This document shows positions 1 through 64,000 of a stretch of DNA of 64,000 nt, piece by piece. How positions within the stretch are numbered: position 1 is the stretch's first letter; each line of letters starts with the position of its first letter. The stretch comes from an uncultured Gammaproteobacteria bacterium (lineage in GTDB: Bacteria > Patescibacteriota > Patescibacteriia > Patescibacteriales > UBA12465): NCBI GenBank assembly GCA_964408775.1, contig CAYPAP010000001.1:89524-153523 (forward strand), read 5' to 3'. A program made the position numbers and the translations under genes. Below the pieces are notes generated by a model. The model saw nothing but the letters and a program-made list of their open reading frames with translations. It had not been told where the DNA came from and did no database searches.

Positions 1-1424
1 TCTAATTCTTCTTTGCTTAGCTCTAACCTGGCCAATTTCATTTTATTTTTCATAATAACGAACTCTTTCTTGATAGCCTTTATTTTATTAGAGATCGCGC
101 TTGCATCGCCTGAAATTATTTCATTTTTTAGGTCCTTTATAAAATCATTGAAAGTTATTTCCTTTCTCTCGTAGAAATCGGTCTTAAAATAAAAATATTT
201 TTCATTATATTCGTGGTACCATTTTTTTAATAAAGAGTTCTCTAAATCCCTGGGTTTGTTTTTTAATATTTTTTCTTTTATTTCTGAGTTTTTAAAAACA
301 CGGAGACAAATATTGTAAAAATGAATTCTCTCTTCCGAAAAAACAGAAATACTGGAAGAACAAAAAATATCACCCATTATTTTCTTGGTTTTTTCCTCTC
401 CCAATCTTTCTAATAATAGCTCCTCTATTTTTTGATAAGAAAACTGTCCTTTGTCTTCTAGAAGTAACGCGTATTCCCACCATTTTTTAAATTTATTTAT
501 GAAATCACTATAAACTTTAATATCAATCCCTTTTTGGTTTTTAAAAGAATCCAGAATCTCCTCTATCTCGATTTGATTCCTTATCATTTTTTTTATCTCA
601 GCAATTCCGCCCTTTTCAAATCTAGAATAAAGATATTCACCTATCTTTAAAATATCATTTTTAGAAATAATTTCCCTAAATTGGTTATTGCTATCCAAAT
701 AAGATAAAACCGGAAAATCCCCGATATTGGTTTTTATAAATCGAGCATAAATAGAAAAAACAAGATCACACATAAAGAAAGATGCTTTAGCTGATTGAAC
801 ATCAAACTCATTATTCGTTAGAAAATTTAATAGTTCTTTCTTGTTTAAGAAATTAATATTGCTAGCTTCTCTTGTATCAGTACTAATTTCATCAGCTTTC
901 TTTAGTATCCTCACTACCCCATTATCGGCATCAACTTCTACCTCATCGCCGTCTTTTAAAACCTTGACCGCTATTTTGGTTCCAATAACACATGGAACTC
1001 CTAATTCTCTAGAGACAATAGCCGCATGACAAGTTACTCCCCCCTCAGCCGTAACTATTGCCCCTGCCCTTTTCATAAGTGGCACAAAATCTGGTCTAGT
1101 CATACCAGTAACTAAAATATCACCTTTTTTAAAATTTTTACTATTATTAGGATCTAAAATAATTTTAACAACACCTCTATAAACTCCTGGAGAAGCTGGA
1201 GTTCCTTGGATAACAGCAATATCATCATCAACCTTATTAATTAACTTTTTAATTTCATGATAAGAATCATAATCATACTCATAGGTGTCGTTTCCTCTAA
1301 CCAATAAAACATAACCATTATCTCTTCTTTTTATGAGCTCTTGCACATCAGGTAATTTATTATCAATAATTTCCAAGCAACTAATATGAGCTAATAAACT
1401 ATCATCTACCCCTGGGTATAACAT
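1..1424 (-). CDS. PEP-utilising-enzyme phosphohistidine 'swivel' domain plus helical module, 3'-partial; probably the continuation of the 1530..4631 gene
   Basis: Hand translation; absent from the ORF track because it leaves the window. Sequence reads MLYPGVDDSLLAH...IQGTPASPGVYRGVVKIILD...GDILVTGMTRPDFVPLMKRAGAIVTAEGGVTCHAAIVSRELGVPCVIGTKIAVKVLKDGDEVEVDADNGVVRIL, then more than 340 further codons with no stop down to nt 1. The frame is open from 1442 and the first ATG is at 1424. Confidence 0.75.
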   Translation of the reverse strand, partial: MLYPGVDDSLLAHISCLEIIDNKLPDVQELIKRRDNGYVLLVRGNDTYEYDYDSYHEIKKLINKVDDDIAVIQGTPASPGVYRGVVKIILDPNNSKNFKKGDILVTGMTRPDFVPLMKRAGAIVTAEGGVTCHAAIVSRELGVPCVIGTKIAVKVLKDGDEVEVDADNGVVRILKKADEISTDTREASNINFLNKKELLNFLTNNEFDVQSAKASFFMCDLVFSIYARFIKTNIGDFPVLSYLDSNNQFREIISKNDILKIGEYLYSRFEKGGIAEIKKMIRNQIEIEEILDSFKNQKGIDIKVYSDFINKFKKWWEYALLLEDKGQFSYQKIEELLLERLGEEKTKKIMGDIFCSSSISVFSEERIHFYNICLRVFKNSEIKEKILKNKPRDLENSLLKKWYHEYNEKYFYFKTDFYERKEITFNDFIKDLKNEIISGDASAISNKIKAIKKEFVIMKNKMKLARLELSKEEL

Positions 1425-1529
1425 TCTGGCTGATTTACAAATTAATGTTTGCAATTTAGCAATAGGATCTTTTCTAATATCACGAAGCTTAATGGCGAAT
1501 TGAGTAAACCGCATCCATGGTTCATCATT

Positions 1530-4500
1530 CATCAAAAAGCCTTTATTATTTTTTTCTTTTATATTCTTTTTCTTTTCCTGTTTCCATCTTTTTTCTAATT
1601 CTTTTTCTGATGGGAGAAAATAATAATCCATAAAAACAAAATCAACCTCTTGATGTGATTTTGATTTTTTTATTAAACGACTCCATCTCTCCTCAAAATG
1701 CTCAAAGTCAGGATTGGCGACCTTGTTCCAGATACTGTCATTTATTTTTTTGTTTAGAACTTCTTCTACTACATTCCTATCAAAAAGCTCTATATAAACA
1801 GTAGCCATGATTAAGTTAACTATTAGATCATAAGCTTCTTTAACAGTCTGAACCGGATTAGCGATTTCTTTCTTATAAAAATTATCTATCCTTTTGTCTA
1901 GAAAATTATAATTGTGCTCAATCTCTTCTAAACTCACCTTATTATCAACAGCTTTTTTTAAGTATTCGACTGCATACTGTCTATAAAAATGATTATTTAT
2001 TGATCCCAATGTTTCTTTTCCCTTGATTAAACTAAGAACATTAAAGGTTTTTGATTCCGTAAAATATTTTTTTAAATACTTATTATTTGACCAAGCTGTA
2101 CCAGCTATAGCCAAATTAGAATAAGGTCCTGAAAAAGTAAACATCTCGTGACCTTCTAAAGATTTTATGAACTCATTATATAACTTCAATTTATCATCGC
2201 TCTTTTTATTTAATATTCTCACCACTCCATTGTCAGCATCAACTTCTACCTCGTTGCCGTCTTCTAGGACTTGAGTAGCTATCTTTGTTCCAATAATACA
2301 GGGTTTTTTGAATTCTCTAGAAACAATTGAAGCATGGCTCAAAACGCCGCCCTCTTCAGTGACTATTGCCGAGGACCTTTTTATGATTTGTAAATAATCT
2401 GGAGTTGTAGAATGACAAACAAGAATTTTCCCATCAATAAAATTATCAAAATCTTTCCCATCCCTTATAACACAAACCTCCCCGATCACTTTACCCGGAT
2501 AAGCTTTTTGACCAGAAAAAAAATCTTTTTTATTCAAATCCTCATCAATAAATTTTATTTTATTTTTTGCCTCAAAAACAAAATCACCAGAAAAAATATT
2601 AGTCTCAACACCATTAGCATACATAACAACCCTTTTTTTTCTACTCTCAATTATGTCCATGTTGGCTTTTTCGTCTTTAATTAATAATTCAATAATCTCG
2701 TTAGGACACAAAAAGAAAAAATCATTAAAATCATAGATACCTATTCTAACAGAAACCTCTTCCATTAATCCACCAAAAAGAGAGATGTTCTCATACATTT
2801 TTTCAGTTCTCCAGCTCCTAAAAAAGATTGCCTCCTGCAAAGTTTCTATATATTTTATTATTTTTTTATCTTTTATTCTTCTTTTAAAGCTATTCAAGTC
2901 TTTTAGAAATATTTTTTTTGAATCTATAATTTTTTTTATTTTTTCTTCTGGGTTATCTAGTAAATTCTCATTTATTCTACTTAAGACCTCTTCCTTTGTA
3001 TAATATTCATTATTCATTGAAACATTTTTTAACCATTTGTATTTATTAACATGCTTTAAAATATCTTTTTGTAATAATTTATTATTTTTCTTGTTAATAC
3101 ACAACTTTAACAAGCACAATTCCTCTTCTTGAACCGAACTACTTTTAATAGACGTAGTAAATAACTGCTCAGCTTTACTAATTTCACTATTTTTAAAAAA
3201 CATACTTAAACTGGATTTAATTTTACTCTCTAAAAAATTTTCTAATAAAAGAGGGAAAACCATGTGAGAGGCGGCCCTTAAAGAGAGGTCTAAATATTTT
3301 TGAAAAAAAACTAACAATTCTTTATTCGTACTTTTGTTAAAGGTATTATTATTTATTTTAGAAGCAAATAATTTTATATTCTTATCTATTTCGTATCCAT
3401 TTTTAATTGTCTTTAATAATATATCTTCATCTTCGGCTATTTTTGCTTCGGCTATTTTTTTTAATTCACTCCAGTCCTCCTTAGCAAACATCAAATCATT
3501 ATCCAAATTAAGTATTCTTTTTATTTCATAGGGAAAATCAAAAAAATTATTATGATGCTTTGATGCCCCCTCCCAAAGTAAATAAAAATAAAAGGGTGTT
3601 CTGTATCTTTTGTGTATATAATGCCATTTTATTGAACTTAAATAATCTATAATATTTAATGAGCTATCACTATCCTTTGCAATATTTATTTTGAGAGTCG
3701 TAATCGGCCTACTTTGGACTATGTAGAAGATGTCATCCTCCATGGCCCATTCAATATCACAAGGGAAATTATAGTGGTTTTCGATTTTAATAATAAGGCT
3801 TGATAATTCAATTATTTGTTTATCTGATAGACATTGTTCTTTGGCTGTGGCTTTTGGGATATTTCTCCATTCATTACCTCCCTTTTTATCATCTCTAAAT
3901 ATTCCTCTTTCTTGGGTATAAACATTTTTATCTAAAATACTGAGGTCGTCTTTAGTAACAACATAAGAATCAGGAGTAATTTGACCAGATACTATGGCTT
4001 CTCCTAATCCAAATCCAGCTTCAATGATTATTTGATTTCTGTCTTCAGTTACGGGATGAACTGAAAAAGCAATACCGGAGACCTTTGAATTAACCATTCT
4101 TTGAACAACTACAGCCACTGATATGATTTGATTATGTAATTCTTTCTCGAATCTATAAAAAATCGCTCTAGGGGTAAAGAGCGAAGCAAAACATCTTTGA
4201 ACATTCTCTAATAATGTTTCCTCTGTAGTATTTAGAAAACTATCTAATTGACCAGCCCAGGCGGCAGAGGCAGAATCTTCGGCGGTAGCACTGGATCTAA
4301 CAGCTACATATTTACAATTTAACTTACTAAATTCTGTTTTTATCTCTTTGGCTATGTCTTTGGGCATCTTAGCGTTGAGTATTAGGGACTGGATTTGTTT
4401 AGAAGCATTTTCTACGGTATGAACTTCATTATGATTAACTTTATTCAATATGGCTTCTATTTCAATACTAATGTCGGTTATTTCTAGGAATTTATCAAAA

Positions 4501-4631
4501 GTAGTGGATAATACTACAAAACCATCGGGCACTGGTATACCAGAGGTTATCATTTCTCCTAGAGAGGCACCTTTACCTCCGGCGATGTTGGCATCGTGCT
4601 TAGAGAGTTGTTGGAATGGTTTGGTGAACAT
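1530..4631 (-). CDS. PEP synthase / rifampicin-phosphotransferase-like enzyme (PPDK_N ATP-grasp + helical domain + swivel His domain), 1033 aa
   Basis: Not in the ORF track. I translated it line by line: ATG at 4631, no stop until TGA at 1530-1532. The N-terminus MFTKPFQQLSKHDANIAGGKGASLGEMITSGIPVPDGF is typical of the PpsA/PPDK N-terminal ATP-grasp. ...CHSTTPDYLQIIKRSSAIVTEEGGVLSHASIVSREFKKPCIIGT is a PEP-utilizer mobile domain with its catalytic His. It starts 17 nt after the murB stop. Confidence 0.8.
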
Positions 4632-4648
4632 ATTTTTATATTATTAAT

Positions 4649-5671
4649 TTATAATACATTAACCTCTTCCTCTAAATCAATATCAAAACTATTTTTAACC
4701 CCTCGCTTTATTTCCTTAACTAAATTTAAAACATCCTCCTGTTTAGCTCCACCGTGATTTACAATTATCAAGGCCTGTTTTTCGTAAACCCCGACTGGAC
4801 CAAAATTTTTGCCCTTAAAACCGCATTGTTCTATCAGCCAACCGGCCGGAATCTTAATTCCCTTCTCGTCTGGGAAATTTTTAATATCAGGAAATTTTTC
4901 TTTCAAAGCATCAAAATGCTCCTCGCTAATTATTGGGTTTTTAAAAAATGAACCGGCATTAGCTATGACTGCCGGATTAGGTAATTTACTGTCACGAATT
5001 TCTCTAATAATTTCAGTTAATTCCTTCAAGCTCGGCTCCTTAATTCCTCTCTCCTCCAAGACTCGCTGAACATCGGGATAATTTAAATTTAACTCTCTGC
5101 TACGACTAAGCTTAAATTCCACCCAAAGAATAAAATATTTACCCTTTAAGTCTTTTTTAAAAATACTGTCACGGTAAGCAAATTGACAATCCTTCAAACC
5201 AAAAATTTTAAGTTCCCCGCTATTAACATCAATTGCCCCTAAAGCATAAAAATTATCTTTTACTTCCGCGCCATAAGCCCCAACATTTTGCATTGGCGCT
5301 GCCCCAACTGTCCCAGGGATATAAAAAGTGTTTTCTAGCCCATATAAATCATTTTCAATAGTGAAATAAACTAACTTAGACCAAGCCTCCCCGCTATAAG
5401 CTCGAACAATGACCTCATTCTCATTTTCCGAAATTATTTCCATTCCTTTAATTTCATTTTTTATAACTAACCCGGAAAAACCTTGGTCAGAAAATAAAGT
5501 ATTAGAGCCTCCTCCTAGTATAAATATGGGTTCATTCTTTTTATTGGCCCAACTTAAGGCTGTCTTCAATTCCTCTTCGTTTTTAACCACAACAAAAAAC
5601 TTAGCCAAACCGCCAATTTTAAAGGTGGTATAGTCGGATAATTTTATGTTTTCTAAAATTTCTAAATTCAT
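4649..5671 (-). CDS. murB: UDP-N-acetylenolpyruvoylglucosamine reductase
   Basis: ORF track 340 aa. FAD-binding N-terminus YTTFKIGGLAKFF...FILGGGSNTLF, and mur cluster context. Confidence 0.9.
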   Translation of the reverse strand: MNLEILENIKLSDYTTFKIGGLAKFFVVVKNEEELKTALSWANKKNEPIFILGGGSNTLFSDQGFSGLVIKNEIKGMEIISENENEVIVRAYSGEAWSKLVYFTIENDLYGLENTFYIPGTVGAAPMQNVGAYGAEVKDNFYALGAIDVNSGELKIFGLKDCQFAYRDSIFKKDLKGKYFILWVEFKLSRSRELNLNYPDVQRVLEERGIKEPSLKELTEIIREIRDSKLPNPAVIANAGSFFKNPIISEEHFDALKEKFPDIKNFPDEKGIKIPAGWLIEQCGFKGKNFGPVGVYEKQALIIVNHGGAKQEDVLNLVKEIKRGVKNSFDIDLEEEVNVL

Positions 5672-5699
5672 TATATTAATTATAAATTATAAATTATTT

Positions 5700-5754
5700 T
5701 ATCGCGCGGCCACGTGCCGAAGGTGAAATCGCGTTCCGAAGGTTTTACGCGATA
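5700..5754. repeat. GC-rich palindromic intergenic element (TATCGCG...CGCGATA termini)
   Basis: tatcgcgcggccacgtgccgaaggtgaaatcgcgttccgaaggttttacgcgata. It has 7-bp terminal inverted repeats, an internal CGGC-cacgt-GCCG hairpin, and a duplicated ccgaaggt. It is a GC island in the AT-rich 219-bp murC-murB spacer. Confidence 0.55.
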
Positions 5755-5890
5755 ATTATAAATTTTCTTATTATTTTTTTGTCGAAACCGCGATCTCGGC
5801 TATTAATCTTTTTTTTATAAATTTTGTAAAAGATTTTAAGCTTCACGCTATTTCTCCAAAAAAACAATAAGAAAATTTAATTTATTTATA

Positions 5891-7315
5891 CTATTTTTGT
5901 GTTTTTAATAAACTTTCCCCTACACGGAAGACATCGCCAGCACCTAAAAGTAATATAACATTATTATCACCCTTAATTTCTCGTAATTCTTTTTCAACGG
6001 CTTTCATGTCCTTAAAATATTTTAAATCTTGGTTAATTTTGTGTTTCAAGTTATATTGCCTTATTTTCTCCATTAAATCAAGGCTAGAAAGACCGCCAGC
6101 CTTTTCTCGGGCCGAGGTATAAATTTCTAATAAATAGACCTTATCTGACTGGGTAAAACTTTCAGCAAAATCATTTATTAGAGCTTTAGTCCGAGTAATG
6201 GTATGAGGATGAAAAACAGTAATTATTTTTTTGTTTTTATACTTCTGGGTCACCGCCTCTAAACAAGCTTTAACCTCAACCGGATGATGAGCATAATCAT
6301 CAATAATAATATTACCTTTAAATTTTCCTAAAACTTCAAAGCGACGAGCCGAACCCGAAAATGACCACAAAGCTTTTTTAACATCGTCAACCTTAGCTCC
6401 TAATTTTAATGAAGTAGCAATAACAGCCAAAGCATTAGAAATATTATGACGACCAAATAACTTTATTTTAAATTCTCCCAAGCTTTTATTGTTTTCAAAA
6501 ACTTCAAAAATCTGACCACTAGATTTTAATTTAAAATTTTTAGCTGAATAAATTTTATACTTTGTTCCCTTAAATTTCTTATTAACATCACCTAAACAAT
6601 ATCCAATTATTTTTCCGGCTGAATTTTTAGAAGCTTGAAAGGCCAAATTATTTTCCAAATTAACTACGACAAAACCATTTTGTGGAATTTTTTTTATAAA
6701 ATCAACAAAAACTTTATAATATGCCTTCTCATCTTTAAAATAATCAGGGTGATCGTAGTCAATATTATTTAAAACAATAGCTTGGGGATTAAAATATTGA
6801 AACTTATTCTGATATTCATCGGATTCGGCAATAAAATATTTGGACTTACCGATCAAAGCACTGCCCTTAAATTGCTGAACGTAGGAACCGGTCAAAACAT
6901 TGGGTGAAAGACCACTGTATTGCAAAACATAACCCAGCCAAGAAGTAACTGTGGTCTTGCCATGACTACCGCAAACCGAAATACCAAAATAATCATCAAA
7001 TAAATAACCCAGGGCCTGAGCATAAGAAATTTTAGGAATATTCTTGTCCTTAAAATATTTTAACTCTATATTTTCCTGGTCGTTATAGGCCGAAGAATGA
7101 ATTATTAAATCAATTTTTTTAGGAAAATTTTTTAGAGAAAATCCATTTTTAAATTTAATTTTAGCATTAAGCAAGGTTTTATCAGTTGGGAAGACATCTT
7201 TAATATCTGAACCACTAACAACAAAACCTTGACTCTGTAAAAATTGAGCCAACATTGCCATACCAACCCCCTTAATTCCAACCATATAAACATTTTTGTA
7301 ATTTCCCAATTTCAT
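5891..7315 (-). CDS. murC: UDP-N-acetylmuramate--L-alanine ligase
   Basis: 474 aa. Motifs VGIKGVGMAMLAQFL and GSHGKTTVTSW (Mur ligase P-loop), with mur cluster context. Confidence 0.9.
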   Translation of the reverse strand: MKLGNYKNVYMVGIKGVGMAMLAQFLQSQGFVVSGSDIKDVFPTDKTLLNAKIKFKNGFSLKNFPKKIDLIIHSSAYNDQENIELKYFKDKNIPKISYAQALGYLFDDYFGISVCGSHGKTTVTSWLGYVLQYSGLSPNVLTGSYVQQFKGSALIGKSKYFIAESDEYQNKFQYFNPQAIVLNNIDYDHPDYFKDEKAYYKVFVDFIKKIPQNGFVVVNLENNLAFQASKNSAGKIIGYCLGDVNKKFKGTKYKIYSAKNFKLKSSGQIFEVFENNKSLGEFKIKLFGRHNISNALAVIATSLKLGAKVDDVKKALWSFSGSARRFEVLGKFKGNIIIDDYAHHPVEVKACLEAVTQKYKNKKIITVFHPHTITRTKALINDFAESFTQSDKVYLLEIYTSAREKAGGLSSLDLMEKIRQYNLKHKINQDLKYFKDMKAVEKELREIKGDNNVILLLGAGDVFRVGESLLKTQK

Positions 7316-7321
7316 ATTATA

Positions 7322-8413
7322 TTAATTTAAAATTTCTTTAATAATATTTATCATTTCGGCATTGCCATTTTTAATAACCCAAGAAATGTTAGCACTTAAA
7401 CGATTTTTTAAATCCGGATTATTTAGAATATTTTTTATTTCATTGATAAAAATGTCGGGACGTAAATTTTTTTCTGGTAAAATTTTGGCTGCCTTCAATT
7501 TATCAAATTCTTGAGCATTAATTTCTTGGTGAGAATCGGGCATTGGAATTAAAATAGCTGGTTTTTTGAAAAAAGATAATTCGGTTAAAGTCCCCAGGCC
7601 ACAACGAGAAATTATTAAATCAGCCTCTAACATTAAACTTAGTAAATCTTGATGAAAAACAAAGTCGGTTTTTTGATAGTTTTCCGGAAATGCTTTTTTA
7701 TTTTCATCTCTTTCAATTCTCCCACTAACATGAAAGACCCTAGTAAAAATTATTAGATCAGCCACAGACTGAGATACCAATTGATTTATAAAAGAAGATC
7801 CGGTTCCCCCTCCAACTACTAAAATTAGTGGCAAATGAGACGACTTAATTTTATATTTTTTTAATATTTCTTTTCGATTAGAAGAAAAATTTTTTAAATC
7901 TGGTCCTAAATTTCCTATCCACCTCGCTTTATTGCCATAATCTTTTAATGAACTCTCAAATGTAACAGTCACAATCCTGGAAAACTTAGCCATAATTTTA
8001 TTAGCCAAACCAGGAATCACATCTTGCTGGTGAACTATAACTGGAATGCGCCAAAACCAGGCAGCAATAGAAAGTGGCACAGCCACAAACCCGCCGGCGC
8101 TAATAATTAAGTCAGGTTTTTCTTTTTTTAATAAAAACAATGACTGCCAAAAAGCAATAAATATTTTAAAAATATCAATAAAATTTAATAAGGAAAAATA
8201 ACGACGCCACTTGCCGCTTAAAATAGATTGGTATTCAATAGCCTCTTTTTTTACCAATTCTCTCTCTATACCACTATGAGTTCCAATAAACAAAAAATCA
8301 AACTCATATTTAAGCTCTTTATAAATTTGTAATAATGGAGTGACCGAACCACCAGTTCCCCCACCACTTAAAATTATTTTTTTCTTATTTGTTTTCATTA
8401 TTTCGTTTGTCAT
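7322..8413 (-). CDS. murG: UDP-GlcNAc:undecaprenyl-PP-MurNAc-pentapeptide GlcNAc transferase
   Basis: 363 aa. SGGGTGGSVTPLL N-terminal glycine-rich motif; lies between ftsW and murC. Confidence 0.85.
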   Translation of the reverse strand: MTNEIMKTNKKKIILSGGGTGGSVTPLLQIYKELKYEFDFLFIGTHSGIERELVKKEAIEYQSILSGKWRRYFSLLNFIDIFKIFIAFWQSLFLLKKEKPDLIISAGGFVAVPLSIAAWFWRIPVIVHQQDVIPGLANKIMAKFSRIVTVTFESSLKDYGNKARWIGNLGPDLKNFSSNRKEILKKYKIKSSHLPLILVVGGGTGSSFINQLVSQSVADLIIFTRVFHVSGRIERDENKKAFPENYQKTDFVFHQDLLSLMLEADLIISRCGLGTLTELSFFKKPAILIPMPDSHQEINAQEFDKLKAAKILPEKNLRPDIFINEIKNILNNPDLKNRLSANISWVIKNGNAEMINIIKEILN

Positions 8414-8419
8414 ATTATT

Positions 8420-9625
8420 TTATTTTTGCACTCCTTGCTTAGAAATGTTTAATAAAACTCCACAAGAAGCTAGCAAAATCAAAAGTGATGTTCCGCCGGC
8501 ACTAACAAAAGGAAGAGGAACCCCCGTCATTGGAATAAGGTTTATCATTCCACCAATATTTAAAAAGGCCTGAAAAAATATCCACACTGATATACCCACT
8601 GCCAGAGCTCGTCCATACATATCAGGGGCTCTTTTGGCAATAATTATACCTTTATAGAATATAAAAAAATAAACAAAAATCAATAAGACCGAACCAATAA
8701 AGCCAATTTCCTCAGCAATTACCGGAAAAATTGAATCAGACCAAACTTCTGGCAAGTAATTGAATTTTTGTCGACTATCACCCAAACCCCGACCAAAAAT
8801 TCCACCTGAACCAATAGCGATTAATGATTGATTAACCTGATAACAGGAATCTCGGTCAAAATCGGGGTTTTGCAGACACCTAATTCTATTTAATTGATAA
8901 TCTTTTATAATCCCAGATGACTCTGGTCGCTCGGCTTGATTTAAAAGATAAACTAATCCCATAACTAAAATTAGAGATAGGATTAAGATTTGTTTCATAT
9001 TACCCTCGGCTACAAAATAAATAGATAAGGCAATTAAAAAAACTAAAATAAAAGTTCCTAAGTCAGGTTGCATTAAAAGCAATCCTCCAATAAAAGCTAG
9101 TACAACCAAAAAAGGCAATAAACCGGCAGAAAATTGTTTCAAATCATCTTTTCTAATCTCCACCCATGCAGCCAAATAAAAAATCAAAAAAAGTTTTACC
9201 GCCTCGGCCGGCTGGAAAGATTTACCAAAAACAATTATCCAACTATAAGAGGTCCCATGCTCACCTCTTAGTCCAGGAACAAAAACCAAGATCAAGAGAA
9301 CAAGTGACCCCAACAAAAACCAAAGTGAATATTTTTTGAAAAAATGGTAATCAATTTTGGAGAACAAAAATAAAAGGGCCAGGCCAATAAAAAGCGCCAA
9401 AAACTGTTTTTTAATATAGTAATAAGCATCGCCAGTACTAGAATGAGCTGTAACCAAAGAAGCGCTAAATAAAGCGACCAACCCAAAAGCAACTAGGGCC
9501 AGAATTACCCCCAGCAAATATTTATCCAGTGGTCTTCGAATAATACCAACCTTCTCCTTGCTAGAGCTGGAATTGTTCATTGGTCTGGAAATATTCTTTT
9601 TTTTATTCTTTGCTCTTTTAAACAT
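8420..9625 (-). CDS. ftsW: SEDS-family lipid II flippase/peptidoglycan polymerase (FtsW/RodA)
   Basis: 401 aa polytopic membrane protein with a conserved C-terminus ...LIPMTGVPLPFVSAGGTSLL. Its position between mraY and murG favours FtsW. Confidence 0.85.
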   Translation of the reverse strand: MFKRAKNKKKNISRPMNNSSSSKEKVGIIRRPLDKYLLGVILALVAFGLVALFSASLVTAHSSTGDAYYYIKKQFLALFIGLALLFLFSKIDYHFFKKYSLWFLLGSLVLLILVFVPGLRGEHGTSYSWIIVFGKSFQPAEAVKLFLIFYLAAWVEIRKDDLKQFSAGLLPFLVVLAFIGGLLLMQPDLGTFILVFLIALSIYFVAEGNMKQILILSLILVMGLVYLLNQAERPESSGIIKDYQLNRIRCLQNPDFDRDSCYQVNQSLIAIGSGGIFGRGLGDSRQKFNYLPEVWSDSIFPVIAEEIGFIGSVLLIFVYFFIFYKGIIIAKRAPDMYGRALAVGISVWIFFQAFLNIGGMINLIPMTGVPLPFVSAGGTSLLILLASCGVLLNISKQGVQK

Positions 9626-9636
9626 AAAAATTAAGA

Positions 9637-10686
9637 TTACCCTAAAGTCTTGTCAGCTAAAAATATTAAAAGTCCGATAACAGCTACCACCGCTGAGACA
9701 AGCCAAAAACGCATCACAATTTTACTCTCTGACCAACCTTGAGCTTGAAAATGATGATGGATAGGGGCTGACAAAAAAACCTTTTTCTTTCTAATTTTTC
9801 TAGATAATATTTGAATTATAACCGACAAAGATTCCACCACAAAAATAAACCCTATTAGAGGCAAAAGCATAACATTGTTAGTAAGTAACGCGATTATTCC
9901 CAGGGTAACACCTAAGCTCATCGAACCGGTATCCCCCATATAAAAACGGGCTGGAGGGATATTAAACCATAAAAAGGCCAACAAAGCCCCAATTATAACA
10001 CCACAAAAGGCGGCGAGATCATAGCGCCCCATAGCAAAAGAAATAATAGCATAAGAACCAAATGCAATAAGTAATGTTCCCCCCGCCAAGCCATCCAAGC
10101 CATCAGTTTCGTTAACTGAGAAAGAAGTAGCCACAATAACTAGAATAAAAACCGGAATATACCACCAACCAATTTGAAAATACCCCAAGAAAGGTACATG
10201 AATAGTGGTCCAATCTAATTTAAAATAAAACCACAAAGCTCCAATAAGGGCAATAAGAGCATAAATAATTAAACGATGTCTCATTTTGAAACCGCCACCA
10301 CCAAAAACCCCCTTACCTCGAACGTCCAACCAATCATCCACTAAGCCAATTAAGGCCGAGGCCACCAAAGCCCCTAACGGCAATAGAGTTTCTTTTTGTG
10401 ATAAAAAATTTAAAGTAGAGGTGAAATTATTAGGGAAAAATTTATATAAATAATAAAAAAACAAAACGAAAACAAAAGTTGTGCCCCAGATTAAAACCCC
10501 ACCCATAGTTGGAGTACCAGATTTATGAGCATGTAATTTACTGAAAATAGGAGTATCACCGGAATTCCTAATTTTTTTTCCAAGCTTGTATTTATATAAG
10601 AAATTAGACAAAAGAGGTATCCACAAAATAGTAAAAACAAAAGCTAATGTTGTTAAAAACAAAATTTTAATAATCTGTAATTCCAT
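9637..10686 (-). CDS. mraY: phospho-N-acetylmuramoyl-pentapeptide transferase
   Basis: 349 aa. Motifs GTPTMGG, NETDGLDGLA and the HHHF segment. Confidence 0.9.
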   Translation of the reverse strand: MELQIIKILFLTTLAFVFTILWIPLLSNFLYKYKLGKKIRNSGDTPIFSKLHAHKSGTPTMGGVLIWGTTFVFVLFFYYLYKFFPNNFTSTLNFLSQKETLLPLGALVASALIGLVDDWLDVRGKGVFGGGGFKMRHRLIIYALIALIGALWFYFKLDWTTIHVPFLGYFQIGWWYIPVFILVIVATSFSVNETDGLDGLAGGTLLIAFGSYAIISFAMGRYDLAAFCGVIIGALLAFLWFNIPPARFYMGDTGSMSLGVTLGIIALLTNNVMLLPLIGFIFVVESLSVIIQILSRKIRKKKVFLSAPIHHHFQAQGWSESKIVMRFWLVSAVVAVIGLLIFLADKTLG

Positions 10687-10697
10687 AGATAAAAAAA

Positions 10698-11111
10698 TTA
10701 AAAATTAATTAAATAAAGTGCATATAAAGAGAGCAACAATAAAATGTTTAGAAATAATAATAAAGCTAACAGAAAATGCGCTAGAAACTTAAAGTCATCT
10801 CTTTTAGTCAAGAATAACAAAACTATTTTATTTACGATAATAAAAGATAGGCCAAATATCGGCATCATAAAGAAGGAATTACGATGACCAATTAAATCAA
10901 TTCCAAAATCAACATTATAATGCAAAATAGTGATGTCCTGACTAATGTTTTTATACATATAATAGGCCCCTAACCACAGCATTAAATTTAAAAAAATAAT
11001 GACTATGAAATAGACCTTGATAAATAAGAATCGAAACAAACTATTTAACAAAATTTTATACTTATGAAAGAAGACTCCCAAGGAATCGTAAATTTTAATA
11101 AAAAAACCCAT
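10698..11111 (-). CDS. hypothetical small membrane protein
   Basis: 137 aa with 3-4 hydrophobic segments. No family recognised. Confidence 0.5.
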   Translation of the reverse strand: MGFFIKIYDSLGVFFHKYKILLNSLFRFLFIKVYFIVIIFLNLMLWLGAYYMYKNISQDITILHYNVDFGIDLIGHRNSFFMMPIFGLSFIIVNKIVLLFLTKRDDFKFLAHFLLALLLFLNILLLLSLYALYLINF

Positions 11112-11217
11112 AAATTTTAGTAAATTTGATTATTCTTGCTATTATTATTTTTATCTACTATCATTTTAGCATATTTAAATATAATATAAAATATGCTATA
11201 GTAAAGTAAATAAAAGT

Positions 11218-11889
11218 ATGACTATATTCTGCATAATACCAGCCTACAACGAATCTAAAAACATAGCCCAAACAGTTACGTCTGTTTTAAGCTATGTTGA
11301 TAAGGTTATTATAGTTGATGACTGCTCTCAGGACAAAACCATCGAAGAAGTTGGAAAAATAAATAATGAAAAAATTAAAATATTGCGTCATCCCATAAAC
11401 TTAGGGCAAGGAGCAGCCCTACAAACCGGGAATAATTATGCCCTAAGAAATGGAGCTGATATTATTGTTCACTTTGATGCTGACGGTCAATTTCTGGCTG
11501 AAGAAATTTCTCAAGTGATTGAGCCGATAAAAAATGGTGAGGCTGATATCGTTTTTGGTTCTCGTTTTTTAAATATTAAATCAGATATTCCGGCTTTTAA
11601 GAAAAATATTATTATGCCTTTGGCGAAATTATTTAATTTTATATTTTTTGGTATAAAAACCAGTGATCCTCAAAGTGGTTTTAGGGCTATGACTAAGGAG
11701 GTCGCCGAGAAGATTAAAATTGAAAATAATCGCATGGCTCATTGTACCGAAATTTTAGCCAAAGCCCATAAATATAAATTTCGTATTAAGGAAGTACCAA
11801 TTACTGTTTTGTATAAAGAGTTTGGACAAAAATTTTCTGGAGGTTTTAGAATAATTAAGGATTTATTTTTTAGAAAAATTAGTGGATAA
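11218..11889 (+). CDS. family-2 glycosyltransferase (polyprenyl-phosphate sugar synthase-like)
   Basis: 223 aa. IIPAYNES...VDDCSQD...FDADGQ (GT-A DXD). Confidence 0.8.
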   Translation: MTIFCIIPAYNESKNIAQTVTSVLSYVDKVIIVDDCSQDKTIEEVGKINNEKIKILRHPINLGQGAALQTGNNYALRNGADIIVHFDADGQFLAEEISQVIEPIKNGEADIVFGSRFLNIKSDIPAFKKNIIMPLAKLFNFIFFGIKTSDPQSGFRAMTKEVAEKIKIENNRMAHCTEILAKAHKYKFRIKEVPITVLYKEFGQKFSGGFRIIKDLFFRKISG

Positions 11890-11951
11890 TTATCGCGTAA
11901 AGCCACGTATAGCTCGCCACGTAAACGTGGCTCACACGTGGCTCGCGATAA
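11890..11951. repeat. GC-rich rod-like palindromic element (TTATCGCG...CGCGATAA)
   Basis: Three nested perfect stems read directly. TTATCGCG (11890-97) pairs with CGCGATAA (11944-51). GCCACGT (11902-08) pairs with ACGTGGC (11936-42). GCCACG (11916-21) pairs with CGTGGC (11926-31) around loop TAAA. The element begins 1 nt after the GT2 stop codon. Confidence 0.65.
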
Positions 11952-11982
11952 ATAAAAATCTAATTAAAATAATTTTAAAAAT

Positions 11983-12300
11983 ATGACACAACAAGTAATT
12001 GCTATTTTGATTTTAATATTTTTTGTCTTTAAATTAGGACTGGAATGGAAAAAAAAATCCATTACTATCAATGAATTTGTTTTTTGGTTAATTTTTTGGG
12101 TAATTGGGGTTTTTGTTATTGCCTTTATTAAACCAATTGATAGATTGGTAATGGATTTGGGCTTTTCCTCTTCGGGTATTAATTTAGTCTTTTATGTAGC
12201 GGTATTATTATTGTTTTATTTGATATTCAGAATGAGGTTGAGGATGGTAAAGATGGAAAAAGATATTACGGAGCTGAGCCGGAAGATTGCTTTAAAATAA
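11983..12300 (+). CDS. small membrane protein, DUF2304-like (usual GT2 partner)
   Basis: 105 aa with 3 TM segments and a charged C-terminal helix; lies immediately after a GT2 gene. The family assignment is from memory of this gene pair. Confidence 0.55.
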   Translation: MTQQVIAILILIFFVFKLGLEWKKKSITINEFVFWLIFWVIGVFVIAFIKPIDRLVMDLGFSSSGINLVFYVAVLLLFYLIFRMRLRMVKMEKDITELSRKIALK

Positions 12301-12310
12301 AAATAAAAAA

Positions 12311-13054
12311 CTAATTCTTACAGTAATAAGTCCGGCTTTGGACGTGCGGTCCACAATAGGTGTCTTCTTTTATTGCCAGAACCTCAAAGCCACTATCTCT
12401 CAAAAATTCTTTCATATCCACCTCAGAAATAAAACTCATCTTAATAGGGTAAAGCCCTATTTTTTGATACAAAAAATTTTCCGAAAATCCGATTAACTTT
12501 AAGAAATTATATAAACGTCTTACCGGTTGAAAACGAAAAGTCCAAGGAATTTTACTGGGTAATTGAAAAACCAAAATTCCGTCATTTTTTAAAATTCGCT
12601 TAAATTCTATAATACATTCTTTTATCAGCTCCCTATTGGGTAAATGCTGCAAAACTATGCCCGAATAAATAAAATCAAATTTATTATCAGAAAAAATTTT
12701 TAAGTCAGCTTCATTGATAAAAAACTCAGCTGGTAATCCACTATTTATCTCCCTGGCCCTTTCTATCATCGGGCGAGAAATATCAGCGCCATTATATTTG
12801 AAAAAATATTTTAAAAAATGACGAGTTAAGCGCCCCACCCCACAGCCAAAATCTAACATTTCGGCCTTTGCTGGAGTAATATCAAGACTTCTTAATTCAG
12901 AGAAAATATTTTCTACTTCCTTTTCTCCGGTTTTTAAAAATTCCTCTAAGTTCCAATTGTTAAATCTCTTAGAGCTATCAGACAAAATTGCCCACAAAGG
13001 GTCTAGTTCTCCTAGCTTTTCCCAGTTTTTTTTATGTTTTTCAATTTGACTCAT
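12311..13054 (-). CDS. class I SAM-dependent methyltransferase
   Basis: 247 aa. Motif I LDFGCGVGRLT, with ...GILVFQLP downstream. Confidence 0.75.
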   Translation of the reverse strand: MSQIEKHKKNWEKLGELDPLWAILSDSSKRFNNWNLEEFLKTGEKEVENIFSELRSLDITPAKAEMLDFGCGVGRLTRHFLKYFFKYNGADISRPMIERAREINSGLPAEFFINEADLKIFSDNKFDFIYSGIVLQHLPNRELIKECIIEFKRILKNDGILVFQLPSKIPWTFRFQPVRRLYNFLKLIGFSENFLYQKIGLYPIKMSFISEVDMKEFLRDSGFEVLAIKEDTYCGPHVQSRTYYCKN

Positions 13055-13110
13055 ATTTTTGTATTCATATACACTAAGTTAATTATATCAATATAGAATT
13101 ATATTTTCAA

Positions 13111-13140
13111 ATAAAAAAACCGGTTCTTGGTGAACCGGTT
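13111..13140 (-). terminator. intrinsic terminator
   Basis: Minus strand reads AACCGGTTC-ACCAA-GAACCGGTT (9-bp perfect stem) followed by TTTTTTTATTT. It lies 23 nt after the stop of 13163..13783. Confidence 0.75.
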
Positions 13141-13162
13141 AGATGCCTTAGTGGCGAAGAGC

Positions 13163-13783
13163 TTATTGCTTCCAGACTACTCCCAGCTTTAAAAGCTGGA
13201 CTTCGCCGGTAAAATTGTAACCGACGTCGGTGTAGGCTGATAACTTTTGGTTTATTGGTTGTGTATACCTCAACCCAGCAGTATGTATGGGTTTGTTGGT
13301 GAGGTAATGTATCAAACAATAATTTGCCTCAACTCTCCAGTGCTTAAGGGTGATTTGATTAACTGCGAAGGCAAACTTCGAGTCTTTCGGCCTAGACAAA
13401 TTCTGATCGAATTCACCCAATGTCCAACCGACCCAATGGAAAGTTGATATAAAGGGCGCCGGAGAGAAAACTGCCTGCGGACCAGCCCAGGGAGTATTAA
13501 AGTAATACCCAGCCGATGGACCCACAAGGAGCTTGTCCTCAAAAAATCGGAAAAAGTTGGTCACCATAATATCGTTGTCCGATATAGTGACAATTGTGAA
13601 CGATTTTTTGGAGGAGAAGTTGAAATCAATATAGGTGCCCTCGGTGAGAGCACCTTTCCCTGAAGAAACCTTCAATTCATCGAAGGTTACCTTCTGGTTA
13701 ATTGAATCCGGCGCTTCGGTGACGGCCATCGCAGTCAAAGATAGTGCAAATATGCACAAAACAATAAAACTGATTTTTTTCAT
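13163..13783 (-). CDS. secreted hypothetical protein, beta-rich (paralogue A)
   Basis: 206 aa. Signal peptide MKKISFIVLCIFALSLTAMA; alternating hydrophobic pattern; C-terminus ...LLKLGVVWKQ. Confidence 0.7.
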   Translation of the reverse strand: MKKISFIVLCIFALSLTAMAVTEAPDSINQKVTFDELKVSSGKGALTEGTYIDFNFSSKKSFTIVTISDNDIMVTNFFRFFEDKLLVGPSAGYYFNTPWAGPQAVFSPAPFISTFHWVGWTLGEFDQNLSRPKDSKFAFAVNQITLKHWRVEANYCLIHYLTNKPIHTAGLRYTQPINQKLSAYTDVGYNFTGEVQLLKLGVVWKQ

Positions 13784-13822
13784 GGTGATTTTTTTGTTTG
13801 GTTTTAGTTATTGATTGTTTGA

Positions 13823-14449
13823 TTAATTAATCTTCCAATTAACCCCCAACTTCAAAAGTTGGGTTTTGTTTGTGATATCATAAGCGATGTCGGTATAAGC
13901 CGAAAGATCGCCGTTGATTTTTTGGGTGTACCTCAGACACGAAACATGCTTCGGCTTTAATTCTTGAAAATGAATAATCGTATGCGACACCCGAAATCTC
14001 CAGATATCATAGCAAACAGAATTTACCAGAAAAAGGAACGAAGGCTCAACTTCCCAGATACCCTCTGGCTGGCCAAATGAATAACCGGTCCAATGCAGGG
14101 TCGAAAACCCCTTGAAAGGAGAAGTTATCGCGATTGCTCCGACGTAAGGAACATTTTTAAAATATCCACCGCTCGGACCAATTTTAATTATTCTCTTTTC
14201 TCCAATAGAGAAGAGATGATTAACCAAAATCTTATCCTGAGCAATAGTTATTTGCGACGCTCCATGGTTCGCAGAGCTTGAATTAAAGATAACATAAATT
14301 CCAGATCCTAAGGCACTACGTCCCGAGGAGAAATCAATGTTTTTTAACTCAAATTCTGGGGTTGTCTGAACAACCGAAGAATCGATCTGAGCCTAAGCTT
14401 GAGCGAAGGCTACACCAAGCAAAAAAGAAAAAAACAACATTTTTCTCAT
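13823..14449 (-). pseudogene. paralogue B of the secreted protein, interrupted by an in-frame TAG at 14393-14395
   Basis: Hand translation: MRKMLFFSFLLGVAFAQA-TAG-AQIDSSVVQTTPEFELKNIDFSSGRSALGSGIYVIFNSS...VNHLFSIGEKR..., which joins the 134-aa track ORF (that ORF begins at a TTG). It aligns with paralogue A throughout, e.g. LRYTQKINGDLSAYTDIAYD...QLLKLGVNWKIN. Confidence 0.7.
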
Positions 14450-14641
14450 AATCTTTATGGTTTTAAGGTTATTAATTAAATTGTTTATAAACCCCACCTA
14501 AATTCACTAATCGAAAGCAGATGAATTCAATAAACAATTTAATTATTAAACCTCTTTGTCAAAGAACCAAATAACTATGTATTATAGCATATTTCTAATA
14601 ATATGTCAAGGATTTGAGCAAAAAGGCCCTAATTTAGCAGT

Positions 14642-14670
14642 AAAAACAAAAAAACCTCTCCAGCGAGAAG
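14642..14670 (-). terminator. intrinsic terminator after the DEAD-box helicase
   Basis: Minus strand reads CTTCTC-GCTG-GAGAGG (one G-U pair) followed by TTTTTTTGTTTTT, about 28 nt after the stop. Confidence 0.55.
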
Positions 14671-14697
14671 TCTTCTTTGGCTAAAAAAATTTAAACA

Positions 14698-16005
14698 TTA
14701 TCCTCTTCTACGATTAAAGTTACCAGATCGACCCTTTGGTTTCCTGGTAAAAAACTTTTTATTATTACCTCTATTATTACTATTAGACCTAACACTATTA
14801 CCACCTCCTCTACTGCCACTATTATTACTATTATTACCACCTTTTTTATTAGCCCTATTAATCAACACCTCATCCGAGCCCATTCTGCGAATTGGTAAAT
14901 TCTTTTTTATTAATCTCTCTATTTTTTGGATTTGTCTAATCTGATTAGATAAAGAAAAAGTTATAGCCTTGCCGCCCTTACCAGCCCTGGCTGTTCTACC
15001 AATACGATGAACATAGTCTTCGGAATTATCCGGCAGATCATAATTCAAAACTAATTGAATATCATTAATATCCAAACCTCTGGCCGCAACATCAGTGGCC
15101 ACCATAATTCTACTAGAAGCATCTTTAAAGTCTTGCAAAGATTTTTTTCTTTGATTGAAAGATAAATTGGAGTGGATTTCTACAGACCTATAACCATTGT
15201 CGTTAAGTCGCTTGCACAAAGAACTGGCCCCATATCTAGTTCTAACAAAAATCAAAACTAGTTTTCGGTAGTCACCCAATATTTTTATTAAATTTTTAAA
15301 TTTCTCTTCCGATCTAATTAAATAAATTTCTTGATCAATTAAATCCACGGTACTGCCCGATGGAGCCACTTGAATTTGAAGTGGAGTCTTTAAATATTTT
15401 TCAGCTAATTTAATTATAGCCGCTGGCATGGTAGCTGAGAACAATAATGTCTGGCGAGTTTTTGGTGTTAATTTTATTAACTCCTCAATTTGCGGAGCAA
15501 AGCCCATATCAAACATCATATCAGCTTCATCTAAAACTAAAAAAGAAATATCATCCAGTCTAATTGTTTTCCTTCGCAAGTGATCTAATAATCTCCCCGG
15601 AGTAGCCACAATAATATTAGGATTTCTTTTTAAGGAAAATAATTGTCGATTAAAAGCTTCTCCTCCAATAATGGAAATAGTTTTTATACCCAAACCCCAA
15701 GCAATTTTTTTTAAATTTTCCTCTACTTGATTAGCCAACTCTCTAGTAGGAAGTAAAACTAAAGCTCGACCTCTAGAGCTTAATATATTTTGAATAAGCG
15801 GAATACCAAAAGCAAAGGTTTTCCCAGTTCCCGTTTGAGCGACCCCCATTAAATCATGCCCCTTAATAGCTGGGGGAATTGATTTTCTTTGTATTAAAGT
15901 TGGTTCTGTTATCCCATTTTTTGTTAAAATAGATAAAATCCTACTATCAATACCGAGACCATCAAAACCGCTAGCCTTTTCACCCTTTTCTTCGTTTTTT
16001 TGCAT
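14698..16005 (-). CDS. DEAD-box ATP-dependent RNA helicase
   Basis: 435 aa. Motifs AQTGTGKTFAF, PTRELA, VLDEADMMF, SAT and HRIGRTARAG, with an Arg/Gly/Asn-rich C-terminal tail. Confidence 0.9.
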   Translation of the reverse strand: MQKNEEKGEKASGFDGLGIDSRILSILTKNGITEPTLIQRKSIPPAIKGHDLMGVAQTGTGKTFAFGIPLIQNILSSRGRALVLLPTRELANQVEENLKKIAWGLGIKTISIIGGEAFNRQLFSLKRNPNIIVATPGRLLDHLRRKTIRLDDISFLVLDEADMMFDMGFAPQIEELIKLTPKTRQTLLFSATMPAAIIKLAEKYLKTPLQIQVAPSGSTVDLIDQEIYLIRSEEKFKNLIKILGDYRKLVLIFVRTRYGASSLCKRLNDNGYRSVEIHSNLSFNQRKKSLQDFKDASSRIMVATDVAARGLDINDIQLVLNYDLPDNSEDYVHRIGRTARAGKGGKAITFSLSNQIRQIQKIERLIKKNLPIRRMGSDEVLINRANKKGGNNSNNSGSRGGGNSVRSNSNNRGNNKKFFTRKPKGRSGNFNRRRG

Positions 16006-16016
16006 AAAATGTAAAT

Positions 16017-18041
16017 TTAAAATTTAAAGTAAAAAATCATGACCTTAGAGTTATTCACACTGTAGACTAGGTCAGCCTCTACTCTAGCCTCTTCTGCGAT
16101 TTTAGTAAAGCCCCACCAATAATCATTAACCACAAAGTAAGCCCCCTCAGCTCCGACCTCAGTCATTAGCCCTAACATCAATTCCCTACTAGGTTCCTCA
16201 ATCATCTTCAAATAATAGTCATATAATAATCCTCCGGTCTGAACGGAATAATAAAGCCAAGGACCATAATACCTTTTAAAGCCATATTCTTTAATAGCAC
16301 TAGCTCCCACCTGTTGATTGGCTAAGACAATATAATTATCATTCTCCTTAACACTCTCGATAAAGCGCACGGCCGAAAAATCAGAAGAAGAAACCGAAAA
16401 AGCGCGAGAATTAAAATGATTATCTTTGCGCGGATAATTTAAATACAGTGAAACCAAAAGTAAGGCCGACAAAAATATTAAAATAATAATTTTAAAAAAT
16501 ATTTTTTCTGATTTTACTTTTTTTATTAAGCAAATAAAAATTTCATAAAAAACTGGAAGCAAGAACAAGAATGATAATATTAAAATTCTACCAGCATAAC
16601 TTCCTTTGTCTATTTGACTTAAAAATGGGAAGTCTATAAACAAACTTAATAAATATGAAAGCATTAGAGCTAGAGAATTAAAATAAAAAATTTTTAATTC
16701 CTTGAGACGGTATTTAAGAATAAAAATTGTAGCTAATAAAAATAAAATTAATAGCCACCAATTTTTATTGAGACCAAAAAAATAAATAAAGTTTAAAATG
16801 ACGCTTTCCTGCCCGACTAACCTAGGAGCCCAATTAGATAAATTGATATTAGAAATAGAAAATCGGCCACCAGAAAATATTAGAAGTATTGGTAGTATTA
16901 TAATTTGACCTAAATAAGCTAAGTATTTTAAAGCATTTAGCAACTTATAATTAAATTTCAAGCTCCACTTCCCTGTTTTCAGCAAACTTCCATTATTTTT
17001 AATGTTGCTAATAAACAAAATAAAGGTAAAAATAATTGCTGGCACTCCGGCCAAGGGATGAATAAAAAATACTGATAAGGCCAGCGAGAATAAAAAGAAG
17101 AAATTAAATCTCTGAATAATAAAATTTTTATTAAAAGAAAAAATTAATAAAATAATTAAAAACAAAAAGGCTAAGTTTTGCGGAACGGTGTAAGTAAAGA
17201 TTGAAAATGGTAAAATTAGAAATAATAATAAAGGCCAAATAGTTTTATGAAATCCTCGTTTTTTAAAATTAAAAATAAAGGTCAAGGGAATTAATACGGC
17301 TGATAAAAATGGGACTAGCAATTTATCCAAGGTCTCCAAAGAAAAGGGCCAAATTTTTAAAATAAATAATTCCAAAGTATATTGACCGAGATAGTAAATA
17401 GTTTTGGGCTCCATAACTCCAAATTTCAAGATATCAGCCAAGGCACGTTGATGAAGTAATTGATCATAACCAAAAGCAATTTTATAGACAAAAAAGGAAA
17501 TAGAAAAAAATAAAAAATATATCATGGTCATAAATAAATACGACCACTTACTTTTGAAATAAAAATCTACAAATAAAGCTACTAATAAAAACCAAAGAAA
17601 AATCCAGAAATAATTGGGTAAAAATTGCCAAGGTGATGCAATGGCCGAGAGACTTCCGGATCTAAATAGTATTTGAAATAGGATGAAAAATAATGTTAGG
17701 GTTATTAGGGGTAAAATTATCTTCAAGAATAGCCCAAATAATTTACTGCTAATCCTGGATTCCAGTTCTCGCTCTATGCCTGCCTTAGCCACGGAGTGGC
17801 GTGGGGGGAAAAATGACGAGGACGAAGAAAGCACACCTTGTTGATTGCCCCCAGAAATGCTAAAATATATTAAGATATAAGTTAAAAATAACGACAAAAT
17901 TAAGGTAATTACTACCCCCAAGTCATTAAATTTGTAAAAATAATACCAAATAGAGCCGATATTAATAATCAGCGACAAAAACAATAGAAAAATTAAGAGG
18001 AAATTTTTTCTAAAATAATTTAAAAAAGTATTAAAACTCAT
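16017..18041 (-). CDS. large polytopic membrane protein with a C-terminal soluble domain (possible GT-C-type glycosyltransferase/polymerase)
   Basis: 674 aa with more than 12 hydrophobic segments, divergent from a GT4 gene. The function is inferred from context only. Confidence 0.4.
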   Translation of the reverse strand: MSFNTFLNYFRKNFLLIFLLFLSLIINIGSIWYYFYKFNDLGVVITLILSLFLTYILIYFSISGGNQQGVLSSSSSFFPPRHSVAKAGIERELESRISSKLFGLFLKIILPLITLTLFFILFQILFRSGSLSAIASPWQFLPNYFWIFLWFLLVALFVDFYFKSKWSYLFMTMIYFLFFSISFFVYKIAFGYDQLLHQRALADILKFGVMEPKTIYYLGQYTLELFILKIWPFSLETLDKLLVPFLSAVLIPLTFIFNFKKRGFHKTIWPLLLFLILPFSIFTYTVPQNLAFLFLIILLIFSFNKNFIIQRFNFFFLFSLALSVFFIHPLAGVPAIIFTFILFISNIKNNGSLLKTGKWSLKFNYKLLNALKYLAYLGQIIILPILLIFSGGRFSISNINLSNWAPRLVGQESVILNFIYFFGLNKNWWLLILFLLATIFILKYRLKELKIFYFNSLALMLSYLLSLFIDFPFLSQIDKGSYAGRILILSFLFLLPVFYEIFICLIKKVKSEKIFFKIIILIFLSALLLVSLYLNYPRKDNHFNSRAFSVSSSDFSAVRFIESVKENDNYIVLANQQVGASAIKEYGFKRYYGPWLYYSVQTGGLLYDYYLKMIEEPSRELMLGLMTEVGAEGAYFVVNDYWWGFTKIAEEARVEADLVYSVNNSKVMIFYFKF

Positions 18042-18070
18042 ACCTATAATATAGCAAAAAATACAAATAT

Positions 18071-19171
18071 ATGAAAATTGCCCAAGTGGTCTGTGTCTAT
18101 CCGCCCTATGCTGGAGGAATTGGCACCTCAGCCCTAAAACTACAAAAAACTTTATCAGCCCAACACGACACTCATGTTTTCACAATTAGAGACAAAAACG
18201 GAATAACCGAAGATGACGAAAAAAATAATATAATTAGATTAAAACCATTCCTTAAATTAGGTCATGGGGCGATTTTGTGTTCTCTATTAAAAAAATTAAA
18301 GAGCTTTGATGTTGTTTATTTCCACTACCCTTTTTTTGGAACTGGAATAATAATCTGGCTATTTAAAACTCTATACCCTAAGAAAAAACTAATAATTCAT
18401 TATCACATGGATGTTCGTCATAAAAATATTTTATTTAAGATATTAAGCTGGCCCGAAGAAATTATTAAGAAATCATTATTCAAAAAAAGTGAAATCATTG
18501 TTAGTGCTTCGTTGGATTATATAAAACATAGCCAAATAAAAAATATTTATAAAAAATACCCAGATAAATTTAGGGAGATTCCTTTTTCAGTTGACACCAA
18601 CGAATTCAAACCGCTGGAAATGGATAAAAAAGAAAATATAATATTGTTTGTTGGGGGGTTAGACAAGGCTCATTACTTTAAAGGGGTTGATGTTTTAATT
18701 AGAGCGATAAGCGAAATAAAAAATATTGAGCTAGAATTAAGAATTATTGGTGAAGGTGAATTAAAAAATGAATTTAAAAATTTAAGCCGAGATTTAGGTG
18801 TTGAAAACAAAGTTAAATTTCTAGGTCGACCAGACAGAGAAAGCTTTATAAAAAACTTTCAACAAGCCAAGACTCTAGTTTTGCCATCAATCAATAGCAA
18901 TGAAGCTTTTGGCATAGTCTTAATAGAGGCTATGGCTTGCGGAACGCCAGTAATCGCCTCTGATTTACCAGGAGTTAGAACTGTTTTTGAAAATGAAAAA
19001 TCGGGATTATTAGTAGAACCAAAAAATGTTGAGGATTTGAAAAATAAAATTGAGTTAATTTTGCAGAATGAAGAAAAGCAAAAAAACATGAGCCAGGAGG
19101 CCTATAAACTAGCACAAGCAAGATATACGGAAGAAATAATTAACACAAAGACATTAGGCTTGTTTAATTAG
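18071..19171 (+). CDS. family-4 (GT-B) glycosyltransferase
   Basis: 366 aa. ...NEAFGIVLIEAMACGTPVIASDLPGVRTV (the EX7E region). Confidence 0.85.
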   Translation: MKIAQVVCVYPPYAGGIGTSALKLQKTLSAQHDTHVFTIRDKNGITEDDEKNNIIRLKPFLKLGHGAILCSLLKKLKSFDVVYFHYPFFGTGIIIWLFKTLYPKKKLIIHYHMDVRHKNILFKILSWPEEIIKKSLFKKSEIIVSASLDYIKHSQIKNIYKKYPDKFREIPFSVDTNEFKPLEMDKKENIILFVGGLDKAHYFKGVDVLIRAISEIKNIELELRIIGEGELKNEFKNLSRDLGVENKVKFLGRPDRESFIKNFQQAKTLVLPSINSNEAFGIVLIEAMACGTPVIASDLPGVRTVFENEKSGLLVEPKNVEDLKNKIELILQNEEKQKNMSQEAYKLAQARYTEEIINTKTLGLFN

Positions 19172-19214
19172 CATAAACCCTGTTGTGCCTCCGTCTTTGC
19201 TGAAACCTCTATCT

Positions 19215-19545
19215 GTGTCACCCCCGGCGACCCACGTTAGTTTTCTGAGGTGCGTAGCACGAAGAAAACTTTTACGTGGGGAGGAAAGGGGGACCAGGGT
19301 TGGTCCACATAAATAATAATGCTTATAAAATGACCAAAGAGCACAATTATTATATTTATATATTATTAAATAAAATTAGTATAAAAAAATAATCTCATTT
19401 AAAGAAATGAGCTTAGAGGCATTAATTAATAACCGAATATTTATCGGTTTAACCCTGGACCCCCTTCCCTCTCGCGTATAGCCATTTTTATAAACATTAC
19501 TTCGTAATATTTATAAAAATGCCACGCGATCGCCGGGGGTGACAC
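19215..19545 (+). other. 331-nt nested inverted-repeat element (predicted four-way junction): cis-regulatory RNA or MITE-like element
   Basis: P1 is GTGTCACCCCCGGCGA (19215-30) paired with TCGCCGGGGGTGACAC (19530-45), 16/16. Hairpin 19231-19280 has stems 7+7+4 bp. P2 pairs 19281-19301 with 19451-19471, 19/21. Hairpin 19472-19529 has stems 5+12+5 bp. All four helices abut with no spacer nucleotides. The downstream ATG is at 19546. Confidence 0.6.
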
Positions 19546-20628
19546 ATGAGAAATAAAATTATGAAAATAGGAATTATCAACAACTTATACAAACCCTACA
19601 ACAAGGGCGGGGCCGAAAAGGTTTGCGAAAGAATTATAGCTGAACTAGAAAAAAACGGTCACTCTTGTTTTATTATCACCACTAAACCAAGAGATAAAAC
19701 TGAAATAAATCATGAACCTAAAACATATTATCTTAACTCCGAATATTATAATCTAGGACAAAAACAACTTCTCCATCGCTTTTTCTGGCAAATTGGAAAT
19801 ATTTTTAATTTTGCTAAAGGTAAGAAATTAAAAAAAATACTACAATTAGAAAAACCAGATTTAATTATCTCTAATAACTTAATGGGTATAGGACTGAAAA
19901 CTTTTAAAATTATTAAGAGATTAAATATCAAACATACCCACGTCCTGCACGACATCCAGCTAATTCATCCCTCTGGCTTAATGATTTTTGGGAAAGAAAA
20001 AATTATTAATACCCTACCAGCTAAAATCTATCAAAACATTAGTCGTAAGTTTTCTGGCTCACCGGAAAAAGTGGTTTCCCCTTCTAATTGGCTATTACAA
20101 GAACATCTTAAAAAAGGATTTTTCAAAAATAGTGAAAAAATAATTCAAGCTAATCCTCAACCATTTGAAGAAAAAAAAGAAATTATCAGGGACAAAGACA
20201 AAGAAATAAAATATTTTTTATTTATCGGTCAACTCGAAGAACATAAGGGTATTATTTTTCTAATTGAAACTTTTAAAAAAATAGAAAACACTAAAATTAA
20301 TTTAAAAATTATTGGCGATGGAAAATTAATGGATAAAATAAAATTAATGAGCCAAGATGATAATCGTATCAAAATCCTGGGACCAAAAAATAAGGAAGAA
20401 GTAGCCGAAGAATTAACCCGGACTGATTGCCTGGTAGTTCCCTCTCTTTGCTACGAAAATTCTCCGACTGTAATTTATGAAGCTAAGCATTTTAATTTAC
20501 CTATTATTGCCTCTAATTTAGGCGGAATCCCGGAGTTAATTAGCCAAGAATATGAGAGGTTGTTTGAAGCCGGAAATCAAGCTGATCTGATTAACAAGAT
20601 TAATGGTTTTATAGAAAACAAGAAGTAA
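19546..20628 (+). CDS. family-4 (GT-B) glycosyltransferase
   Basis: 360 aa. ...CYENSPTVIYEAKHFNLPIIASNLGGIPELI. Confidence 0.8.
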   Translation: MRNKIMKIGIINNLYKPYNKGGAEKVCERIIAELEKNGHSCFIITTKPRDKTEINHEPKTYYLNSEYYNLGQKQLLHRFFWQIGNIFNFAKGKKLKKILQLEKPDLIISNNLMGIGLKTFKIIKRLNIKHTHVLHDIQLIHPSGLMIFGKEKIINTLPAKIYQNISRKFSGSPEKVVSPSNWLLQEHLKKGFFKNSEKIIQANPQPFEEKKEIIRDKDKEIKYFLFIGQLEEHKGIIFLIETFKKIENTKINLKIIGDGKLMDKIKLMSQDDNRIKILGPKNKEEVAEELTRTDCLVVPSLCYENSPTVIYEAKHFNLPIIASNLGGIPELISQEYERLFEAGNQADLINKINGFIENKK

Positions 20629-20732
20629 GTAACCCCAAAAATACCCATTCTACAATCTTTTATGTATAGTTCTATATTTTTGATATAATTTTATAAAAAC
20701 CGCCATATGTATGTGCACATTACCGCTAACCC

Positions 20733-20761
20733 TTGACAAAGACATAATAATATTATATAAT
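20733..20761 (+). promoter_or_regulatory. sigma-70-type promoter (consensus hexamers)
   Basis: TTGACA (20733-38), a 17-nt spacer, then TATAAT (20756-61), 19 nt upstream of the ATG at 20781. Confidence 0.55.
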
Positions 20762-20780
20762 AAAACTCTAACAAAAAAGT

Positions 20781-21677
20781 ATGCAAGAAACAATATCTAA
20801 AAATACAAAGAACTACAAAGTTGAGTCAAAAACCTCTCCCATGATAAGTGAAGAAGAAAAAGAGGGAAAATTAGTTGAAAGAGGCTGCTTGGGGCGTATT
20901 GATAAAAAAGCTTACCAGAAAAATATTGAAAGAGAATTGTATAGTTATTATATTAAAAAAATTGATCAGGATTTAGACGATTATTTTAATGACTATTTAG
21001 ATCAAAACCCCAAAAATGACCCATATTCTTTTTTATTAGAAATACAAAAAGAAAACCCAGCACGATTAGAACAGCTTAAAACCATAAAACAGAAAGTTAA
21101 AAAAACAATGGACGAAAGGGTTCGAGGTGAAAGACTTAGATTTTTAAAAGAATTTGAAATTGAGGATCAGTTCAAAATTGTAGAAGAATCCCAGGGAGAA
21201 GATTTTGAGCCCAGTGAACCAAAGACTAAGTTCGCATATGATTTGCATGCTACTATTGCTGAGAATCTTGATTTAGAAGACTTTGAAGATTTAGAATATT
21301 ATACAGCCGTAAACACTCATTTAGATAATTGTGGTGTTGATGCCTTTTTTAAATTTAAAAACAAAAGTGAACAAGGAGAGAAACAACCTATTAGGGTTTG
21401 CTTTGATATAACAACCAATACCCCTGAAGAAAAAAGGAATCAAGAGATAGACAAGAGAAGAGCTGGAGAAAAAATTCTAACTGACCTGGTATTATTTCTG
21501 ACAAATGAAGAACTAGAAACAATTAAAGAGCTTTACACAAACAGAAACAGAAGGGAGGAAAAAAATGACGCTCGTTTTCAAAAAATGAGAAAAGAATATG
21601 ACTTTATTTTGAACGATTTTTCAAATAAAATAATTAACCAATACCAAAAAAGGAGGTACTATGGAGAAGGAGGATAA
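20781..21677 (+). CDS. hypothetical highly charged protein
   Basis: 298 aa, Glu/Lys/Asp-rich, with no recognisable family. Confidence 0.55.
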   Translation: MQETISKNTKNYKVESKTSPMISEEEKEGKLVERGCLGRIDKKAYQKNIERELYSYYIKKIDQDLDDYFNDYLDQNPKNDPYSFLLEIQKENPARLEQLKTIKQKVKKTMDERVRGERLRFLKEFEIEDQFKIVEESQGEDFEPSEPKTKFAYDLHATIAENLDLEDFEDLEYYTAVNTHLDNCGVDAFFKFKNKSEQGEKQPIRVCFDITTNTPEEKRNQEIDKRRAGEKILTDLVLFLTNEELETIKELYTNRNRREEKNDARFQKMRKEYDFILNDFSNKIINQYQKRRYYGEGG

Positions 21678-21972
21678 AATCTTCCTATTAGGATCAGCCG
21701 AGGTCAAAACCCCTAGTTTTAGAGAGCTAAAACAGCCTCTGGGCGAGGGGAAAATCGCTAAACTGTTCTGCACAGAATGTGGAGAAGTTAGTGAAGTTGA
21801 TGACGGAGAAATTTTTACAATGCTGGAGTTTGCCAGAAATAAAGACATAGATCTTTATCTGGCCGACAAAATAGATTGGAGTAAGAAATATATCCAATCT
21901 AATTTTTGTAACAATTGTCTCAAGGGGCATCTGACAGACTATCTGGTAAGAATAAAAAAAATAAAAAGATAA
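21661..21972 (+). CDS. hypothetical small CxxC...CxxC (zinc-ribbon-like) protein
   Basis: 103 aa with CTEC and CNNC pairs. Its start overlaps the upstream stop by 17 nt inside a GGAGAAGGAGGA stretch. Confidence 0.5.
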   Translation: MEKEDKIFLLGSAEVKTPSFRELKQPLGEGKIAKLFCTECGEVSEVDDGEIFTMLEFARNKDIDLYLADKIDWSKKYIQSNFCNNCLKGHLTDYLVRIKKIKR

Positions 21973-22006
21973 AAAATAAAAAAAGGTCCATAAGGACCTT
22001 ATTTTA
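21973..22006. terminator. bidirectional intrinsic terminator
   Basis: AAGGTCC-ATAA-GGACCTT flanked by an A-run upstream and a T-run downstream. It sits between convergent genes (stops at 21972 and 22038). Confidence 0.7.
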
Positions 22007-22037
22007 ATTGATCAATCTACCTCTATTTTATAAAAAA

Positions 22038-23318
22038 TTATAATTTACAAGATTTTTCTTCTCCGCTAACCATATCTTTAACTTTATACTCCCCCTTCTT
22101 TAATTCTTCTTCTCCTAAAATAATGACCCTAGCGATACCGTTTTTACTAGCATATTCTAGAGCTCGAGAAATTTTTATTATCTCTAGTCCTAATTCTACT
22201 TTTTCACCTTTGACTCGAAGTTTCTTAGCTAAAGAAATAGCCTCACTCTCTAAATTACTATCTAATAAAGGCAAAAGATAAGTGTCTTTTTTTAATTCAA
22301 TCTTTGGCAAAAGACCCCAGGCCTCTAAAAATAATTTGAAAGTCTCATCTCCAGGAGCAAAGCCAATGGCTGGAAAATCATTAACACCAAAAACACTGGC
22401 CAGACCATTGTATCGTCCACCACCGAACATAGCTCTATTATTATCAGGGTGCTTATCAAAAATTTCAAACACCAAACCATCATAATAATCAAAGCCACGA
22501 ATAACATCAGGACTAAAAATTACATACTTATCATAGGAAGTTTCAGCTAATTTATTAATAATATTTTTCATAAATAAACCGGCTGGGCTGCTAGCAACTT
22601 CTGGCAATTTATCATTTAAATCATCTAAATCTTGGGCTGAAATAAATTTAATAATTTTATCAATTTGATTATTTTTTAAACCTAAATCTTCCAGAGATGA
22701 AGTAAAATCATTGGCTTTTAATTTATTCTTTTTATCCAATAAACGAACCAGGGGAATTCTTTGTGTTTTTTTAATATCAATAATATCAAACAGAGATTCT
22801 ATTAAATCACGGTGATTTATTTTTAAAATGAAAGAATCTTTAGGTGGATTAAAGGCCAAAACCAAATCAATACTCATTTGTAATATTTCCAAATCCGACA
22901 AAGGACTATCACTACCAAAAATATCACAATTTAATTGCCAAAACTCTCGGTTACGTCCTCGCTGTGGTTTTTCATTGCGAACAAAATTAGCAATAGAGAA
23001 TAATTTTAAAGGCTTGGGTGATGTTGGGTAAATTTTAGAAACCATGCGAACAACACTAGGAGTCATCTCCGGTCTAATAGCCAGCTCACGACCTCCTTGG
23101 TCCACAAAAACCATCAACTCCTTGCCAGCGATATCCTCGCCTGACTTAGCTCGATAAATATCAGCATTTTCTAATAAAGGACTAAGGTATTCTAGAAACC
23201 CATAAGACAGGCAAACCTCTCGCCATTTAGAAAAAATATAATTTCTAATACTAAATTCCTCAGGAAACCAATCCTTAGAACCCTTAATCTCCTGATTAGA
23301 AATATTTTTTATAGCCAT
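22038..23318 (-). CDS. hisS: histidine--tRNA ligase
   Basis: 426 aa. ...ELAIRPEMTPS..., RGFDYYDGLVFE, GGGRYNGL. Confidence 0.9.
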   Translation of the reverse strand: MAIKNISNQEIKGSKDWFPEEFSIRNYIFSKWREVCLSYGFLEYLSPLLENADIYRAKSGEDIAGKELMVFVDQGGRELAIRPEMTPSVVRMVSKIYPTSPKPLKLFSIANFVRNEKPQRGRNREFWQLNCDIFGSDSPLSDLEILQMSIDLVLAFNPPKDSFILKINHRDLIESLFDIIDIKKTQRIPLVRLLDKKNKLKANDFTSSLEDLGLKNNQIDKIIKFISAQDLDDLNDKLPEVASSPAGLFMKNIINKLAETSYDKYVIFSPDVIRGFDYYDGLVFEIFDKHPDNNRAMFGGGRYNGLASVFGVNDFPAIGFAPGDETFKLFLEAWGLLPKIELKKDTYLLPLLDSNLESEAISLAKKLRVKGEKVELGLEIIKISRALEYASKNGIARVIILGEEELKKGEYKVKDMVSGEEKSCKL

Positions 23319-23345
23319 ACTATTAAAATTATAATTTAAAAATAA

Positions 23346-24071
23346 TTAGATAACCATTTTGCCTTGCAATTTTTCCTTAGATAAAATTTGAGCTTCTAGC
23401 AGACTATCAAAAGTTCCAGCATCAACCCAAGCTCCACTAACCATAGCCACATCTAGCTCTCCCATTTCCAAATAAACTCTGTTAACATCAGTGATCTCTA
23501 GCTCACCTCTGGCTGATGGTTTTAAATTTCTAACAATATCAACCACCCTATTGTCATAAACATACAAACCAGTAACACAGTAATTAGATTTGGGATTCTC
23601 TGGCTTCTCTTCAATAGAAATAGCCTTATTTTTATCATCAAACTCTACTACCCCAAAACGATGCGGATCAGAAACCTCCTTGGCAAAAACTTTGGCCCCG
23701 GACTTAAAATTTTTAATGTCATCAGAAAAATCATCTTCAAAAATATTATCCCCCAGAATCATACAAACGCTATCCTCATCAATAAAGCGCTCACCAATAA
23801 TGAAGGCCTGGGCCAGACCCTCGGGCTTATCTTGGATTTCATAGGTAAATTTAACACCAAAATCTTTACCGCTACCTAAAAGATTCAGATAATGGCCAGC
23901 CTGTTCAGGGGCGACAATTATTAAAATATCCTTTATACCAGCTTTTATTAAGGTATTCAAAGGATAATAAATCATAGGGCGATTATATACTGGTAATAAT
24001 TGTTTAGATGTAACGTTAGTACAGGGACGAAGACGAGTGGCACTCCCACCCGACAAAATAATTCCTTTCAT
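23346..24071 (-). CDS. rfbA: glucose-1-phosphate thymidylyltransferase (short form)
   Basis: 241 aa. [18 protein letters not shown]...[16 protein letters not shown]; rfb cluster context. Confidence 0.8.
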
Positions 24072-24075
24072 TTTT

Positions 24076-24996
24076 TTATTTATTAATTTTTATATATTCT
24101 CTTAAAGCCTCTTTCCAACTGCGAAGTTCGGGCAATTTGGTATTAGCTAAAACTGAATATTTGGGTCTCTTAGCTGGACGAGGAAACTTGTCTGAAGAAA
24201 CTGGATTAACTCTAATTCCCATTTTTTTTAAACGAAAAAATTCTCTAGCAGCATCATACCAAATGGCCGGATCATTATTTCTGACATGATAAAAACCATA
24301 TTCTTTTTTATCTTCCAAAATTTCTCTAGTTCTTTTGGCTAAATCAGGGGTATAGGTAAAACAACTAAGCTCCTCTCCAACCACATCAATAACCTTTTTT
24401 TCTTGGGAAATTTTTAAAATTAAATCAAAAAAACTTTCCTTAGAGTCGCCGGAATTTCCCTTAGGACCAAATAGCTTAGAAGTTCTGATTATATAGTATT
24501 TTAGATTCTTGTTAGCTAACCTCTGGAGCTCAATTTCTCCTGAAACCTTAGTTGATCCATATTTATTAATCGGACAACGCTCGTCATCCTCTCTAAAACC
24601 TCCCTGTTCCTTGAAATCTAACAGACATTCTAAGGTGCAACCATCTTTTTGACAAATATCGCCACCAAAAACATAATCACTAGAGTAATGAACCAGGACA
24701 GCATTGTTTTTGATGGCCGCCTGACCCAAATAACGCAAAGCTTCTCCATTTATTTTATGAGCTAATTTGTATTCACTTTCAAACTCTTCACATTTATCAA
24801 CATTATTATAAGCAGCGGTATTTATAATTACATCAGGGGAAACCTTGGATATTTTCGGGATTATCAAGTCTCTTTCTAATAAATCTAAATCTTTTTTATC
24901 ATAGGACACAATCTGATAATCTGGTTTTGTAGAAAATTCCTTAACTAATTGCTCACCCAAATTTCCATCAGCACCCAAAATTAAAACTTTTTTCAT
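24076..24996 (-). CDS. rfbD: dTDP-4-dehydrorhamnose reductase
   Basis: 306 aa. Rossmann N-terminus [19 protein letters not shown], and a Cys-rich insert of about 30 aa. Confidence 0.8.
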
Positions 24997-25008
24997 ATTA
25001 CAGTAAAA

Positions 25009-25977
25009 TTATTTTTTCAGTTTACTCCACCAAGGAGAATTATTTTTATACCATTCAATAGTATTTTTAAGTCCCTCGAAAAAATCAAACTGCGGACGCC
25101 AGCCCAATTCTTTTTCGGCTTTAGAAAAATCTATCGCGTAACGAAGGTCGTGCCCCGGTCTGTCTTTTACGTATTCAATCATTTCTTGACCTTGGCTCAT
25201 TAACTCTAAAATATTATTAGTGATATCAATATTCTTTATTTCATTACCACCGCCCAGGCAATATGTCTCGCCAATTTTTCCTTCTTTAATAATCATTTCT
25301 ACACCTCGATTATGGTCGTCAACGTGTATCCAATCACGAATATTTTGGCCCTGACCATAAACCGGCACCCTTTTTCCTTCTATTAAATTAGTTATGAATA
25401 ATGGGATGAGTTTTTCGGGATATTGGTAGGGGCCATAATTATTAGAACAATTTGATATGGTTACAGGTAGACCGTGAGTATGAAAATATGACCTAACTAG
25501 ATGATCAGAAGAAGCCTTGGAGGCGCTATAAGGAGAACGGGGGTCGTAGGGAGTCTTTTCATTAAATTTAGGATCACTTGTTTCTAGAGAACCAAAAACC
25601 TCGTCGGTAGAAACGTGATGAAAACGAATATTGCCGTTATTTTTAGCCGAATCCAATAGAACTCTGGTCCCCTCAACATTGGTTTTTATAAAGTCAGCGC
25701 TATTTGCTATAGATCTATCAACATGACTTTCGGCCGCGAAATGGATTATTAGGTCCACGTCTTTGACCAAATCGTTTACCAAATTATAATCACAGATATC
25801 GCCTTGGATAAATTTGTAATTTTCTTGATTTTCGATGTCTCTGAGATTATCTAAATTACCGGCGTAAGTTAACTTATCTAGATTGATAATGCTATCGGCG
25901 GGATTGGATTTCAGCCAATATCTAATAAAATTAGAGCCAATAAAACCAGCTCCACCGGTTACGAGTATTTTTGACAT
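25009..25977 (-). CDS. rfbB: dTDP-glucose 4,6-dehydratase
   Basis: 322 aa. VTGGAGFIGSNF, YSASKASSDHL. Confidence 0.9.
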   Translation of the reverse strand: MSKILVTGGAGFIGSNFIRYWLKSNPADSIINLDKLTYAGNLDNLRDIENQENYKFIQGDICDYNLVNDLVKDVDLIIHFAAESHVDRSIANSADFIKTNVEGTRVLLDSAKNNGNIRFHHVSTDEVFGSLETSDPKFNEKTPYDPRSPYSASKASSDHLVRSYFHTHGLPVTISNCSNNYGPYQYPEKLIPLFITNLIEGKRVPVYGQGQNIRDWIHVDDHNRGVEMIIKEGKIGETYCLGGGNEIKNIDITNNILELMSQGQEMIEYVKDRPGHDLRYAIDFSKAEKELGWRPQFDFFEGLKNTIEWYKNNSPWWSKLKK

Positions 25978-26052
25978 AAACTAATATTAATTACTATATC
26001 TTTATTATACTATAATAGAAATGGGTAGTAAAGCAACGCATATTCTAATCTA

Positions 26053-26123
26053 TGTGTCACCCCTCCACCTTCGTCGCGTAAAATGGCCCTGCCATCACGC
26101 GACTACAGCAGGCACAGCAGCGA
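26053..26123. repeat. GC-rich intergenic patch sharing motifs with the other GC-rich elements
   Basis: tgtgtcacccctcc resembles the left arm of the 19215 element, TGTGTCACCCCC. A TCGCG-tg-ATGGC-cct-GCCAT-ca-CGCGA hairpin lies at 26074-26102. The TCGCGTAAAA motif is also seen at 5745-5754 (complement), 11893-11901 and 62954-62963. Confidence 0.45.
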
Positions 26124-26145
26124 GCAAAAAGGCTGGAACCCAGCC
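26124..26145 (-). terminator. intrinsic terminator after rfbC
   Basis: Minus strand reads GGCTGG-GTT-CCAGCC followed by TTTTT. The stem ends 7 nt after the rfbC stop. Confidence 0.6.
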
Positions 26146-26152
26146 CTCCCTT

Positions 26153-26605
26153 TTACTTTATCATATAAGGAGAATCTTTGTCCTCTTCCCAGCGAATTTC
26201 GTCGATTTCTTCATTTTTACCCTCACCTTTATATAATTTATCTGGGAAATTTAAACAATATGAGTCTCCTGGCCCTAAAGCCTTATAGCCATGAACTACT
26301 CCTGGTGGAACGATAACTAAAGTTGGCCCCCCTTCTCCGGCTTCTAGGGTTAAATATTCGTCCTTGGTTTCGCTATCTTCTCGTCTATCCCAAAGATGAA
26401 GGGCAAATTTTCCTGGACCAACGAAAACAAAACAATCGCTTTGATTCTTGTGTTCATGGGGACCACGAACTATACCTGGTTTAGTAACGCTAATATAAGC
26501 CATTTCTGGTTTGTAATCTAGCTCGTCGGAGCGGTAAATCTCGCTTAGCCAGCCTCGTTCGTCGTAATATTGGTCTAATTTTTTAATAATTAAGCCGTTT
26601 ATCAT
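26153..26605 (-). CDS. rfbC: dTDP-4-dehydrorhamnose 3,5-epimerase-like cupin (short form)
   Basis: 150 aa. DERGWLSEIYR...GIVRGPHEH...VVHGY; rfb context. Confidence 0.65.
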   Translation of the reverse strand: MINGLIIKKLDQYYDERGWLSEIYRSDELDYKPEMAYISVTKPGIVRGPHEHKNQSDCFVFVGPGKFALHLWDRREDSETKDEYLTLEAGEGGPTLVIVPPGVVHGYKALGPGDSYCLNFPDKLYKGEGKNEEIDEIRWEEDKDSPYMIK

Positions 26606-26775
26606 ATTTTTGAAGATTAATAATTATCTAACTAATTCTAGCACTTAAACCGCCTCAAATCAAGTCAAAATTAAATACTCGCAAGCTATTGATTTATTTT
26701 AATTCCTATGATATTATCAAAATCAGCCATTAATAAGATGGTTTTATTATTTAAATTATAATATAATAAACAGAT

Positions 26776-27048
26776 ATGAAAAAAGATATTCACCCAAAGT
26801 ATAACTCCAAAATTAAGGCCAGTTGTGCCTGCGGTTTTACTATGGAAACCGGCTCAGTTGACGCTGAAATCAAGACCGAGCTCTGTTCAGCTTGTCATCC
26901 TTTTTATACCGGAAAACAAAAATTAGTTGACACTGCCAACCGTGTTGGTAAATTTAAAGCTAAATTAGAGAAAAAAACTGAAACAGCTAAAGGTAAAACA
27001 GCTAAAAGAGCTGCTAAAGCCAAAAAACAAGCAGAAAAAAATAAATAA
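26776..27048 (+). CDS. rpmE: 50S ribosomal protein L31
   Basis: 90 aa. MKKDIHPKY...CACG...CSACHPFYTG, with a Lys/Ala-rich tail. Confidence 0.9.
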   Translation: MKKDIHPKYNSKIKASCACGFTMETGSVDAEIKTELCSACHPFYTGKQKLVDTANRVGKFKAKLEKKTETAKGKTAKRAAKAKKQAEKNK

Positions 27049-27067
27049 CAAAATTTGTATAAAAAAT

Positions 27068-27097
27068 AAAAGCGCCAATTACGGGGCTTTTATTTTA
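27068..27097 (+). terminator. putative intrinsic terminator after rpmE
   Basis: AAAGCGCC-aattac-GGGGCTTT (one mismatch) followed by TATTTTAT. Confidence 0.4.
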
Positions 27098-27122
27098 TCT
27101 AAAAATAAACTAAACTAAAGAT

Positions 27123-28169
27123 ATGGCCAATATATCTGAAATAAAAACTAAATATCAAGAGCTAGAACAACAACTCTCCAATCCGGAAATAATATCAGAT
27201 CGAGAAAGGTCCAGTAAACTAGCCAAGGAACATGCCTCTCTAAAAAAGGCCTATACTTTAATTTGTGAAATAGAAAAATTAGATGAAAATATTTCGGGCA
27301 ATAAAGAAATTATAAAAAGCGAAGCTAACTCCGAATTGGGTAAAATGGCTCAAGAAGAATTAAACGAGCTACAAGAGGTTAGAGAAAAATTAGAAAAAGA
27401 ATTATACGAAGAATTAAATCCCGCTGACCCTAACGACAAAAAAAGTGTCATCGTTGAAATCAGAGCTGGAGCCGGAGGCGATGAGGGGGCCCTCTTTACA
27501 GCGGAATTATTTAGAATGTATTTACGCTTTGCTGAAAAAATGAATTGGAAAACTGAAATCTTAAGCTCTAGTGAAATAGGAATCGGTGGCTACAAGGAAA
27601 TAATTTTCTCTGTAGACGGACTGGGGGCTTATGGATATTTAAAGTACGAGGCTGGTACTCATCGCGTTCAACGAGTCCCCGAAACGGAAAAACAAGGTCG
27701 AGTTCACACCTCAACCTCCACCGTTATAGTCCTGCCTGAAGCCGAGGAAGTAGATGTTAAAATAGAACCAAATGATATTAGAATAGACACATTTTGCTCT
27801 TCTGGCCCCGGCGGTCAAAGTGTTAACACCACTTATTCAGCTATTCGTATCACCCATATCCCTACCGGTCTAATCGCCAGCTGTCAGGATCAAAAATCGC
27901 AACACCAAAACAAAGAAAAGGCCATGCAAATCCTACGCTCTAGACTGTTAGCAAAAATTGAGGATGAAAAATCAGCCAAAGATTCCCAGGAAAGAAAGGA
28001 TCAAGTTGGCCGAGGTGATAGGAGCGACAAAATCCGCACTTATAACTTCCCTCAAAGTCGCATCACTGATCATCGTGCTAATAAATCTTGGCATAATATT
28101 GATGAAATAATGGCGGGAAATATTGAAGAAATGATAACAGAAATAAAAATGGAATTAAATAAGAACTAA
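27123..28169 (+). CDS. prfA: peptide chain release factor 1
   Basis: 348 aa. The GGQSVNTT motif, with RVPETEKQGRVHTS (RF1-type PxT region). Confidence 0.9.
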   Translation: MANISEIKTKYQELEQQLSNPEIISDRERSSKLAKEHASLKKAYTLICEIEKLDENISGNKEIIKSEANSELGKMAQEELNELQEVREKLEKELYEELNPADPNDKKSVIVEIRAGAGGDEGALFTAELFRMYLRFAEKMNWKTEILSSSEIGIGGYKEIIFSVDGLGAYGYLKYEAGTHRVQRVPETEKQGRVHTSTSTVIVLPEAEEVDVKIEPNDIRIDTFCSSGPGGQSVNTTYSAIRITHIPTGLIASCQDQKSQHQNKEKAMQILRSRLLAKIEDEKSAKDSQERKDQVGRGDRSDKIRTYNFPQSRITDHRANKSWHNIDEIMAGNIEEMITEIKMELNKN

Positions 28170-28172
28170 GAC

Positions 28173-29063
28173 ATGAAAGTCAACCAAGCCCTGAAGAAAT
28201 CTCAGGAAAAACTAAAAGATAATATTAAAGACTATCAAAAAGAAGCCTTGTTAATTGCTTCTTTTGTTTTAGAATCATCTCCAGAAAAAATAATTAGTCA
28301 ATTAGATAAAAAAATTAAATTATCTCATTTTAAAAAAATAATTAAGCTATCAAAAAAGCGCTCTCAGAACTGGCCCCTGGCCTATTTGACGGGAACAAAA
28401 AGTTTTTACAACCTAGATTTTATAGTTAATAAAAATACATTAATCCCCCGCCCGGAAAGTGAATTAATAGTTGACCAAATAATTAAAAATGATTTTGATA
28501 ACACCAACCAAGAAACAATTATTATTGATATTGGAACCGGGTCAGGCTGTCTAATAATTAGCCTAGCTGATATTTTAAAAAATAAAGGAAGAATTTCTTT
28601 TTATGCCATTGATATCAGTCAAAAAGCCCTTAAAATAGCCAAGAAAAACGCTAAGAAACACAAACTAAGAAAGGCCATAAAATTCTTAAGAGGAAATTTA
28701 TTAAAACCTATAAGACATAAACTAAAAAATATAAAAAAAGAAAGTCATGTGATTATAATAGCCAACCTTCCCTATTTAAGCAAAGAAGAGGTCAAAAAAG
28801 AACCGAGTATCAAGCACGAACCACAACGAGCGCTTTATGGCGGAAAAGATGGCTTAGAATATTATAAAAAACTATGGTCGCAAATTAAAAAAATAAAAGA
28901 AAAAAACAATAAGATTAATTTTACAGTCTATCAAGAAATAAATGATTGGCAAAAAGATAAACTAGAAAAAATAATTATAAAAAAAATAGGGCCTCAGGGG
29001 CCTCAAAGTGAAATAATAAAAGACTTAAATGATCAACAAAGATTATTGATAACAAGCTACTAA
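28173..29063 (+). CDS. prmC: release-factor glutamine N5-methyltransferase
   Basis: 296 aa. DIGTGSGCL and IIANLPY (a variant of the NPPY motif); directly after prfA. Confidence 0.8.
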   Translation: MKVNQALKKSQEKLKDNIKDYQKEALLIASFVLESSPEKIISQLDKKIKLSHFKKIIKLSKKRSQNWPLAYLTGTKSFYNLDFIVNKNTLIPRPESELIVDQIIKNDFDNTNQETIIIDIGTGSGCLIISLADILKNKGRISFYAIDISQKALKIAKKNAKKHKLRKAIKFLRGNLLKPIRHKLKNIKKESHVIIIANLPYLSKEEVKKEPSIKHEPQRALYGGKDGLEYYKKLWSQIKKIKEKNNKINFTVYQEINDWQKDKLEKIIIKKIGPQGPQSEIIKDLNDQQRLLITSY

Positions 29064-30164
29064 TTATAAACTATTAATCTCCACTGAAGTTTTCTCATCT
29101 ACTAAATGTACCCATGTTTTTCCAATATTAAAAACTACCTCTTCGTCATTATTATAATAATAAATAGTCCTGTCACTATTTTTTATTTTTTTCCAATAGC
29201 CGTCTCGACAAACTCCATCCAAGCAAATGATTGCCTCCCCTTCTCCCAATAAATTTATTCTTAATCTTAGCTCGCTGTCCAAAACCTCTGTCTTGATAAA
29301 TTGCAAAATGACATTATCAACAAAAATTACTTCCCCGTTATCATCAACCTGTTTTTGATGAGCCATCTCCTTTAAATAAACATTTCTATCATAATCATAA
29401 TTCCAGGCGGAATCATATTGATACTGGCCATTGGACAAGGCAATTTTATTACTAATTTCAAAATTTGAATAATCAATCTCATTTTTAGATTTAAATTTCC
29501 AGGAAGTGAAGTCAGAAGAATTAAGATCATTGTCTTCTAGATATTCCTTAATTCTACTATAGTCAGCTAAAACATTATGGGGAGCCTGATACCGGCTATA
29601 ACGAAAAAAATAATAACTATTATAAAACTCGTTAAGAGTTAATAATTTTTCCTTAATAATCCTAGCTAAGGCCTCAGGGCTACCACCACAATGCAACATT
29701 AAAGCCTCGTACTCTGAAGATATCTCCAGAAAATAAGGACGGGCACTTCTAATGGGACCAATTTCAAAATTATCTTCCAAATCAGAGCGAAAAAATGCTA
29801 AATAACGATTTATTCCTCCTTCGGCTGGAATATCGTAAACCAAGCTAGCCCTATTTAATCCAAACTGAGGACGAGCTAAACTATGATTATCCAAAACAGC
29901 AGAAATTAAAAAAGGATTCTCTTCGCCCAAAGAAACCCGTTGACCATCTATTAGTCTATTCTGGCAGAAATCGTCACAATGCTCTTCAATCTCCACCCCG
30001 CCGCTATTATCAAAATAATTATCGCCTGATTCCTGAGAATTTTTTTTAATTAAAATAAAAACTGAAAATATTAGCAATAAAAAAATAAAAAAAGAGTAAA
30101 AAAATATTTTATACTTCTTAAAAATCTTTTTAGTTTTATTGATTTTCCTTTTAATAAAAGTCAT
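29064..30164 (-). CDS. DUF3048-family secreted/membrane-anchored protein
   Basis: 366 aa with an N-terminal TM anchor. ...NHSLARPQFGLNRASLVYDIPAEGGINRYLAFF is typical of DUF3048. Confidence 0.65.
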   Translation of the reverse strand: MTFIKRKINKTKKIFKKYKIFFYSFFIFLLLIFSVFILIKKNSQESGDNYFDNSGGVEIEEHCDDFCQNRLIDGQRVSLGEENPFLISAVLDNHSLARPQFGLNRASLVYDIPAEGGINRYLAFFRSDLEDNFEIGPIRSARPYFLEISSEYEALMLHCGGSPEALARIIKEKLLTLNEFYNSYYFFRYSRYQAPHNVLADYSRIKEYLEDNDLNSSDFTSWKFKSKNEIDYSNFEISNKIALSNGQYQYDSAWNYDYDRNVYLKEMAHQKQVDDNGEVIFVDNVILQFIKTEVLDSELRLRINLLGEGEAIICLDGVCRDGYWKKIKNSDRTIYYYNNDEEVVFNIGKTWVHLVDEKTSVEINSL

Positions 30165-30173
30165 TTAAAAAAA

Positions 30174-31391
30174 TTACAAACTATTTATCTCCTCCAGAGT
30201 CTCTCGGGCACATTTTTCCCAACTAAAATTCTTGGAGTGGCTCAATCCTTTACTAATTAAATTTTGTCTCAACTCTTTATCAAATAAAATCTCTTCGAGT
30301 TTACGAGCCATGTCAATTGGGTTAAAGCGATCAAAGAATAAAGCACAATCATGAGCGACCTCCATCAAAACATCTATATCAGAGGATAAAACTGGAACAC
30401 CACAGGCCATGGCTTGAATAACAGGTATGCCAAATCCCTCATACAAAGAAGGAAAAATAAAGACATTGGCTTTATTAAAAATACAGGGCAAATCATCTTC
30501 TTCTACCCAGCCCAAATTTATAATGTCGTCCTCCAAGCCTAATTCTTCAATAATGTACTTCATTTCGTCGTAACCAAATCCAGCACTACCAATTAACACT
30601 AATTTATTAGAGCTATCTTTATTATTTTCTTTAAAAATGGAGAATCCCTCTATTAAATTATATATATTTTTTTTCTTTTCTAAGCGACCAACATACAATA
30701 AAAAATCTTCCGGAATACCATATTTTTTCAGAACACTTTCTTTGATATCTTCATCTTCAACGGGACGATAAAGCTCATTATTAAAACCATTATAAATTAC
30801 TTTAATTTTATTAGGAGAAATTTTTTTATAGTTTTTTAAAATATCATTTTTAGTGAAATTAGAAACAGCAATTATTTTCCGGGCCTTCCTTAGAGCAAAT
30901 TTAGTAGACCATTTTAAATGATCAGTAGATTTAAAACTATACTGACAAAACGTAAATATTTTTACAAAAAAATTTAATAATTTATAAGAAGAAGCGGAGA
31001 CATCAGAAGAAACATCTTTGCTATAGATAACATCATTACTAATAAAGGCTATATCATGAATAGTATTAATTGTTTTCTTCGGAAAAAACAAGGGCAAAGA
31101 ATGAGCCGGGACAAACAAAGCATCCGGTCGTTTAAAAATCATTTCCAGACTAAGTCGTCCTATTGTCCAAAAATACTTAAAAGGCCACTTTAGAACCTTG
31201 ACCCTAACATTTTTATTATTACTAAGATTCAAATCATTTAAAAAAGCCCGATTTAAAGGCTTGTCAGAATACAAAATGTATTTATTTTCTTTGTCTATTT
31301 TGATTAAATTGGTAATTAAATAATAGGAATACCATTCCGTTCCGGTTTTAAAATCGCGATTAGCCCGCGAAGCATCTATTCCTATCGTCAT
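30174..31391 (-). CDS. family-4 (GT-B) glycosyltransferase
   Basis: 405 aa. ...PSLYEGFGIPVIQAMACGVPVLSSD. Confidence 0.85.
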   Translation of the reverse strand: MTIGIDASRANRDFKTGTEWYSYYLITNLIKIDKENKYILYSDKPLNRAFLNDLNLSNNKNVRVKVLKWPFKYFWTIGRLSLEMIFKRPDALFVPAHSLPLFFPKKTINTIHDIAFISNDVIYSKDVSSDVSASSYKLLNFFVKIFTFCQYSFKSTDHLKWSTKFALRKARKIIAVSNFTKNDILKNYKKISPNKIKVIYNGFNNELYRPVEDEDIKESVLKKYGIPEDFLLYVGRLEKKKNIYNLIEGFSIFKENNKDSSNKLVLIGSAGFGYDEMKYIIEELGLEDDIINLGWVEEDDLPCIFNKANVFIFPSLYEGFGIPVIQAMACGVPVLSSDIDVLMEVAHDCALFFDRFNPIDMARKLEEILFDKELRQNLISKGLSHSKNFSWEKCARETLEEINSL

Positions 31392-31392
31392 A

Positions 31393-32406
31393 TTATTTGG
31401 TAGCCAAAATACTTCTTTTATAGGAATCTAAATTATCCAAAGCAATGCCGGTACCCTTAGCCACGCACAGTAAAGGATCATCAGCCACATAAGTTGAGAC
31501 ACCGATAGCCTGAGAAAAAAGCTGATCGATATTTCTAAGCAAAGCAGTCCCCCCAGTTAAAACTATGCCCTTGTCAATAATGTCGGCTACTAACTCGGGT
31601 GGAGTTTGTTGAAGTATTTTTTTAGCTGTATTTAAAATTATTTCTAATTCTCCAGAAATGGCTGAGGTAACATCGTTGCTGTTAACCTCAATAGTTTTGG
31701 GCAAACCACTAACTCCGTCTCGTCCATTTATTTCCATAAATATTCTACTATCATCTTCTAAGAACATAGCTGAACCTACTTTTATTTTCATTTCCTCAGC
31801 CGTTCTTTCTCCAATAACTAAACCATACTTTTTGCGAACGTATTCCAAAATAGCTAGGTCTAATTTATTACCCCCAACTCGGACTGAAGTAGAGGAAACT
31901 ACTCCACCCAAAGAAATAACAGCCATCTCGGATGTTCCCCCACCAATATCAACCACCATATGCCCAGTAGCCGAACTAATGGGAATATTAGCACCAATAG
32001 CCGCAGCTACTGGCTCTTTGATAATATAGGCGGCCTTAGCTCCGGCAGCAATAGTAGCCTCAATAACAGCCCTTCTTTCAGTAGAAGAAATTCCAGCTGG
32101 AACGGCCACCATAACTTCTGGACGGAAAATTCTAACTTTTCCCAAGGTTTTATTAATAAAATAACGAATCATGGCCTCGGTAGTGCGATAATCAGCGATA
32201 ACCCCCTCCTTTAATGGTTTTAGGGCAATAATGGTGTCCGGAGTACGTCCTAGCATGTCTTTAGCCTCATTACCTACAGCTAAAACCTTATTATCATCAA
32301 TAGAAACAGCCACGACACTAGGTTCGTTGATAACCACACCTCTTTTAGGTAAATATACCAAAGTGTAGGTTGTACCCAAATCTATTCCGATTCTTTTAAC
32401 CATCAT
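31393..32406 (-). CDS. mreB: rod-shape-determining actin homologue MreB (copy 2)
   Basis: 337 aa. IGIDLGTTYTLVY...INEPSVVAV...VVDIGGGTSEMAVISLGG. Confidence 0.9.
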   Translation of the reverse strand: MMVKRIGIDLGTTYTLVYLPKRGVVINEPSVVAVSIDDNKVLAVGNEAKDMLGRTPDTIIALKPLKEGVIADYRTTEAMIRYFINKTLGKVRIFRPEVMVAVPAGISSTERRAVIEATIAAGAKAAYIIKEPVAAAIGANIPISSATGHMVVDIGGGTSEMAVISLGGVVSSTSVRVGGNKLDLAILEYVRKKYGLVIGERTAEEMKIKVGSAMFLEDDSRIFMEINGRDGVSGLPKTIEVNSNDVTSAISGELEIILNTAKKILQQTPPELVADIIDKGIVLTGGTALLRNIDQLFSQAIGVSTYVADDPLLCVAKGTGIALDNLDSYKRSILATK

Positions 32407-32483
32407 AAGTTTAAAATTATTTGAAAATCATAAGTATATATTAGCTTTTTATTATTTTTTAGTCAATGACATGTATTTTTTAA

Positions 32484-32510
32484 ATAAAAAAAGCCCCGAA
32501 TTTAGGGCTT
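32484..32510 (-). terminator. intrinsic terminator
   Basis: Minus strand reads AAGCCC-TAAATTCG-GGGCTT followed by TTTTTTATTT, directly after the stop at 32512. Confidence 0.6.
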
Positions 32511-32511
32511 A

Positions 32512-32967
32512 TTATTTTTTGTAAAGAGGCCAACGAGATAAAATTCCCAATAAATTACTTAAGGGGAATTGGTGACTACAAAAGAAATCAATTTCATTTT
32601 CTGAAACCTCCGGACCTCCCCCTGCCCATAATTTCAGATTATCTATAAAATCGTTGCGAACATAATCATAGATAATCATATCTGATGACTTCTTAAGGGG
32701 GGACCCGGCTAGCTTATCTATAAACTTCGTCATTTCTGACTTCATTCCGTCAAATCCACCAAAGTCAGCCTCTATACTTTTAGGGGGCTTGATATGCAAG
32801 ACTATCAAGCACTTACGCCCCTTCAAGATAAAAATCCCGAGGTTTTTCATCCTCTGGATATCATCTTTCTCAAATTTTTTCTCCAGCAACTCATAGGGCA
32901 AATCGAAGGGCTCTTTCCCGTAGAAAAAATTTTCTAAGTCATAAAACAATCCATTCATGCCATTCAT
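32512..32967 (-). CDS. hypothetical protein
   Basis: 151-aa ORF with its own terminator. No family recognised. Confidence 0.5.
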   Translation of the reverse strand: MNGMNGLFYDLENFFYGKEPFDLPYELLEKKFEKDDIQRMKNLGIFILKGRKCLIVLHIKPPKSIEADFGGFDGMKSEMTKFIDKLAGSPLKKSSDMIIYDYVRNDFIDNLKLWAGGGPEVSENEIDFFCSHQFPLSNLLGILSRWPLYKK

Positions 32968-33092
32968 GCTTACTCCCGTTTTAAAGATTGGTTAATACTA
33001 ATTTAAAGGAACCAAACAATATTAAAACACAAAAAATAACTTAAATCAATACCACCACTCTATATTCCATTATAATCTTAATTAAATAAAAG

Positions 33093-34349
33093 CTAATCTT
33101 TCCTTAAAGCCTCTACCGGATCAAGTCGGCCGGCTTTTCTAGCCGGGAACAAACCAAATAAAACTCCGAAAAATAAAGCGAATAATACAGAAACAATAAA
33201 GGCCTTAATTGGGACAGAAAAGCTCCACTCTAAACCAAAGTAATTGGCTACTAAACAAATAAAGAAAGAAAAGACGACTCCCAGAACCATACCTAAAAAT
33301 GCTCCTATCAACGTTATCAGAATTGACTCAATTAAAAATTGACGCATAATGTCGGAAAATTTAGCCCCCACAGCCTTACGTAAGCCAATTTCTGGTGTTC
33401 TCTCGGAAACTATCACATACATTACATTTAAGATACCGACTCCCCCGACTACCAATGAAACCGCTACTATTAAAAGCAATAAAATAGTAATACTCTGGGT
33501 AACATCCTGAGAAATTTTCAACATCTCTTCCATAGTGGTAACTCGAAAATCGTCCCTATCGGGATCACTAATATTATGATTATCCCTAAGGATTTGGCGC
33601 ATCTCTTCGGCCGTCTCTTCTGATAAATCTGAATTAACCAAACTATGAACCATATATAAAAAATAATCTATTCCCATTATTTTTTTCTGTAAAGTTCTAA
33701 CTGGTAATAAAGCCATAGAATCATAATCGAAACCAATAGTTGCCCCTCTCTCCCCTAACACGCCAATAACTTGATAACGCCCCCTCTTTATAATAACATT
33801 TTTGCCTATCGGATCATCACCCTTAAAAATATCCTGAGCTATTTGATGACCCAACACAACAACCTGAGACAAGGAATTATTTTCATTATCAGTAAAAAAA
33901 TAACCGCTTTCAATTTCAGATTTATCTATATCAATATAGTCCGGACCAACGCCAAATAAGAAAACTTTTTGGGTTTCATTTAAATAGGACAGAGTTTCTT
34001 GATTAAGCACAGCTCCATAACCGGAAGAAATATTATCCAGCCTCTTAATATCATCCAGGTCTTTTTCTTTCATAGTGGTTACCTGAACACCGCTGGCTAA
34101 GGCACTGGAGCTATCCATATCAGCCTCCATTCCCTTTTTAGAGCTAGGCACTTTTACTTCAGTTTGAATAATATTGGTACCAAAAGCTTCTATCTGACCG
34201 ACAATTAAACTCCTAATTCCCTCTCCAGCTGAAAAAACAATAATAATACTAGCGACACCAATCACCATTCCTAAAACTGTCAAAGCAGTTCTTAATTTAT
34301 TTTTAGCCATCGACAAAAGTGACAGTCTGGCAACTTCAATTACTCTCAT
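33093..34349 (-). CDS. ABC transporter permease, MacB/FtsX type
   Basis: 418 aa. N-terminal TM, a periplasmic domain of about 230 aa, and a C-terminal FtsX 3-TM bundle. Confidence 0.85.
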   Translation of the reverse strand: MRVIEVARLSLLSMAKNKLRTALTVLGMVIGVASIIIVFSAGEGIRSLIVGQIEAFGTNIIQTEVKVPSSKKGMEADMDSSSALASGVQVTTMKEKDLDDIKRLDNISSGYGAVLNQETLSYLNETQKVFLFGVGPDYIDIDKSEIESGYFFTDNENNSLSQVVVLGHQIAQDIFKGDDPIGKNVIIKRGRYQVIGVLGERGATIGFDYDSMALLPVRTLQKKIMGIDYFLYMVHSLVNSDLSEETAEEMRQILRDNHNISDPDRDDFRVTTMEEMLKISQDVTQSITILLLLIVAVSLVVGGVGILNVMYVIVSERTPEIGLRKAVGAKFSDIMRQFLIESILITLIGAFLGMVLGVVFSFFICLVANYFGLEWSFSVPIKAFIVSVLFALFFGVLFGLFPARKAGRLDPVEALRKD

Positions 34350-34367
34350 AATTTTATTAAATAAAAA

Positions 34368-35624
34368 TTATTCATAACTTAGGGCCTCTACTGGCTCTAA
34401 TTTGCTAGCCCTATTAGCTGGATAAATACCAAAGATAACACCAACTAAGGCCGAAATAGCAACTGCCAATAAAACAGAAAGAGGGCTGACAACAAAAGCC
34501 CAATCATAATCCAAAAACCCCATAACAACAGATATTAACCAAGAAATAAAAACTCCTAAAATAATTCCAATAATTCCACCAATCATAGTTAAAAACACCG
34601 CTTCTAATAAAAACTGGCTAATAATTGCCTTATTAGGTGCACCTATAGCTTTTCTAACACCAATTTCCCTGGTTCTCTCATTAACGCTAATTAACATTAT
34701 ATTCATAATACCAATTCCTCCAACCACCAAAGATATCCCAGCCATTAAGGCTAAGAAATATTTTAAACCATCAGTTATAGATGTTATTAAGTCTATTAAA
34801 TCTTTCAAGCTCCTGACTGAAAAATCATCGCTATCACCACTTTGGTCTTCTATCCCATGATTAGCTCTGAGTATTACCTCCACTTCGGAAATGAGAGAAT
34901 CAACATCAACATCATCTTCTGGCTTAACGGAAATCTGATTTAAATAATCTATACCAGCAATATTTTTTTGCATTGTTTTAAGAGGCAATAAAACTTTATT
35001 ATCATGATCATTAAAGGCCACCATTCCTCTTTTTTCTGAAACACCTATTACTGTAAAAATTTGTCGATTTATTTTTACTCTTTGGCCGACAGCTTCAGAA
35101 TCGCCAAACAATTCTTCCTTAACAGTGTTGCCCAAAACTACTACCTTACTTAAACTATCATTTTCCTCCTTAGTGAAAAATCTACCAGAGGACAAGTCGC
35201 CCCCTTCAGTGTCTAAATAACCCTCGGTTACTCCTTCTAAGCTAGTGTCGTAAGATCTATCTTGAAAAGACACAACCCCAACACCATTAACATAGGCTGT
35301 TAGTGAATAAATTCCAATATCACTTTTAGCTCTTTCTAGAGAATTAAGATCTTCTAAGCTAAGGGAGGTCACAATTATACCTAAAACTGATGTTGGTGGG
35401 CCTTTGTCGTCCGACTTGCCGGGAGTAATAGAAATAATATTAGAACCAAGACCTTCAATCTGTCCTAAAATCAAACTCTGGGCTCCGGCACCGACCGACA
35501 TAATAACAATAACCGAGGCTACGCCGATTATTATTCCCAGCATTGTCAAAAAACTTCTGACTTTATTAGTCAGAAGAGCTTTGATAGAAGTTTTAAATGA
35601 TTGTTTGAGCTTTAAGATATTCAT
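34368..35624 (-). CDS. ABC transporter permease, MacB/FtsX type (paralogue)
   Basis: 418 aa with the same architecture, ending ...GIYPANRASKLEPVEAL. Confidence 0.85.
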   Translation of the reverse strand: MNILKLKQSFKTSIKALLTNKVRSFLTMLGIIIGVASVIVIMSVGAGAQSLILGQIEGLGSNIISITPGKSDDKGPPTSVLGIIVTSLSLEDLNSLERAKSDIGIYSLTAYVNGVGVVSFQDRSYDTSLEGVTEGYLDTEGGDLSSGRFFTKEENDSLSKVVVLGNTVKEELFGDSEAVGQRVKINRQIFTVIGVSEKRGMVAFNDHDNKVLLPLKTMQKNIAGIDYLNQISVKPEDDVDVDSLISEVEVILRANHGIEDQSGDSDDFSVRSLKDLIDLITSITDGLKYFLALMAGISLVVGGIGIMNIMLISVNERTREIGVRKAIGAPNKAIISQFLLEAVFLTMIGGIIGIILGVFISWLISVVMGFLDYDWAFVVSPLSVLLAVAISALVGVIFGIYPANRASKLEPVEALSYE

Positions 35625-35640
35625 ATTTAAATTAGATATA

Positions 35641-36354
35641 TCACTTTAACAGCATTCCATCTTTGGCTATTTTACGATTTTTGACTGGTTCATCACTTAA
35701 TATCAAACCATCCTTAACCCTAATAATTCTTTTAGCATGCTCAGCCGTGTAGGTTTCATGAGTTACTAAAATAATAGTGTTTCCATCTTCATTTAACTTC
35801 TGCAAAATTTCCATAATTTGTGTTCCGGACTTAGAGTCCAGGTTTCCTGTCGGCTCATCAGCAAAAATAACCGAAGGATTATTAACAAGAGCCCGAGCAA
35901 TGGCCACGCGCTGTTTTTCTCCGCCCGATATTTGATTGGTGTAATAGTTTAAGCGATGACCCAAACCAACACTGTCCAAAACCTTCCTAGCTCGATCCCC
36001 CATATTTCTGCGATTTTCTGAATAAGTTAGTGGTAAAACAACATTATCTAAAACTGAGGTTTTAGGCAATAAATTAAAGGATTGAAAAACAAAGCCAATT
36101 TTTTTATTACGAAAATTAGCTAATTGGTCATCATTAAGACTGCTAACATCTTGTCCGTCAAACTCATAAGAACCGCTACTTAAGCGGTCTAATAACCCCA
36201 ATATATGCATTAAAGTTGATTTGCCCGATCCGGAAGGCCCCATAATAGAGACAAATTCTCCCTTATCAATATCAAAGGAAATTCCATGTAAAACCTTAGT
36301 AACGACATCATCAGAACCAAATTCTTTTTTTAAATCCCTAATTTTTATTAACAT
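35641..36354 (-). CDS. ABC transporter ATP-binding protein (MacB/LolD type)
   Basis: 237 aa. [34 protein letters not shown]. It ends in TGA. Confidence 0.9.
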
Positions 36355-36356
36355 AA

Positions 36357-38270
36357 TTAATTGTTTTTAATTGAGGTAACGACTAAGTCACCTTCCTTTA
36401 ATTCTTCGGAAATTATTTCAATCATAGCTTGGTCGCCACTAATTCCAATTTCTACTGAAACCTCTCTAAAATCACGGCCATCCAGAACCCTAACGTAACG
36501 GTCACCACCATTTCTTAGCAGAACTGCTCGACTCGGAGCCACTAGAACATTTTCCTTAGCGTTAGTAATAATATCAACATTAGCTGTCATCCCGGGTTTA
36601 ATAATTGATTCATCCTGCTCTAAGTTCTCTTCAGAAAAATTTATTTTAATTTTATAATAAATAACATCAGAAATAGAAGTAGATGCTGGCTCAATAAAAT
36701 AAACTTGGCCCGAAGCCTGATAATCACCGCCCAAGGCATCAAAAGTAATATTAACTTTATTGCCAACACTAATCTTGGAGATATCTGTTTCAGAGATAAA
36801 AACCTCGACTTCATAATTGTTTTCGGTTAATAGACTAATAACTGGAACTGCCCCACTAATTTGTTCACCAACCTCGTAACTTATTTTTACCACTTGGCCA
36901 CTTATAGGGGCTGAAATTATATTATCTTCAATCTGCTTTTCAACTAAATCCAAACTAGCTTCAGCTTGATTAACCTGAGACTGGGCTAGCCTTAAATCAT
37001 CGACCTTGGCAGGCGTCCTTAATTTTTTTAATTGTAATTGTGCTACTTCATAGTTTTTCTTAGCTGAATCTAAACGAGCCTCAGCCGCAGACACCTGTTG
37101 ATCGCCGTTGATCTTGGCTAAAGATAAGGCGTTTTCAGCCGCAGAAATAGCATCGCTCAAAGTTGCTTCAGCCCGGCTAACGGCGTCTTGAGCGCTAGAG
37201 ATATTGGTATCATAAGCTAAAAGAGCATTACTAAAAGAAAAATAGGAATTTTGTAAAGCTGAAATTGCAGCACTAATTAAATTCTTGTTGGTATTAACCG
37301 TCGCCTTAAAAGCATCCAAGGAGCTTTGAGGGAAAGAAGATGAGGTAATAGAATTTTCTAGAGCAATAAAAGAATTATTTAAAACCTCAAAAACATCGTT
37401 TAATAAAATCGACAATTCATCGGAAGCCTTCCTGATATTCCCTTCGCTCGGATTACTCCTGGCTATTTTAATATAATTATCAACGCTAGAAGAATTTTCT
37501 ACCGCCATGTTATAAAGCCGATTGGTTTCTATTTTATAGGAAATATTCATAACGCTAAAAACATTTTCAATATTTTCATCATCTAAAATTCTCTTAACAG
37601 CATCCAAGGAAGATCTAGCTACTGAGAAATTGTATTCCAAGGAAGATAATAAGGAACTCTGACTATTACTAATAGTCTGCTGAGAGGTTTTTTTGGTATT
37701 CTCTAAATTTACTCTAGCTGAATCAACCGCCTGTTTAACCGACATTGGAACTAAAAAATTAGGAGACTTTAAATCACTGAGATTTTTTTCAGCTTGAGAA
37801 ATATTTTCGTCTACTATTTTTTTTACCTGACTTAAGTCAATAACAGAAGAGTCGTAAGAACTTTTAGCTTGACTAACCTGAGCCTCTAAAACAGCGATAT
37901 CCTCAAAGGATGCCCCTCTAATTAATTTGTCTTGATTAGTTTTAGCAATATTTAAAGACGCCAAGGCCTCTTCTTTTCTTATTAATAAAGAAGAATAATC
38001 TAACTCAGCTAAAACATCGCCCTCCTCAACTCTGTCTCCAACTTGCACATGAAGCAAGTTTAATTTACCGGGTTGAGCAAAATTCAAACCAATCTCCTGA
38101 TTAGACCTAACTGTCCCTATCTCACTGACTGTTTGAGTTAGATTCTGCCTTTTTATTTCGGCCGTAACATACTCGACCTTATCACCCCCCGAAGAGGCAA
38201 ATATAACGATTGCTAAAAGCACTATAAAAATAGAGCCAAAAATAATCCACTTCTTTTTTTTAATTTTCAT
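36357..38270 (-). CDS. HlyD/MacA-family membrane-fusion adaptor with a very long coiled-coil
   Basis: 637 aa. N-terminal TM anchor; barrel-sandwich segments at both ends (GDRVEEGDVLAEL...; ...ISAPISGQVVKI); a Ser/Ala/Asn-rich helical insert of about 350 aa. Confidence 0.75.
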   Translation of the reverse strand: MKIKKKKWIIFGSIFIVLLAIVIFASSGGDKVEYVTAEIKRQNLTQTVSEIGTVRSNQEIGLNFAQPGKLNLLHVQVGDRVEEGDVLAELDYSSLLIRKEEALASLNIAKTNQDKLIRGASFEDIAVLEAQVSQAKSSYDSSVIDLSQVKKIVDENISQAEKNLSDLKSPNFLVPMSVKQAVDSARVNLENTKKTSQQTISNSQSSLLSSLEYNFSVARSSLDAVKRILDDENIENVFSVMNISYKIETNRLYNMAVENSSSVDNYIKIARSNPSEGNIRKASDELSILLNDVFEVLNNSFIALENSITSSSFPQSSLDAFKATVNTNKNLISAAISALQNSYFSFSNALLAYDTNISSAQDAVSRAEATLSDAISAAENALSLAKINGDQQVSAAEARLDSAKKNYEVAQLQLKKLRTPAKVDDLRLAQSQVNQAEASLDLVEKQIEDNIISAPISGQVVKISYEVGEQISGAVPVISLLTENNYEVEVFISETDISKISVGNKVNITFDALGGDYQASGQVYFIEPASTSISDVIYYKIKINFSEENLEQDESIIKPGMTANVDIITNAKENVLVAPSRAVLLRNGGDRYVRVLDGRDFREVSVEIGISGDQAMIEIISEELKEGDLVVTSIKNN

Positions 38271-38286
38271 ATTTAAATTTTAATAA

Positions 38287-38721
38287 TTAATCCATAACAA
38301 GGCCATCTGTGTCATCCTGATTGTCTTCGGAGAAATTCTTTTCTCCTCGACTCATAACACGCATTACCTTATTAGAGAAACTGTAAATATCAAACTCATT
38401 TTTCATAAAATAATAATTAGCTCCCAACCCCACACTGCGAGTCCGACCATCCTCATCACTTAAGTCAGTGAATATAAAAATTTCGGCGTTATTAGTGCTA
38501 TCATCCTCTTTTATTTTTTTAACAATCTCCGACCCATCTAATTTTGGCAAGACAATATCTAAAATAATAACATCTGGTTTAAGTTTCTTAATTTTACCTA
38601 ATAAATCATCTAATTCTTCGTTAGAATCACTAATCTCGACCTCATAGTCATTGGAGGCGAAAATATCACGCATTCCATATAAAATATTTAAGTCATCTTC
38701 AATTATAAATATTTTGTTCAT
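38287..38721 (-). CDS. stand-alone response-regulator receiver domain
   Basis: 144 aa. FIIEDD...DVIILDIVLPKLDG...F(T)DL. Confidence 0.75.
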   Translation of the reverse strand: MNKIFIIEDDLNILYGMRDIFASNDYEVEISDSNEELDDLLGKIKKLKPDVIILDIVLPKLDGSEIVKKIKEDDSTNNAEIFIFTDLSDEDGRTRSVGLGANYYFMKNEFDIYSFSNKVMRVMSRGEKNFSEDNQDDTDGLVMD

Positions 38722-38810
38722 ATTTTTTTATTAATTATAATCAATTCTAAATATTTCAACCAAAATCTAAGTCGAATTAGACAAAAGTCGGACTAAAATC
38801 TAATTCTGAA

Positions 38811-39785
38811 TTATATTTTAGTAAAATTTAATAAACCATTCTGAGCCCCTGACTTGGAGACGACCGAAGCTGTGTTTTTAACTCCCAATAGCATTGCCTT
38901 CTTATAATCACCCGAAAACCTCTCCAATGATCCAATAACAGTGGAGTTAAAAGCATCCCCCACCCCAGTAGTATCAACCTTTTTTTGTTTTTTTGCAATT
39001 CCCTGGTGGTAAAAATTTTCTCCATCATAAAAATAAGCTCCCCTAACACCATCTGTTAATATAATTTTATCTGGGCCAAAACTCTTTAAAATTTTAACCA
39101 GATTATAAGCATTATTCAAAAAACTATCACTCTTATTAGAATATTCTGAGCTTTTTTTAATTAATTCCAAGGCTTCATCTTTGTTGACCATAAAAACATC
39201 AGTCTTTTCTAAAAACTTCCCTATTTTTTGAACTCCACCACTTAATTGACTCAATCCTGGGTTCCAGGCTATTTTATTTTTAAAAGAGAAAATATTTTTC
39301 AAACTACTCAAATAATTATCTGGCAAAGAGGTTAAATAAACCCATTTATGCTTCCTTATTAATTCTTCATGTTTCTTTTCAATTTTTAAAAAATCATTAG
39401 ACCCGCGATAAACAAAGATAATTCTGTCTTGACTATTACTTAGAATAAAGGAAAATCCGGAATCATTCTTTTTATCTATTATAATATTATCAGTATTCAC
39501 TTTGAAATTTTTAAAATTCTTTATAATTCCAGAGCCCCTCTCGTCTGAGCCAACCTGGGCCAAGCAGGTTACCCTAAATCCGGCCTTAGCCAAGTTTACT
39601 GCAGTATTTGAAGCTCCTCCACCAAAATAATGACCATATTCTTTAATATTAACCTTAGCCCCATACTCAAAAGCTAATAATTTCTGCCTCAATAAATCCT
39701 TTCTATTGTCCAATAAAAGGCCCTCGGGAGTAAAAAAAACAATATCCTCAGTTAAGCTCCCTATTGTTAAAAAATCTTTTAACAT
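38811..39785 (-). CDS. PfkB-family carbohydrate kinase
   Basis: 324 aa. GGGASNTAV... and DTTGVGDAF (PfkB signature 2). Confidence 0.8.
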   Translation of the reverse strand: MLKDFLTIGSLTEDIVFFTPEGLLLDNRKDLLRQKLLAFEYGAKVNIKEYGHYFGGGASNTAVNLAKAGFRVTCLAQVGSDERGSGIIKNFKNFKVNTDNIIIDKKNDSGFSFILSNSQDRIIFVYRGSNDFLKIEKKHEELIRKHKWVYLTSLPDNYLSSLKNIFSFKNKIAWNPGLSQLSGGVQKIGKFLEKTDVFMVNKDEALELIKKSSEYSNKSDSFLNNAYNLVKILKSFGPDKIILTDGVRGAYFYDGENFYHQGIAKKQKKVDTTGVGDAFNSTVIGSLERFSGDYKKAMLLGVKNTASVVSKSGAQNGLLNFTKI

Positions 39786-39831
39786 AAAAATTGATAATTA
39801 TTATTAAATATAACAATATAATAGCATAAAA

Positions 39832-40362
39832 TTAGCTTTTTTCAAAAGAAAGACTAGATGAACGGCTTCTTGGTTTGTGAACAAAATAAAAAGAAATTAT
39901 TATACCTAAAAAGACCCAAGCCAAGGATAAAAATAAATTAAACCAAAAAACATTATTAAACCAGTAAATACCAAATAAATTGTTTTCCGCTAAAAAGAAC
40001 AAAAAATATAGGAATAGATTATGGAAGAAAACCAAAATAAAACTTAGGGCTAAAAAAGAATAAATTGATCTATTAGTAAAGAAATTATTCCAAACAAAAT
40101 CAGCTAAAAATACAGTTGCCAGAAAAACCACTGTATAGATTCCAAAAAAATAAAAAGAAAAAACATCAAGTAATAGACCAGACAACAAAGCAAAATTAAA
40201 AGAATTCTTAAAATCAAAGAAAATAAAGAGCCAAATTATTAAAAATAGAAATAAGTCAATCCCGCTCAAAATATTATTAAATGAATTTAAAAAAGATCCT
40301 TGAATTATAAAGACAGCAACAACTAAAAAAAATATTTTAAAAAAATACCAAAAACTCTTCAT
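39832..40362 (-). CDS. mreD: polytopic membrane protein, probable MreD
   Basis: 176 aa with about 5 TM segments, immediately downstream of mreC. The call rests on position. Confidence 0.5.
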   Translation of the reverse strand: MKSFWYFFKIFFLVVAVFIIQGSFLNSFNNILSGIDLFLFLIIWLFIFFDFKNSFNFALLSGLLLDVFSFYFFGIYTVVFLATVFLADFVWNNFFTNRSIYSFLALSFILVFFHNLFLYFLFFLAENNLFGIYWFNNVFWFNLFLSLAWVFLGIIISFYFVHKPRSRSSSLSFEKS

Positions 40363-40373
40363 TCGCTATAAAA

Positions 40374-41198
40374 TTAATCTAAATTACTAATATTACTTGG
40401 GATTATCACCGAGACAACATCAAGATTTTTAACATCAAAAAAGGCTTCAGCATTAATATCCTGCCAAATATCATTAACCTCCTGATTAACATAATTGACT
40501 CTACCAACAGCTAAGCCCTTAGGAATATCGGCCTCTAATCCTGATGTTATAATGCGATCACCTTCATTTACTAATTCATTTTGCGAAACAAAATTTACTT
40601 TTATAGACAAACCCAGATCACCCTCGGCTAAACCAATGCTCCTGGAAGAATTACTCAAAGAAACGGCCAGGCGACAAAAATTATTATTAATAAGACAAAC
40701 TCTAGATGTTTTATCATTAACCTCTATGATTTTTCCGACAACAACTCCGGCATGATTTACCACCACTAGACCCTCTCTTAGCCCGTCATTACTGCCCCTG
40801 TCTATAATTATATTTTTATTATAATGAGAAAGGTTTAAAAAGTTTTCCTGCCAGATAACATTGGCCAATAGATAATCTATACTATTTTCATCAAAAAAAT
40901 TTAAATATTGTCTAAGTCTTTCATTTTCCTCCTCCAAGGAATAAAGCTTGGCCATATCAACTTCATTTTTTTGCAATCCCTCCTCCAAAAAAGAAATTTT
41001 TTCTAACAAGTTGGATCTTGGCTCTTTTACTCCGCTTAAATCTCTAGAAGCATCCTGCGAAGATTTGCTAATAGGACTAATAATTTTGATAAAAATTCTT
41101 TGTCCCCAAGCCGAGAACCCCACTATATTCAAAAAAATAAGCAGTAAAACGACTGCTAAAAAAACTTTATACTTTTTCCTATCTTTTATAAGTTTCAT
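40374..41198 (-). CDS. mreC: rod-shape-determining protein MreC
   Basis: 274 aa. N-terminal anchor, a coiled-coil (LEEENERLRQYL), then beta-barrel repeats (...GLREGLVVVNHAGVVVGKI...). Confidence 0.8.
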   Translation of the reverse strand: MKLIKDRKKYKVFLAVVLLLIFLNIVGFSAWGQRIFIKIISPISKSSQDASRDLSGVKEPRSNLLEKISFLEEGLQKNEVDMAKLYSLEEENERLRQYLNFFDENSIDYLLANVIWQENFLNLSHYNKNIIIDRGSNDGLREGLVVVNHAGVVVGKIIEVNDKTSRVCLINNNFCRLAVSLSNSSRSIGLAEGDLGLSIKVNFVSQNELVNEGDRIITSGLEADIPKGLAVGRVNYVNQEVNDIWQDINAEAFFDVKNLDVVSVIIPSNISNLD

Positions 41199-41207
41199 AT
41201 TTTTAGA

Positions 41208-42254
41208 CTAGGAGCCATTTAGGGTTGAGGTTATTTTTTTGAGTAGATCTTCATCAGAAAATAAACTACCTGACCCCCTGACCATAGCTGATAATGGATC
41301 ATCAACCACTATCACTGGTATCTTTGTGGCCCGAGAAATTAATTTATCTAAACCATATAATAAGGCGCCTCCTCCACTCAAATATAAACCATGCTCGTAA
41401 ATATCAGACACTAGCTCTGGAGGAGTTTCTTCTAAAGTCAATTTAATATTTTCTACAATCTTAATAATTGTTTTTTTAATAGCATCCCTAATTTGATTAT
41501 CATTTATAGTGATGGCCGTTGGTAAACCATTTATTAGGTCTCGACCTCTAATTTCCATAGTTCTCTCCTCCTCGAAAGACATGACCGAAGCTAAATTTAT
41601 TTTAATTTTTTCAGCCAATTGTTCACCAATCAACAGGTTGAAATTATCCCTGATATAATCTGAAATATTGGTATCCAATTCATTTCCCGCTAAACGCAAA
41701 GACTTCCAAGAAACAACACCAGACAAAGAAATAACGGCAATATCAGTTGTTCCTCCGCCAATATCAACTATCATATTGGCCCTAGGGCTATCTACCGGGA
41801 GCCCAGCCCCTAAAGCAGCGGCCATAACCTCCTCTATTAAGTAAACTTTGCGAGCTCCAGCTGATTTAGCGGCATCTTCTACTGCTTTTTTTTCTACCTC
41901 AGTAATATCTAAGGGAATGCCGATAATAACCCGGGGTCTAGGTAAAAAAGAAAAACCCTCACCATGGACCTTGTTTATAAAATGTTTAAGCATTTTTTCA
42001 GTGATCTCGAAATCAGAAATAACACCATCAACTAAAGGTTTGACGGCCTGAATATGTGCTGGAGTTTTACCAACCATTTTCTTGGCCTCATGCCCAATTT
42101 CCAAAATTTCGGTTGTTTTAGTGTTAATAGCCACCACACTAGGCTCATTAATAATAATACCCTTTTTATCAACATAAACCAAGGTATTTTTAGTACCCAA
42201 ATCAATAGCAATATCATGTCCCAGACTACCAAATTTTTTAAAAATGTTAAACAT
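41208..42254 (-). CDS. mreB: rod-shape-determining actin homologue MreB (copy 1)
   Basis: 348 aa. IAIDLGTKNTLVY...INEPSVVAI...IVDIGGGTTDIAVISLSG. Confidence 0.9.
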   Translation of the reverse strand: MFNIFKKFGSLGHDIAIDLGTKNTLVYVDKKGIIINEPSVVAINTKTTEILEIGHEAKKMVGKTPAHIQAVKPLVDGVISDFEITEKMLKHFINKVHGEGFSFLPRPRVIIGIPLDITEVEKKAVEDAAKSAGARKVYLIEEVMAAALGAGLPVDSPRANMIVDIGGGTTDIAVISLSGVVSWKSLRLAGNELDTNISDYIRDNFNLLIGEQLAEKIKINLASVMSFEEERTMEIRGRDLINGLPTAITINDNQIRDAIKKTIIKIVENIKLTLEETPPELVSDIYEHGLYLSGGGALLYGLDKLISRATKIPVIVVDDPLSAMVRGSGSLFSDEDLLKKITSTLNGS

Positions 42255-42269
42255 AATTATTTGAAAAAT

Positions 42270-43508
42270 TTAATCTAAATCTTTTATATACTCTGAAATT
42301 TTATTAATATCAACTAATTTAATCTCGTCACTATTTCTAGCTTTAAGCTCAACTTTCTTATTCTCTAAAGTTTTAGAACTTAATACTAAACGATAAGGAC
42401 AACCAATTAAATCAGCATCAGCAAATTTCTCTCCGGGGGCAATGTCATCTCTGTCATCATAAAGAACCTCAATATTTTGTGAAGTTAAATCTTGATAAAT
42501 TTTTTCGGCTTCTTCATTTTGTTTTAGAGAAATTAGGTGAACTGAAAAAGGAGCTAAATCTTTGGGCCAAACCATTCCTTTGTCATCATGATAAACCTCG
42601 ACAATAGTCCCCATTACCCTACTAGGACCAATGCCATAAGAACACATTAAAATATCACTCTCTTTACCATCCTCGCTCTTAACGCTAAAAGAAATAGCCT
42701 TAGAAAATTTGCTTCCTAATTTAAAAATATTCCCAACCTCTACAGCCCTTTTTTCCTCTAGCGAAGTATTTTGACACTCAGGACAAGCATTTTGTTCAGA
42801 AATAATTTCCTTATTTACTGCTACTTTACATTTAGGACAAAAATAAATAGTATCTTCTCCTACTTCGGTTATAGTTTGAAATTCATGAGAATATTTAGAA
42901 AAAGCACCACCACTAGAATAGGTTAAATGGGTAATGTCACCCAAGCCCAATCTTCGATAAATTTTAAAATAGGCTTGCTTAACTTTTTCATAATAATTAT
43001 CTAAATCTTCTTGTGTAGTGTGGAAGGAATATAAATCTTTCATTAAAAATTCACGGCCACGAATAAGGCCGGCCTTGGCTCTTTTTTCGTTGCGGAATTT
43101 GGTTTGAATTTGATAAACGGAGAAAGGTAAATCTTTGTAGGAAAAAGTATATCTCTTGGCTAAAGGGGTAACAATTTCTTCGTGTGTAGCTCCTAGGGCG
43201 TAATCCTTGTCGTCGGAACCAGATAATTTAAACAGGGCATCAAAATTATCCCAGCGATCAGTCGCTTGCCAAACTTCTTTCGGAGTTAAGGCGGGCATCA
43301 AAATTTCTTGACCACCGATAGCATTCATCTCTTCGCGAATAATATCATTAATTTTATTTAAAACTTTTAGACCTAAAGGTAAGAAGGTATAAATTCCGGC
43401 GCCGACCTTATCAATAAAACCAGCTCGCATTAAGGTTTGAGCGTTATACGAGGTTTCATCTTTGGGGGTTTCTTTGATTGTTTTAGTAAATAAAAGTGAT
43501 TGTTTCAT
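42270..43508 (-). CDS. proS: proline--tRNA ligase (short form; zinc-ribbon in place of the INS editing domain)
   Basis: 412 aa. MKQSLLFTKTIKETPKDE...; class II motifs (FRNEKRAKAGLIRGREFLMKD); a CPKC...CPEC insert. Confidence 0.85.
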   Translation of the reverse strand: MKQSLLFTKTIKETPKDETSYNAQTLMRAGFIDKVGAGIYTFLPLGLKVLNKINDIIREEMNAIGGQEILMPALTPKEVWQATDRWDNFDALFKLSGSDDKDYALGATHEEIVTPLAKRYTFSYKDLPFSVYQIQTKFRNEKRAKAGLIRGREFLMKDLYSFHTTQEDLDNYYEKVKQAYFKIYRRLGLGDITHLTYSSGGAFSKYSHEFQTITEVGEDTIYFCPKCKVAVNKEIISEQNACPECQNTSLEEKRAVEVGNIFKLGSKFSKAISFSVKSEDGKESDILMCSYGIGPSRVMGTIVEVYHDDKGMVWPKDLAPFSVHLISLKQNEEAEKIYQDLTSQNIEVLYDDRDDIAPGEKFADADLIGCPYRLVLSSKTLENKKVELKARNSDEIKLVDINKISEYIKDLD

Positions 43509-43599
43509 TTTTTTAGGTTTAGATTTTAGTCTAATAATTTAGCTTAAAATTAAAGTTTTAACTATTTAAACAAACAGCAAAAAACTCAAATTTTCAGCT

Positions 43600-44673
43600 T
43601 TATTGAGTACTGTTATCATAACTTAAAAAAATGCTTTTGTAAATACTGGGAATATCCTGATTAATTATGTATTTTCTCAATTTTCTAGTGTTTCCATGGC
43701 CAAGTAAACCAAGATAAGAAATTACCGATTTGCCGTTTTCGCTACTTTTAATTCTAAGAATCATTCTTTTTTTGGTCGAGGTTCTTAAAACCCTATAATT
43801 ATAAAAATTAACCCAACCCAAATAATCAAGACCTGAATTTATGTTTTTGATCATAATCTTATTAGGATGCAAGGATAGCCTAAGATTTTTATCTAAAAAA
43901 GAAGATATATTAAAAATAATATTTTCCAAAAAACTTTTATTTTCATGGAAAATTAGAAAATCATCAGCATAACGAATATAATGTTTAATTTTTAAATCTC
44001 TTTTTATAAAATTGTCCAACTCATTTAAATAAATATTAACTAATAATTGACTAGTCAAATTACCTAGGGGTAAACCTCGACCCTTATCCCCGGGGGTGCT
44101 AAAACTATCAATAACCTTATCCAACAACCACAACATATTTTCATCTTTAATATATTTTTCTAAAATATTTTTTAATATTTGATGGTCAATACTGGCAAAG
44201 AATTTTTTAATATCACATTTTAAAATTCAACAATTTCTAGAATTATTTTTAGAAACCCTAAAAACAAATTGATCAAATCTGTCCAACCCCTTAAAGACCC
44301 CCTTATTAAGGCGACAAGAATAAGAATCGTAAATAAATTTTTTATCAAAAAATGGGTATAGGATTCTATAAACGGCGTGATGAACCACTCTATCAGAAAC
44401 AAGAGCCTTATGAATATTCCTCGGCTTAGGATCATTTATTTTAAAGGCGTAATACCCGCTGTGATTATAGGTTTTATTGGATAAAGAATCATGAATGAAA
44501 ATCAAATTATCCATTAATTTTAAGGAAAAATAAATCACATCTCTCTTTTTATTTTTTCCTTTCAAAAACTCCCGCCAAGACATAAGTAAATTTTCCAAAG
44601 ATATGGTATAATTATAAACATCATGAAGTCTCCTAATTTTTCTCATAAAAATATTAATTTTACTATCCTTCAA
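43600..44673 (-). CDS. DGR-type reverse transcriptase, with one in-frame TGA at 44227-44229
   Basis: Track ORFs 44227..44673 and 43600..44136 are in the same frame. Read through, the sequence is ...SLENLLMSWREFLKGKNKKRD...INDPKPRNIHKALVSDRVVHHAVYRIL...DSYSCRLNKG...NC-TGA-ILKCDIKKFFASIDHQIL...GLPLGNLTSQLLVNIYLNELD...YIRYADDFLIF. The [LI]GxxxSQ and YxDD motifs are characteristic of DGR RTs. An alternative start is the ATG at 44646. Confidence 0.85.
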
Positions 44674-45012
44674 AAAATAAAAGAAATATATTTTTCGTGG
44701 ATAAAAATATCAGACAATATTCCAAAAAAACGCCAATATACACTGGGCAATAAAATTGAAAATAAAATACTTGAGCTCTTAGAAATTTCTTATTTAGCCT
44801 ATTTTTCCAAGGAAAATAAAGTTGAAAAAATTTCTAAATGTATTACAGTCTTAGATTTATTAAAATTTCATATTTCTTTATCCTGGGAAGCTAAATTAAT
44901 CCCCAGTAAGCAATATGAAGAAACATCTATATTATTGGCTGAAGTTGGGAAAATGATGGGCGGATGGAAAAACAGCCTTAACAATCCCGAAAGAAAAAAC
45001 CACAGCTTCTGA
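44623..45012 (+). CDS. avd: Avd-like accessory variability determinant (four-helix-bundle / 23S-rRNA-IVS protein family)
   Basis: 129 aa. ...IPKKRQYTLGNKIENKILELLE...LDLLKFHISLSWEAKLIPSKQYEETSILLAEVGKMMGGWKNSL resembles Bordetella bAvd (...AQVLIAEVGRILGSW, recalled from memory). It is on the strand opposite to RT, TR and target. Confidence 0.8.
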   Translation: MKSPNFSHKNINFTILQKIKEIYFSWIKISDNIPKKRQYTLGNKIENKILELLEISYLAYFSKENKVEKISKCITVLDLLKFHISLSWEAKLIPSKQYEETSILLAEVGKMMGGWKNSLNNPERKNHSF

Positions 45013-45026
45013 GCTATGGAAAAAAA

Positions 45027-45162
45027 TATTTTCGGACAAAAAGGAAATCATTGTCAGCATCGAAATGATTGTCAGGATTAGCCCAATTGTAGTTGAGATA
45101 ACGCTTGCCATTGTCATTGCGATTGACATTGAATACATGAGGATTGTCACTGGAGTCGCTTA
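45027..45162 (-). repeat. DGR template repeat (TR)
   Basis: A 136-bp direct repeat of 45479-45614 (offset 452). In the target frame it encodes SDSSDNPHVFNVNRNDNGKRYLNYNWANPDNHFDADNDFLFVRK and is rich in AAY codons. Confidence 0.85.
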
Positions 45163-45410
45163 ATATAAAATACCCTCCTCTTCCACCACCAATTCGATAT
45201 AATTTAATACAAAGAATTTAGTTGAATATAATTTGTGATCTAAAATCAACTAGCATTTTATACCAAATATTTTTATTTTTTTGATTTAATTATAAACCTT
45301 AGATAAAAAGCCTTGACCATTTATAATTTTAGTTTACATTAAATAGAAAAGCTTCAAAAAACCTTAGTCTCTTGAAATAACTAGTCCAAAAGTATTATAG
45401 TATTTTTTAG

Positions 45411-45466
45411 CAAAGTTTCAAAGTATCAAAGCTTCAAAGTTTCAAAAAAAGAACAAAAGAACAAAA
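45411..45466. repeat. short tandem 8-bp repeats
   Basis: caaagttt caaagtat caaagctt caaagttt caaaaaaa gaacaaaa gaacaaaa, 12 nt downstream of the target stop. Confidence 0.7.
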
Positions 45467-45477
45467 ACCCTAAAAGA

Positions 45478-47580
45478 TTATTTGCGGACAAAAAGGAAAT
45501 CATTGTCAGCACCGAAATGACGGTCAGGATTAGCCCAAAAGTAGTGGAGATAACGCCCGCCATCGTCACTGCGATAGACATGGAATCCATGAGGATTGCC
45601 ACCGGAGTCGCGCATAGGGTTCATGGCTATAGCAATCCATTCGCCTTTAGGCTGGTCATAGCCCATTAATTTCTGGTAATTTAATCTCAGTAGTGGTCCT
45701 ACTTCTGGGGGACATAATTCTAGGTCCAATTCTTTGCCCTTAGCTATTATTTCTTGAAATTTAGCTCCATTGGGAAATCCTAAATCAGCCACCGATAGCT
45801 TTATTAATTTCAATTCTTTCTTTTCTGTACTTATCTTAAAATCTAGATGATTTAATAATTCTTTAGCTGTATCAGAAACTGTTATTTGATTAGGATTATT
45901 ATAGTCACTTATCTTTTTTCTTTCATTTAATTTTTCTTTAATTTGATTTTCGCTTAAATCACCAACCATCATATCTATCTTTCTAATTTCTTTTCCAGGA
46001 AATTTAGTATAGATATGTTCAATATTGTTGTTTAATACTTCCTGGCACAGTGGGCCAATATATACTTTAATATTATAGTTGTTTCTTAGATCTTCTTGGC
46101 TAGTGGCAATTTGATTAGGACTACAATTAAATAATATGGGTAAATCTTCTTTGATCTTTCTAACAGCTATGACCTCGTCTATCCTTTCGTCTCTTTGATA
46201 ACCAAATCCTTCAATTGGTCTATCTAGCTCATAGATAAATCTTAGTTCTTCTTCATTTAATTTATCTTCCTTTCTTTTCCAGATGTCGGTTAGTTTTTCC
46301 ATGTCTTTAATTCTTTGTTTATACAGCTCTCCTTCTTGACCAAAATCGCTCAGTTTTTCATTAAGCACGGGGTGAATATATGGATCTAGGTTCTGATCAT
46401 GGGCTATACCTCTAGGGGGTTCGGCTATTTTATTATTCCCTTCCATTCTAACAGCTAAACGAGGAATCTTGGCTTCACCCTCTTCGTTATTGGAATAATA
46501 GACATGAAAATCTCCACCTTGAAGTTGGTTTTTAGCAGTATCATAATTAGCAGTACACCATTCTAGAGGATAACCCTCAAAACTTTTGACTAGCCCATCG
46601 GGTTCGGAATATTGATCATACTTTACCCATTGTCCTTCAATATTTCTTAGTCCCTCAGTCGAATATTCTGGTATTTCTAGAAGAAATTGAGCATATAATT
46701 TAGAGAAGTTTTCGGTTGATAATAATTCAATAAATTCGTCCTTGTCTAATTTCTTGCTTTCATTGTCAATTTGTAGTTTTAATAAATCATCGTCTCTTTG
46801 GTCTCTTGGTTTTTGCTTTTCTTTTTTTACCCTACTTTTTTCTTCTAATAATGAACCCATGGCTGAAATAGTTTTAGCTAGAGCTCGGCTATTTAATAAT
46901 GGGAAGGAGTTGGTAGTACTTTCGGTTCTTTTCTGAAAACGAGCTTTTTCTAATATTTTTTCATCACTTATTTCTCTATTACAATTAGAACAAAAATTAT
47001 TCTTTTTATCTATGGGTTTCTCACAACCTGGGCAATGAGGAACCTTTTCATATTTACCCATTTTCAACATTGAATTGAAGGCCCAATATTTAGCCCACAT
47101 CGGATAGTCAGCGTCAGGAGAACTTAAATAGTCCACCCATCGATTTAGGCTATTTATCTGGTTAAATCTGATTACTTCTAATTCTTTTTCTTTCATGTCT
47201 TTGGGAAAAATATAGTTTATTTTCCCTTCCTCGGTTGTTTCTTTTTCTACTCCTTGGTTTTGTAGGTCTCCGCTATATCCTTGTCTTATCATTATATCGG
47301 CCTGATTATTCCAATATGATTGAGGGATATTATCCATTTCTATATTTACATACTTTTTTTGATAATAGTTTTTAATTCTCTCTATTACTCTGGGATCGTC
47401 TCTATGGCTTAGGTGGGTTTTCTCTAATATTTCGAGAAAATGAGAAATCTTCTCAGTTGGTTTCTGAGATATTTCTTCTCCTTTTCTTTTTCTTCTGTCT
47501 TGTTCGTGCTCTACCTCTTTGGAGATATGAAATTTAGGGTCCTTGCTGTGTAAAAATTCTAGTTCGATGTTTTTGCTCAT
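45478..47580 (-). CDS. DGR variable (target) protein, 700 aa
   Basis: Track ORF. Its last ~45 codons are the VR (...RDSGGNPHGFHVYRSDDGGRYLHYFWANPDRHFGADNDFLFVRK*). It contains HCPGCEKPIDKKNNFCSNCN (a zinc ribbon) and has no obvious signal peptide. Confidence 0.85.
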   Translation of the reverse strand: MSKNIELEFLHSKDPKFHISKEVEHEQDRRKRKGEEISQKPTEKISHFLEILEKTHLSHRDDPRVIERIKNYYQKKYVNIEMDNIPQSYWNNQADIMIRQGYSGDLQNQGVEKETTEEGKINYIFPKDMKEKELEVIRFNQINSLNRWVDYLSSPDADYPMWAKYWAFNSMLKMGKYEKVPHCPGCEKPIDKKNNFCSNCNREISDEKILEKARFQKRTESTTNSFPLLNSRALAKTISAMGSLLEEKSRVKKEKQKPRDQRDDDLLKLQIDNESKKLDKDEFIELLSTENFSKLYAQFLLEIPEYSTEGLRNIEGQWVKYDQYSEPDGLVKSFEGYPLEWCTANYDTAKNQLQGGDFHVYYSNNEEGEAKIPRLAVRMEGNNKIAEPPRGIAHDQNLDPYIHPVLNEKLSDFGQEGELYKQRIKDMEKLTDIWKRKEDKLNEEELRFIYELDRPIEGFGYQRDERIDEVIAVRKIKEDLPILFNCSPNQIATSQEDLRNNYNIKVYIGPLCQEVLNNNIEHIYTKFPGKEIRKIDMMVGDLSENQIKEKLNERKKISDYNNPNQITVSDTAKELLNHLDFKISTEKKELKLIKLSVADLGFPNGAKFQEIIAKGKELDLELCPPEVGPLLRLNYQKLMGYDQPKGEWIAIAMNPMRDSGGNPHGFHVYRSDDGGRYLHYFWANPDRHFGADNDFLFVRK
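45479..45614 (-). repeat. DGR variable repeat (VR)
   Basis: 118/136 identical to the TR. Of the 18 mismatches, 17 are at positions where the TR sense strand has A (plus-strand t). The 3'-terminal 27 bp (45485-45511, matching TR 45033-45059) are invariant despite containing four sense-strand adenines, which is IMH-like. Confidence 0.85.
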
Positions 47581-47596
47581 ATAATTAATATTTTAT

Positions 47597-47664
47597 CTAT
47601 TTAACATTATTATTATAACCCCAAAAAATGCTTTTGTAAATATTGGGTTTTAGCTGATTTGGGG
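47597..47664 (-). pseudogene. relic of a DGR RT 3' end (direct repeat of 43600-43667)
   Basis: The minus strand encodes ...NQLKPNIYKSIFWGYNNNVK*, compared with the RT C-terminus ...NQDIPSIYKSIFLSYDNSTQ*. The stop codons align at an offset of exactly 3,997 bp. The core aaaaaatgcttttgtaaata is identical in both copies. Confidence 0.65.
47612..47639 (-). promoter_or_regulatory. putative promoter for the DGR target gene
   Basis: Minus strand reads TTACAA, a 16-nt spacer, then TATAAT, 32 nt upstream of the ATG at 47580. This is an AT-rich context, so the support is weak. Confidence 0.3.
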
Positions 47665-47859
47665 GAAAGGAAAAAGAGCGCGTTTCTTGTGAAACAACGC
47701 TCTGGAAGTTTTTTTTGGATTTTCCAAAGTCTTAAAAGACTACGAAGAAGAAATCAATATTCTCAAAAAAAGAACCATTGATACCTTCTACAACATCCTC
47801 CAGGAACAAGAATCGTTGCTTCCCAAGAAATTAAGGAAAGTGATAAATTGATCCAAAAA

Positions 47860-47897
47860 AAATTAAAAAAAAACAGACCCCTAAACAACCAGGGTCT
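47860..47897 (-). terminator. intrinsic terminator after ruvA
   Basis: Minus strand reads AGACCC-TGGTTGTTTAG-GGGTCT followed by GTTTTTTTTTAATTTTTTTT. Confidence 0.6.
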
Positions 47898-47924
47898 TTT
47901 TAATTCTTTTCCTATACTCAAATA

Positions 47925-48503
47925 CTAATTCTTGGATAGCTTTTTCAAGGCCTCTCTAATACGCTGACCACTGTCAATAATATCCCTATCAACCTGATTA
48001 AGGGCTTCACGGGCTTCCGGCAAGGAATAGCCCAAAGCCATTAAAGCATCAATTTCATCGGCTGAAAAACTTCCGCCGCCGGACAAGTCATAGTCGCCAC
48101 CCATTTTAAATAATTTATCTTTTAACTCCAAAACAACTCGCTCAGCAATTTTTTTGCCGATACCAGACACCTTGGTTAATAAATGCGAATCGCCTCGGAC
48201 GATTGACTCTTTAATGTCGGATAATTTTGCAATAGCTAAAACTGATATAGCTGATTTGGGACCAATGCCGGAAATGGAAATTAATAATTCAAAAAAGTCT
48301 AACTCTTCTAAGGTTTTAAAACCGTATAAATCCAAGGCCTCTTCTCTAACGTATTGATGGGTGAATAATTGTAGTTCTTGGCCAACTTTTAATTCGTTTA
48401 AGAAATTTTCGCCAACAAAAACACTGTAGCCGATATTATTAACCTCCACTATTACTGTGTTTTTTAATTTGTAGGAAATTATTCCTTTTAGATATGAAAT
48501 CAT
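47925..48503 (-). CDS. ruvA: Holliday junction DNA helicase subunit RuvA
   Basis: MISYLKGIISYK...IGYSVFV...GIGPKSAISVL...VSGIGKKIAERVVLELK. I chose the start at Met14 of the track ORF because the upstream 13 codons lie in a hairpin. Confidence 0.85.
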   Translation of the reverse strand: MISYLKGIISYKLKNTVIVEVNNIGYSVFVGENFLNELKVGQELQLFTHQYVREEALDLYGFKTLEELDFFELLISISGIGPKSAISVLAIAKLSDIKESIVRGDSHLLTKVSGIGKKIAERVVLELKDKLFKMGGDYDLSGGGSFSADEIDALMALGYSLPEAREALNQVDRDIIDSGQRIREALKKLSKN

Positions 48504-48540
48504 ACAATTTATCACACTTTTTTTAACAAAAAAAGTGTGC

Positions 48541-48611
48541 AAAAAAACTTAGCGAACTAAAAAATTTTGGATTACTCATTATGAAACCTAGCAAAATTTT
48601 TTAATGTTCGC
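48541..48611 (-). terminator. putative terminator after the U32 peptidase gene
   Basis: Imperfect 18-20-bp inverted repeat GCGAACATTAAAAAATTTTG...CAAAATTTTTTAGTTCGC (minus strand), followed by TAAGTTTTTTT. Confidence 0.45.
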
Positions 48612-48666
48612 GAAAAAATATTAAAATAATTACATTCTCAAATTATAGAAAAGAACAAAGGGGGCA

Positions 48667-49905
48667 TTAAACAACTAATCTTCTCAAAACAGACAATTCT
48701 GGGATTTTTTTGTTTGATAGGATTTCTAAAATAATCTCCTGTCCCCCACCGCCACCATGGGCTTCGTTTATTGCTTGCTTGGTTTTGGTGTCTAACATCT
48801 CCTTTAAGTTCAATTTTATTATATCATAATTTGGCAAAATTATCTCTACTTTATCACCAACCTTAATGGTATTATGAACCTTAACCTTTAAAACATTGAA
48901 AAACTTAGTCCCTTTTTTCTTAACCTGACTTTCCAAAACCTGCCCACAAAACTCCCAATCGGGAATAAAATGAGAATTTTTAACATTCTGCTCAGCCTTT
49001 TTCCCTAATAAAAATCCAGTGGTATAACCACGATGAGTTATTTTGTTAAGTAACTCTTTGTACAAAAAATTTATTTTCTTAGGATTTTCTATAGCCTGCT
49101 TATAAATACCGACGATATTAGCTAAATAATAAACACTCTTAGCTCGGCCCTCAATTTTAAAACTAGCAACCCCGGCTTTTATTAGATCCGGTAAACTTTT
49201 TATTAAACATAAATCCTTGGAATTCAATAAATATGAACCGTGCTCCTCCTTGACCAGCTCCAATTCTTCAGAGTGCCCCTTAGCTTTGATAAAAACATCA
49301 TACTCCCAACGACAAGGCTGAACACAATCACCCAAATTAGCACTGCGATCAATAAAATCCTTGGACAGAAAACAACGCCCCGAATATGACATACACATAG
49401 CCCCATGAATAAAATATTCTAATTCCATTTTAGGACATTTTTTATGAATTTCTTTTATCTCCGACAAAGTTACTTCGCGACCTAAAATTATTCGTCGAAC
49501 CCCTTGCTTTTGCCAGAACTTAACCGCCTCATAATTAGTGCAATTAGCCTGAGTAGATAAATGAATATCAATTTTAGGACAATGTTTTTTAACTAAGGCT
49601 AAAATTCCTGGATCAGAAATTATTAAAGCATCTGGCTTTAGTTTATTTAATAGACTTAAATATTTAGGTAATTTTTTAATATGATCGTTATGGGCAAAAA
49701 TATTTATTGTAACATAAACTTTTTTCTTTTTACTATGAGCATAGGAAATTGCCTCAGCTAAAGTTTTTAAATTAAAATCATTAATGCGAACTCTTAAAGA
49801 AAAATCAGGTATACCCAAATAGACCGCATCAGCCCCATGAGCTAAAGCGGTCTTCATTTTCAAAAAATTTCCAGCCGGAGCTAATAGCTCTATTTTCTTA
49901 GACAT
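48667..49905 (-). CDS. peptidase U32 family protein
   Basis: 412 aa. ELLAPAGNFLKMKTALAHGADAVYLG, and conserved Cys residues (...CMSYSGRCFLS...CVQPCRW). Confidence 0.85.
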   Translation of the reverse strand: MSKKIELLAPAGNFLKMKTALAHGADAVYLGIPDFSLRVRINDFNLKTLAEAISYAHSKKKKVYVTINIFAHNDHIKKLPKYLSLLNKLKPDALIISDPGILALVKKHCPKIDIHLSTQANCTNYEAVKFWQKQGVRRIILGREVTLSEIKEIHKKCPKMELEYFIHGAMCMSYSGRCFLSKDFIDRSANLGDCVQPCRWEYDVFIKAKGHSEELELVKEEHGSYLLNSKDLCLIKSLPDLIKAGVASFKIEGRAKSVYYLANIVGIYKQAIENPKKINFLYKELLNKITHRGYTTGFLLGKKAEQNVKNSHFIPDWEFCGQVLESQVKKKGTKFFNVLKVKVHNTIKVGDKVEIILPNYDIIKLNLKEMLDTKTKQAINEAHGGGGGQEIILEILSNKKIPELSVLRRLVV

Positions 49906-49907
49906 AA

Positions 49908-50858
49908 TTATTTAAATCTTTTTATTCTAATTAATCCACCCAGCGGAACAACCTCTACACCCTTTTTCTCAATTTCATCTAAAAACAAATTCATCCCCAG
50001 AGAATCAGAGGCCATATGACCAGCAATAATAACGTTAATGTGGTGCTTTTCGGCTTCTTTGCGATGTTCTTCGTGCATATGCATCCCAATAATAGTCCCT
50101 ATTCCATACTGAGACATTTTTTCATAAACATCCTTGGAGCCAGAGGTTCCCCCAGTAAATTCAGTAACAACAATTTTGCCACAACGACTATCAGGACTGC
50201 CAGCAAAAAGCATGGGACCAGCTTTTATTTTTCTAGCTTCAGAATACTCGGGTATCTCGTGTAGTAAATTTAAAACGTCTTCTACATATTCTAGGTCTTT
50301 TTCTTTTTTGTTAATTAAATCAAATATAAATTTAGCACTTAAATTATCGGCCGTGGTATGAGTGCATATATAATCTAATTTTAAAATTTTAGCCATATCA
50401 ACAAAACGATTATGATTGGCACCGGAAACACTACGACCCACCTCGCTAACCCGAAGCTTGGTAATAGACTCAGCAATATTAATAGGCAAACCATACATAG
50501 CCAAAACTTCAGCTTGCAAATCCATAACGCTATGGAGATCAGCCAGACCCACTCCTTCAGGATGATGAGAAATAACTAAGTCAGCTTGTAACTCCTTGGC
50601 TAATAATAATTCGGCTCCCTCAGCATCAATCCCAGCAATAATTTTTTTGATATTTTTTTTATTATTGTCAACCAAAATTCTAGAATCACTATAAGGATTG
50701 CTTAATTTTTCCTGATCAAAAGATTTTTGCTCTTCTTTTCTTAGTTTATCAAATTTATCTTTTTGCCTTTTTAAATATTTCAAAACCTGAGACTTGCCTC
50801 GCAAGTCAGATTTTATTCCTAAATCAACAGCTAAATTATAAATTTCTTTAGTAGTCAT
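49908..50858 (-). CDS. NIF3-family (GTP cyclohydrolase 1 type 2 homologue) metal-binding protein
   Basis: 316 aa. ...DLVISHHPEG... and ...IIAGHMASD... Confidence 0.65.
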   Translation of the reverse strand: MTTKEIYNLAVDLGIKSDLRGKSQVLKYLKRQKDKFDKLRKEEQKSFDQEKLSNPYSDSRILVDNNKKNIKKIIAGIDAEGAELLLAKELQADLVISHHPEGVGLADLHSVMDLQAEVLAMYGLPINIAESITKLRVSEVGRSVSGANHNRFVDMAKILKLDYICTHTTADNLSAKFIFDLINKKEKDLEYVEDVLNLLHEIPEYSEARKIKAGPMLFAGSPDSRCGKIVVTEFTGGTSGSKDVYEKMSQYGIGTIIGMHMHEEHRKEAEKHHINVIIAGHMASDSLGMNLFLDEIEKKGVEVVPLGGLIRIKRFK

Positions 50859-50862
50859 AATT

Positions 50863-51912
50863 TTATTTTTTATAAATAATATTTTTATTAGAAAAATAAT
50901 TTCTATTACTAAAATATTTATCGGTTCTGCTAATAATTTTATTCATCATGGCCACTGTATCCACTGGATAAGCGCCAATGGCCGTTTCATCGGATAACAT
51001 TACAGCGTCAGCTCCATCAAATATGGCATTAGCGACATCGCTAACTTCAGCTCTAGTCGGGCGATAATGATCAACCATAGAAGCCATCATTTGTGTTGCT
51101 ACAATTGCAGGTTTATCATGCCAATGAGAATGACGAATTAGATTTTTTTGAATAATAGGCAAATCTTCCAACGGAACTTCTATGCCTAAATCGCCACGAG
51201 CTATCATAATAGCGTCAGATTCCCTGATAATACTATCAATATTTTCCAAAGCAATACCTCGCTCAATTTTAGAAATTATTTTAATATTTTCATCCTTGAG
51301 AGATTTTCTCACCTTGGCAACGTCCTCGGCCCTCTGAGTAAAAGACAGGGCTATAAAATCTGGCTTAACCTTTCTAGCAAACTTTATATCTAACAAATCT
51401 TTAGCTGTTAAGATGTCCCTCTTTAAAATTGTCTTAGGAACATTGACCCCTTTACGAGAAAGAAGCAATCCTCCTCTTTCCACCTTAGCAGAAAATCTTT
51501 TTTTTAATAAATTTATTTCCGTTACTCTTAATTCAATGGAACCATTGTCTAAAAATATCGGATCATCTAATTTTAAATCGTTGATTAACTCCAGGTCATC
51601 AATTGGCACCTCCAAGTTATCAATATTCCCCTTATTGTGCATAAAAACATAAGTCTCTCCATCAAGCATCTCTATTTCATGCTTTAGTTTTCCAATTCTA
51701 ATTCTTGGTCCTTGTAAATCAAAAATGATTTTAATATCTAAATTTAATTCAGCGTTTAACTTGTCAATATTTTCTTTAATTTTGTAATACTGTTCATAAC
51801 TAGCGTGAGAAAAGTTTAATCTAACCATGTCCAGGCCGTTTATTGCCATGGCCTTTAAAATACTATAATCTTCCGACTTTGGTCCAATTGTAGCAATTAT
51901 CTTAGTGTCCAT
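50863..51912 (-). CDS. pyk: pyruvate kinase (short; lacks the C-terminal regulatory domain)
   Basis: 349 aa. KIIATIGPKS...MVRLNFSH...MIARGDLGIEVP...ATQMMASM. Confidence 0.85.
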   Translation of the reverse strand: MDTKIIATIGPKSEDYSILKAMAINGLDMVRLNFSHASYEQYYKIKENIDKLNAELNLDIKIIFDLQGPRIRIGKLKHEIEMLDGETYVFMHNKGNIDNLEVPIDDLELINDLKLDDPIFLDNGSIELRVTEINLLKKRFSAKVERGGLLLSRKGVNVPKTILKRDILTAKDLLDIKFARKVKPDFIALSFTQRAEDVAKVRKSLKDENIKIISKIERGIALENIDSIIRESDAIMIARGDLGIEVPLEDLPIIQKNLIRHSHWHDKPAIVATQMMASMVDHYRPTRAEVSDVANAIFDGADAVMLSDETAIGAYPVDTVAMMNKIISRTDKYFSNRNYFSNKNIIYKK

Positions 51913-51930
51913 TTTATTATTATTAATTTA

Positions 51931-52830
51931 TTAATTTTTAATTCCTCGCAGAGCTTTAATTCTATCCTCCACTGGAGGATGAGTCATAAAGGCCTTGGCC
52001 AGAAACCCACTTTTCTTCTTTTCTTTTAGTGGTGAGGCAATATATAGATGAGCGGTGGCCCGATTTACGGTCTTGAGCTTATGTGGATCTGAGGAAATCT
52101 TTTCTAGAGCTCGAGCTAATCCCTCGGGATAACGAGTCATTAAAGCCCCATCAGCATCAGCCAAAAACTCCCTTTTACGAGAAATAGCAAACTGCATCAT
52201 GTAAGCAAAAAACGGTGCTAAAATAGCAAAAACTATAGCCACAATAATAATAACAGCTCCGCCTTTATTATTGTCTCTAGATCGTCCGCCACCAGAAAAA
52301 AAAGCCCAACGACTAAACCAGTCAGCTAATAAAACTATCATACCAACTAAAACCGTTACTAGGGTTGCCAACAGAATATCATAATTCTTAATATGCGATA
52401 ATTCATGAGCAATAACCCCCTCCAATTCACTTCTATCTAACCTCTCTAAAAGACCAGTGGTAACAGCAATAACAGCGTTTTTAGGATTCCTGCCGGTAGC
52501 GAAGGCATTAGGGGCCGGATCATTAATGATATATATTTTTGGTAAAGGGAGCCCCGAACTGATGCATAAATTCTCCACTAAACGATACAGCTCTTTGTTC
52601 TCTTCAAATTTCAATTCCTTAGCATTACTCATTTTTAAAACTATTTTATCACTAAACCAATAAGCAATAAAAGATGAGATAATCGAAAAACCAACTACTA
52701 TATACAGAATCATAGAGTTTTCCATTGCTACGCTAAAGACATAACCAACTATCATAGCAAAAACCAAAAACCCGGTAAACAAAAACCAAGTTTTTCTTTT
52801 ATTTTTATCGCTATTGTTGTATAGAGTCAT
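51931..52830 (-). CDS. htpX: M48-family zinc protease HtpX
   Basis: HELSHIKNYD (HExxH) with 4 TM segments. I chose the start at Met14 of the track ORF. Confidence 0.85.
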   Translation of the reverse strand: MTLYNNSDKNKRKTWFLFTGFLVFAMIVGYVFSVAMENSMILYIVVGFSIISSFIAYWFSDKIVLKMSNAKELKFEENKELYRLVENLCISSGLPLPKIYIINDPAPNAFATGRNPKNAVIAVTTGLLERLDRSELEGVIAHELSHIKNYDILLATLVTVLVGMIVLLADWFSRWAFFSGGGRSRDNNKGGAVIIIVAIVFAILAPFFAYMMQFAISRKREFLADADGALMTRYPEGLARALEKISSDPHKLKTVNRATAHLYIASPLKEKKKSGFLAKAFMTHPPVEDRIKALRGIKN

Positions 52831-52912
52831 ATATTTTAAATTGCCTTGCTGATAAACAGAACAAGGCAATTATATTAAAAATATTATTTTTATTTTAATA
52901 AAAATTGCCCAA

Positions 52913-53062
52913 CTAATCCAAGAAAACCTTATAGGCAACTAAAGCAATAAAAACGGCGAAAATAATGATTCCGACAATAGGCCAAAGTAACGAAGCGCCA
53001 CCTCCAGCAGCACTCTCAGCCTGAGGCATAAAATTAGACCCCATAGGAATAGCTTGATTCAT
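52913..53062 (-). CDS. small single-pass membrane protein (49 aa), not in the ORF track
   Basis: Hand translation: MNQAIPMGSNFMPQAESAAGGGASLLWPIVGIIIFAVFIALVAYKVFLD*. It fills the lemA-htpX gap on the same strand. Confidence 0.4.
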   Translation of the reverse strand: MNQAIPMGSNFMPQAESAAGGGASLLWPIVGIIIFAVFIALVAYKVFLD

Positions 53063-53082
53063 AGATATTAAATTAAATTAAA

Positions 53083-53649
53083 TTAAAATTTAACTTCAAT
53101 GTTTTCTTTTTGCGCCGCCTCTTCAATTTCAAAAAATTGACGAGAAGAAAAGCCCAGTTGCTTAGCAATAATATTTGTTGGAAAAACCTGAACCTTAGTG
53201 TTAAAGTCGCGAACATTACCGTTATAAAAACGACGAGAAGCCTGAATTTTGTTTTCGGTATCGGCCAATTCTTTTTGCAGTTCTAGAAAGTTTTGGTTAG
53301 CTTTTAAATCGGGATAACTTTCACTAAGCGCAAAGATTGATTTTAGAGTTGAAGACAAAGCATTTTCTGCTTGTAATTTTCCTTCGATGTCAGAGCTGTT
53401 TTGCATTGACATAGCAGCGTTTCTAGCTTGGACTACTTTTTCTAAAGTTTCACGTTCATGAGAGGCGTAACCTTTAACGGTTTCCACTAAATTAGGAATT
53501 AAGTCATAACGTCTTTTAAGTTGGACATCAATATCACTCCAAGCTTCGTCAACTCGGTTTTTTAGACGAATTAAGCCGTTATACATAGAAATAAGGGCGA
53601 TGATAATAATTAGCACAATTGCTAAAATTATCCATAATACTGTGGACAT
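53083..53649 (-). CDS. lemA: LemA family protein
   Basis: 188 aa. N-terminal TM then ...YNGLIRLKNRVDEAWSDIDVQLKRRYDLIPNLVETVKGY. Confidence 0.85.
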   Translation of the reverse strand: MSTVLWIILAIVLIIIIALISMYNGLIRLKNRVDEAWSDIDVQLKRRYDLIPNLVETVKGYASHERETLEKVVQARNAAMSMQNSSDIEGKLQAENALSSTLKSIFALSESYPDLKANQNFLELQKELADTENKIQASRRFYNGNVRDFNTKVQVFPTNIIAKQLGFSSRQFFEIEEAAQKENIEVKF

Positions 53650-53787
53650 AGTTTTTTTATTAATTATTAAATCAGGTTTATTATAGCAAAAATTGACCCA
53701 GGATACAAGAGATGAATTGGATTAATATTTATGGCTGTTTTTTAAATAATTATAGATTCTGGTCGGTTGATAGTTCGCTGTCAACTA

Positions 53788-56709
53788 TCAGTTTAGGGCA
53801 ATTAACAACTCCCTATCATCAACTTTGACCTTTCTTCCCTCCTCTTCGGAAACGTCGCCCAAGCTAATATCGGAACTGAGGGTTTCTTTCTTAATATCTT
53901 CACTAAAATTACTTAAAACCTGCTTGATAAAATCATCAGAAGAGCTAATAATAACTTTAGCTTGATCATTTATAGACAATCCTAAATCTTTACGCATTAG
54001 GTTTATAAATCGAATCAACTCTCTCTTAGCCCCCTCTAATTTTAATTCCGGACTAATATTGGTATCAAGCTCCACTCTAATATCACCCTCTTCTTCCGCC
54101 ACTTCAATACTCTTGATATTTAATTCTTCTACTACCAACTCTAAATACTCTGTCTGATTGGCAATTTTTAAATCCTTGGCAAAAACCTTAGCCTCACCTA
54201 AAATTTGTCTAACCTTAATACCAGCCTTATCACGCTCAGCCAAACCTAGCTCTACAATTCTTCTGACCTCATTCATTTTATCTACAACCTCACTATCCCC
54301 CTCTCTGACCTGATAACTGGGCCAATTTTCTAGGTGAACACTCTTATCCGCCTGAGAATAATTAAGATCATTAACCTTCTGCCAAACATCTTCGGCTATA
54401 AAAGGCATAAAAGGGGCCATAACTTTAGATAAATTTAAGAAAACAAAACGCATCGTTGCCAGCGCTCTCTTTTTATCTTCTATATCATCGCCCTTCAAAC
54501 GATCACGACTACGACGTAAATACCAAGTAGAAAACTCATCGATAAACTCAGTAATCGGGCGCATAGCCTTGTTTAAATTATAGACTAACATCGACTCATC
54601 AACCGTTTTAATTAAATTATTAATTTTTATCATAATCCATAAATCTAACACATTTTCACTAGTCTCATATTTAGAAAAATCTGAATCACTCAAATCATCC
54701 TTATACATCTGATAAAAATTATAAATATTATTTAAGAGCATAATATTTTTACGCAGAGCTTCCTCCGTTCCTTTTTCGGCAAAATTAAAATTCTCAGCCC
54801 GAACCACTGGTGAAGAAAGTAAATAAGCGCGCAATGAATCGGCTCCGTATTTATCAATTATCATCATCGGATCGGGATAGTTTTGCAATCTCTTGGACAT
54901 TTTTTTACCATCTTCTGACAAAACCATGCCGTTAACAACTACATTTTTATAAGCATTTTTACCAAAAAGACCCACGGCGATAACATGGAGGTAGTAAAAC
55001 CAAGCTCTGGTCTGGTCAATGCCCTCGGCAATGAATTCAGCCGGAAAATTTTTCTCAAATTTTTCCTTATTAGCAAAGGGATAGTGAAGCTGAGCATAAG
55101 GCATCGAGCCACTCTCAAACCAACAATCTAAAACATCGGGAATTCTTTTCATTTGACCATCACAAACCGAACAAGGAAATTCAATTTTATCAACCACATC
55201 CTTATGAATGTCCTCTATTTTCTCACCACTAACGTCCTCTAATTCCTTAACGCTACCGAAAACTTTTCTCTCCCCGCAAGCGCACTCCCAAATTGGCATA
55301 GCACTAGCCCAAAATCTCTGACGAGATATAGACCAATCACGAGCACCTTCCAACCAATTACCAAAACGACCCTCCTTTAAATAATCAGGTGACCAATTTA
55401 TATTTTTAGCTTCGCGCAACAAATCATCTTTGATTTTAGTAACATTTACAAACCAAGAAGAAGTGGCATAGTTTATAAGCGGAGTATCACAGCGCCAACA
55501 ATGCGGATAACTATGTTCGTATTTAGCCTTGTCAAATAATAATTTTTTGCCTGCCAAATATTTAATAATTTCAATATCCGTTGACATATGATCACCACTG
55601 GGTTTTACATTCAACCCCTGAAAATCAGCAACTTCTTCTTTGAAATAACCGTCGATATTAAGATGCTGGATGAAAGGCAAATTATTTTCCTTACCTAAAT
55701 TCATATCATCCTGACCAAAGGCCGGAGCAATATGAACTACACCAGTCCCATCTTCAGTAGTAACAAAATCGGCTGGATAAATTTTCCAAGCATTTTCTTT
55801 TTTTTCAATTTTTTCATCATTAATATAATAATCAAATAATGGTTGATATTTTTTGCCCAATAGGTCGCCACCCTTAAATTCAGAAGTAACTTCATATTTT
55901 TTCTCTTTTAGAACATCGGCTAATCTTTCTTTGGCTAAAATATATTTTTCAGTATTTCCGTCCTCTTTAGTATGAGAAATTTTTATATAATCAATCTCCT
56001 CCCCCACAGCCAAGGCCACATTACCAATCAAGGTCCAAGGAGTGGTAGTCCAAGCCAAAACAAAAGTCCCCGGCTCATCTACTAATTCAAATTTAGCCGT
56101 ACAAGATAAATCCTTGATATCGGCATAACCTTCGGCTACCTCCGATTGAGATAAAGTAGTTTCGCATCGAGGGCAAACATGCATAGAGCGATGATCTTTA
56201 TAAATCAAGTCCTTATCCCATAAAGTTTTGAAAACCCACCAAATTGACTCCATAAAAGACAAGTCCATAGTATGATAAGCATTTTTTTGATCAACAAAAC
56301 GGCCCAATTTATCTGATGTCCTATACCATTCTTGAGAATATTCTAAAACCTTGGAACGACAGGTATGATTAAATTTATCAACTCCCATTTCTTCAATATC
56401 CTTTTTAGTTTTAATATTCATTTCCTTCTCGACAATATTTTCAATCGGTAGGCCATGACAATCCCAACCCCATTTTCTTTCTACTCGATAGCCCTTCATG
56501 GTAAAAAATCTTGGGAATACATCTTTCATAACTTTACCAACAATATGGCCGTAATGAGGCGTCCCCGTAGCAAAAGGCGGTCCATCATAAAAAACATAAT
56601 CTCCCTGGGGCGCATCTTTGTCAACCGACTTTTGAAAAATATTATTTTCTTGCCAGAAATTTAAAACAACCTCTTCCATTTTTATTTTTTTATCTTCTTT
56701 ATTTTCCAT
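53788..56709 (-). CDS. ileS: isoleucine--tRNA ligase (type 2-like)
   Basis: 973 aa. PPFATGTPHYGH, KMSKRL, and the editing domain. It ends in TGA. Confidence 0.9.
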   Translation of the reverse strand: MENKEDKKIKMEEVVLNFWQENNIFQKSVDKDAPQGDYVFYDGPPFATGTPHYGHIVGKVMKDVFPRFFTMKGYRVERKWGWDCHGLPIENIVEKEMNIKTKKDIEEMGVDKFNHTCRSKVLEYSQEWYRTSDKLGRFVDQKNAYHTMDLSFMESIWWVFKTLWDKDLIYKDHRSMHVCPRCETTLSQSEVAEGYADIKDLSCTAKFELVDEPGTFVLAWTTTPWTLIGNVALAVGEEIDYIKISHTKEDGNTEKYILAKERLADVLKEKKYEVTSEFKGGDLLGKKYQPLFDYYINDEKIEKKENAWKIYPADFVTTEDGTGVVHIAPAFGQDDMNLGKENNLPFIQHLNIDGYFKEEVADFQGLNVKPSGDHMSTDIEIIKYLAGKKLLFDKAKYEHSYPHCWRCDTPLINYATSSWFVNVTKIKDDLLREAKNINWSPDYLKEGRFGNWLEGARDWSISRQRFWASAMPIWECACGERKVFGSVKELEDVSGEKIEDIHKDVVDKIEFPCSVCDGQMKRIPDVLDCWFESGSMPYAQLHYPFANKEKFEKNFPAEFIAEGIDQTRAWFYYLHVIAVGLFGKNAYKNVVVNGMVLSEDGKKMSKRLQNYPDPMMIIDKYGADSLRAYLLSSPVVRAENFNFAEKGTEEALRKNIMLLNNIYNFYQMYKDDLSDSDFSKYETSENVLDLWIMIKINNLIKTVDESMLVYNLNKAMRPITEFIDEFSTWYLRRSRDRLKGDDIEDKKRALATMRFVFLNLSKVMAPFMPFIAEDVWQKVNDLNYSQADKSVHLENWPSYQVREGDSEVVDKMNEVRRIVELGLAERDKAGIKVRQILGEAKVFAKDLKIANQTEYLELVVEELNIKSIEVAEEEGDIRVELDTNISPELKLEGAKRELIRFINLMRKDLGLSINDQAKVIISSSDDFIKQVLSNFSEDIKKETLSSDISLGDVSEEEGRKVKVDDRELLIALN

Positions 56710-56713
56710 ATTT

Positions 56714-57895
56714 TTATTTTATTTTTAAATTTTTAAATTTTTTATTTCTTAAGCCTGCCGGTAAATATGTTTGCTCACTATCATCTGCCTCGGGGCTATA
56801 TTTATAATCTTTACCGTAGCCCAAATCTTTCATTAACTTACTTGAAGCGTTACGCAGATGAATTGGTACTGATAAATTTCCACTATCTCTGATTTCCTCT
56901 ATTGTAATGTTATACATTTTATAGGCGGCGATACTTTTAGGCGATTTAGCTAAGTATATAGCACAATGAGCTAAAATCACCGAACACTCTGGCAAGCCAA
57001 TATTACGACAAGCGTCATAGGTATTATTGGCAATCATTAGGGCGCTGTTATTAGCCAAGCCAATATCTTCACTAGCAAAACGAATCATACGACGAGCTAT
57101 AAATAATGGATCTTCACCGGCTTCAATCATTCGGGCTGTCCAATAAACTGAAGCCTTAGCATCACCTCCCCGCATTGATTTGTGCAAAGCCGAAATAATA
57201 TCATAATGTTGATCACCCTTCTTATCATAGTTTAACTGCGGCTTATTAATAATTTCTTTTATTAAACTAGTAGACAACTCCTTGCCTGACTCAATTGCTG
57301 ACTCCAAGATATTTAAAGAACGCCGAGCATCACCTTGACCCAAATGAGCTATTAGCTTAACAATTTTTTTATCAATTTTCAAGCCCAACTCCTTGGCTCC
57401 TCGATTAATTATTTTTAACAAGTCATCTTCATTAAGGGTTTCTAAGATTACCACTTTTAAACGAGAAAGTAGAGCTGAATTAATAGAAAAACTAGGATTT
57501 TCGGTAGTAGCCCCAATTAATATTAAAACTCCGTTTTCTATTTGAGGTAAAAGAGCGTCTTGCTGGGCCTTATTCCAGCGGTGAATTTCATCAATAAATA
57601 AAATTGTTTTTACTCCCAAGCGCTTACTAGACTCAGCTCTATCAACAATTTCTTTTAAGTCCTTTTTTCCACTATCGGTAGCTGAAATTGATATAAATTC
57701 AGCCTTGGTTTCTTTAGCAATTATAAAAGCCAAGGTAGTTTTACCTGACCCTGGTGGACCCCAAAAAATTAAAGACGGAACCTGATCTTTTTCAATAGCT
57801 AATCTTAACCAGGAATTTTTTCCAATAATTTTTTCCTGTCCAAAAAATTTCTTTAAATTATCGGGACGTAAACTTGTTGCCAAAGGAGTCTTCAT
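56714..57895 (-). CDS. rarA: replication-associated recombination protein A (AAA+ ATPase)
   Basis: 393 aa. GPPGSGKTTLA, FIDEIHRWNKAQQDALLP, and the MgsA C-terminal domain. Confidence 0.9.
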   Translation of the reverse strand: MKTPLATSLRPDNLKKFFGQEKIIGKNSWLRLAIEKDQVPSLIFWGPPGSGKTTLAFIIAKETKAEFISISATDSGKKDLKEIVDRAESSKRLGVKTILFIDEIHRWNKAQQDALLPQIENGVLILIGATTENPSFSINSALLSRLKVVILETLNEDDLLKIINRGAKELGLKIDKKIVKLIAHLGQGDARRSLNILESAIESGKELSTSLIKEIINKPQLNYDKKGDQHYDIISALHKSMRGGDAKASVYWTARMIEAGEDPLFIARRMIRFASEDIGLANNSALMIANNTYDACRNIGLPECSVILAHCAIYLAKSPKSIAAYKMYNITIEEIRDSGNLSVPIHLRNASSKLMKDLGYGKDYKYSPEADDSEQTYLPAGLRNKKFKNLKIK

Positions 57896-60435
57896 TACTT
57901 TGTCATTAATAATTTATTATTCTTGTTTTTATAATATGCTAACTTAACAATCTCCGAACAAGCCAAATAAACAACGGCCACTCCAAATATTATCAATAAA
58001 TGATTCAAACTTGGTGGCGTAAAACCAAAAAACTTTTGGCCAAAATTTGTGAAAGGAATAACAACGGTGATAATAGCAGCGGACAAAGATAAAAAGCCAA
58101 CCCAAAAAGATGGTCGATGCCCTCTGAACATTGACTTCTTGGTTCTAATGGAAAATAAAAAGGCTAATTCAGTAATAATACTAGCTATAAACCAATTGGT
58201 CTGCAGGACTTCAGGAGAAATTTTAAAAAATAAAGCGAAATAAGTGAAATCAAAAATAGAAGAAACTATACCTAAAATTATAGCAATAATAATAATGTCC
58301 CCGACTTGATACCTTTTAGGGGAAAGTAATTCATCCTTATCAACGTTATCGGTGGCGATTGCTATCATTGGAAAATCTGACAATAAGTTTAATAACAAAA
58401 TTTGTAAAGGAAGCATCGGCAGAAAATCAATAATCAAAGAAGCAATAGCTACGGCATAAAAATTACCAAAATTAGACGCCAAGGTCGCCTTAATATATTT
58501 ACTACTATTAGCAAATATCCTTCGCCCCTCTTTGATGCCCTGGACTATGACATTTAAATCATTTTCCAATAGCACAATATCGGCCGCCTCTCTGGCTATA
58601 TCAGAGGCGTTCTGTACCACTAAGGAAACCCCAGCTGCTTTTAGCGCCGGAGCATCGTTAATCCCATCTCCTAAATATCCAACACTGAAATTTTCTTGTA
58701 ATTGCTTAATTATCTCAAATTTTTGTTCAGGTAAAACTCGGGCAAAAACATCGTATTCTTTTAAAATATTTTTTAACTCTTCCGGTGACAACCCAGCCAA
58801 ATCTTTTCCTAAAAAAACTTTTTCAGGATCTTCTATTAAACCAATTTCGCGAGCAACCGACCCGGCCACCTCGGGACTATCACCAGTAATAATTTTTAAG
58901 CCAACATTTAATTCCTTTGCTCTCAAAACTGCATCCTTAACTGAATTTTTAACTGGGTCAGCAAAGGAAATCATCCCTAAAAATTCTAAATTATTCTCAA
59001 AGCTGATCAACTTATTTTTTAAATCATCTAAAAAAACTTCTCCGACATCCTTTTTGGCAACCGCTAAAACTCTTCTTCCCAATAACCCCTGGTCAGAAAT
59101 CCATTTTCTAATATTTTTCACCTCCTCTTCATCCAGATTGGAGCATAAGTCAAAAATAGCCTCCGGAGCCCCCCTTACTATAAAATCTAAATCATCATCT
59201 CTTTTAACCAGGGCATTATTTCTCCTTCTTTTAGGATCGAATGGCGTATCAACTATAAACTCAAATTTTGAAAAAATATTTTTATCTTCTTCGTCCATTT
59301 TTTCAAAAATAGCAATATCGAAAGGCTCTTTTTTATCCTTCAGATTAGCCGCCGCCAGACTGGAGTAAAGAAGAGTTTTTTTAACTGGAGCCAACGAATC
59401 GTAAAAATCCAAAATGGTCAACTTATTTTCGGTTAAGGTTCCGGTTTTATCAGAGCATAAAATATCAATATTACCCAAGTCCTCCACTGATGAAAGACGC
59501 TTGACCACAACCTTATGCTTGGCTAGATTCATTGCTCCTCTGGAAAAAGAAAAAGTCATTACTAGAGGCAAGGCCTCGGGAATAACTGATATGGCCAGGG
59601 CTATAGAAAAAATAGTTAATTCCAAAACATCCAAACCATCCTTGAATATAGCGTTAAAAAGAAAAACAAAAACTAAGGTAATTAAAACTAATTTTAAAAT
59701 AAAAGAGCTAAATTTAGAGATACCTCTCTCAAAGTCGCTAGATTTTTTTACTCGAGATGTTAACTTGGTTACGCCGCCTAAAAAAGTATTTTTTCCAGTA
59801 GCTACAACCACGGCCCTAGCCTTACCGCTAACAACTGAAGTTCCAGAAAAACACAAATTATGTGCTGAAAAATAATCTACTTTTTCCTCTAAGACAACTT
59901 CCCCCTGCTTATTCGACAAAACTGACTCTCCCGTTAGAACTGATTCATCAACCATTAAATCAGAATCTTCTATAACTCTTAAGTCGGCGCTAATCTTGTC
60001 TCCTGTTTCTAATATAACGATGTCCCCTTCTACTAAGTCCTCGCTATCAACAAATCTTTTTTGGCCATCTCGAATAACCTTAACTTGGTTTTTTACGTAT
60101 TTTTTTAATAATCTTATTGTGCTTTCCGACCGATATTCCTGAAAAAACCCCAAAACAGTATTAATACCAACAAAAAACAAAATCATAAACCCCTCTATCT
60201 GCTGATCAAAGAAAAAGGACAGGGCCGCCGCCGCCAGCAACAGATATATGAACGGAGACTTAAACTGATTAAAGAATATATTCCACCACTTTAAATCAGT
60301 ACTGGAAACATTATTTTTACCATTGACCTCCAAGCGATTACTCGCCTCCTCAGATTTAAGACCGAGATAACTATCAGTTTTAAAGTCATTTAAAACATCT
60401 GCGACATCTCTTTGGGCTAATTTTAAAATTTTCAT
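57895..60435 (-). CDS. cation-transporting P-type ATPase (P2/P3-like; ion not assignable)
   Basis: 846 aa. TGES, CSDKTGTLTENK, GDGINDAPALK. Its stop overlaps the rarA ATG by 1 nt. Confidence 0.85.
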   Translation of the reverse strand: MKILKLAQRDVADVLNDFKTDSYLGLKSEEASNRLEVNGKNNVSSTDLKWWNIFFNQFKSPFIYLLLAAAALSFFFDQQIEGFMILFFVGINTVLGFFQEYRSESTIRLLKKYVKNQVKVIRDGQKRFVDSEDLVEGDIVILETGDKISADLRVIEDSDLMVDESVLTGESVLSNKQGEVVLEEKVDYFSAHNLCFSGTSVVSGKARAVVVATGKNTFLGGVTKLTSRVKKSSDFERGISKFSSFILKLVLITLVFVFLFNAIFKDGLDVLELTIFSIALAISVIPEALPLVMTFSFSRGAMNLAKHKVVVKRLSSVEDLGNIDILCSDKTGTLTENKLTILDFYDSLAPVKKTLLYSSLAAANLKDKKEPFDIAIFEKMDEEDKNIFSKFEFIVDTPFDPKRRRNNALVKRDDDLDFIVRGAPEAIFDLCSNLDEEEVKNIRKWISDQGLLGRRVLAVAKKDVGEVFLDDLKNKLISFENNLEFLGMISFADPVKNSVKDAVLRAKELNVGLKIITGDSPEVAGSVAREIGLIEDPEKVFLGKDLAGLSPEELKNILKEYDVFARVLPEQKFEIIKQLQENFSVGYLGDGINDAPALKAAGVSLVVQNASDIAREAADIVLLENDLNVIVQGIKEGRRIFANSSKYIKATLASNFGNFYAVAIASLIIDFLPMLPLQILLLNLLSDFPMIAIATDNVDKDELLSPKRYQVGDIIIIAIILGIVSSIFDFTYFALFFKISPEVLQTNWFIASIITELAFLFSIRTKKSMFRGHRPSFWVGFLSLSAAIITVVIPFTNFGQKFFGFTPPSLNHLLIIFGVAVVYLACSEIVKLAYYKNKNNKLLMTK

Positions 60436-60520
60436 AAATTTAATAATGAATATAAGATAATTATATAATAAAAACAGGGCTCTGTCTATTAACCCCGCCG
60501 AAAATTATTAGCCCAAAATA

Positions 60521-61465
60521 CTAAAGTTTATAAGGTAAAATAACCTCAAATTTAGAGCCCTCCCCTAAAAAACTTTGAACTAAAATTTTTCCAGAAAAAT
60601 CTTCTTCAATTATTTTTTTAACTAAAGCCAAGCCAATGCCACAATGTCCATCCTTAAACTCCTTTTTTAGAGAAAAGAAAGGTTCAAAAATAAGAGACAA
60701 GGTGTCGTTATCAATCCCCGAGCCATTATCTTCAACCGAAAAAACAATATTACCATTAACCCCTTCTAAACAAACTGTAATCTTCTTATTTTCCCCTCCC
60801 GCGGGAAAAGACTCAATGGCATTACTAATTAAATTTACAATTATTTGACTAAATTTTATGGAATCACCAAAAATCTCAATATTATCTTTTATTTTTAAAA
60901 CTAGCTCGATGTTATTTTTTATAAAGTAAAAATTTAAAACAGCCAAAGACTGCTTAATTTCCTTAGATAAAGAAAAAATATTTTTTTCTCCATCTTTTTG
61001 ACATTGACGTTTAAAAGATCTAAGTAAATTAACCGCTCTTTCATTTATAAAGACAGATTTTTTTATTAAATTCCTCAATTTTTTATGATTATCAAAATTA
61101 TTTGAAACTTCCTCTAGGGCTAAGGAAGATGCTGTCAAAATATTAGCTAAATCATGGTAAACTCCAAGAGAAACACGACTAGCCTCGACTAAATTATAAG
61201 ATTCAGACATTTTTCCAAAGCACTCCTCTATCTTTTTAGAAAAATCGCGCTCTATTTTTTTTAATGACCTATTTTTATCAACTATTTTTGCTAAAAAACA
61301 AAAAGAAATAAAATTAAATAAAAGTAGCGCTATTAGACAAAACAAAATAATAACAAGAAAATAATAACCACTCTGATAATTATAGCAAGACCAAAAAGAT
61401 AGAACTAAAACAAAATTTAGTAAAACCAAGGCAAAGAAAAATCTAATGTACTTACAAGTGGTCAT
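60521..61465 (-). CDS. membrane sensor histidine kinase
   Basis: 314 aa. 2 N-terminal TM segments, H-box VYHDLANIL, N-box NLISNAIES, G-boxes DNGSGI / GIGLALV. Confidence 0.8.
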   Translation of the reverse strand: MTTCKYIRFFFALVLLNFVLVLSFWSCYNYQSGYYFLVIILFCLIALLLFNFISFCFLAKIVDKNRSLKKIERDFSKKIEECFGKMSESYNLVEASRVSLGVYHDLANILTASSLALEEVSNNFDNHKKLRNLIKKSVFINERAVNLLRSFKRQCQKDGEKNIFSLSKEIKQSLAVLNFYFIKNNIELVLKIKDNIEIFGDSIKFSQIIVNLISNAIESFPAGGENKKITVCLEGVNGNIVFSVEDNGSGIDNDTLSLIFEPFFSLKKEFKDGHCGIGLALVKKIIEEDFSGKILVQSFLGEGSKFEVILPYKL

Positions 61466-61587
61466 AATTCAAAAAATAAGAAAATAAGAAAATAATATTA
61501 AGCTATTTTACTATTTTTGAAATTAAAAATATATAAAAAAATAATAAAAATAAAATAAAAAAAACAAGCAGTTCTTAACCGCTTGCT

Positions 61588-62943
61588 TCATGACTTATAA
61601 ATAATCTTTTTCCCAACTAAAGAATTTAATTTTCTTTGACTTAATGATTTTAAATGTTTTTTTTCAAGATATTTTTTGGGAATAATTATGTCAAAATAAA
61701 ATTCTGTCTTAGCTCTTATTTTTTCACCCTTAGACCCTTCTATAACTATCTCTAGGTCCGGGTGACTATCCATTATTTTTATTTTATATTCATTCTCCAT
61801 TTTTTTTGATAATTGCCTTAGTTTTAAAGATCTGCTTTTTATCTCTTCCCTCGCTACTCGATCAGGCAAAAAATAAGCCGGGGTCTTTTCATGGGCCGAA
61901 AAAGAAAAAACATGAATTTTAGAAAACTTTATTCTTTTAGAAAAATTATAGGTCTCTTTAAAGTCCTTATCACTCTCCCCCGGGAAACCAACTATAATAT
62001 CAGTGGTAATGGAAATATCAGGAACCTTTTTTCTAATTTTATTTATTTTATCTTCAAAAAATTTAATGTTATAAGGCCTGTTCATTAAACTTAAAATTCT
62101 ATTACTGCCCGCCTGCAAAGGAATATGCAAGTGTCGGCACATCTTTCTATTTTTAGAAATAAGATTAATAATATCATCACTTATTTCACTCACTTCTATA
62201 GAGCTAAGCCTTATTCGACCAATATTTTTTATTTTTAAAATTTTCAACAACAAAGAATAAAGATTTTCTGACTTGTTTAAGAAATCTTTGCCATATAAAC
62301 CTAAATGAATACCTGATAAAACTATTTCGGAAAAACCATCGTTTGTTGCTAGGCGTATTTCTTTAATAATATCAAGTGATGGCCTACTATTTAAAGGACC
62401 CCTAGCTAGAGGGATAACACAATAAGAACAGAATTGGCGACAACCATCCTGGATTTTTATAAAATAACGACTACGATCATCAATTAAGTTTAATTTTAAG
62501 CAACTACTCTGCTGTATGGCTCCTCCTTGAGAAATCGCCTTTTTGTCATTAAGCTCAAAAATTTTATTCGGATCTGCCCCCGAGAAAATGCTCTCAATTT
62601 TCTTGGCCAAAATAAATAAGTCCTTATTATTAAAAATAAAGTCTACCTTCAGGCCCTCAATATTATAAACTTTGGGCCAACAACCAATTAAAACGGTTTT
62701 AGCCTTAGGATTATCTTTTGTTAGAGAGGATAATAGGCGGCGAGCCTTGGTTATAGCCGAACTAGTAACCGAACAAGAGTTGATTATTATTAAATCAAGA
62801 TTTTTATCTTTTTTGGGTAAAATAAAATTGCCCGAAAGCAATAAATTTTTGAGAACCGCTGAGTCATATTGATTAACTTTGCACCCTAAAGTACTAATCT
62901 GAAAAGTTGTTTTGTTTTTCTTATCCCTAATAATCATACTCAT
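61588..62943 (-). CDS. MiaB/MtaB-family radical-SAM methylthiotransferase
   Basis: ...FQISTLGCKVNQYDS (UPF0004 domain) and GCRQFCSYCVIP (CxxxCxxC). I chose the start at Met44 of the track ORF (MSMIIRDKK). It ends in TGA. Confidence 0.8.
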   Translation of the reverse strand: MSMIIRDKKNKTTFQISTLGCKVNQYDSAVLKNLLLSGNFILPKKDKNLDLIIINSCSVTSSAITKARRLLSSLTKDNPKAKTVLIGCWPKVYNIEGLKVDFIFNNKDLFILAKKIESIFSGADPNKIFELNDKKAISQGGAIQQSSCLKLNLIDDRSRYFIKIQDGCRQFCSYCVIPLARGPLNSRPSLDIIKEIRLATNDGFSEIVLSGIHLGLYGKDFLNKSENLYSLLLKILKIKNIGRIRLSSIEVSEISDDIINLISKNRKMCRHLHIPLQAGSNRILSLMNRPYNIKFFEDKINKIRKKVPDISITTDIIVGFPGESDKDFKETYNFSKRIKFSKIHVFSFSAHEKTPAYFLPDRVAREEIKSRSLKLRQLSKKMENEYKIKIMDSHPDLEIVIEGSKGEKIRAKTEFYFDIIIPKKYLEKKHLKSLSQRKLNSLVGKKIIYKS

Positions 62944-63084
62944 TAAAAAAACTCTAAGGCCCTTAGAAATCATCGCGTAAAAAATCTCGCTATATTTCAT
63001 ATGGCTCCGAGCTAAAACACGTTTTGCAGCTTGTGCATGGAACAGGGCGAACAAAGGTCCTAAAGATCCCAATGATCCTTCTAT

Positions 63085-63161
63085 TGGAGCCGCCTGTCGG
63101 AATCGAACCGACGACCTACTGTTTACAAGACAGTCGCTCTAACCAGCTGAGCTAAGGCGGC
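63085..63161 (-). tRNA. tRNA-Thr (anticodon UGU), CCA encoded
   Basis: GCCGCCTTAGCTCAGCTGGTTAGAGCGACTGTCTTGTAAACAGTAGGTCGTCGGTTCGATTCCGACAGGCGGCTCCA. The cloverleaf was checked by hand: a 7-bp acceptor stem, anticodon loop CT-TGT-AA, and a GTTCGATTC T-loop. Confidence 0.9.
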
Positions 63162-63203
63162 TGGAAAAAAATTCTATTTTCAATCATTGAAAATAGACCA
63201 CAG

Positions 63204-63276
63204 TGCGCCCAGCAGGATTCGAACCTGCGACCTTCTGCTTAAAAGGCAGCTGCTCTACCAACTGAGCTATGAGCGC
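63204..63276 (-). tRNA. tRNA-Lys (anticodon UUU), CCA not encoded
   Basis: GCGCTCATAGCTCAGTTGGTAGAGCAGCTGCCTTTTAAGCAGAAGGTCGCAGGTTCGAATCCTGCTGGGCGCA. The anticodon loop is CT-TTT-AA; the acceptor stem pairs, with one G-U. Confidence 0.9.
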
Positions 63277-63286
63277 AAAAAAAATA

Positions 63287-63313
63287 AATCGTAAATTAAC
63301 GTACTTTACGATT
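63287..63313 (-). promoter_or_regulatory. terminator-like leader hairpin directly upstream of tRNA-Lys
   Basis: AATCGTAAA-9 nt-TTTACGATT (9-bp perfect stem) followed on the minus strand by TATTTTTTTT. tRNA-Lys then starts 10 nt later. Confidence 0.5.
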
Positions 63314-63319
63314 GTTTCT

Positions 63320-63348
63320 ATTATAAAATAAAAAAAATAATTTTACAA
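63320..63348 (-). promoter_or_regulatory. putative promoter of the tRNA-Lys/tRNA-Thr operon
   Basis: Minus strand reads TTGTAA (63348-43), a 17-nt spacer, then TATAAT (63325-20). Confidence 0.4.
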
Positions 63349-63495
63349 GGTCTAGATCTATAATCAAGACTCTATGGATAAAAGGTGAATTATAAGTGGA
63401 AAAACAAAAAAATGATAACTTGAAAAATATGCATAACTAGGATATTATATAGTTAATCTAAAAAATCAATAAAATAAAAATAAAATCAAACAAGT

Positions 63496-64000
63496 ATGGC
63501 AGAAAACAAACAAAATTCCATTGAAAAGGTTCCCCCGCAAAATATTGAAGCCGAGCAATCACTCCTGGGTTGTTTATTATTAGACAAAGAGGCAATATAT
63601 AAAGTAACTGACGTTATTAACCCGGAAGATTTTTATCAAAATAGCCATAAAAATATTTTTGAGGCTATGTTAGATCTTTTTAATAGCCAAGAACCAATAG
63701 ATATAATCACCCTATCAAATAAATTAGAGGAAAAAAAATTAATCCAAGAGGTCGGAGGTCGCAGTTATTTAGCTCAATTATCCAATACTGTAGCTACCTC
63801 AGCTAATACTGTTTATTATGCCAATCTAATCCAAAAAAAGGCGTCTTTAAGACGACTACAGATTTCAGCCAGTGAAATAATGGATTTAAGCTTTGAAGAA
63901 GAAAGAGATATTGATGAAGTTCTGGATCAAGCTGAAAAAAAGATTTTTGGAGTTTCTCGAAAACATCTAAAAAATTCATTCTCAGGGATAGATAGTCTAT
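63496..64000 (+). CDS. dnaB: replicative DNA helicase DnaB, 5'-partial in the window
   Basis: Hand translation: MAENKQNSIEKVPPQNIEAEQSLLGCLLLDKEAIYKVTDVINPEDFYQNSHKNIFEAM... This is the canonical DnaB N-terminus. The ORF leaves the window and is therefore absent from the track. Confidence 0.9.
   Translation, partial: MAENKQNSIEKVPPQNIEAEQSLLGCLLLDKEAIYKVTDVINPEDFYQNSHKNIFEAMLDLFNSQEPIDIITLSNKLEEKKLIQEVGGRSYLAQLSNTVATSANTVYYANLIQKKASLRRLQISASEIMDLSFEEERDIDEVLDQAEKKIFGVSRKHLKNSFSGIDSL

Follow-up and report, generated by a model that had tools for sequence, protein, structure and literature searches.

A three-module gene downstream of murB

The giant gene lies on the minus strand at positions 1..4631 of the window, which is the whole 64,000-nucleotide stretch of DNA analyzed here, with its ATG at 4631-4629 and the frame maintained to base 3. 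This minus-strand frame is free of stops between 4640 and the edge of the window (1,546 codons), and the first ATG, at 4631, leaves 1,543 codons inside the window, in agreement with the at least 1,540 codons claimed by the first-pass annotation. The last 209 codons are located beyond the window edge, and the gene is absent from the list of open reading frames, as had been pointed out, because the ORF tool drops frames that run off the source. Upstream is murB (4649..5671, minus strand), which closes the mraY-ftsW-murG-murC-murB string and whose stop codon is 17 nt from the ATG of the giant gene; both the spacing and the gene string were as originally described.

The full product corresponds to P0001, a protein of 1,752 aa, through which the missing 3' end, marked earlier for recovery, was obtained at the protein level. 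P0001 carries the remainder of the third middle domain, which had been seen running off the window, and a third swivel (His1708) that forms its C-terminal end. Its sequence and that of the window protein agree throughout their shared length apart from residues 760-762, where this independent record departs from the invariant GG that precedes His766.

The Pfam search of the window protein identified one copy of PPDK_N (aa 15-319, E 2.3e-97) and two stretches of PEP-utilizers (E 3e-49), while P0001 contained one PPDK_N and three PEP-utilizers matches. The single swivel that had been named as evidence against a tandem arrangement was not seen. Down to E = 1, the search retrieved nothing besides these two families, and no PEP/pyruvate-binding (PEP-utilizers_C) TIM-barrel domain. 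The ATP-grasp nucleotide-binding domain (aa 1-320, 3672..4631), assigned from Pfam and from the alignment to the rifampin phosphotransferase RPH-Lm, is followed by middle domain H1 (aa 321-700, 2532..3671), with a rifampin-binding-domain fold in the structure model, and by the swivel phosphohistidine domain S1 (aa 701-815, 2187..2531). The second unit consists of H2 (aa 816-1135, 1227..2186), with an RPH-like fold that is shorter and more diverged, and S2 (aa 1136-1250, 882..1226). Of H3, the first 293 of 403 residues (aa 1251-1543, 3..881) are encoded in the window, and the remainder and S3 outside it; all of these features are on the minus strand. The catalytic histidines are His766 in S1, within GGVLSH (codon 2334-2336), and His1202 in S2, within GGVTCH (codon 1026-1028), at the very codons assigned to them before. 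We conclude that the giant gene is real and consists of 1,752 codons for a single ATP-grasp followed by three different units of a middle domain and a swivel.

The S1 and S2 swivels are 57% identical, and the linkers from swivel to middle domain are short, about 10-15 residues. BLAST found no similarity between the middle domains of the window protein. Profile-profile comparison gave 99.3% for H1-H3 (E 1e-20), 97.4% for H1-H2 and 96.9% for H2-H3, and on these profiles the three middle domains are homologous but very diverged.

Structure models and known dikinases

AlphaFold models were made for modules 1 and 2 and compared with the PDB by Foldseek. The top matches of the module 1 model (pLDDT 88.4, pTM 0.80) were the RPH-Lm structures 5fbu, 5fbt and 5hv1 (E about 1e-13 to 4e-14, TM 0.6; top hit E 3.6e-14, TM 0.61), with approximately 560 aligned columns spanning the middle domain and the swivel. 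The top matches of the module 2 model (pLDDT 90.8, pTM 0.90) were likewise RPH-Lm, with an E of 1.4e-11 and a TM of only 0.43. The identity of the middle domains to the RIF-binding domain was 12-16% over the structural alignment, and the sequence alignment to RPH spans just the C-terminal part of the middle domain. The models show a predicted RPH rifampin-binding-domain fold plus swivel in modules 1 and 2, so that the proposed comparison with RPH yielded a matching fold in both modelled modules, and H3 is tied to H1 through profile homology (99.3%). Pfam and AlphaFold together bear out the ATP-grasp N-terminus with tandem helical and swivel modules, of which the full protein has three.

Residues K20, R112 and S131 of the ATP-grasp align with K22, R117 and T136 of RPH-Lm, which are needed for the first phosphotransfer (PMC4844700). 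All three swivels display the T/S-x-x-G-G-x-x-x-H motif of the RPH-like superfamily, and 379 of 379 aligned family modules retain the swivel motif's His, Arg and Glu. The helix motif F604-R-S-W-R-T-E610 of H1 (2802..2822, minus strand) faces R666-E667-Y-P-K670 (block 9) of RPH-Lm in the profile alignment; its block 9, R605-S-W-R608-T, retains the first Arg but has Ser for the acidic residue and Thr for the Lys. The H2 motif L1049-R-D-I-R-K-D1055 (1467..1487, minus strand) agrees with both the R-E..K block of RPH and R-D-x-R-K, the family consensus in long-type modules, and its R1050, D1051, R1053 and K1054 are invariant in an alignment of 16 sequences of the H2 family. Block 9 of H3 reads S-D1557-R-R-K1560. 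Only H2 thus has the complete motif, H1 and H3 having it in part, and these two modules might be of lower activity or rely on other residues.

The conserved swivels also bear on whether the protein is a phosphorelay, signalling or phosphoryl-buffer protein that passes phosphohistidine between swivels or to protein partners. In the PTS, phosphate is carried by swivels, Enzyme I is among the structural matches, and some stand-alone modules of a same-genus relative have weak, sub-threshold HTH-like N-termini. However, the swivel is always paired with a partner that resembles the RIF-binding domain and bears the phosphotransfer helix motif of RPH, and HPr, EIIA and response-regulator partners are absent from the neighbourhoods examined. 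We regard a relay function as very unlikely.

Among the known systems, RPH (RPH-Lm, PDB 5fbs/5fbt/5fbu/5hv1) has the same order of ATP-grasp, substrate-binding domain and C-terminal swivel His domain. In the structure searches it ranks first for both modelled modules over their full length, the swivel is the C-terminal end in both proteins, and the ATP-grasp catalytic residues and the R-(D/E)..K helix motif (fully in H2) are conserved. However, RPH has one unit of binding domain and swivel as compared to three in the giant protein, which misses the RPH equivalog models (NCBIfam NF041857 / NF000283; 401.6 bits vs 999 and 283.4 vs 1700) and whose ATP-grasp and swivels resemble archaeal-type PEP synthases (8a8e, 9dae) in sequence more closely than they do RPH. 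By sequence, the ATP-grasp (E 4e-69 to 8a8e) and the swivel match PpsA/PPDK best, and by analogy the His-swivel dikinase chemistry would be common to these enzymes and the giant protein. The latter is nevertheless without their PEP/pyruvate-binding TIM barrel, scores below the NCBIfam cut-offs for PEP synthase (TIGR01418, PRK06464; 544.8 vs 739.75 and 577 vs 598) and has swivels C-terminal to a helical binding domain, whereas the PpsA/PPDK swivel is central. The prodiginine ligases PigC, RedH and HapC display the same three-domain RPH-like layout and give NCBIfam matches of E 1e-111 through the ATP-grasp and swivel, but the scores are far under the cut-offs (374 vs 1300), and these enzymes are single-module and encoded in pigment gene clusters. 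The PADLOC-DB 2.0 anti-phage defence models matched 0 families at E <= 0.01.

Relatives, module reshuffling and genomic context

In a survey of the 120 best database relatives of the giant protein, all 120 had a single, N-terminal ATP-grasp match and 1-5 swivels. One module was present in 1 protein, two in 19, three in 68, four in 23 and five in 9, such that 119 of 120 have at least two modules, and in most the swivel is the C-terminal end. Where named, the sources are Patescibacteria/CPR and DPANN archaea. The characterized family members found in the literature each have one swivel (PMC4844700, PMC12167813). The literature search turned up no description of the multi-module form, and surveys of the CPR resistome count 'rph-like' hits with the architecture not remarked upon (PMC8651080). 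Thus, the first-pass description of the architecture as unusual holds relative to characterized enzymes, but not among the 120 closest database relatives, where it is the general rule.

Other genomes have the same parts in a split layout, with a lone ATP-grasp gene beside up to six separate module genes. Among 53 GTDB species genomes with related loci, 39 have a stand-alone ATP-grasp gene, 24 have at least two modules on the same strand within 10 kb, and one ORF bears 7 modules. One ATP-grasp accompanies 1 to at least 8 modules, which are joined to it or to one another in one chain or are encoded by adjacent genes. Separate genes in related genomes had been named in advance as an argument against a single gene; they do occur in many genomes, but the fused gene is not thereby refuted, and the split loci show the modules to be autonomous cassettes, open to both fusion and separation. 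A split layout is also known from the two-component dikinases HpeHI, CreHI and PpsAB, whose ATP-grasp is a protein of its own and phosphorylates the swivel on a second protein made of a binding domain and a swivel; HpeH alone passes phosphate between substrates, showing the autonomy of the module (PMC12167813). These systems contain the same parts, but are one-to-one, whereas here an ATP-grasp goes with anything from two to at least eight modules, of which several are joined in one chain, and the giant gene has everything in one ORF. They phosphorylate phenolics in the aromatic catabolism of free-living bacteria (PMC12167813), but no such catabolic genes are located near the giant gene.

Comparison with a same-genus relative (amino acid identity of 97% for murG and 93% for murC) revealed that the giant gene is at the DNA level a mosaic of two paralogues of that relative plus a unique H1. 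The segment coding for H1 has no DNA counterpart in the relative, H2 has about 85% nucleotide identity to module 2 of its 1,619-aa paralogue, and H3 has 94% nucleotide identity to module 2 of its 2,300-aa paralogue. The 85% and 94% matches overlap at 911..1077 (minus strand), a recombination joint in S2-coding DNA, and a second breakpoint is located at about 2307 (minus strand) in S1-coding DNA. On the relative's 901-kb contig, the locus covers about 22 kb and by our count contains 11 modules. The same-genus genomes differ in module content, and the cassettes appear to have been reshuffled through recombination within conserved swivel-coding DNA.

Since this is a metagenome assembly and the gene is a mosaic relative to the paralogues, we also considered that conserved swivel DNA may have led to a chimeric join in the contig, or that modules 2 and 3 may be non-functional relics. 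The joints in the mosaic do fall in conserved swivel-coding DNA, the exact DNA was absent from the two contig collections searched, and the P0001 record departs from the window protein at an invariant position. However, the frame stays open for 1,752 codons in a genome of 33% GC, P0001 has the same architecture, and no direct repeats of at least 20 nt were found between the S1- and S2-coding regions. The catalytic residues are intact in all three swivels, as is the H2 motif, and the family-wide occurrence of at least two modules (119 of the 120 best relatives) also argues against an artefact. An origin by mis-assembly or decay is thus very unlikely.

Within proteins, only 31 of 448 module pairs are detectable by BLAST, with a median identity of 25%; the best partner of a module in another protein is 43% identical in the median and has the same ordinal position in 98 of 221 cases. 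These data bear on the alternative of an assembly-line or multi-site enzyme, whose modules act successively on one large substrate or pathway, such as positions of a glycan, polyol or secondary metabolite. Dikinase chemistry can act on polymers, as in alpha-glucan water dikinase, which serves as a precedent. The modules also stay together, fused or translationally coupled, with gene overlaps of 4-8 nt in the module arrays of two loci (L004 and L007), and each protein combines different module types. Nonetheless, neither the order nor the combination of modules is conserved, conserved biosynthetic neighbours are absent from the examined neighbourhoods, and the variable module content of same-genus genomes is hard to square with a fixed pathway. 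Successive action on one substrate is for these reasons unlikely.

The adjacency to murB had raised the idea that the enzyme is part of the mur operon and supplies or modifies a peptidoglycan precursor, by providing PEP for MurA or a phosphorylated wall intermediate. The short distance on the shared strand is consistent with this, the same-genus relative has the system in a matching position, and two further loci (L027 and L046) have the ATP-grasp gene beside an mraY-murB cluster or murB. However, these are the only 3 of 61 other scanned loci (L001-L062) with murB within 10 kb, which is near chance, as roughly 1 would be expected for windows of 20 kb and a genome size of about 1 Mb. A recurrent neighbour that was first suspected to be MurA was identified as MnmA. 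The lack of a PEP-utilizers_C domain and the missed PEP synthase cut-offs also speak against a role in PEP supply, and the same system is present in DPANN archaea, which are without murein (in L006, for example, it adjoins an archaeal RNA_pol_N gene). The proposed cell-wall link was thus not supported, the synteny with mur genes being local only, and we consider such a function highly unlikely.

Proposed function of the three-module protein

We favour, with moderate confidence, the interpretation that the product of the giant gene is a small-molecule dikinase of the rifampin-phosphotransferase type that is polyvalent through its three modules. The ATP-grasp would bind ATP and, in the manner of RPH, PEP synthase and HpeHI, transfer the beta-phosphate to the swivel His with release of AMP and Pi. 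The same ATP-grasp would charge all three swivels, whether those of its own chain or those of other copies in an oligomer, with the short linkers a possible obstacle to swivels 2 and 3 reaching it. Each charged swivel would then swing back to its own middle domain and phosphorylate the small molecule bound there. The middle domains differ among themselves as much as do unrelated members of the family, which makes a separate substrate for each of the three modules the most likely arrangement; both the one-ATP-grasp reaction and the differing substrates we infer from homology. Our best guess is that the candidate substrates are hydroxyl-bearing xenobiotics, antibiotics or host-derived metabolites, and nothing in the analysis points to rifamycin as a substrate.

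The protein is part of a large family, apparently undescribed, of cassette-built enzymes in ultra-small bacteria and archaea. More tentatively, we suggest that the family might represent a hub-and-spoke phosphotransfer system of ultra-small symbionts, in which an ATP-grasp 'charger' serves rapidly reshuffled cassettes of a specificity domain and a His carrier in cis and in trans. Such a combinatorial, horizontally exchanged kinase repertoire of CPR bacteria and DPANN archaea with reduced genomes could trap or inactivate many different small molecules of hosts and competitors, antibiotics included, with the swivel-coding DNA doubling as the recombination joint.

The described dikinases found in the literature (PEP synthase, PPDK, RPH, PigC, HpeHI) have one ATP site, one phospho-carrier and one acceptor site. 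One ATP site feeding three pairs of carrier and acceptor would alter the view of the capacity of the swivel mechanism, and the relatives have up to seven such pairs in one chain, a number that rises if neighbouring genes are included. This is a sizeable and fast-evolving investment in very small genomes, whose owners tend to lose enzymes. Should the modules differ in their substrates, the family would constitute a large untapped reservoir of small-molecule kinases, some of them possibly antibiotic-inactivating, and a natural example of cassette-based enzyme engineering.

The giant gene and its full-length product

The minus strand of window positions 1–4640 is a single open frame of 1,546 codons. 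Counted from the first ATG of the giant gene, at position 4631, 1,543 codons lie within the window, and the gene is missing from the ORF list for the sole reason that it extends past the window edge. This agrees with the first-pass annotation, which had translated an ORF of at least 1,540 codons that was absent from the ORF track, with one ATP-grasp domain, at least two swivel domains and catalytic histidine codons at 2334–2336 and 1026–1028. A Pfam search of the window protein identified a single PPDK_N ATP-grasp domain at aa 15–319 (E 2.3e-97) and two PEP-utilizers swivel domains, and the codons for His766 and His1202 were located exactly at these two sites, respectively. The gene order and the spacing were also as described, with five genes (mraY, ftsW, murG, murC and murB) upstream and 17 nt between the murB stop codon and the ATG of the giant gene. 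No DNA repeat was found between the segments coding for the first and second swivels, so the gene did not arise by recent tandem duplication and is not a repeat that has been collapsed.

In the 1,543 residues that the window covers, a database protein from JGI (P0001; 1,752 aa) differs from the window protein only at aa 760–762. It supplies the remainder of the third middle domain (H3) and a third swivel (His1708), and ends straight after that swivel. Thus, the full architecture is N-[H1-S1]-[H2-S2]-[H3-S3], where N is the ATP-grasp, H a middle domain and S a swivel, and the third helical module, which runs off the window, is followed by a swivel. The missing 3' end was recovered from the protein P0001 alone but not as contig DNA; bases 1–40 of the window had no exact match in the genome or metagenome contig collections scanned, and the contig index has no entry for P0001. 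At the sole difference between the two proteins (window 2343–2351), E-G-G in the window protein is K-S-D in P0001, which removes the GG ahead of the catalytic His766; these glycines are kept in 375 and 374 of 379 modules. The K-S-D variant may stem from an error in the P0001 record or from a strain difference, which would cripple swivel 1.

Homology of the ATP-grasp and middle domains to rifampin phosphotransferase

The ATP-grasp aligns end to end both with PEP synthases and with the rifampin phosphotransferase RPH-Lm. In the alignment, K20, R112 and S131 of the giant protein correspond to RPH K22, R117 and T136, which are needed for the first phosphotransfer (PMC4844700). The PEP/pyruvate-binding domain that is part of PEP synthase is absent from the giant protein according to Pfam. 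The protein's scores fall short of the curated PEP synthase cut-offs, and they miss the RPH, PigC and RedH cut-offs by a wide margin. The catalytic histidine and the ensuing R-E are retained in all 379 aligned swivels.

A structural model of module 1 (aa 321–815), built from a 23-sequence alignment, reached a pLDDT of 88.4 and a pTM of 0.80. Its best PDB matches were RPH-Lm structures (E 4e-14, TM ~0.6, ~560 aligned columns), with alignments spanning both the middle domain and the swivel, whereas all other PDB matches covered the swivel only. RPH-Lm was again the top match for the module 2 model (aa 816–1250; pLDDT 90.8, pTM 0.90), although the match was weaker (E 1.4e-11, TM 0.43). The comparison with the rifampicin-binding domain had been proposed for one helical module, and both modelled modules have that fold.

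No BLAST similarity was detected among H1, H2 and H3. Profile comparison identified the three families as homologous, at 99.3% for H1–H3 (E 1e-20), 97.4% for H1–H2 and 96.9% for H2–H3. The module 1 profile aligns to RPH-Lm 567–866 and sets the family motif opposite the RPH catalytic block R666-E667..K670. The consensus is [LWIF]-R-D-x-R-K-[ED] in 211 long-type modules, as counted for R..RK from HMM columns, since plain regex counts gave misleading numbers. The motif is complete and invariant within the H2 family (L-R-D-I-R-K-D) and partial in H1 (F-R-S-W-R-T-E) and H3 (W-S-D-R-R-K-I). With H2 alone as the query, only 50 proteins were found in 1.84 billion cluster representatives, most of them stand-alone modules of ~470 aa, showing that the specificity domains diverge fast. 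Two further Pfam flags on the relatives were rejected: PF02350 (UDP-GlcNAc 2-epimerase) is sub-threshold (18.4 vs 30.6 bits) and overlaps the swivel region, and PF01989 (AcnX swivel) is explained by the common swivel fold rather than an extra domain.

Gene layouts, module exchange and neighbourhoods

Each of the 120 best database matches (1,100–2,670 aa) contains a single N-terminal ATP-grasp match followed by one to five modules, each a middle domain plus a swivel (one module in 1 protein, two in 19, three in 68, four in 23 and five in 9), and in most of them the swivel is the last domain. The middle domains come in two sizes, ~240 and ~375 aa. Tandem modules had been called unusual; no description of multi-swivel dikinases or of ATP-grasp-plus-module arrays was found in full-text literature searches, which returned papers on RPH, HpeHI, prodiginine ligases and the CPR resistome, but 119 of these 120 relatives carry at least two modules. 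They are named in the database only as "PEP/pyruvate-binding domain-containing protein" or "rifampicin phosphotransferase". The minority with named sources come from Patescibacteria/CPR lineages and DPANN archaea (Woesearchaeota, Nanoarchaeota). Close homologues also occur in GTDB MAGs labeled Gammaproteobacteria, Kapaibacterium, Acidoferrum and Methanosarcinales (L009, L030, L033, L037, L039, L041, L025 and others); these MAGs may be mislabeled, or the system may extend beyond CPR and DPANN.

An ATP-grasp scan of GTDB species genomes yielded 54 loci, and HMM annotation of 53 of these shows a continuum of layouts from separate to fused genes. A stand-alone ATP-grasp gene of ~320 aa is found in 39 of the 53 loci, flanked by up to six stand-alone module genes, and the fused layouts are N-S (8 loci), N-S-S (4) and N-S-S-S (1). 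At least two modules lie on the same strand within 10 kb in 24 loci. The largest fused form seen, also among the 53, is a single 3,376-aa ORF in a Candidatus Parcubacteria MAG (L011, 9953–20080), in which one ATP-grasp is joined to seven swivel modules; a further stand-alone module precedes it. A five-module giant of 2,673 aa (L007) is followed by six separate one-module genes of ~365 aa each. Behind other giants there are one to three such genes, and their stop and start codons often overlap. Fic-domain and RhuM-family genes lie between the L007 giant and its module run (14364–22332).

A same-genus relative with a 901-kb contig (L001) is 97%, 93% and 89% identical to the window in the murG, murC and murB proteins. 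Its murB is followed successively by two stand-alone modules, a three-module gene of 1,619 aa, a split module, genes of HD, phosphatase-like and transposase type, a four-module gene of 2,300 aa, and a further stand-alone module ahead of alaS. The giant gene of the window is a mosaic of this relative's genes. The DNA coding for its ATP-grasp shares 94% identity with each of the two giants, and H1 is without a counterpart in the relative. Bases 2307–911 correspond to module 2 of the 1,619-aa gene (85%) and bases 1077–1 to that of the 2,300-aa gene (94%). Both switches fall within swivel-coding DNA. That the fused gene is an assembly chimera is a remote possibility, and one that would leave the family-level finding untouched. 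Two of the relative's stand-alone modules (573 and 626 aa; L001 4265–7944) bear extra N-terminal segments of ~100 aa, that of the 626-aa module with weak, sub-threshold winged-helix/ArsR-like matches, which could point to a variant with a regulatory or DNA-binding role.

Family-wide, modules of the same protein seldom resemble each other, with similarity detected in 31 of 448 pairs (median identity 25%). The best match of a module in another protein had a median identity of 43% and occupied the same ordinal position in less than half of the cases. A role as an assembly line acting on one substrate is disfavoured, given that module order is not conserved.

Clustering of all other ORFs from 62 loci identified only synteny blocks and no conserved functional partners. 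The recurrent neighbours, identified by eye from their sequences, were MnmA, a Zn-ribbon protein, AlaS, HD, HIT, an ABC transporter and ribosomal proteins, and an RNA_pol_N gene adjoins the system at one archaeal locus. A recurrent 451-aa family considered as MurA is MnmA. The link to cell-wall precursors suggested by the mur genes upstream is disfavoured: mur adjacency recurs in only three of the 61 other loci scanned and is not a general feature, the giant protein lacks the PEP-binding domain, and the system also occurs in DPANN archaea, which are wall-less. A phosphorelay would call for partners that the neighbourhoods do not contain, and we regard it as very improbable. Membership in a defence system was rejected, as the giant protein had no matches to PADLOC models. 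HD-domain genes recur beside the arrays (L001 14345–16497, L034, L035, L038, L039, L049, L050 and L062), and the L001 neighbours include a histidine-phosphatase-like gene; these could be phosphohydrolase partners or mere synteny.

Elsewhere in the window, the murC–murB spacer (5672–5890; 219 nt) stands out from the AT-rich genome by its UUCG-like loops and patches of high GC, and the corresponding gap in the same-genus relative is only 7 nt. The spacer folds no better than shuffled sequences (z -0.39) and has neither a second copy in the window nor an Rfam match; the only Rfam matches in the window were two tRNAs. Two minus-strand ORFs, at 16017–18041 (674 aa) and 10698–11111 (137 aa), had no Pfam match at E <= 1e-5.

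Proposed mechanism: one ATP-grasp for several modules

By homology with RPH, HpeHI, CreHI and PpsAB, the most likely scheme is that the ATP-grasp would phosphorylate the swivel histidine, the swivel would take the phosphate to the middle domain, and the middle domain would position a small-molecule acceptor. The two-component dikinases HpeHI, CreHI and PpsAB have a separate ATP-grasp protein that acts in trans (PMC4844700, PMC12167813). Since the ATP-grasp and the modules are separate genes in the split loci, charging must be possible in trans; the modules of the fused protein may be charged in cis or from one chain to another. The middle domains are deeply diverged beside near-constant swivels, from which we infer that each module would act on a different substrate. 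The new element would be one charger serving several carrier/acceptor pairs.

Follow-up and report, generated by a model that had tools for sequence, protein, structure and literature searches.

A nested four-way palindrome in a Patescibacteria glycosyltransferase locus shares its junction arms with repeats linked to Ssn-type nuclease genes

Results

The palindromic element and its fold

The 64-kb stretch of Patescibacteria DNA analysed here (the window) carries a perfectly nested palindrome of 333 bases (19214-19546) between two glycosyltransferase genes, GT4a and GT4b, which form part of a cell-surface sugar cluster (Table 1). Its four helices (P1, hairpin A, P2 and hairpin B) meet in a four-way junction in which every junction nucleotide is paired, as had been described in an earlier note on this DNA; the hairpins of 50 and 58 nt and a 19/21-bp P2 enclosing an AT-rich core with two small hairpins were likewise found where the note had placed them. 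P1, described there as a 16/16-bp helix, was indeed complementary throughout, but proved to be one pair longer (17/17).

The RNA minimum free energies were -141.6 kcal/mol (+ strand) and -152.4 kcal/mol (- strand), versus approximately -72 and -78 in dinucleotide shuffles, giving a z-score of -14.7 on either strand; the z-scores obtained with DNA parameters were -13.5 and -15.4. Pairing was almost purely Watson-Crick, as expected for a DNA palindrome, and the two P2 mismatches, A.C and A.A on the + strand, correspond to G.U and U.U on the - strand. The partner of the P2 5' arm on the - strand reads GAGGGAAGGGGGTCCAGGGTT and includes the exact family 16-mer GGGAAGGGGGTCCAGG. The terminal 17-mer was found in the window at the two ends of the element only (0.02 chance matches expected). 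The GC content of the arms was 62-71% and that of the loops 21-48%, in a genome of 33% GC, a contrast which argues for a long residence with selection acting on the arms only.

The flanks (...CTCTATC/TGTGTCAC...GTGACACA/TGAGAAAT, slashes at the element ends) contained no direct repeat, in agreement with the earlier observation that no clear target-site duplication was visible. A promoter and terminator scan of the spacer detected no terminator, and promoter-like sites were no more frequent than expected from shuffles. The P2 loop showed no GIY-YIG similarity by tblastn or hmmsearch.

Table 1. Coordinates of the element, its flanking genes and the other family-related sequences in the window
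Feature	Position	Strand	Description	Basis
Decayed second family copy (probable)	17701-17817	+	117 nt (39 codons), in-frame	Aligns with the L099/L100 copy
GT4a	18071-19171	+	Upstream flanking gene, 366 aa, Glycos_transf_1; outside the element	Syntenic in all relatives
P1 5' arm	19214-19230	+	Left terminal inverted repeat, TGTGTCACCCCCGGCGA	Complementary 17/17 to 19530-19546
Hairpin A	19231-19280	+	Stems of 7, 8 and 4 bp; 48% GC; variable arm	Folds
P2 5' arm	19281-19301	+	GAGGAAAGGGGGACCAGGGTT	Pairs 19/21 with 19451-19471
P2 loop	19302-19450	+	AT-rich, 21% GC, without ORF; small hairpins at 19390-19415 and 19431-19449	
P2 3' arm	19451-19471	+	AACCCTGGACCCCCTTCCCTC	19/21 complementary to 19281-19301
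Hairpin B	19472-19529	+	TCGCGT/ACGCGA base, long AT-rich extension; 31% GC; variable arm	Fold
P1 3' arm	19530-19546	+	Right terminal inverted repeat, TCGCCGGGGGTGACACA	Ends on the A of an ATG that is not conserved
GT4b	19561-20628	+	Downstream flanking gene, probable true start MKIGII...	Homolog lengths and starts
Relic of one end (possible)	26053-26125	-	GGGGTGACACA preceded by hairpin GTCGCGT...ACGCGAC; no P2-like arm	

The GT4b start and the orthologous spacers

The closing stem had been thought to adjoin the GT4 start codon at ATG 19546. GT4b starts at ATG 19561 in every homolog, and the near-identical copy on a sister contig (L101) reads ATA at 19546-19548; judging from these alignments, ATG 19546 is very probably not the GT4 start. 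The gap between the element and the GT4b start is about 14-15 nt, and an A-rich leader (ATAAAATTATG) lies outside P1 and is kept in relatives without the element.

Conservation upstream of orthologous GT4 genes, which the earlier note had regarded as bearing on a functional RNA, was mostly wanting. A full copy in the GT4a-GT4b spacer was present in the window and in L101, whose sequence begins inside the element, and was missing in 6 of 8 other relatives with a readable spacer or gene-proximal upstream sequence. The orthologous spacers without it were those of L096, L099/L100, L102, L104, L105 (in which GT4a and GT4b overlap) and L106; L102, L104 and L106 were compared over the last 22-62 nt upstream of GT4b only, which match the L099-type spacer. 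The L103 spacer retained the 3' half of the element only, with a homologous but diverged counterpart of hairpin B. The element probably entered the GT4a-GT4b spacer in one Patescibacteria lineage. The window and L101 (2 differences in 292 nt) share a tract of approximately 100% identity comprising the element and the first ~500 nt of GT4b, after which identity falls to approximately 80%, indicating that recombination occurred right at the element; as read from the alignment, their identity reflects a recent recombination tract and not independent conservation.

Other copies in the window

One intact copy, one probable decayed in-frame copy and one possible relic were found in the 64 kb. The decayed copy lies in a 674-aa membrane-protein gene (16017-18041, - strand), and its counterpart in L099 (4424-4544) and L100 (2190-2310) is a clear in-frame family copy (12.2 bits with covariance model R1, see below) containing GGGGTTCCCTTCCCCTC and TCGGCCGGGAATGATAA; L096 carries a 54-nt deletion at this site. 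The related left end previously reported at 26053 is real as an exact 11-mer (0.1 expected by chance), but it lacks a P2-like arm; it has no conserved counterpart in the orthologous spacers of L096 and L099, and the similarity is regarded as that of a possible relic only.

A repeat family in Hyphomicrobiales and other Alphaproteobacteria

The core arms GTGTCACCCCCGGCGA and GGGAAGGGGGTCCAGG were identical to those of four-way units of ~118 nt in Hyphomicrobiales, often arranged in tandem arrays, and the P1 16-mer was identical to the A-end of ~40 of these Hyphomicrobiales units. A 17-mer scan of one genome per species gave ~25 matches in Hyphomicrobiales, Beijerinckiaceae and other Alphaproteobacteria MAGs, sharing the order P1 arm, hairpin, GGGAAGGGGGTCCAGG, loop, CCCTTCCCC, hairpin, P1 arm. 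A segment of the P2 3' arm (GGACCCCCTTCCC) recurs in the L103 half-copy and in the units of L094 and L095. The alphaproteobacterial units fold into the same four-way junction, with a 17-nt hairpin of unrelated sequence at the position of hairpin A; the unit size of the relatives was 106-153 nt, with dozens of copies in Hyphomicrobiales loci. Standard pairs accounted for 97.6% of the pair cells in the alphaproteobacterial units: P1 and P2 were nearly invariant, and hairpins A and B showed compensatory changes in 5 pairs, the observed values being reached by 0 of 500 shuffles. An apparent strand preference from G.U pairs (76 versus 8) was dropped, since the count omitted two C.A positions in the P1 internal loop, which are G.T on the other strand and make the totals roughly balance.

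Family copies were located at unrelated loci, in both orientations with respect to the neighbouring genes, in tandem arrays and in-frame in coding sequence. Copies thus exist at other sites (L099/L100, Hyphomicrobiales), and the 64 kb contains one intact copy. Target-site duplications of the kind named in the earlier note for a plain MITE were not visible; in the alphaproteobacterial copies no consistent duplication was seen, and some flanks were complementary, not direct. Covariance model R1, built from 30 alphaproteobacterial units, did not detect the window element when run without filters either; the three long insertions of the element are the probable cause, and its family membership is based on the exact shared arms together with the shared architecture.

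Rfam, suggested earlier as a check, returned nothing relevant: only two tRNAs passed the gathering scores in the window, and at E<=10 nothing credible was found in the element region or in the alphaproteobacterial units. In viral contigs, both 16-mers gave only chance matches in coding DNA. The plasmid collection gave zero matches at E<=1e-5; at E<=10 the only match of note, 23 nt on S. meliloti pSymA, revealed no element on inspection. A metagenome scan with GACCCCCTTCCC-N{40,70}-CGCCGGGGGTGACAC yielded two high-GC loci of alphaproteobacterial type and zero AT-rich relatives. No insertion sequence with the ends of the element was found in the genome, metagenome, viral and plasmid searches, and the literature search gave no match to the core sequences and no GIY-YIG protein linked with REP, RAYT or MITE.

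A nuclease gene linked to the family

The Hyphomicrobiales units flank a gene for a ~95-aa single-domain GIY-YIG protein (PF01541 only; nearest solved structures, UPF0213 proteins and SLX1). GIY-YIG ORFs lay at most a few hundred nt from units in L024, L043, L040, L007 and L011, and loci picked by the protein alone also carried units: L122 from Microvirga subterranea (66.6, 56.2 and 38.3 bits) and L108-L110 from Chelatococcus, with units of 33-34 bits immediately next to the gene. The ORF in L024 and L109 was inside the P2 loop of a complete element, that is, the position occupied by the AT-rich loop in the window, and the purine-rich P2 arm was located 0-20 nt upstream of the ssn start codon. 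L122 showed the same gene-proximal arms, with nested partial units past the stop codon and a P2 arm adjoining an upstream ATG ~80 nt before the called start. A fixed orientation of the units with respect to the GIY-YIG gene, apparent from L040 and L043, was discarded because orientation varies in L122.

The linked proteins share 57-61% identity with P0240, a Burkholderiales protein that has an exact NTS (CGTCATTCCCGCGCAGGCGGGAATCCAG) on either side. NTS are the target of the Ssn single-strand DNases (Chenal et al. 2025, Nat Commun 16:2388, PMC11893778), and canonical SRM matches in Chelatococcus start with the same TGTCATCCCCGGCG. By these sequence criteria the linked proteins are Ssn-family homologs. 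The gene was not found in the 64-kb window nor in ~67 kb of related Patescibacteria loci.

As described by Chenal et al. (PMC11893778), SsnA is a GIY-YIG (cd10448) single-strand DNase; Ssn nucleases bind a hairpin plus an upstream tag and then cut ssDNA just upstream, acting on ssDNA and showing no RNA binding. In N. meningitidis, NTS repeats cluster around surface-protein genes and SsnA cutting reduces the integration of NTS-flanked DNA. These authors noted that the repeat-gene-repeat layout resembles an insertion sequence and included Rickettsia among the SRM-rich genera; Patescibacteria are not mentioned in the main text of their paper.

The family resembles the SRM/NTS system in the partner protein of the relatives, in the repeat-gene-repeat layout, and in being multi-copy, mostly intergenic and present across phyla. 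Its outer arm starts with the SRM 5' half (GTCAY tag plus the C-rich CCCGG stem), and the B-type end of the alphaproteobacterial units (GTCATTCCCGG...CCGGGAAT) includes the dRS3 core ATTCCC/GGGAAT. In contrast, SRMs as published are simple hairpins of 20-50 nt, whereas the hairpin "loop" of the family is a three-helix insert that makes a four-way junction of 118-333 nt; the family ends are symmetric (GTGTCAC...GTGACAC) and NTS are directional; and no ssn gene accompanies the window copy. The full SRM search sequence (HGTCWYN(0-2)YYVSBRHN(0-5)WNVSBRGN(0-2)RNCYNB; PMC11893778), run as a regular expression on both strands, had no match in the element or in the four-way alphaproteobacterial units, although the positive controls were found (L114 has a perfect NTS, and Chelatococcus L108/L109 have SRMs). 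Its parts were nonetheless recognizable in the element: TGTCAC plus CCCCGGC fits at both ends (19216-19228 in the P1 5' arm, corresponding to HGTCWY plus YYVSBRH) and TCGCCGG fits the 3' stem, 299 nt off; the tail RNCYNB does not fit.

Discussion

The window segment 19214-19546 is probably a MITE-like copy, without an ORF, of a palindromic family that arose from SRM-ssn-SRM elements. The MITE-like insertion offered as one option in the earlier note holds to the extent that the element has no ORF and belongs to a dispersed inverted-repeat family, but the longer relatives carry a GIY-YIG nuclease and no classical transposase. A full-length element of the Hyphomicrobiales type consists of a P1 5' arm (GTGTCA(C/T)CCCCGGCG), a hairpin, a Shine-Dalgarno-like P2 5' arm (GGGAAGGGG...), the ssn ORF encoding the ~95-aa GIY-YIG protein, the P2 3' arm, a hairpin and the P1 3' arm. 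Deletion of the ORF would leave a four-way-junction unit. Its length is ~118 nt in the Hyphomicrobiales; the window copy, whose three peripheral loops have grown and turned AT-rich, measures 333 nt. The GC-rich junction-proximal arms have stayed unchanged between phyla, likely because they are recognized in single-stranded DNA; P1 and its GTCAY tag would be the counterpart of the hairpin plus upstream tag bound by Ssn nucleases. With no nuclease gene nearby, the window copy may be regarded as orphaned. Such a copy most likely serves no purpose of its own in GT4 expression, and any effect of this very stable structure, ~15 nt before the start, on the operon mRNA, or any effect on local recombination, would be incidental. 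A bolder version, which we hold only tentatively and consider doubtful as it stands, is that the four-way units form a class of their own among non-autonomous mobile DNA, copied or moved by Ssn-type nucleases, having crossed into Patescibacteria and inserting in operons and in-frame in genes, with the GC-rich junction as the recognition module. Ssn would in that case be the mobilizing enzyme of an IS-like element with MITE-like offspring, beyond its role as a transformation modulator. Ssn-dependent recognition and spread of the four-way form are inferred, and the Ssn biochemistry is that of the cited paper.

Among the alternatives, retention by the host for a DNA-level function like that of the Neisseria NTS appears unlikely. 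A genomic Ssn would cut next to the element in ssDNA, either transforming DNA on its way in or replication intermediates, and modulate recombination or transformation around the glycosyltransferase (surface-polysaccharide) genes, which would be in line with the N. meningitidis data on NTS position and SsnA cutting (PMC11893778), the sugar-cluster setting and the recombination seen at the element between the window and L101; that tract could be followed rightward only, however, as L101 begins inside the element, and neither the window nor the related loci hold an ssn gene, the single intact copy does not form a cluster on both sides of genes, and at this site the element is absent in most close relatives. 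It is improbable that the element is an ordinary MITE unrelated to Ssn, a deletion derivative of a transposase-encoding insertion sequence moved through its 17-bp terminal inverted repeats. The perfect terminal repeats, the small size, the intergenic, ORF-less nature and the variable presence among relatives would all suit this origin, but no target-site duplication and no parent insertion sequence were seen in the searches above, no gene other than that of the GIY-YIG nuclease was found within or next to family members, and the internal P2 arms, which a transposase reading terminal repeats only would not need, are conserved too.

RNA-level explanations were even less probable. The four-way junction could be the active form of a structured RNA, for instance a processed small RNA or a partner or regulator of the nuclease gene, with the window copy as such an RNA gene. 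Compensatory changes in both hairpins and the G.U pairs speak for this, as would the predicted pairing of the Shine-Dalgarno-like arm with post-stop sequence through P2 in L024 and L109, a plausible translational brake; we consider it very unlikely, given the lack of any Rfam match even at permissive thresholds, wobble pairs that favour one strand in P2 and the other in P1 (neither being clearly the RNA strand), units lying in either orientation with respect to their neighbours and in-frame in a gene, the nearly complete Watson-Crick pairing of the window copy, and the fact that Ssn enzymes cut ssDNA and do not bind RNA (PMC11893778). The cis-regulatory leader RNA offered as one option by the earlier note, in which the closing stem would occlude both the ribosome-binding region and the start of GT4b, is contradicted by the comparative data and was rejected as very improbable. 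The element does lie on the sense strand between co-directional genes, ending 14 nt before the real start, and a structure of ~-140 kcal/mol there could hinder ribosome loading; but ATG 19546 is not conserved, the true start and the A-rich leader are both outside P1, most orthologous spacers do without the element (the genes even overlapping in L105), the family occurs at unrelated loci in another phylum, and the - strand folds better than the + strand.

The first description of the Ssn nucleases with their hairpin repeats dates from 2025. New here is, first, an ORF-less derivative whose Ssn-type hairpin is enlarged to a four-way junction. Second, Hyphomicrobiales and a Patescibacteria genome have identical junction arms, whereas the rest has drifted to host composition. 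Third, the copies behave as mobile DNA would: the spacer may have or lack one, one is halved, another lies in-frame in a gene, and some form tandem arrays. Taken together, these make the statement that Ssn elements are, or were, mobile directly testable, and the family supplies defined ssDNA substrates for specificity studies. For annotation, the case cautions that a perfectly nested structure just ahead of a gene may turn out to be a passenger repeat and not a riboswitch.

Several other repeat systems share part of these features. REP and REPIN repeats associate with RAYT (IS200/IS605-type) transposases. They resemble the family as non-autonomous palindromic repeats occurring as singlets, inverted doublets and clusters, with a single-copy nuclease-type gene flanked by repeats and with hairpin recognition in ssDNA as the proposed mechanism; the window element is made up of two inverted A-type halves, and it compares with the L103 half-copy roughly as a REPIN compares with a REP singlet. 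However, a GIY-YIG nuclease takes the place of the HUH tyrosine transposase, GTAG and CGTC tags are absent, and the family is four-way whereas a REPIN is a single long hairpin. The MITEs Correia/NEMIS, ERIC and Nezha are likewise small, ORF-less and intergenic; they have terminal inverted repeats, their insertions are polymorphic between relatives, and their transcripts are predicted to fold strongly. The element differs from them in lacking a target-site duplication and a transposase-encoding parent insertion sequence, and in the conservation of its internal arms.

Rickettsia palindromic elements are palindromic repeats of ~100-150 bp which also occur in-frame in protein-coding genes (reviewed in PMC10969869). 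The in-frame 117-nt (39-codon) family copy in a 675-aa membrane-protein gene of L100, decayed in the window, is similar as far as the descriptions go; the main window copy is intergenic. The bcr1 repeat of the Bacillus cereus group, a mobile repeat of ~155 bp, has a closing stem and two stem-loops, "cruciform-like", with compensatory changes (PMC3184786). It shares with the family the closing stem with independent stem-loops and the compensatory changes, but it has direct repeats of 5 bp, and no nuclease partner is known for it. The alpha-proteobacteria, Caulobacter among them, reportedly contain CIR repeats, which are intergenic inverted-repeat elements of ~110 bp; compared by description only, these resemble the 118-nt units in size and host class.

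Architecture and fold of the element

The element between the GT4-family glycosyltransferase genes GT4a (18071..19171) and GT4b (19561..20628) was borne out as a four-helix nested structure: an outer inverted repeat (P1), an inner long-range helix (P2) and two side hairpins (A and B), joined in a four-way junction with zero unpaired nucleotides. P1, described in the earlier note as 16 of 16 base pairs, is a real helix but one pair longer. The fold was well past chance expectation: z = -14.7 for RNA, + and - strand alike, and -13.5 and -15.4 with DNA parameters. The - strand was slightly more stable (-152.4 vs. -141.6 kcal/mol on the + strand), and one P2 mismatch, A.C on the + strand, is G.U on the - strand; a strand preference based on G.U counts was dropped, as two G.T pairs of P1 fall on the opposite strand and bring the totals roughly into balance. 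The GC content of the arms was 62-71% (vs. 33% for the window), that of the P2 loop 21% and that of hairpin B 31%.

Features of the element, orthologous spacers and related repeats (window coordinates unless a locus is named)
Feature	Coordinates	GT4b identity	Description
P1	ends of 19214-19546		TGTGTCACCCCCGGCGA / TCGCCGGGGGTGACACA, 17/17 complementary
Hairpin A	19231-19280		50 nt
P2	19281-19301 with 19451-19471		19/21 complementary
Hairpin B	19472-19529		58 nt
Decayed family copy	17701-17817		117 nt (39 codons), in-frame, inside gene 16017-18041, - strand
L101 (Logan SRR6924042) spacer		87%	same full element; contig starts inside hairpin A
L103 spacer		72%	84 nt, 3' half of element only: GGACCCCCTTCCCTC, diverged hairpin, TCACCGGGGGTGACAC
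L096 spacer		91%	opposite-strand DUF3750 gene; element absent
L099 / L100 spacer		80%	107 nt, AT-rich hairpin; element absent
L102, L104, L106 spacers		86%, 71%, 76%	22-62 nt 5' of GT4b compared: L099-type AT-rich spacer; element absent there
L105		65%	GT4a and GT4b overlap
Short AT-rich hairpin repeats	L099 5950-5995, 12180-12300, 12600-12700; L096 16680-16720; L102, L104, L106 upstream of GT4b		

The spacer in related loci

The source organism is a Patescibacteria (CPR) bacterium, and the closest GT4b homologs carry the names Patescibacteria or Falkowbacteria. In relatives, gene order was kept: a DEAD helicase gene comes first and a gene for a membrane protein of 657-675 aa second, then GT4a, the spacer and GT4b, with other genes continuing as far as those for HisRS and sugar-nucleotide enzymes. 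The orthologous spacer was compared in ten related loci. The earlier note had proposed, as one of two options, a cis-regulatory leader in which P1 probably sequesters the start region of the downstream GT4, at ATG 19546. This regulatory interpretation was rejected: the element was absent from most orthologous spacers, and all GT4b homologs begin with MKI(G/A)II, equivalent in the window to ATG 19561 and not to ATG 19546, which reads ATA in L101. A conserved leader role is also unsupported because the A-rich leader ATAAAATTATG lies outside P1 and is common to relatives that carry the element and relatives that lack it. A functional RNA was given lower probability.

The window and L101 differed at 2 of 292 positions, one of them the ATG-to-ATA change, and the first ~500 nt of GT4b were ~100% identical, against ~80% beyond. 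This near-identity stems from recent recombination and is no sign of independent conservation. The recombined tract (window 19255-19760, L101 1-500) is co-conversion-like, with one end inside GT4b.

The GT4a-GT4b spacer is an insertion hotspot. In L103, a solo 3' half (P2 3' arm, hairpin, P1 3' arm; 2925-2988) occupies it and is to the full element what a REP singlet is to a REPIN doublet; in the closest relative, L096, the DUF3750 gene lies at 9401-9889. Separate short AT-rich hairpin repeats, (G/C)(C/A)CACTTTTTT-N3-5-AAAAAAGTG, were seen in several intergenic spacers of Patescibacteria relatives, one directly 5' of GT4b, where the window carries the element. The distal part of hairpin B in the window (GCCATTTTTAT...ATAAAAATGCC) resembles them.

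A dispersed repeat family and its GIY-YIG gene

A 17-mer scan of one genome per species returned 62 loci, the majority of them chance matches in high-GC coding DNA. About 25 loci (Hyphomicrobiales, Beijerinckiaceae and other Alphaproteobacteria MAGs) had a complete shared plan: GTGTCACCCCCGGCGA, short hairpin, GGGAAGGGGGTCCAGG, loop, GGGTTCCCTTCCCCTC, short hairpin, GGCCGGGAATGACAC. These alphaproteobacterial units (106-153 nt, frequently in tandem arrays) adopted the same four-way junction as the window element on folding. Across 30 aligned units, standard pairs filled 97.6% of pair cells; P1 and P2 were almost invariant, and both hairpins showed compensatory changes with scores reached in 0 of 500 shuffles. 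A covariance model built from these units did not match the 333-nt window element, which was attributed to its three long insertions. The element's membership in the family therefore rests on common architecture and exact common arms, both family 16-mers being exact on its - strand.

In L024, an ORF encoding a 97-aa single-domain GIY-YIG protein begins directly after the P2 arm, and GIY-YIG homologs adjoin units in L043, L040, L007 and L011. As an independent test, loci were chosen by GIY-YIG protein homology, disregarding repeats: units surrounded the gene in Microvirga subterranea (L122; 66.6, 56.2 and 38.3 bits) and lay beside it in Chelatococcus (L108-L110; 33-34 bits). Complete elements in L109 and L024 enclose the gene in their P2 loop (P1 5' arm, hairpin, Shine-Dalgarno-like P2 5' arm, ORF, P2 3' arm, hairpin, P1 3' arm), so the ~118-nt units, like the window element, are what is left once the ORF has gone. 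In L122 the same arms lie 5' of the gene, with nested partial units after the stop codon. Neither the 64-kb window nor ~67 kb of loci from Patescibacteria relatives contained a GIY-YIG gene. Beside the ORF-bearing full-length element of L024, a tandem array (6300-6500) of modules of ~50 nt, in which a GC hairpin precedes TCGCCGGGGGTGACAC, repeats one element end only.

Relation to Ssn nucleases and nature of the element

Ssn proteins, GIY-YIG nucleases (cd10448) of ~94 aa and a single domain, bind single-stranded DNA at a hairpin repeat and cleave it immediately 5' of the repeat, without acting on dsDNA or RNA; the target repeat, NTS (CGTCATTCCCGCGMAVGCGGGAATCYRG), was generalised as the degenerate SRM pattern, repeats flank ssn genes in four phyla, and the IS-like repeat-gene-repeat layout and REP/RAYT parallel were pointed out (Chenal et al. 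2025, PMC11893778). The Burkholderiales homolog P0240, encoded between sucC and sucD with an exact NTS on both sides, was 57-61% identical to the Hyphomicrobiales proteins. In a Burkholderiales MAG (L114 1964-2319; also L115-L121), two perfect inverted NTS hairpins surround the ssn homolog between sucC and sucD, as though a selfish element had inserted cleanly into a core operon. In Chelatococcus, canonical SRM matches share their opening TGTCATCCCCGGCG with the P1 arm. The window P1 arm fits the 5' half of SRM (HGTCWY + YYVSBRH) on both strands, but the element has no complete pattern match, its 3' tail differs, and the hairpin "loop" consists of a three-helix insert of 299 nt.

The element is best read as a MITE-like form that derives from an SRM-ssn-SRM element but lacks the ORF, and that resides between GT4a and GT4b in a single Patescibacteria lineage; the MITE-like alternative of the earlier note is thereby upheld and refined. 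A classical MITE has lower probability. No target-site duplication was present at the element, the earlier note having seen no clear one, and the P1 17-mer did not occur in the window outside it. The tract shared with L101 hints at a host role like that of NTS, in recombination or transformation, to which lower probability was likewise assigned. For the SRM-ssn-SRM derivative, the junction-proximal arms were GC-rich and identical across phyla, with loops at host composition and hairpins at the same positions but unrelated in sequence; constant arms with host-like loops point to selection on the arms. The arms are probably the module recognised in ssDNA by an Ssn enzyme, one encoded elsewhere in the genome or since lost. 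Ssn/SRM is already known as a kind of system (2025); what is apparently new is the expanded, ORF-less four-way form, together with the in-frame copy and the occurrence in Patescibacteria.

Other copies and repeats in Patescibacteria

The covariance model matched L099 4424-4544, the same as L100 2190-2310, with still recognisable alphaproteobacterial-type arms (GGGGTTCCCTTCCCCTC and TCGGCCGGGAATGATAA). The decayed window copy, the counterpart of the L099/L100 one, sits in the N-terminal variable loop of a 674-aa membrane protein, a situation like the in-frame insertion seen with Rickettsia palindromic elements; 54 nt of it were lost in L096. A GC-rich intergenic block (26053-26150, - strand), downstream of the stop of gene 26153-26605, carries an intrinsic-terminator-like hairpin (GGCTGGGTTCCAGCC then TTTTT), next a second hairpin (GTCGCGT...ACGCGAC) and after it GGGGTGACACA; it was not conserved at the same spacer of L096 or L099 and may be what survives of one end of an element. 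The window also holds a 140-nt direct repeat (45020-45159 / 45472-45611; 87% identical, 452 nt apart) and two ~73%-identical segment pairs ~9.8 kb apart (31859-32385 / 41674-42206), apparently paralogous genes.

Follow-up and report, generated by a model that had tools for sequence, protein, structure and literature searches.

[quoted passage not shown] The BPP-1 element is ordered mtd-VR, avd, TR, Sp, brt (architecture B1) and its non-coding spacer of 144 nt, positioned 3' of TR, carries the priming A56 as well as RT- and Avd-binding elements (PMC6182149; 10.1101/2023.10.23.563531). The TR-RT spacer of BPP-1 is also represented by RT-10, one of the RT-associated RNA motifs in Rfam described by Weinberg et al. 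2017, who expected other motifs to serve other DGRs (PMC5737381). The order TR-(avd)-RT was named architecture B3, and the main text of the paper that named it reports it for 90% of CPR DGRs (Wu et al. 2018, PMC5758913).

We analysed a stretch of DNA of 64,000 nt (hereafter the window) that harbours a cassette of this kind. ORF predictions and repeat matching placed on the minus strand, in this order, a target gene of 700 aa (45478..47580), for which the related locus L002 has a syntenic homologue of 701 aa, the VR (45479..45611), which forms the 3' end of the target gene up to its stop codon, a spacer, the TR (45027..45159), to which VR matches without gaps, and the RT gene (43600..44646, or from an alternative TTG at 44673). 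The avd gene, encoding 129 aa, is found on the plus strand (44623..45012), convergent with TR and divergent from RT, and its stop codon TGA (45010-45012) is separated from the end of TR by 14 nt. These coordinates bear out the preliminary description, according to which avd lies opposite to target, VR, TR and RT, fills the interval between 45027 and RT, and overlaps the RT 5' end by 24 nt (RT start at ATG 44646) to 51 nt (TTG 44673). As in BPP-1, Avd is paired with RT, mutagenesis between TR and VR is adenine-specific, VR is positioned at the 3' end of the target and RT contains LGNLTSQ; however, in BPP-1 avd shares the strand of VR and TR and is placed between them, whereas in the window it occupies the TR-RT interval on the other strand. 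With architecture B3, as presented in the main text of Wu et al. 2018 (PMC5758913), the window cassette shares TR, reverse avd, RT, a single upstream target with a 3' VR and a CPR host, and no difference in layout was noted. The reversed avd is the already catalogued standard layout of CPR DGRs and not a new one, and the suggestion that the arrangement had not been characterised did not hold, given its 90% share among CPR DGRs in that text and its presence in all 75 informative relatives (see below). The same main text gives no account of the overlap of the start codons, of a hairpin placed at the avd stop, of the leader and its conservation or of the junction repeats described here. The window cassette is an ordinary CPR-type DGR of architecture B3 (target/VR, spacer, TR, reversed avd and RT), a reading that we hold to be probable when the TR-unit model set out below is included.

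The identity of the plus-strand ORF, described as Avd-like from its sequence, was confirmed by the HMM search that had been named as a possible refutation: residues 15-118 matched the Pfam family PF22296 (bAvd) with 68.3 bits (cutoff 40), and the match to the stricter NCBIfam equivalog DivGenRetAVD (NF033474) reached 75 bits, just under the cutoff of 80. Both profile scores rule out a non-Avd ORF, and the Avd homologues are 62-97% identical. Avd proteins are pentameric barrels of four-helix bundles to which RT and RNA bind. The RT gene matched RVT_1 (E = 8e-17) and its LPLGNLTSQ agrees with (I/L)GxxxSQ, a motif specific for DGRs. TR and VR differ by 15 A-to-N mismatches and one T-to-G, so that 15 of the 16 fall on TR adenines; in 43 relatives with TR directly upstream of the avd stop, 689 mismatches at A were counted vs 29 others. 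A Pfam search of the target gene gave no confident domain, the zinc-ribbon matches being weak and below cutoff. Just after VR, tandem CTTTGAnn 8-mers (45410..45446, minus strand) were found, and in relatives similar short repeats are seen at this position too (alignment A6). No GC-rich IMH-type hairpin follows VR in the window; L002 carries one of 27 nt just after VR (CCCCAGC-CTTC-GCTGGGG). Because only 34% of DGRs have a GC-rich inverted repeat downstream of VR, according to the main text of Wu et al. (PMC5758913), its lack is not strictly defining for a DGR.

The closest RT homologues come from CPR genomes (58-67% identity; Giovannonibacteria, Woesebacteria, Azambacteria, Patescibacteria), and all informative relatives have Avd and TR adjacent to RT. 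The ProRS encoded beside the cassette shares 69-72% identity with Falkowbacteria and Patescibacteria proteins. Judged by the named relatives of ProRS and RT, the host is a member of the CPR (Patescibacteria), the group in which B3 is the prevailing layout. The gene order mreC-mreB-proS-RT-(avd)-target-ruvA is common to the window and L002, which are 92-93% identical in leader and TR and 83-87% identical in the genes; a scan of the genome contigs with Avd returned one locus only. A comparison of homologous cassettes, also proposed beforehand, comprised 75 informative loci, 10 further loci with less than 200 nt of sequence upstream of RT being left out. In all 75, avd was reversed, head-to-head with RT and directly upstream of it, and none was co-oriented. 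The geometry goes beyond chance, being shared by all related loci that offered enough sequence. The shared orientation rules out a local inversion and inversion scars, and the relatives indicate that the reversed-avd layout is ancestral to the whole RT clade.

The start regions of avd and RT overlap by 24 nt (44623..44646), with the avd ATG being the complement of RT codon 8 (CAT, His). ATG 44623 is the sole canonical start upstream of the Avd core, and an RT start at ATG 44646 agrees with relatives that begin with M-x6-H. The 24-nt overlap is also present in L001 and L002, and in the P0034 lineage the avd and RT ATGs abut exactly. An extended -10-like sequence TGGTATAAT (44604..44612, plus strand), conserved in L001-L003, lies within RT codons 10 nt upstream of the avd ATG and may act as the avd promoter; among 56 relatives, 43 have a TAnnnT hexamer whose end lies 5-10 nt upstream of the corresponding ATG. 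For RT, the promoter scan of the window yielded two minus-strand candidates, each with 9 of 12 consensus positions and in AT-rich DNA, and no convincing separate RT promoter. We propose that avd and RT would each be transcribed from a promoter buried in the first codons of the other gene; their initiation regions overlap and may therefore compete. The missing Shine-Dalgarno motif was considered as a sign of leaderless avd and RT and this argument was dropped, because the motif is rare across the window (3 of 48 long ORFs).

A simple repeat between or within two divergent genes can switch both through changes in repeat length, e.g. the (TA)n tract at the divergent promoters of hifA/hifB in Haemophilus influenzae, and poly-G contingency genes are known from Neisseria and Campylobacter. 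At the avd/RT junction of most sister lineages of the window cassette there is a (GA)n, poly-G or (GT)n tract of variable length; no simple-sequence repeat was found at the junction in the window. Tracts of 25, 21 and 15 nt were observed in the P0015 lineage and of 21, 17 and 15 nt in the P0032 lineage, the latter with 0 mismatches over 1 kb of flank, and in these lineages both Avd and RT are in frame only at some tract lengths. The hallmarks of a simple-sequence-repeat contingency locus, a tract that varies in length among otherwise identical sequences and a changing frame, are found in sister lineages only, and the resemblance to hifA/hifB and the poly-G genes is confined to these junctions, where it was seen in sequence. 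While the hifA/hifB tract is located in the promoter spacer, the tract of the (GA)n lineages appears to lie inside both overlapping reading frames, and a single change in its length would be predicted to move Avd as well as RT into or out of frame. The short (GA)6 tract of the P0077 lineage was invariant in 5 contigs, the tract of the P0022 lineage lies inside the protein used for the look-up, which forces identical length, and the P0060 lineage has no adjacent avd.

At the other end of avd, a terminator scan detected a hairpin in the TR sense, CCATAGCT-CAGA-AGCTGTGG (45019-45000), followed by the U-run TTTTTTCTTT (together 44990..45019, minus strand). It has a stem of 8 bp and a loop of 4 nt, the avd stop codon falls within the loop and next to it, and the fold energy is -19.5 kcal/mol (z = -3.2). 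Hairpin and U-run have the sequence form of an intrinsic (Rho-independent) terminator, and termination is predicted at this site. Within the window alone terminator-like sites are not in excess (3 vs 2.5 in shuffles), and the hairpin is credible as a terminator because it is conserved, only conservation lending it credit. Detection was performed locus by locus, with strand and random-window controls and with loop lengths varying between loci: of 65 distinct loci, 59 have a hairpin and T-run in the TR sense that straddle the avd stop, the 5' arm occurs in 55 different sequences and the pairing is kept by compensatory changes. A strict scan found it in 43/66 loci in the TR sense and 0/66 in the avd sense, vs 23/1236 (1.9%) random windows. 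In avd, elevated synonymous codon identity is restricted to the final ~8 codons. The single fold of the window also contains an outer helix between the TR 3' end (CCGAAA) and UUUCGG after the U-run, for which permutation gave no support (-7.68 vs -7.20 +/- 0.33). A search for a cPRT-Stop-like duplex between 45 nt upstream and 110 nt downstream of TR did not separate native from permuted sequences (z = +1.3), and the antisense-avd region showed no covarying pairing with the TR flanks.

Upstream of TR, a promoter-like site (45394..45421, minus strand) consists of TTGAAA (45421-45416), a 16-nt spacer and TATAAT (45399-45394), with the -35-like hexamer falling within the CTTTGAnn 8-mers. This predicted TR promoter matches the consensus at 11 of 12 positions and is kept in L002; its -10 hexamer has an invariant A2 and T6 in 38/38 aligned relatives, most of which have TGn just upstream of the -10 box. 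Between it and TR lies a structured non-coding leader of ~230 nt (45160..45387, minus strand), the 5' end of which was tentatively placed from the position of the -10 box. Single-sequence nhmmer from the window retrieved the same VR-TR spacer in more than 30 distant loci, and the iterated leader profile matched 62 of 65 loci, always in the TR sense and always ending at TR. RNAalifold predicted 27 pairs, 21 of them compensatory. In separate pair counts, 24 of the 27 changed on both sides and 96.1% of cells were paired, compared with 68.4% for shuffled and 40-51% for slid controls; double-change cells numbered 270 vs 79 and 34-62, respectively. The Rfam search of the whole window at gathering thresholds gave nothing except two tRNAs, Rfam 15 returned no family at E <= 1 for 44500-45700 and none at E <= 0.1 for the leader of seven relatives, and a sub-threshold suhB/mmgR match near the L022 leader was taken as chance. 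No Avd signal was detected in any of the six frames of the VR-TR spacer, and its origin as a relic of a co-oriented avd was rejected. No description of the conserved leader was found in the searchable literature. The leader resembles RT-10 and the further motifs of Weinberg et al. 2017 (PMC5737381) in being a conserved structured RNA beside a bacterial RT gene; it is positioned 5' of TR and lacks an Rfam 15 match, whereas RT-10 lies between TR and RT. Unlike BPP-1, the window has a non-coding, structured and conserved VR-TR interval of ~320 nt, and its TR is followed by a hairpin and U-run.

We propose that the TR RNA would be a separate transcript of ~400 nt (about 45387 to 44990) composed of promoter, structured leader, TR and terminator, with its promoter, terminator and ends as predicted from sequence. 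The binding of RT and Avd and the priming, for which the Bordetella phage uses its spacer 3' of TR, would fall to the leader, and the TR RNA would be antisense solely to the final ~25-30 nt of avd. The preliminary description had proposed a minus-strand TR-RT co-transcript that is antisense to the whole avd mRNA, with the avd complement acting as priming spacer and with expression of Avd coupled by antisense pairing to that of TR RNA and RT. Such a transcript is consistent with the mere 14 nt of the TR-RT interval that lie outside avd, the failure of the scan to find a strong independent RT promoter, the leakiness of intrinsic terminators and the essential ~140 nt downstream of TR in Bordetella, which carry the priming adenosine (PMC6182149). 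However, a conserved hairpin and U-run follow TR directly in the TR sense, the strongly conserved structured RNA sits upstream of TR, avd shows no excess of synonymous constraint beyond its last ~8 codons, covarying pairing of the TR flanks with the antisense-avd region was not found, and TR and RT need not be co-transcribed according to the main text of Wu et al. (PMC5758913). We consider the co-transcript unlikely, and the antisense coupling as put forward is unsupported; some read-through transcription may still take place. The hairpin might also be the counterpart of the Avd-binding stem-loop of Bordetella and not a terminator, with the RNA reaching into the avd complement and the leader acting as an additional scaffold. 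Handa et al. (10.1101/2023.10.23.563531) predict stem-loops just 3' of TR in 207/278 Avd-containing DGRs, with stems of ~9 bp and often tetraloops, to which the 8 bp and tetraloop of the window compare well; the hairpin may therefore bind protein and the RNA may run past it. Furthermore, the P0060 lineage retains a hairpin and T-run upstream of RT without an adjacent avd. Against this speak the U-run, a hallmark of intrinsic terminators, which follows the stem at almost every locus, the end of the antisense-strand constraint within ~25-30 nt and the negative result for the cPRT-Stop-like duplex, and we hold this reading to be improbable. The wider proposal that the RNA machinery was relocated in the CPR B3 clade, the leader replacing the downstream spacer of Bordetella, and that avd and RT of sister lineages are jointly switched by tract length, is a tentative one which, both parts taken together, we rate slightly below even.

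The RT ORF of the window contains one in-frame TGA (44227..44229, minus strand) in place of a Trp with a conservation of at least 90% (W140, alignment A3), where L001 and L002 have TGG. The preliminary description did not mention this codon (44229-44227). Besides, avd and three other long ORFs terminate in TGA with no open frame continuing beyond it, and long ORFs are not broken up, which rules out an alternative code with TGA as a sense codon. The intact RT frame needed for an active element is absent from the window, while the class of the element is unaffected; with a stop at a conserved Trp this copy may be inactive, and probably is, barring read-through of the stop or an erroneous base call. 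It could be a decaying relic with RT knocked out, the layout being functional in relatives, and this is compatible with the TR-unit model. In addition to the loss of the conserved Trp to what is a true stop in this genome, the 27-nt GC-rich hairpin that follows VR in L002 is missing here. On the other side, the lesion is a single one, no damage is seen in avd, TR, leader, hairpin or target, 15 A-to-N differences are present in VR, one assembly base could be a minority allele or an error, and UGA is the leakiest stop codon. In our judgement the case for a relic is evenly balanced.

The reversed avd alone adds little, being the normal published layout of CPR DGRs. With the TR-RT interval of CPR cassettes taken by a gene on the opposite strand, the question is raised of where the RNA elements lie that the Bordetella phage keeps there, and the comparative evidence gives a testable candidate, an RNA of ~400 nt composed of leader, TR and hairpin. 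If the junction repeats of the sister lineages are true switches, hypermutation would be subject to a stochastic on/off control and CPR bacteria would gate their DGRs by phase variation. Should such phase-variable gating be true, the reading of DGR activity in metagenomes would change.

The target of the diversity-generating retroelement (DGR) is a 700-aa ORF on the minus strand (47580-45478), the last part of which is a repeat of about 133 nt (45611-45479, minus strand) that matches a second copy downstream (45159-45027, minus strand). Because 15 of the 16 differences between the two copies fall at adenines of the downstream one, the former was assigned as the variable repeat (VR) and the latter as the template repeat (TR). 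The reverse transcriptase (RT) frame, recognised by an RVT_1 match and the LGNLTSQ motif, runs on the same strand from TTG 44673 or ATG 44646 to 43600. Between TR and RT lies the plus-strand avd ORF (44623-45012), which scored 68.3 bits against Pfam bAvd (cutoff 40) and 75 bits against the NCBIfam Avd equivalog (cutoff 80), with its stop codon 14 nt from the end of TR. Its sole canonical start, ATG 44623, is complementary to RT codon 8 (CAT), and therefore avd and RT overlap head-to-head, by 24 nt or, with the RT start at TTG 44673, by 51 nt. The preliminary description had placed avd on the plus strand, in the TR-RT interval and across the RT start, and all of these elements are borne out by the ORF, repeat and profile data. 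The window as a whole has a GC content of 33%, Shine-Dalgarno-like 4-mers upstream of only 3 of its 48 long ORFs and, in ORFs of at least 200 aa, 34 TAA, 7 TAG and 3 TGA stop codons.

The comparison covered one related genome locus, four loci retrieved with close Avd relatives, and a further 80 from metagenomes to which an RT alignment led. Every one of the 75 loci in which Avd was visible has it immediately upstream of RT and on the opposite strand; the other 10 offer less than 200 nt of sequence upstream of RT. The conserved Avd and RT protein cores are separated by a median gap of 43 nt. L002, a locus with an 85% identical Avd, shares with the window the gene order mreC-mreB-proS-RT-(avd)-target-ruvA. 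An inversion peculiar to the window's copy, considered in the preliminary description, thus does not hold, and by these comparisons the reversed avd is an inherited chromosomal layout. Nor is the arrangement uncharacterised, as had been supposed: the cassette classification of Wu et al. 2018 (PMC5758913) already contains it as B3, TR-(avd)-RT, with parentheses denoting the reverse strand, and the same paper points out that a minimum of two transcription units is required in some DGRs. The product of the ProRS gene adjoining RT shares 69-72% identity with proteins named Candidatus Falkowbacteria and Patescibacteria group, and RT relatives of 58-67% identity are named as Giovannonibacteria, Woesebacteria, Azambacteria and Patescibacteria; judged by sequence, the window is from a CPR genome. 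The closest relative of the cassette in the genome collection, L001 (CAYYLI010000073.1), is on a contig of 2.8 kb assigned to an 'uncultured Gammaproteobacteria' MAG; with genes 84% identical to the CPR locus of the window, this contig is probably mis-binned.

The RT frame of the window carries a single in-frame TGA (44229-44227, minus strand) where close relatives have TGG and where, in a set of 28 RTs, Trp conservation reaches at least 90%. TGA does act as a stop codon in this genome, so that either RT has acquired a nonsense mutation or the assembly carries a variant base. The cassette may therefore be inactive, and the 15 adenines at which VR differs from TR indicate that it was active in the past.

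The VR-TR interval contains no ORF and keeps a stable length among relatives (median 351 nt, interquartile range 319-373 nt). Using the window spacer as a lone nhmmer query, we recovered its counterpart from over 30 distant loci (E-values down to 4e-18), whose RT proteins are only 55-60% identical, and an iterated profile located this leader in 62 of 65 loci, each time in TR orientation and with its end at TR. The leader and TR of L002 match those of the window at 92-93% identity, a higher figure than the 83-87% of proS, RT, avd and target. The alignment begins with short CTTTGAnn repeats, followed in many loci by a GC hairpin with a T-run, which would end the target transcript, then by a -10 box with A2 and T6 invariant in 38/38 sequences and mostly TGn before it, and finally by about 230 nt of helices. 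In the window, this box is TATAAT (45399-45394, minus strand), with the -35-like TTGAAA 16 nt upstream (11/12 match). The repeats of the window are tandem 8-mers (45410-45446, minus strand) just downstream of VR that overlap the -35-like hexamer, and similar short repeats occupy the equivalent place in relatives. In L002 the target stop and VR are immediately followed by a 27-nt insertion (6866-6895) with the GC-rich hairpin CCCCAGC-CTTC-GCTGGGG; the window lacks it (~45470-45480), and many other relatives have a GC hairpin and T-run there.

RNAalifold yielded 27 pairs in the leader, 21 of them with compensatory changes, the pair counts being made after one non-covarying helix had been swapped for one read from the alignment. 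Paired cells amounted to 96.1%, against 68.4% in shuffled and 40-51% in slid controls; cells changed on both sides numbered 270 (shuffled 79, slid 34-62) and were spread over 24 of the 27 pairs, and the covariation score was 0.894 (shuffled 0.319, slid at most 0.226). A similar loop, CGGYUAMGGCUU, caps two of the hairpins. On this covariation, the interval 45160-45387 (minus strand), about 230 nt long, is a structured RNA that is conserved and covaries strongly; no Rfam 15 family matched it, the RT-associated motifs of Weinberg et al. 2017 included. An origin of the spacer as a decayed avd was rejected, none of its six frames giving an Avd signal.

On the other side of TR, the terminator scan identified in TR sense a terminator-like hairpin, CCATAGCT-CAGA-AGCTGTGG, then TTTTTTCTTT (45019-45000, minus strand, with the U-run to 44990), with a fold energy of -19.5 kcal/mol (z = -3.2) and the avd stop codon in and beside its loop. 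The window alone has no excess of terminator-like sites over shuffles (3 vs 2.5); across relatives, a hairpin and T-run occupy the post-TR spot in 59 of 65 distinct loci, the 5' arm taking 55 different sequences and each stem position showing several pair types, with compensatory changes. A strict scan detected both elements in TR sense in 43/66 loci, in avd sense in 0/66 and in 23/1236 random windows. In 35 loci the hairpin contains the avd stop, in 19 it is internal to the avd ORF and in 5 external to it; the end of avd looks as if superimposed on an RNA element. In a codon alignment of 74 avd genes, synonymous-codon identity was raised only in the last ~8 codons (Pro 0.65, Asn 0.91, Ser 0.60, Arg 0.72, compared with 0.2-0.35 elsewhere for such amino acids), and the complement of the rest of avd is, by this measure, free of constraint from a second function. 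The Avd C-terminal tail, beyond the Pfam profile, is encoded by the complement of the hairpin.

Permutation tests gave no support for pairing of the TR 3' end with sequence past the U-run, nor for a Bordetella-like duplex of the 45 nt upstream of TR with the 110 nt downstream. With a conserved hairpin and T-run after TR, a constraint on avd that ends quickly and no supporting duplexes, the antisense coupling via a TR-to-RT co-transcript put forward in the preliminary description is unsupported, and the data argue that a transcript running antisense through avd mostly does not occur, although transcription may read through from TR into RT. The hairpin could also, or instead, be the Avd-binding stem-loop that Handa et al. 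(10.1101/2023.10.23.563531) predict immediately 3' of TR for 207 of 278 Avd-containing DGRs. That it belongs with the TR RNA rather than with avd is suggested by the P0060 lineage (L107-L115, marine metagenomes), whose RT, of the same clade and with no avd called upstream, keeps a GC hairpin and T-run, here ~80 nt before the RT start.

The promoter-like box, structured leader, TR and hairpin with U-run align as one conserved block on the TR strand, which we infer to be the TR RNA, of about 400 nt (about 45387-44990). This RNA would overlap avd mRNA only over ~25-30 nt at its 3' end. In the Bordetella DGR, priming and the binding of RT and Avd belong to the spacer 3' of TR (PMC6182149; 10.1101/2023.10.23.563531), whereas in the clade of the window the conserved structured RNA is 5' of TR; the leader would take on these roles. 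A candidate avd promoter element, the extended -10-like TGGTATAAT (44604-44612, plus strand), lies 10 nt before the avd ATG inside RT codons, and 43 of 56 relatives have a TAnnnT hexamer with its end 5-10 nt upstream of the corresponding ATG. For RT, the candidate promoters, which fall within avd codons, are weak (9/12 consensus matches). If both promoters are real, the initiation regions of avd and RT would overlap and may exclude each other, which would be a coupling of another kind than that first proposed.

Furthermore, 67 of the 75 loci carry a pure simple repeat at the avd/RT junction, read on the RT-sense strand as G6-14 (48 loci, mode 9-10), (GA)n of 11-35 nt (17 loci) or (GT)n (2 loci); the lineage of the window and a few others are without it. 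The (GA)n group has a conserved RT-sense ATG ~65-70 nt before the tract and, across it on the other side, an avd-sense ATG at 11-40 nt. The frame offsets of the two ATGs to the Avd and RT cores are always equal, and therefore one change in tract length shifts both genes. The starts are mirror images: a conserved Avd His codon (motif HIPK) is complementary to this RT-sense ATG, and a conserved RT His codon (CAT) to the window's avd ATG (44623-44625). In two (GA)n lineages (L102-L106, L122-L124), contigs encoding the same RT protein are distinguished by tract length alone: one lineage has tracts of 25, 21 and 15 nt, with avd and RT both in frame only at 25, and the other tracts of 21, 17 and 15 nt, with 0 mismatches over 1 kb of flank and both genes in frame at 21 and 15 and out at 17. 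Across lineages the frame is spread about evenly over the three phases, which would fit either phase variation or an untranslated tract; the (GA)n junction may be a phase-variable switch of the retroelement. Full-text literature searches combining DGRs with homopolymer or phase-variation terms returned no description of such junction repeats.

The layout is thus already catalogued and typical of the host group, and the locus is an ordinary, possibly dead, DGR of known type. Its interest lies in the features of the clade around it, namely a new conserved leader RNA, a putative terminator over the avd stop and the junction repeats of sister lineages.
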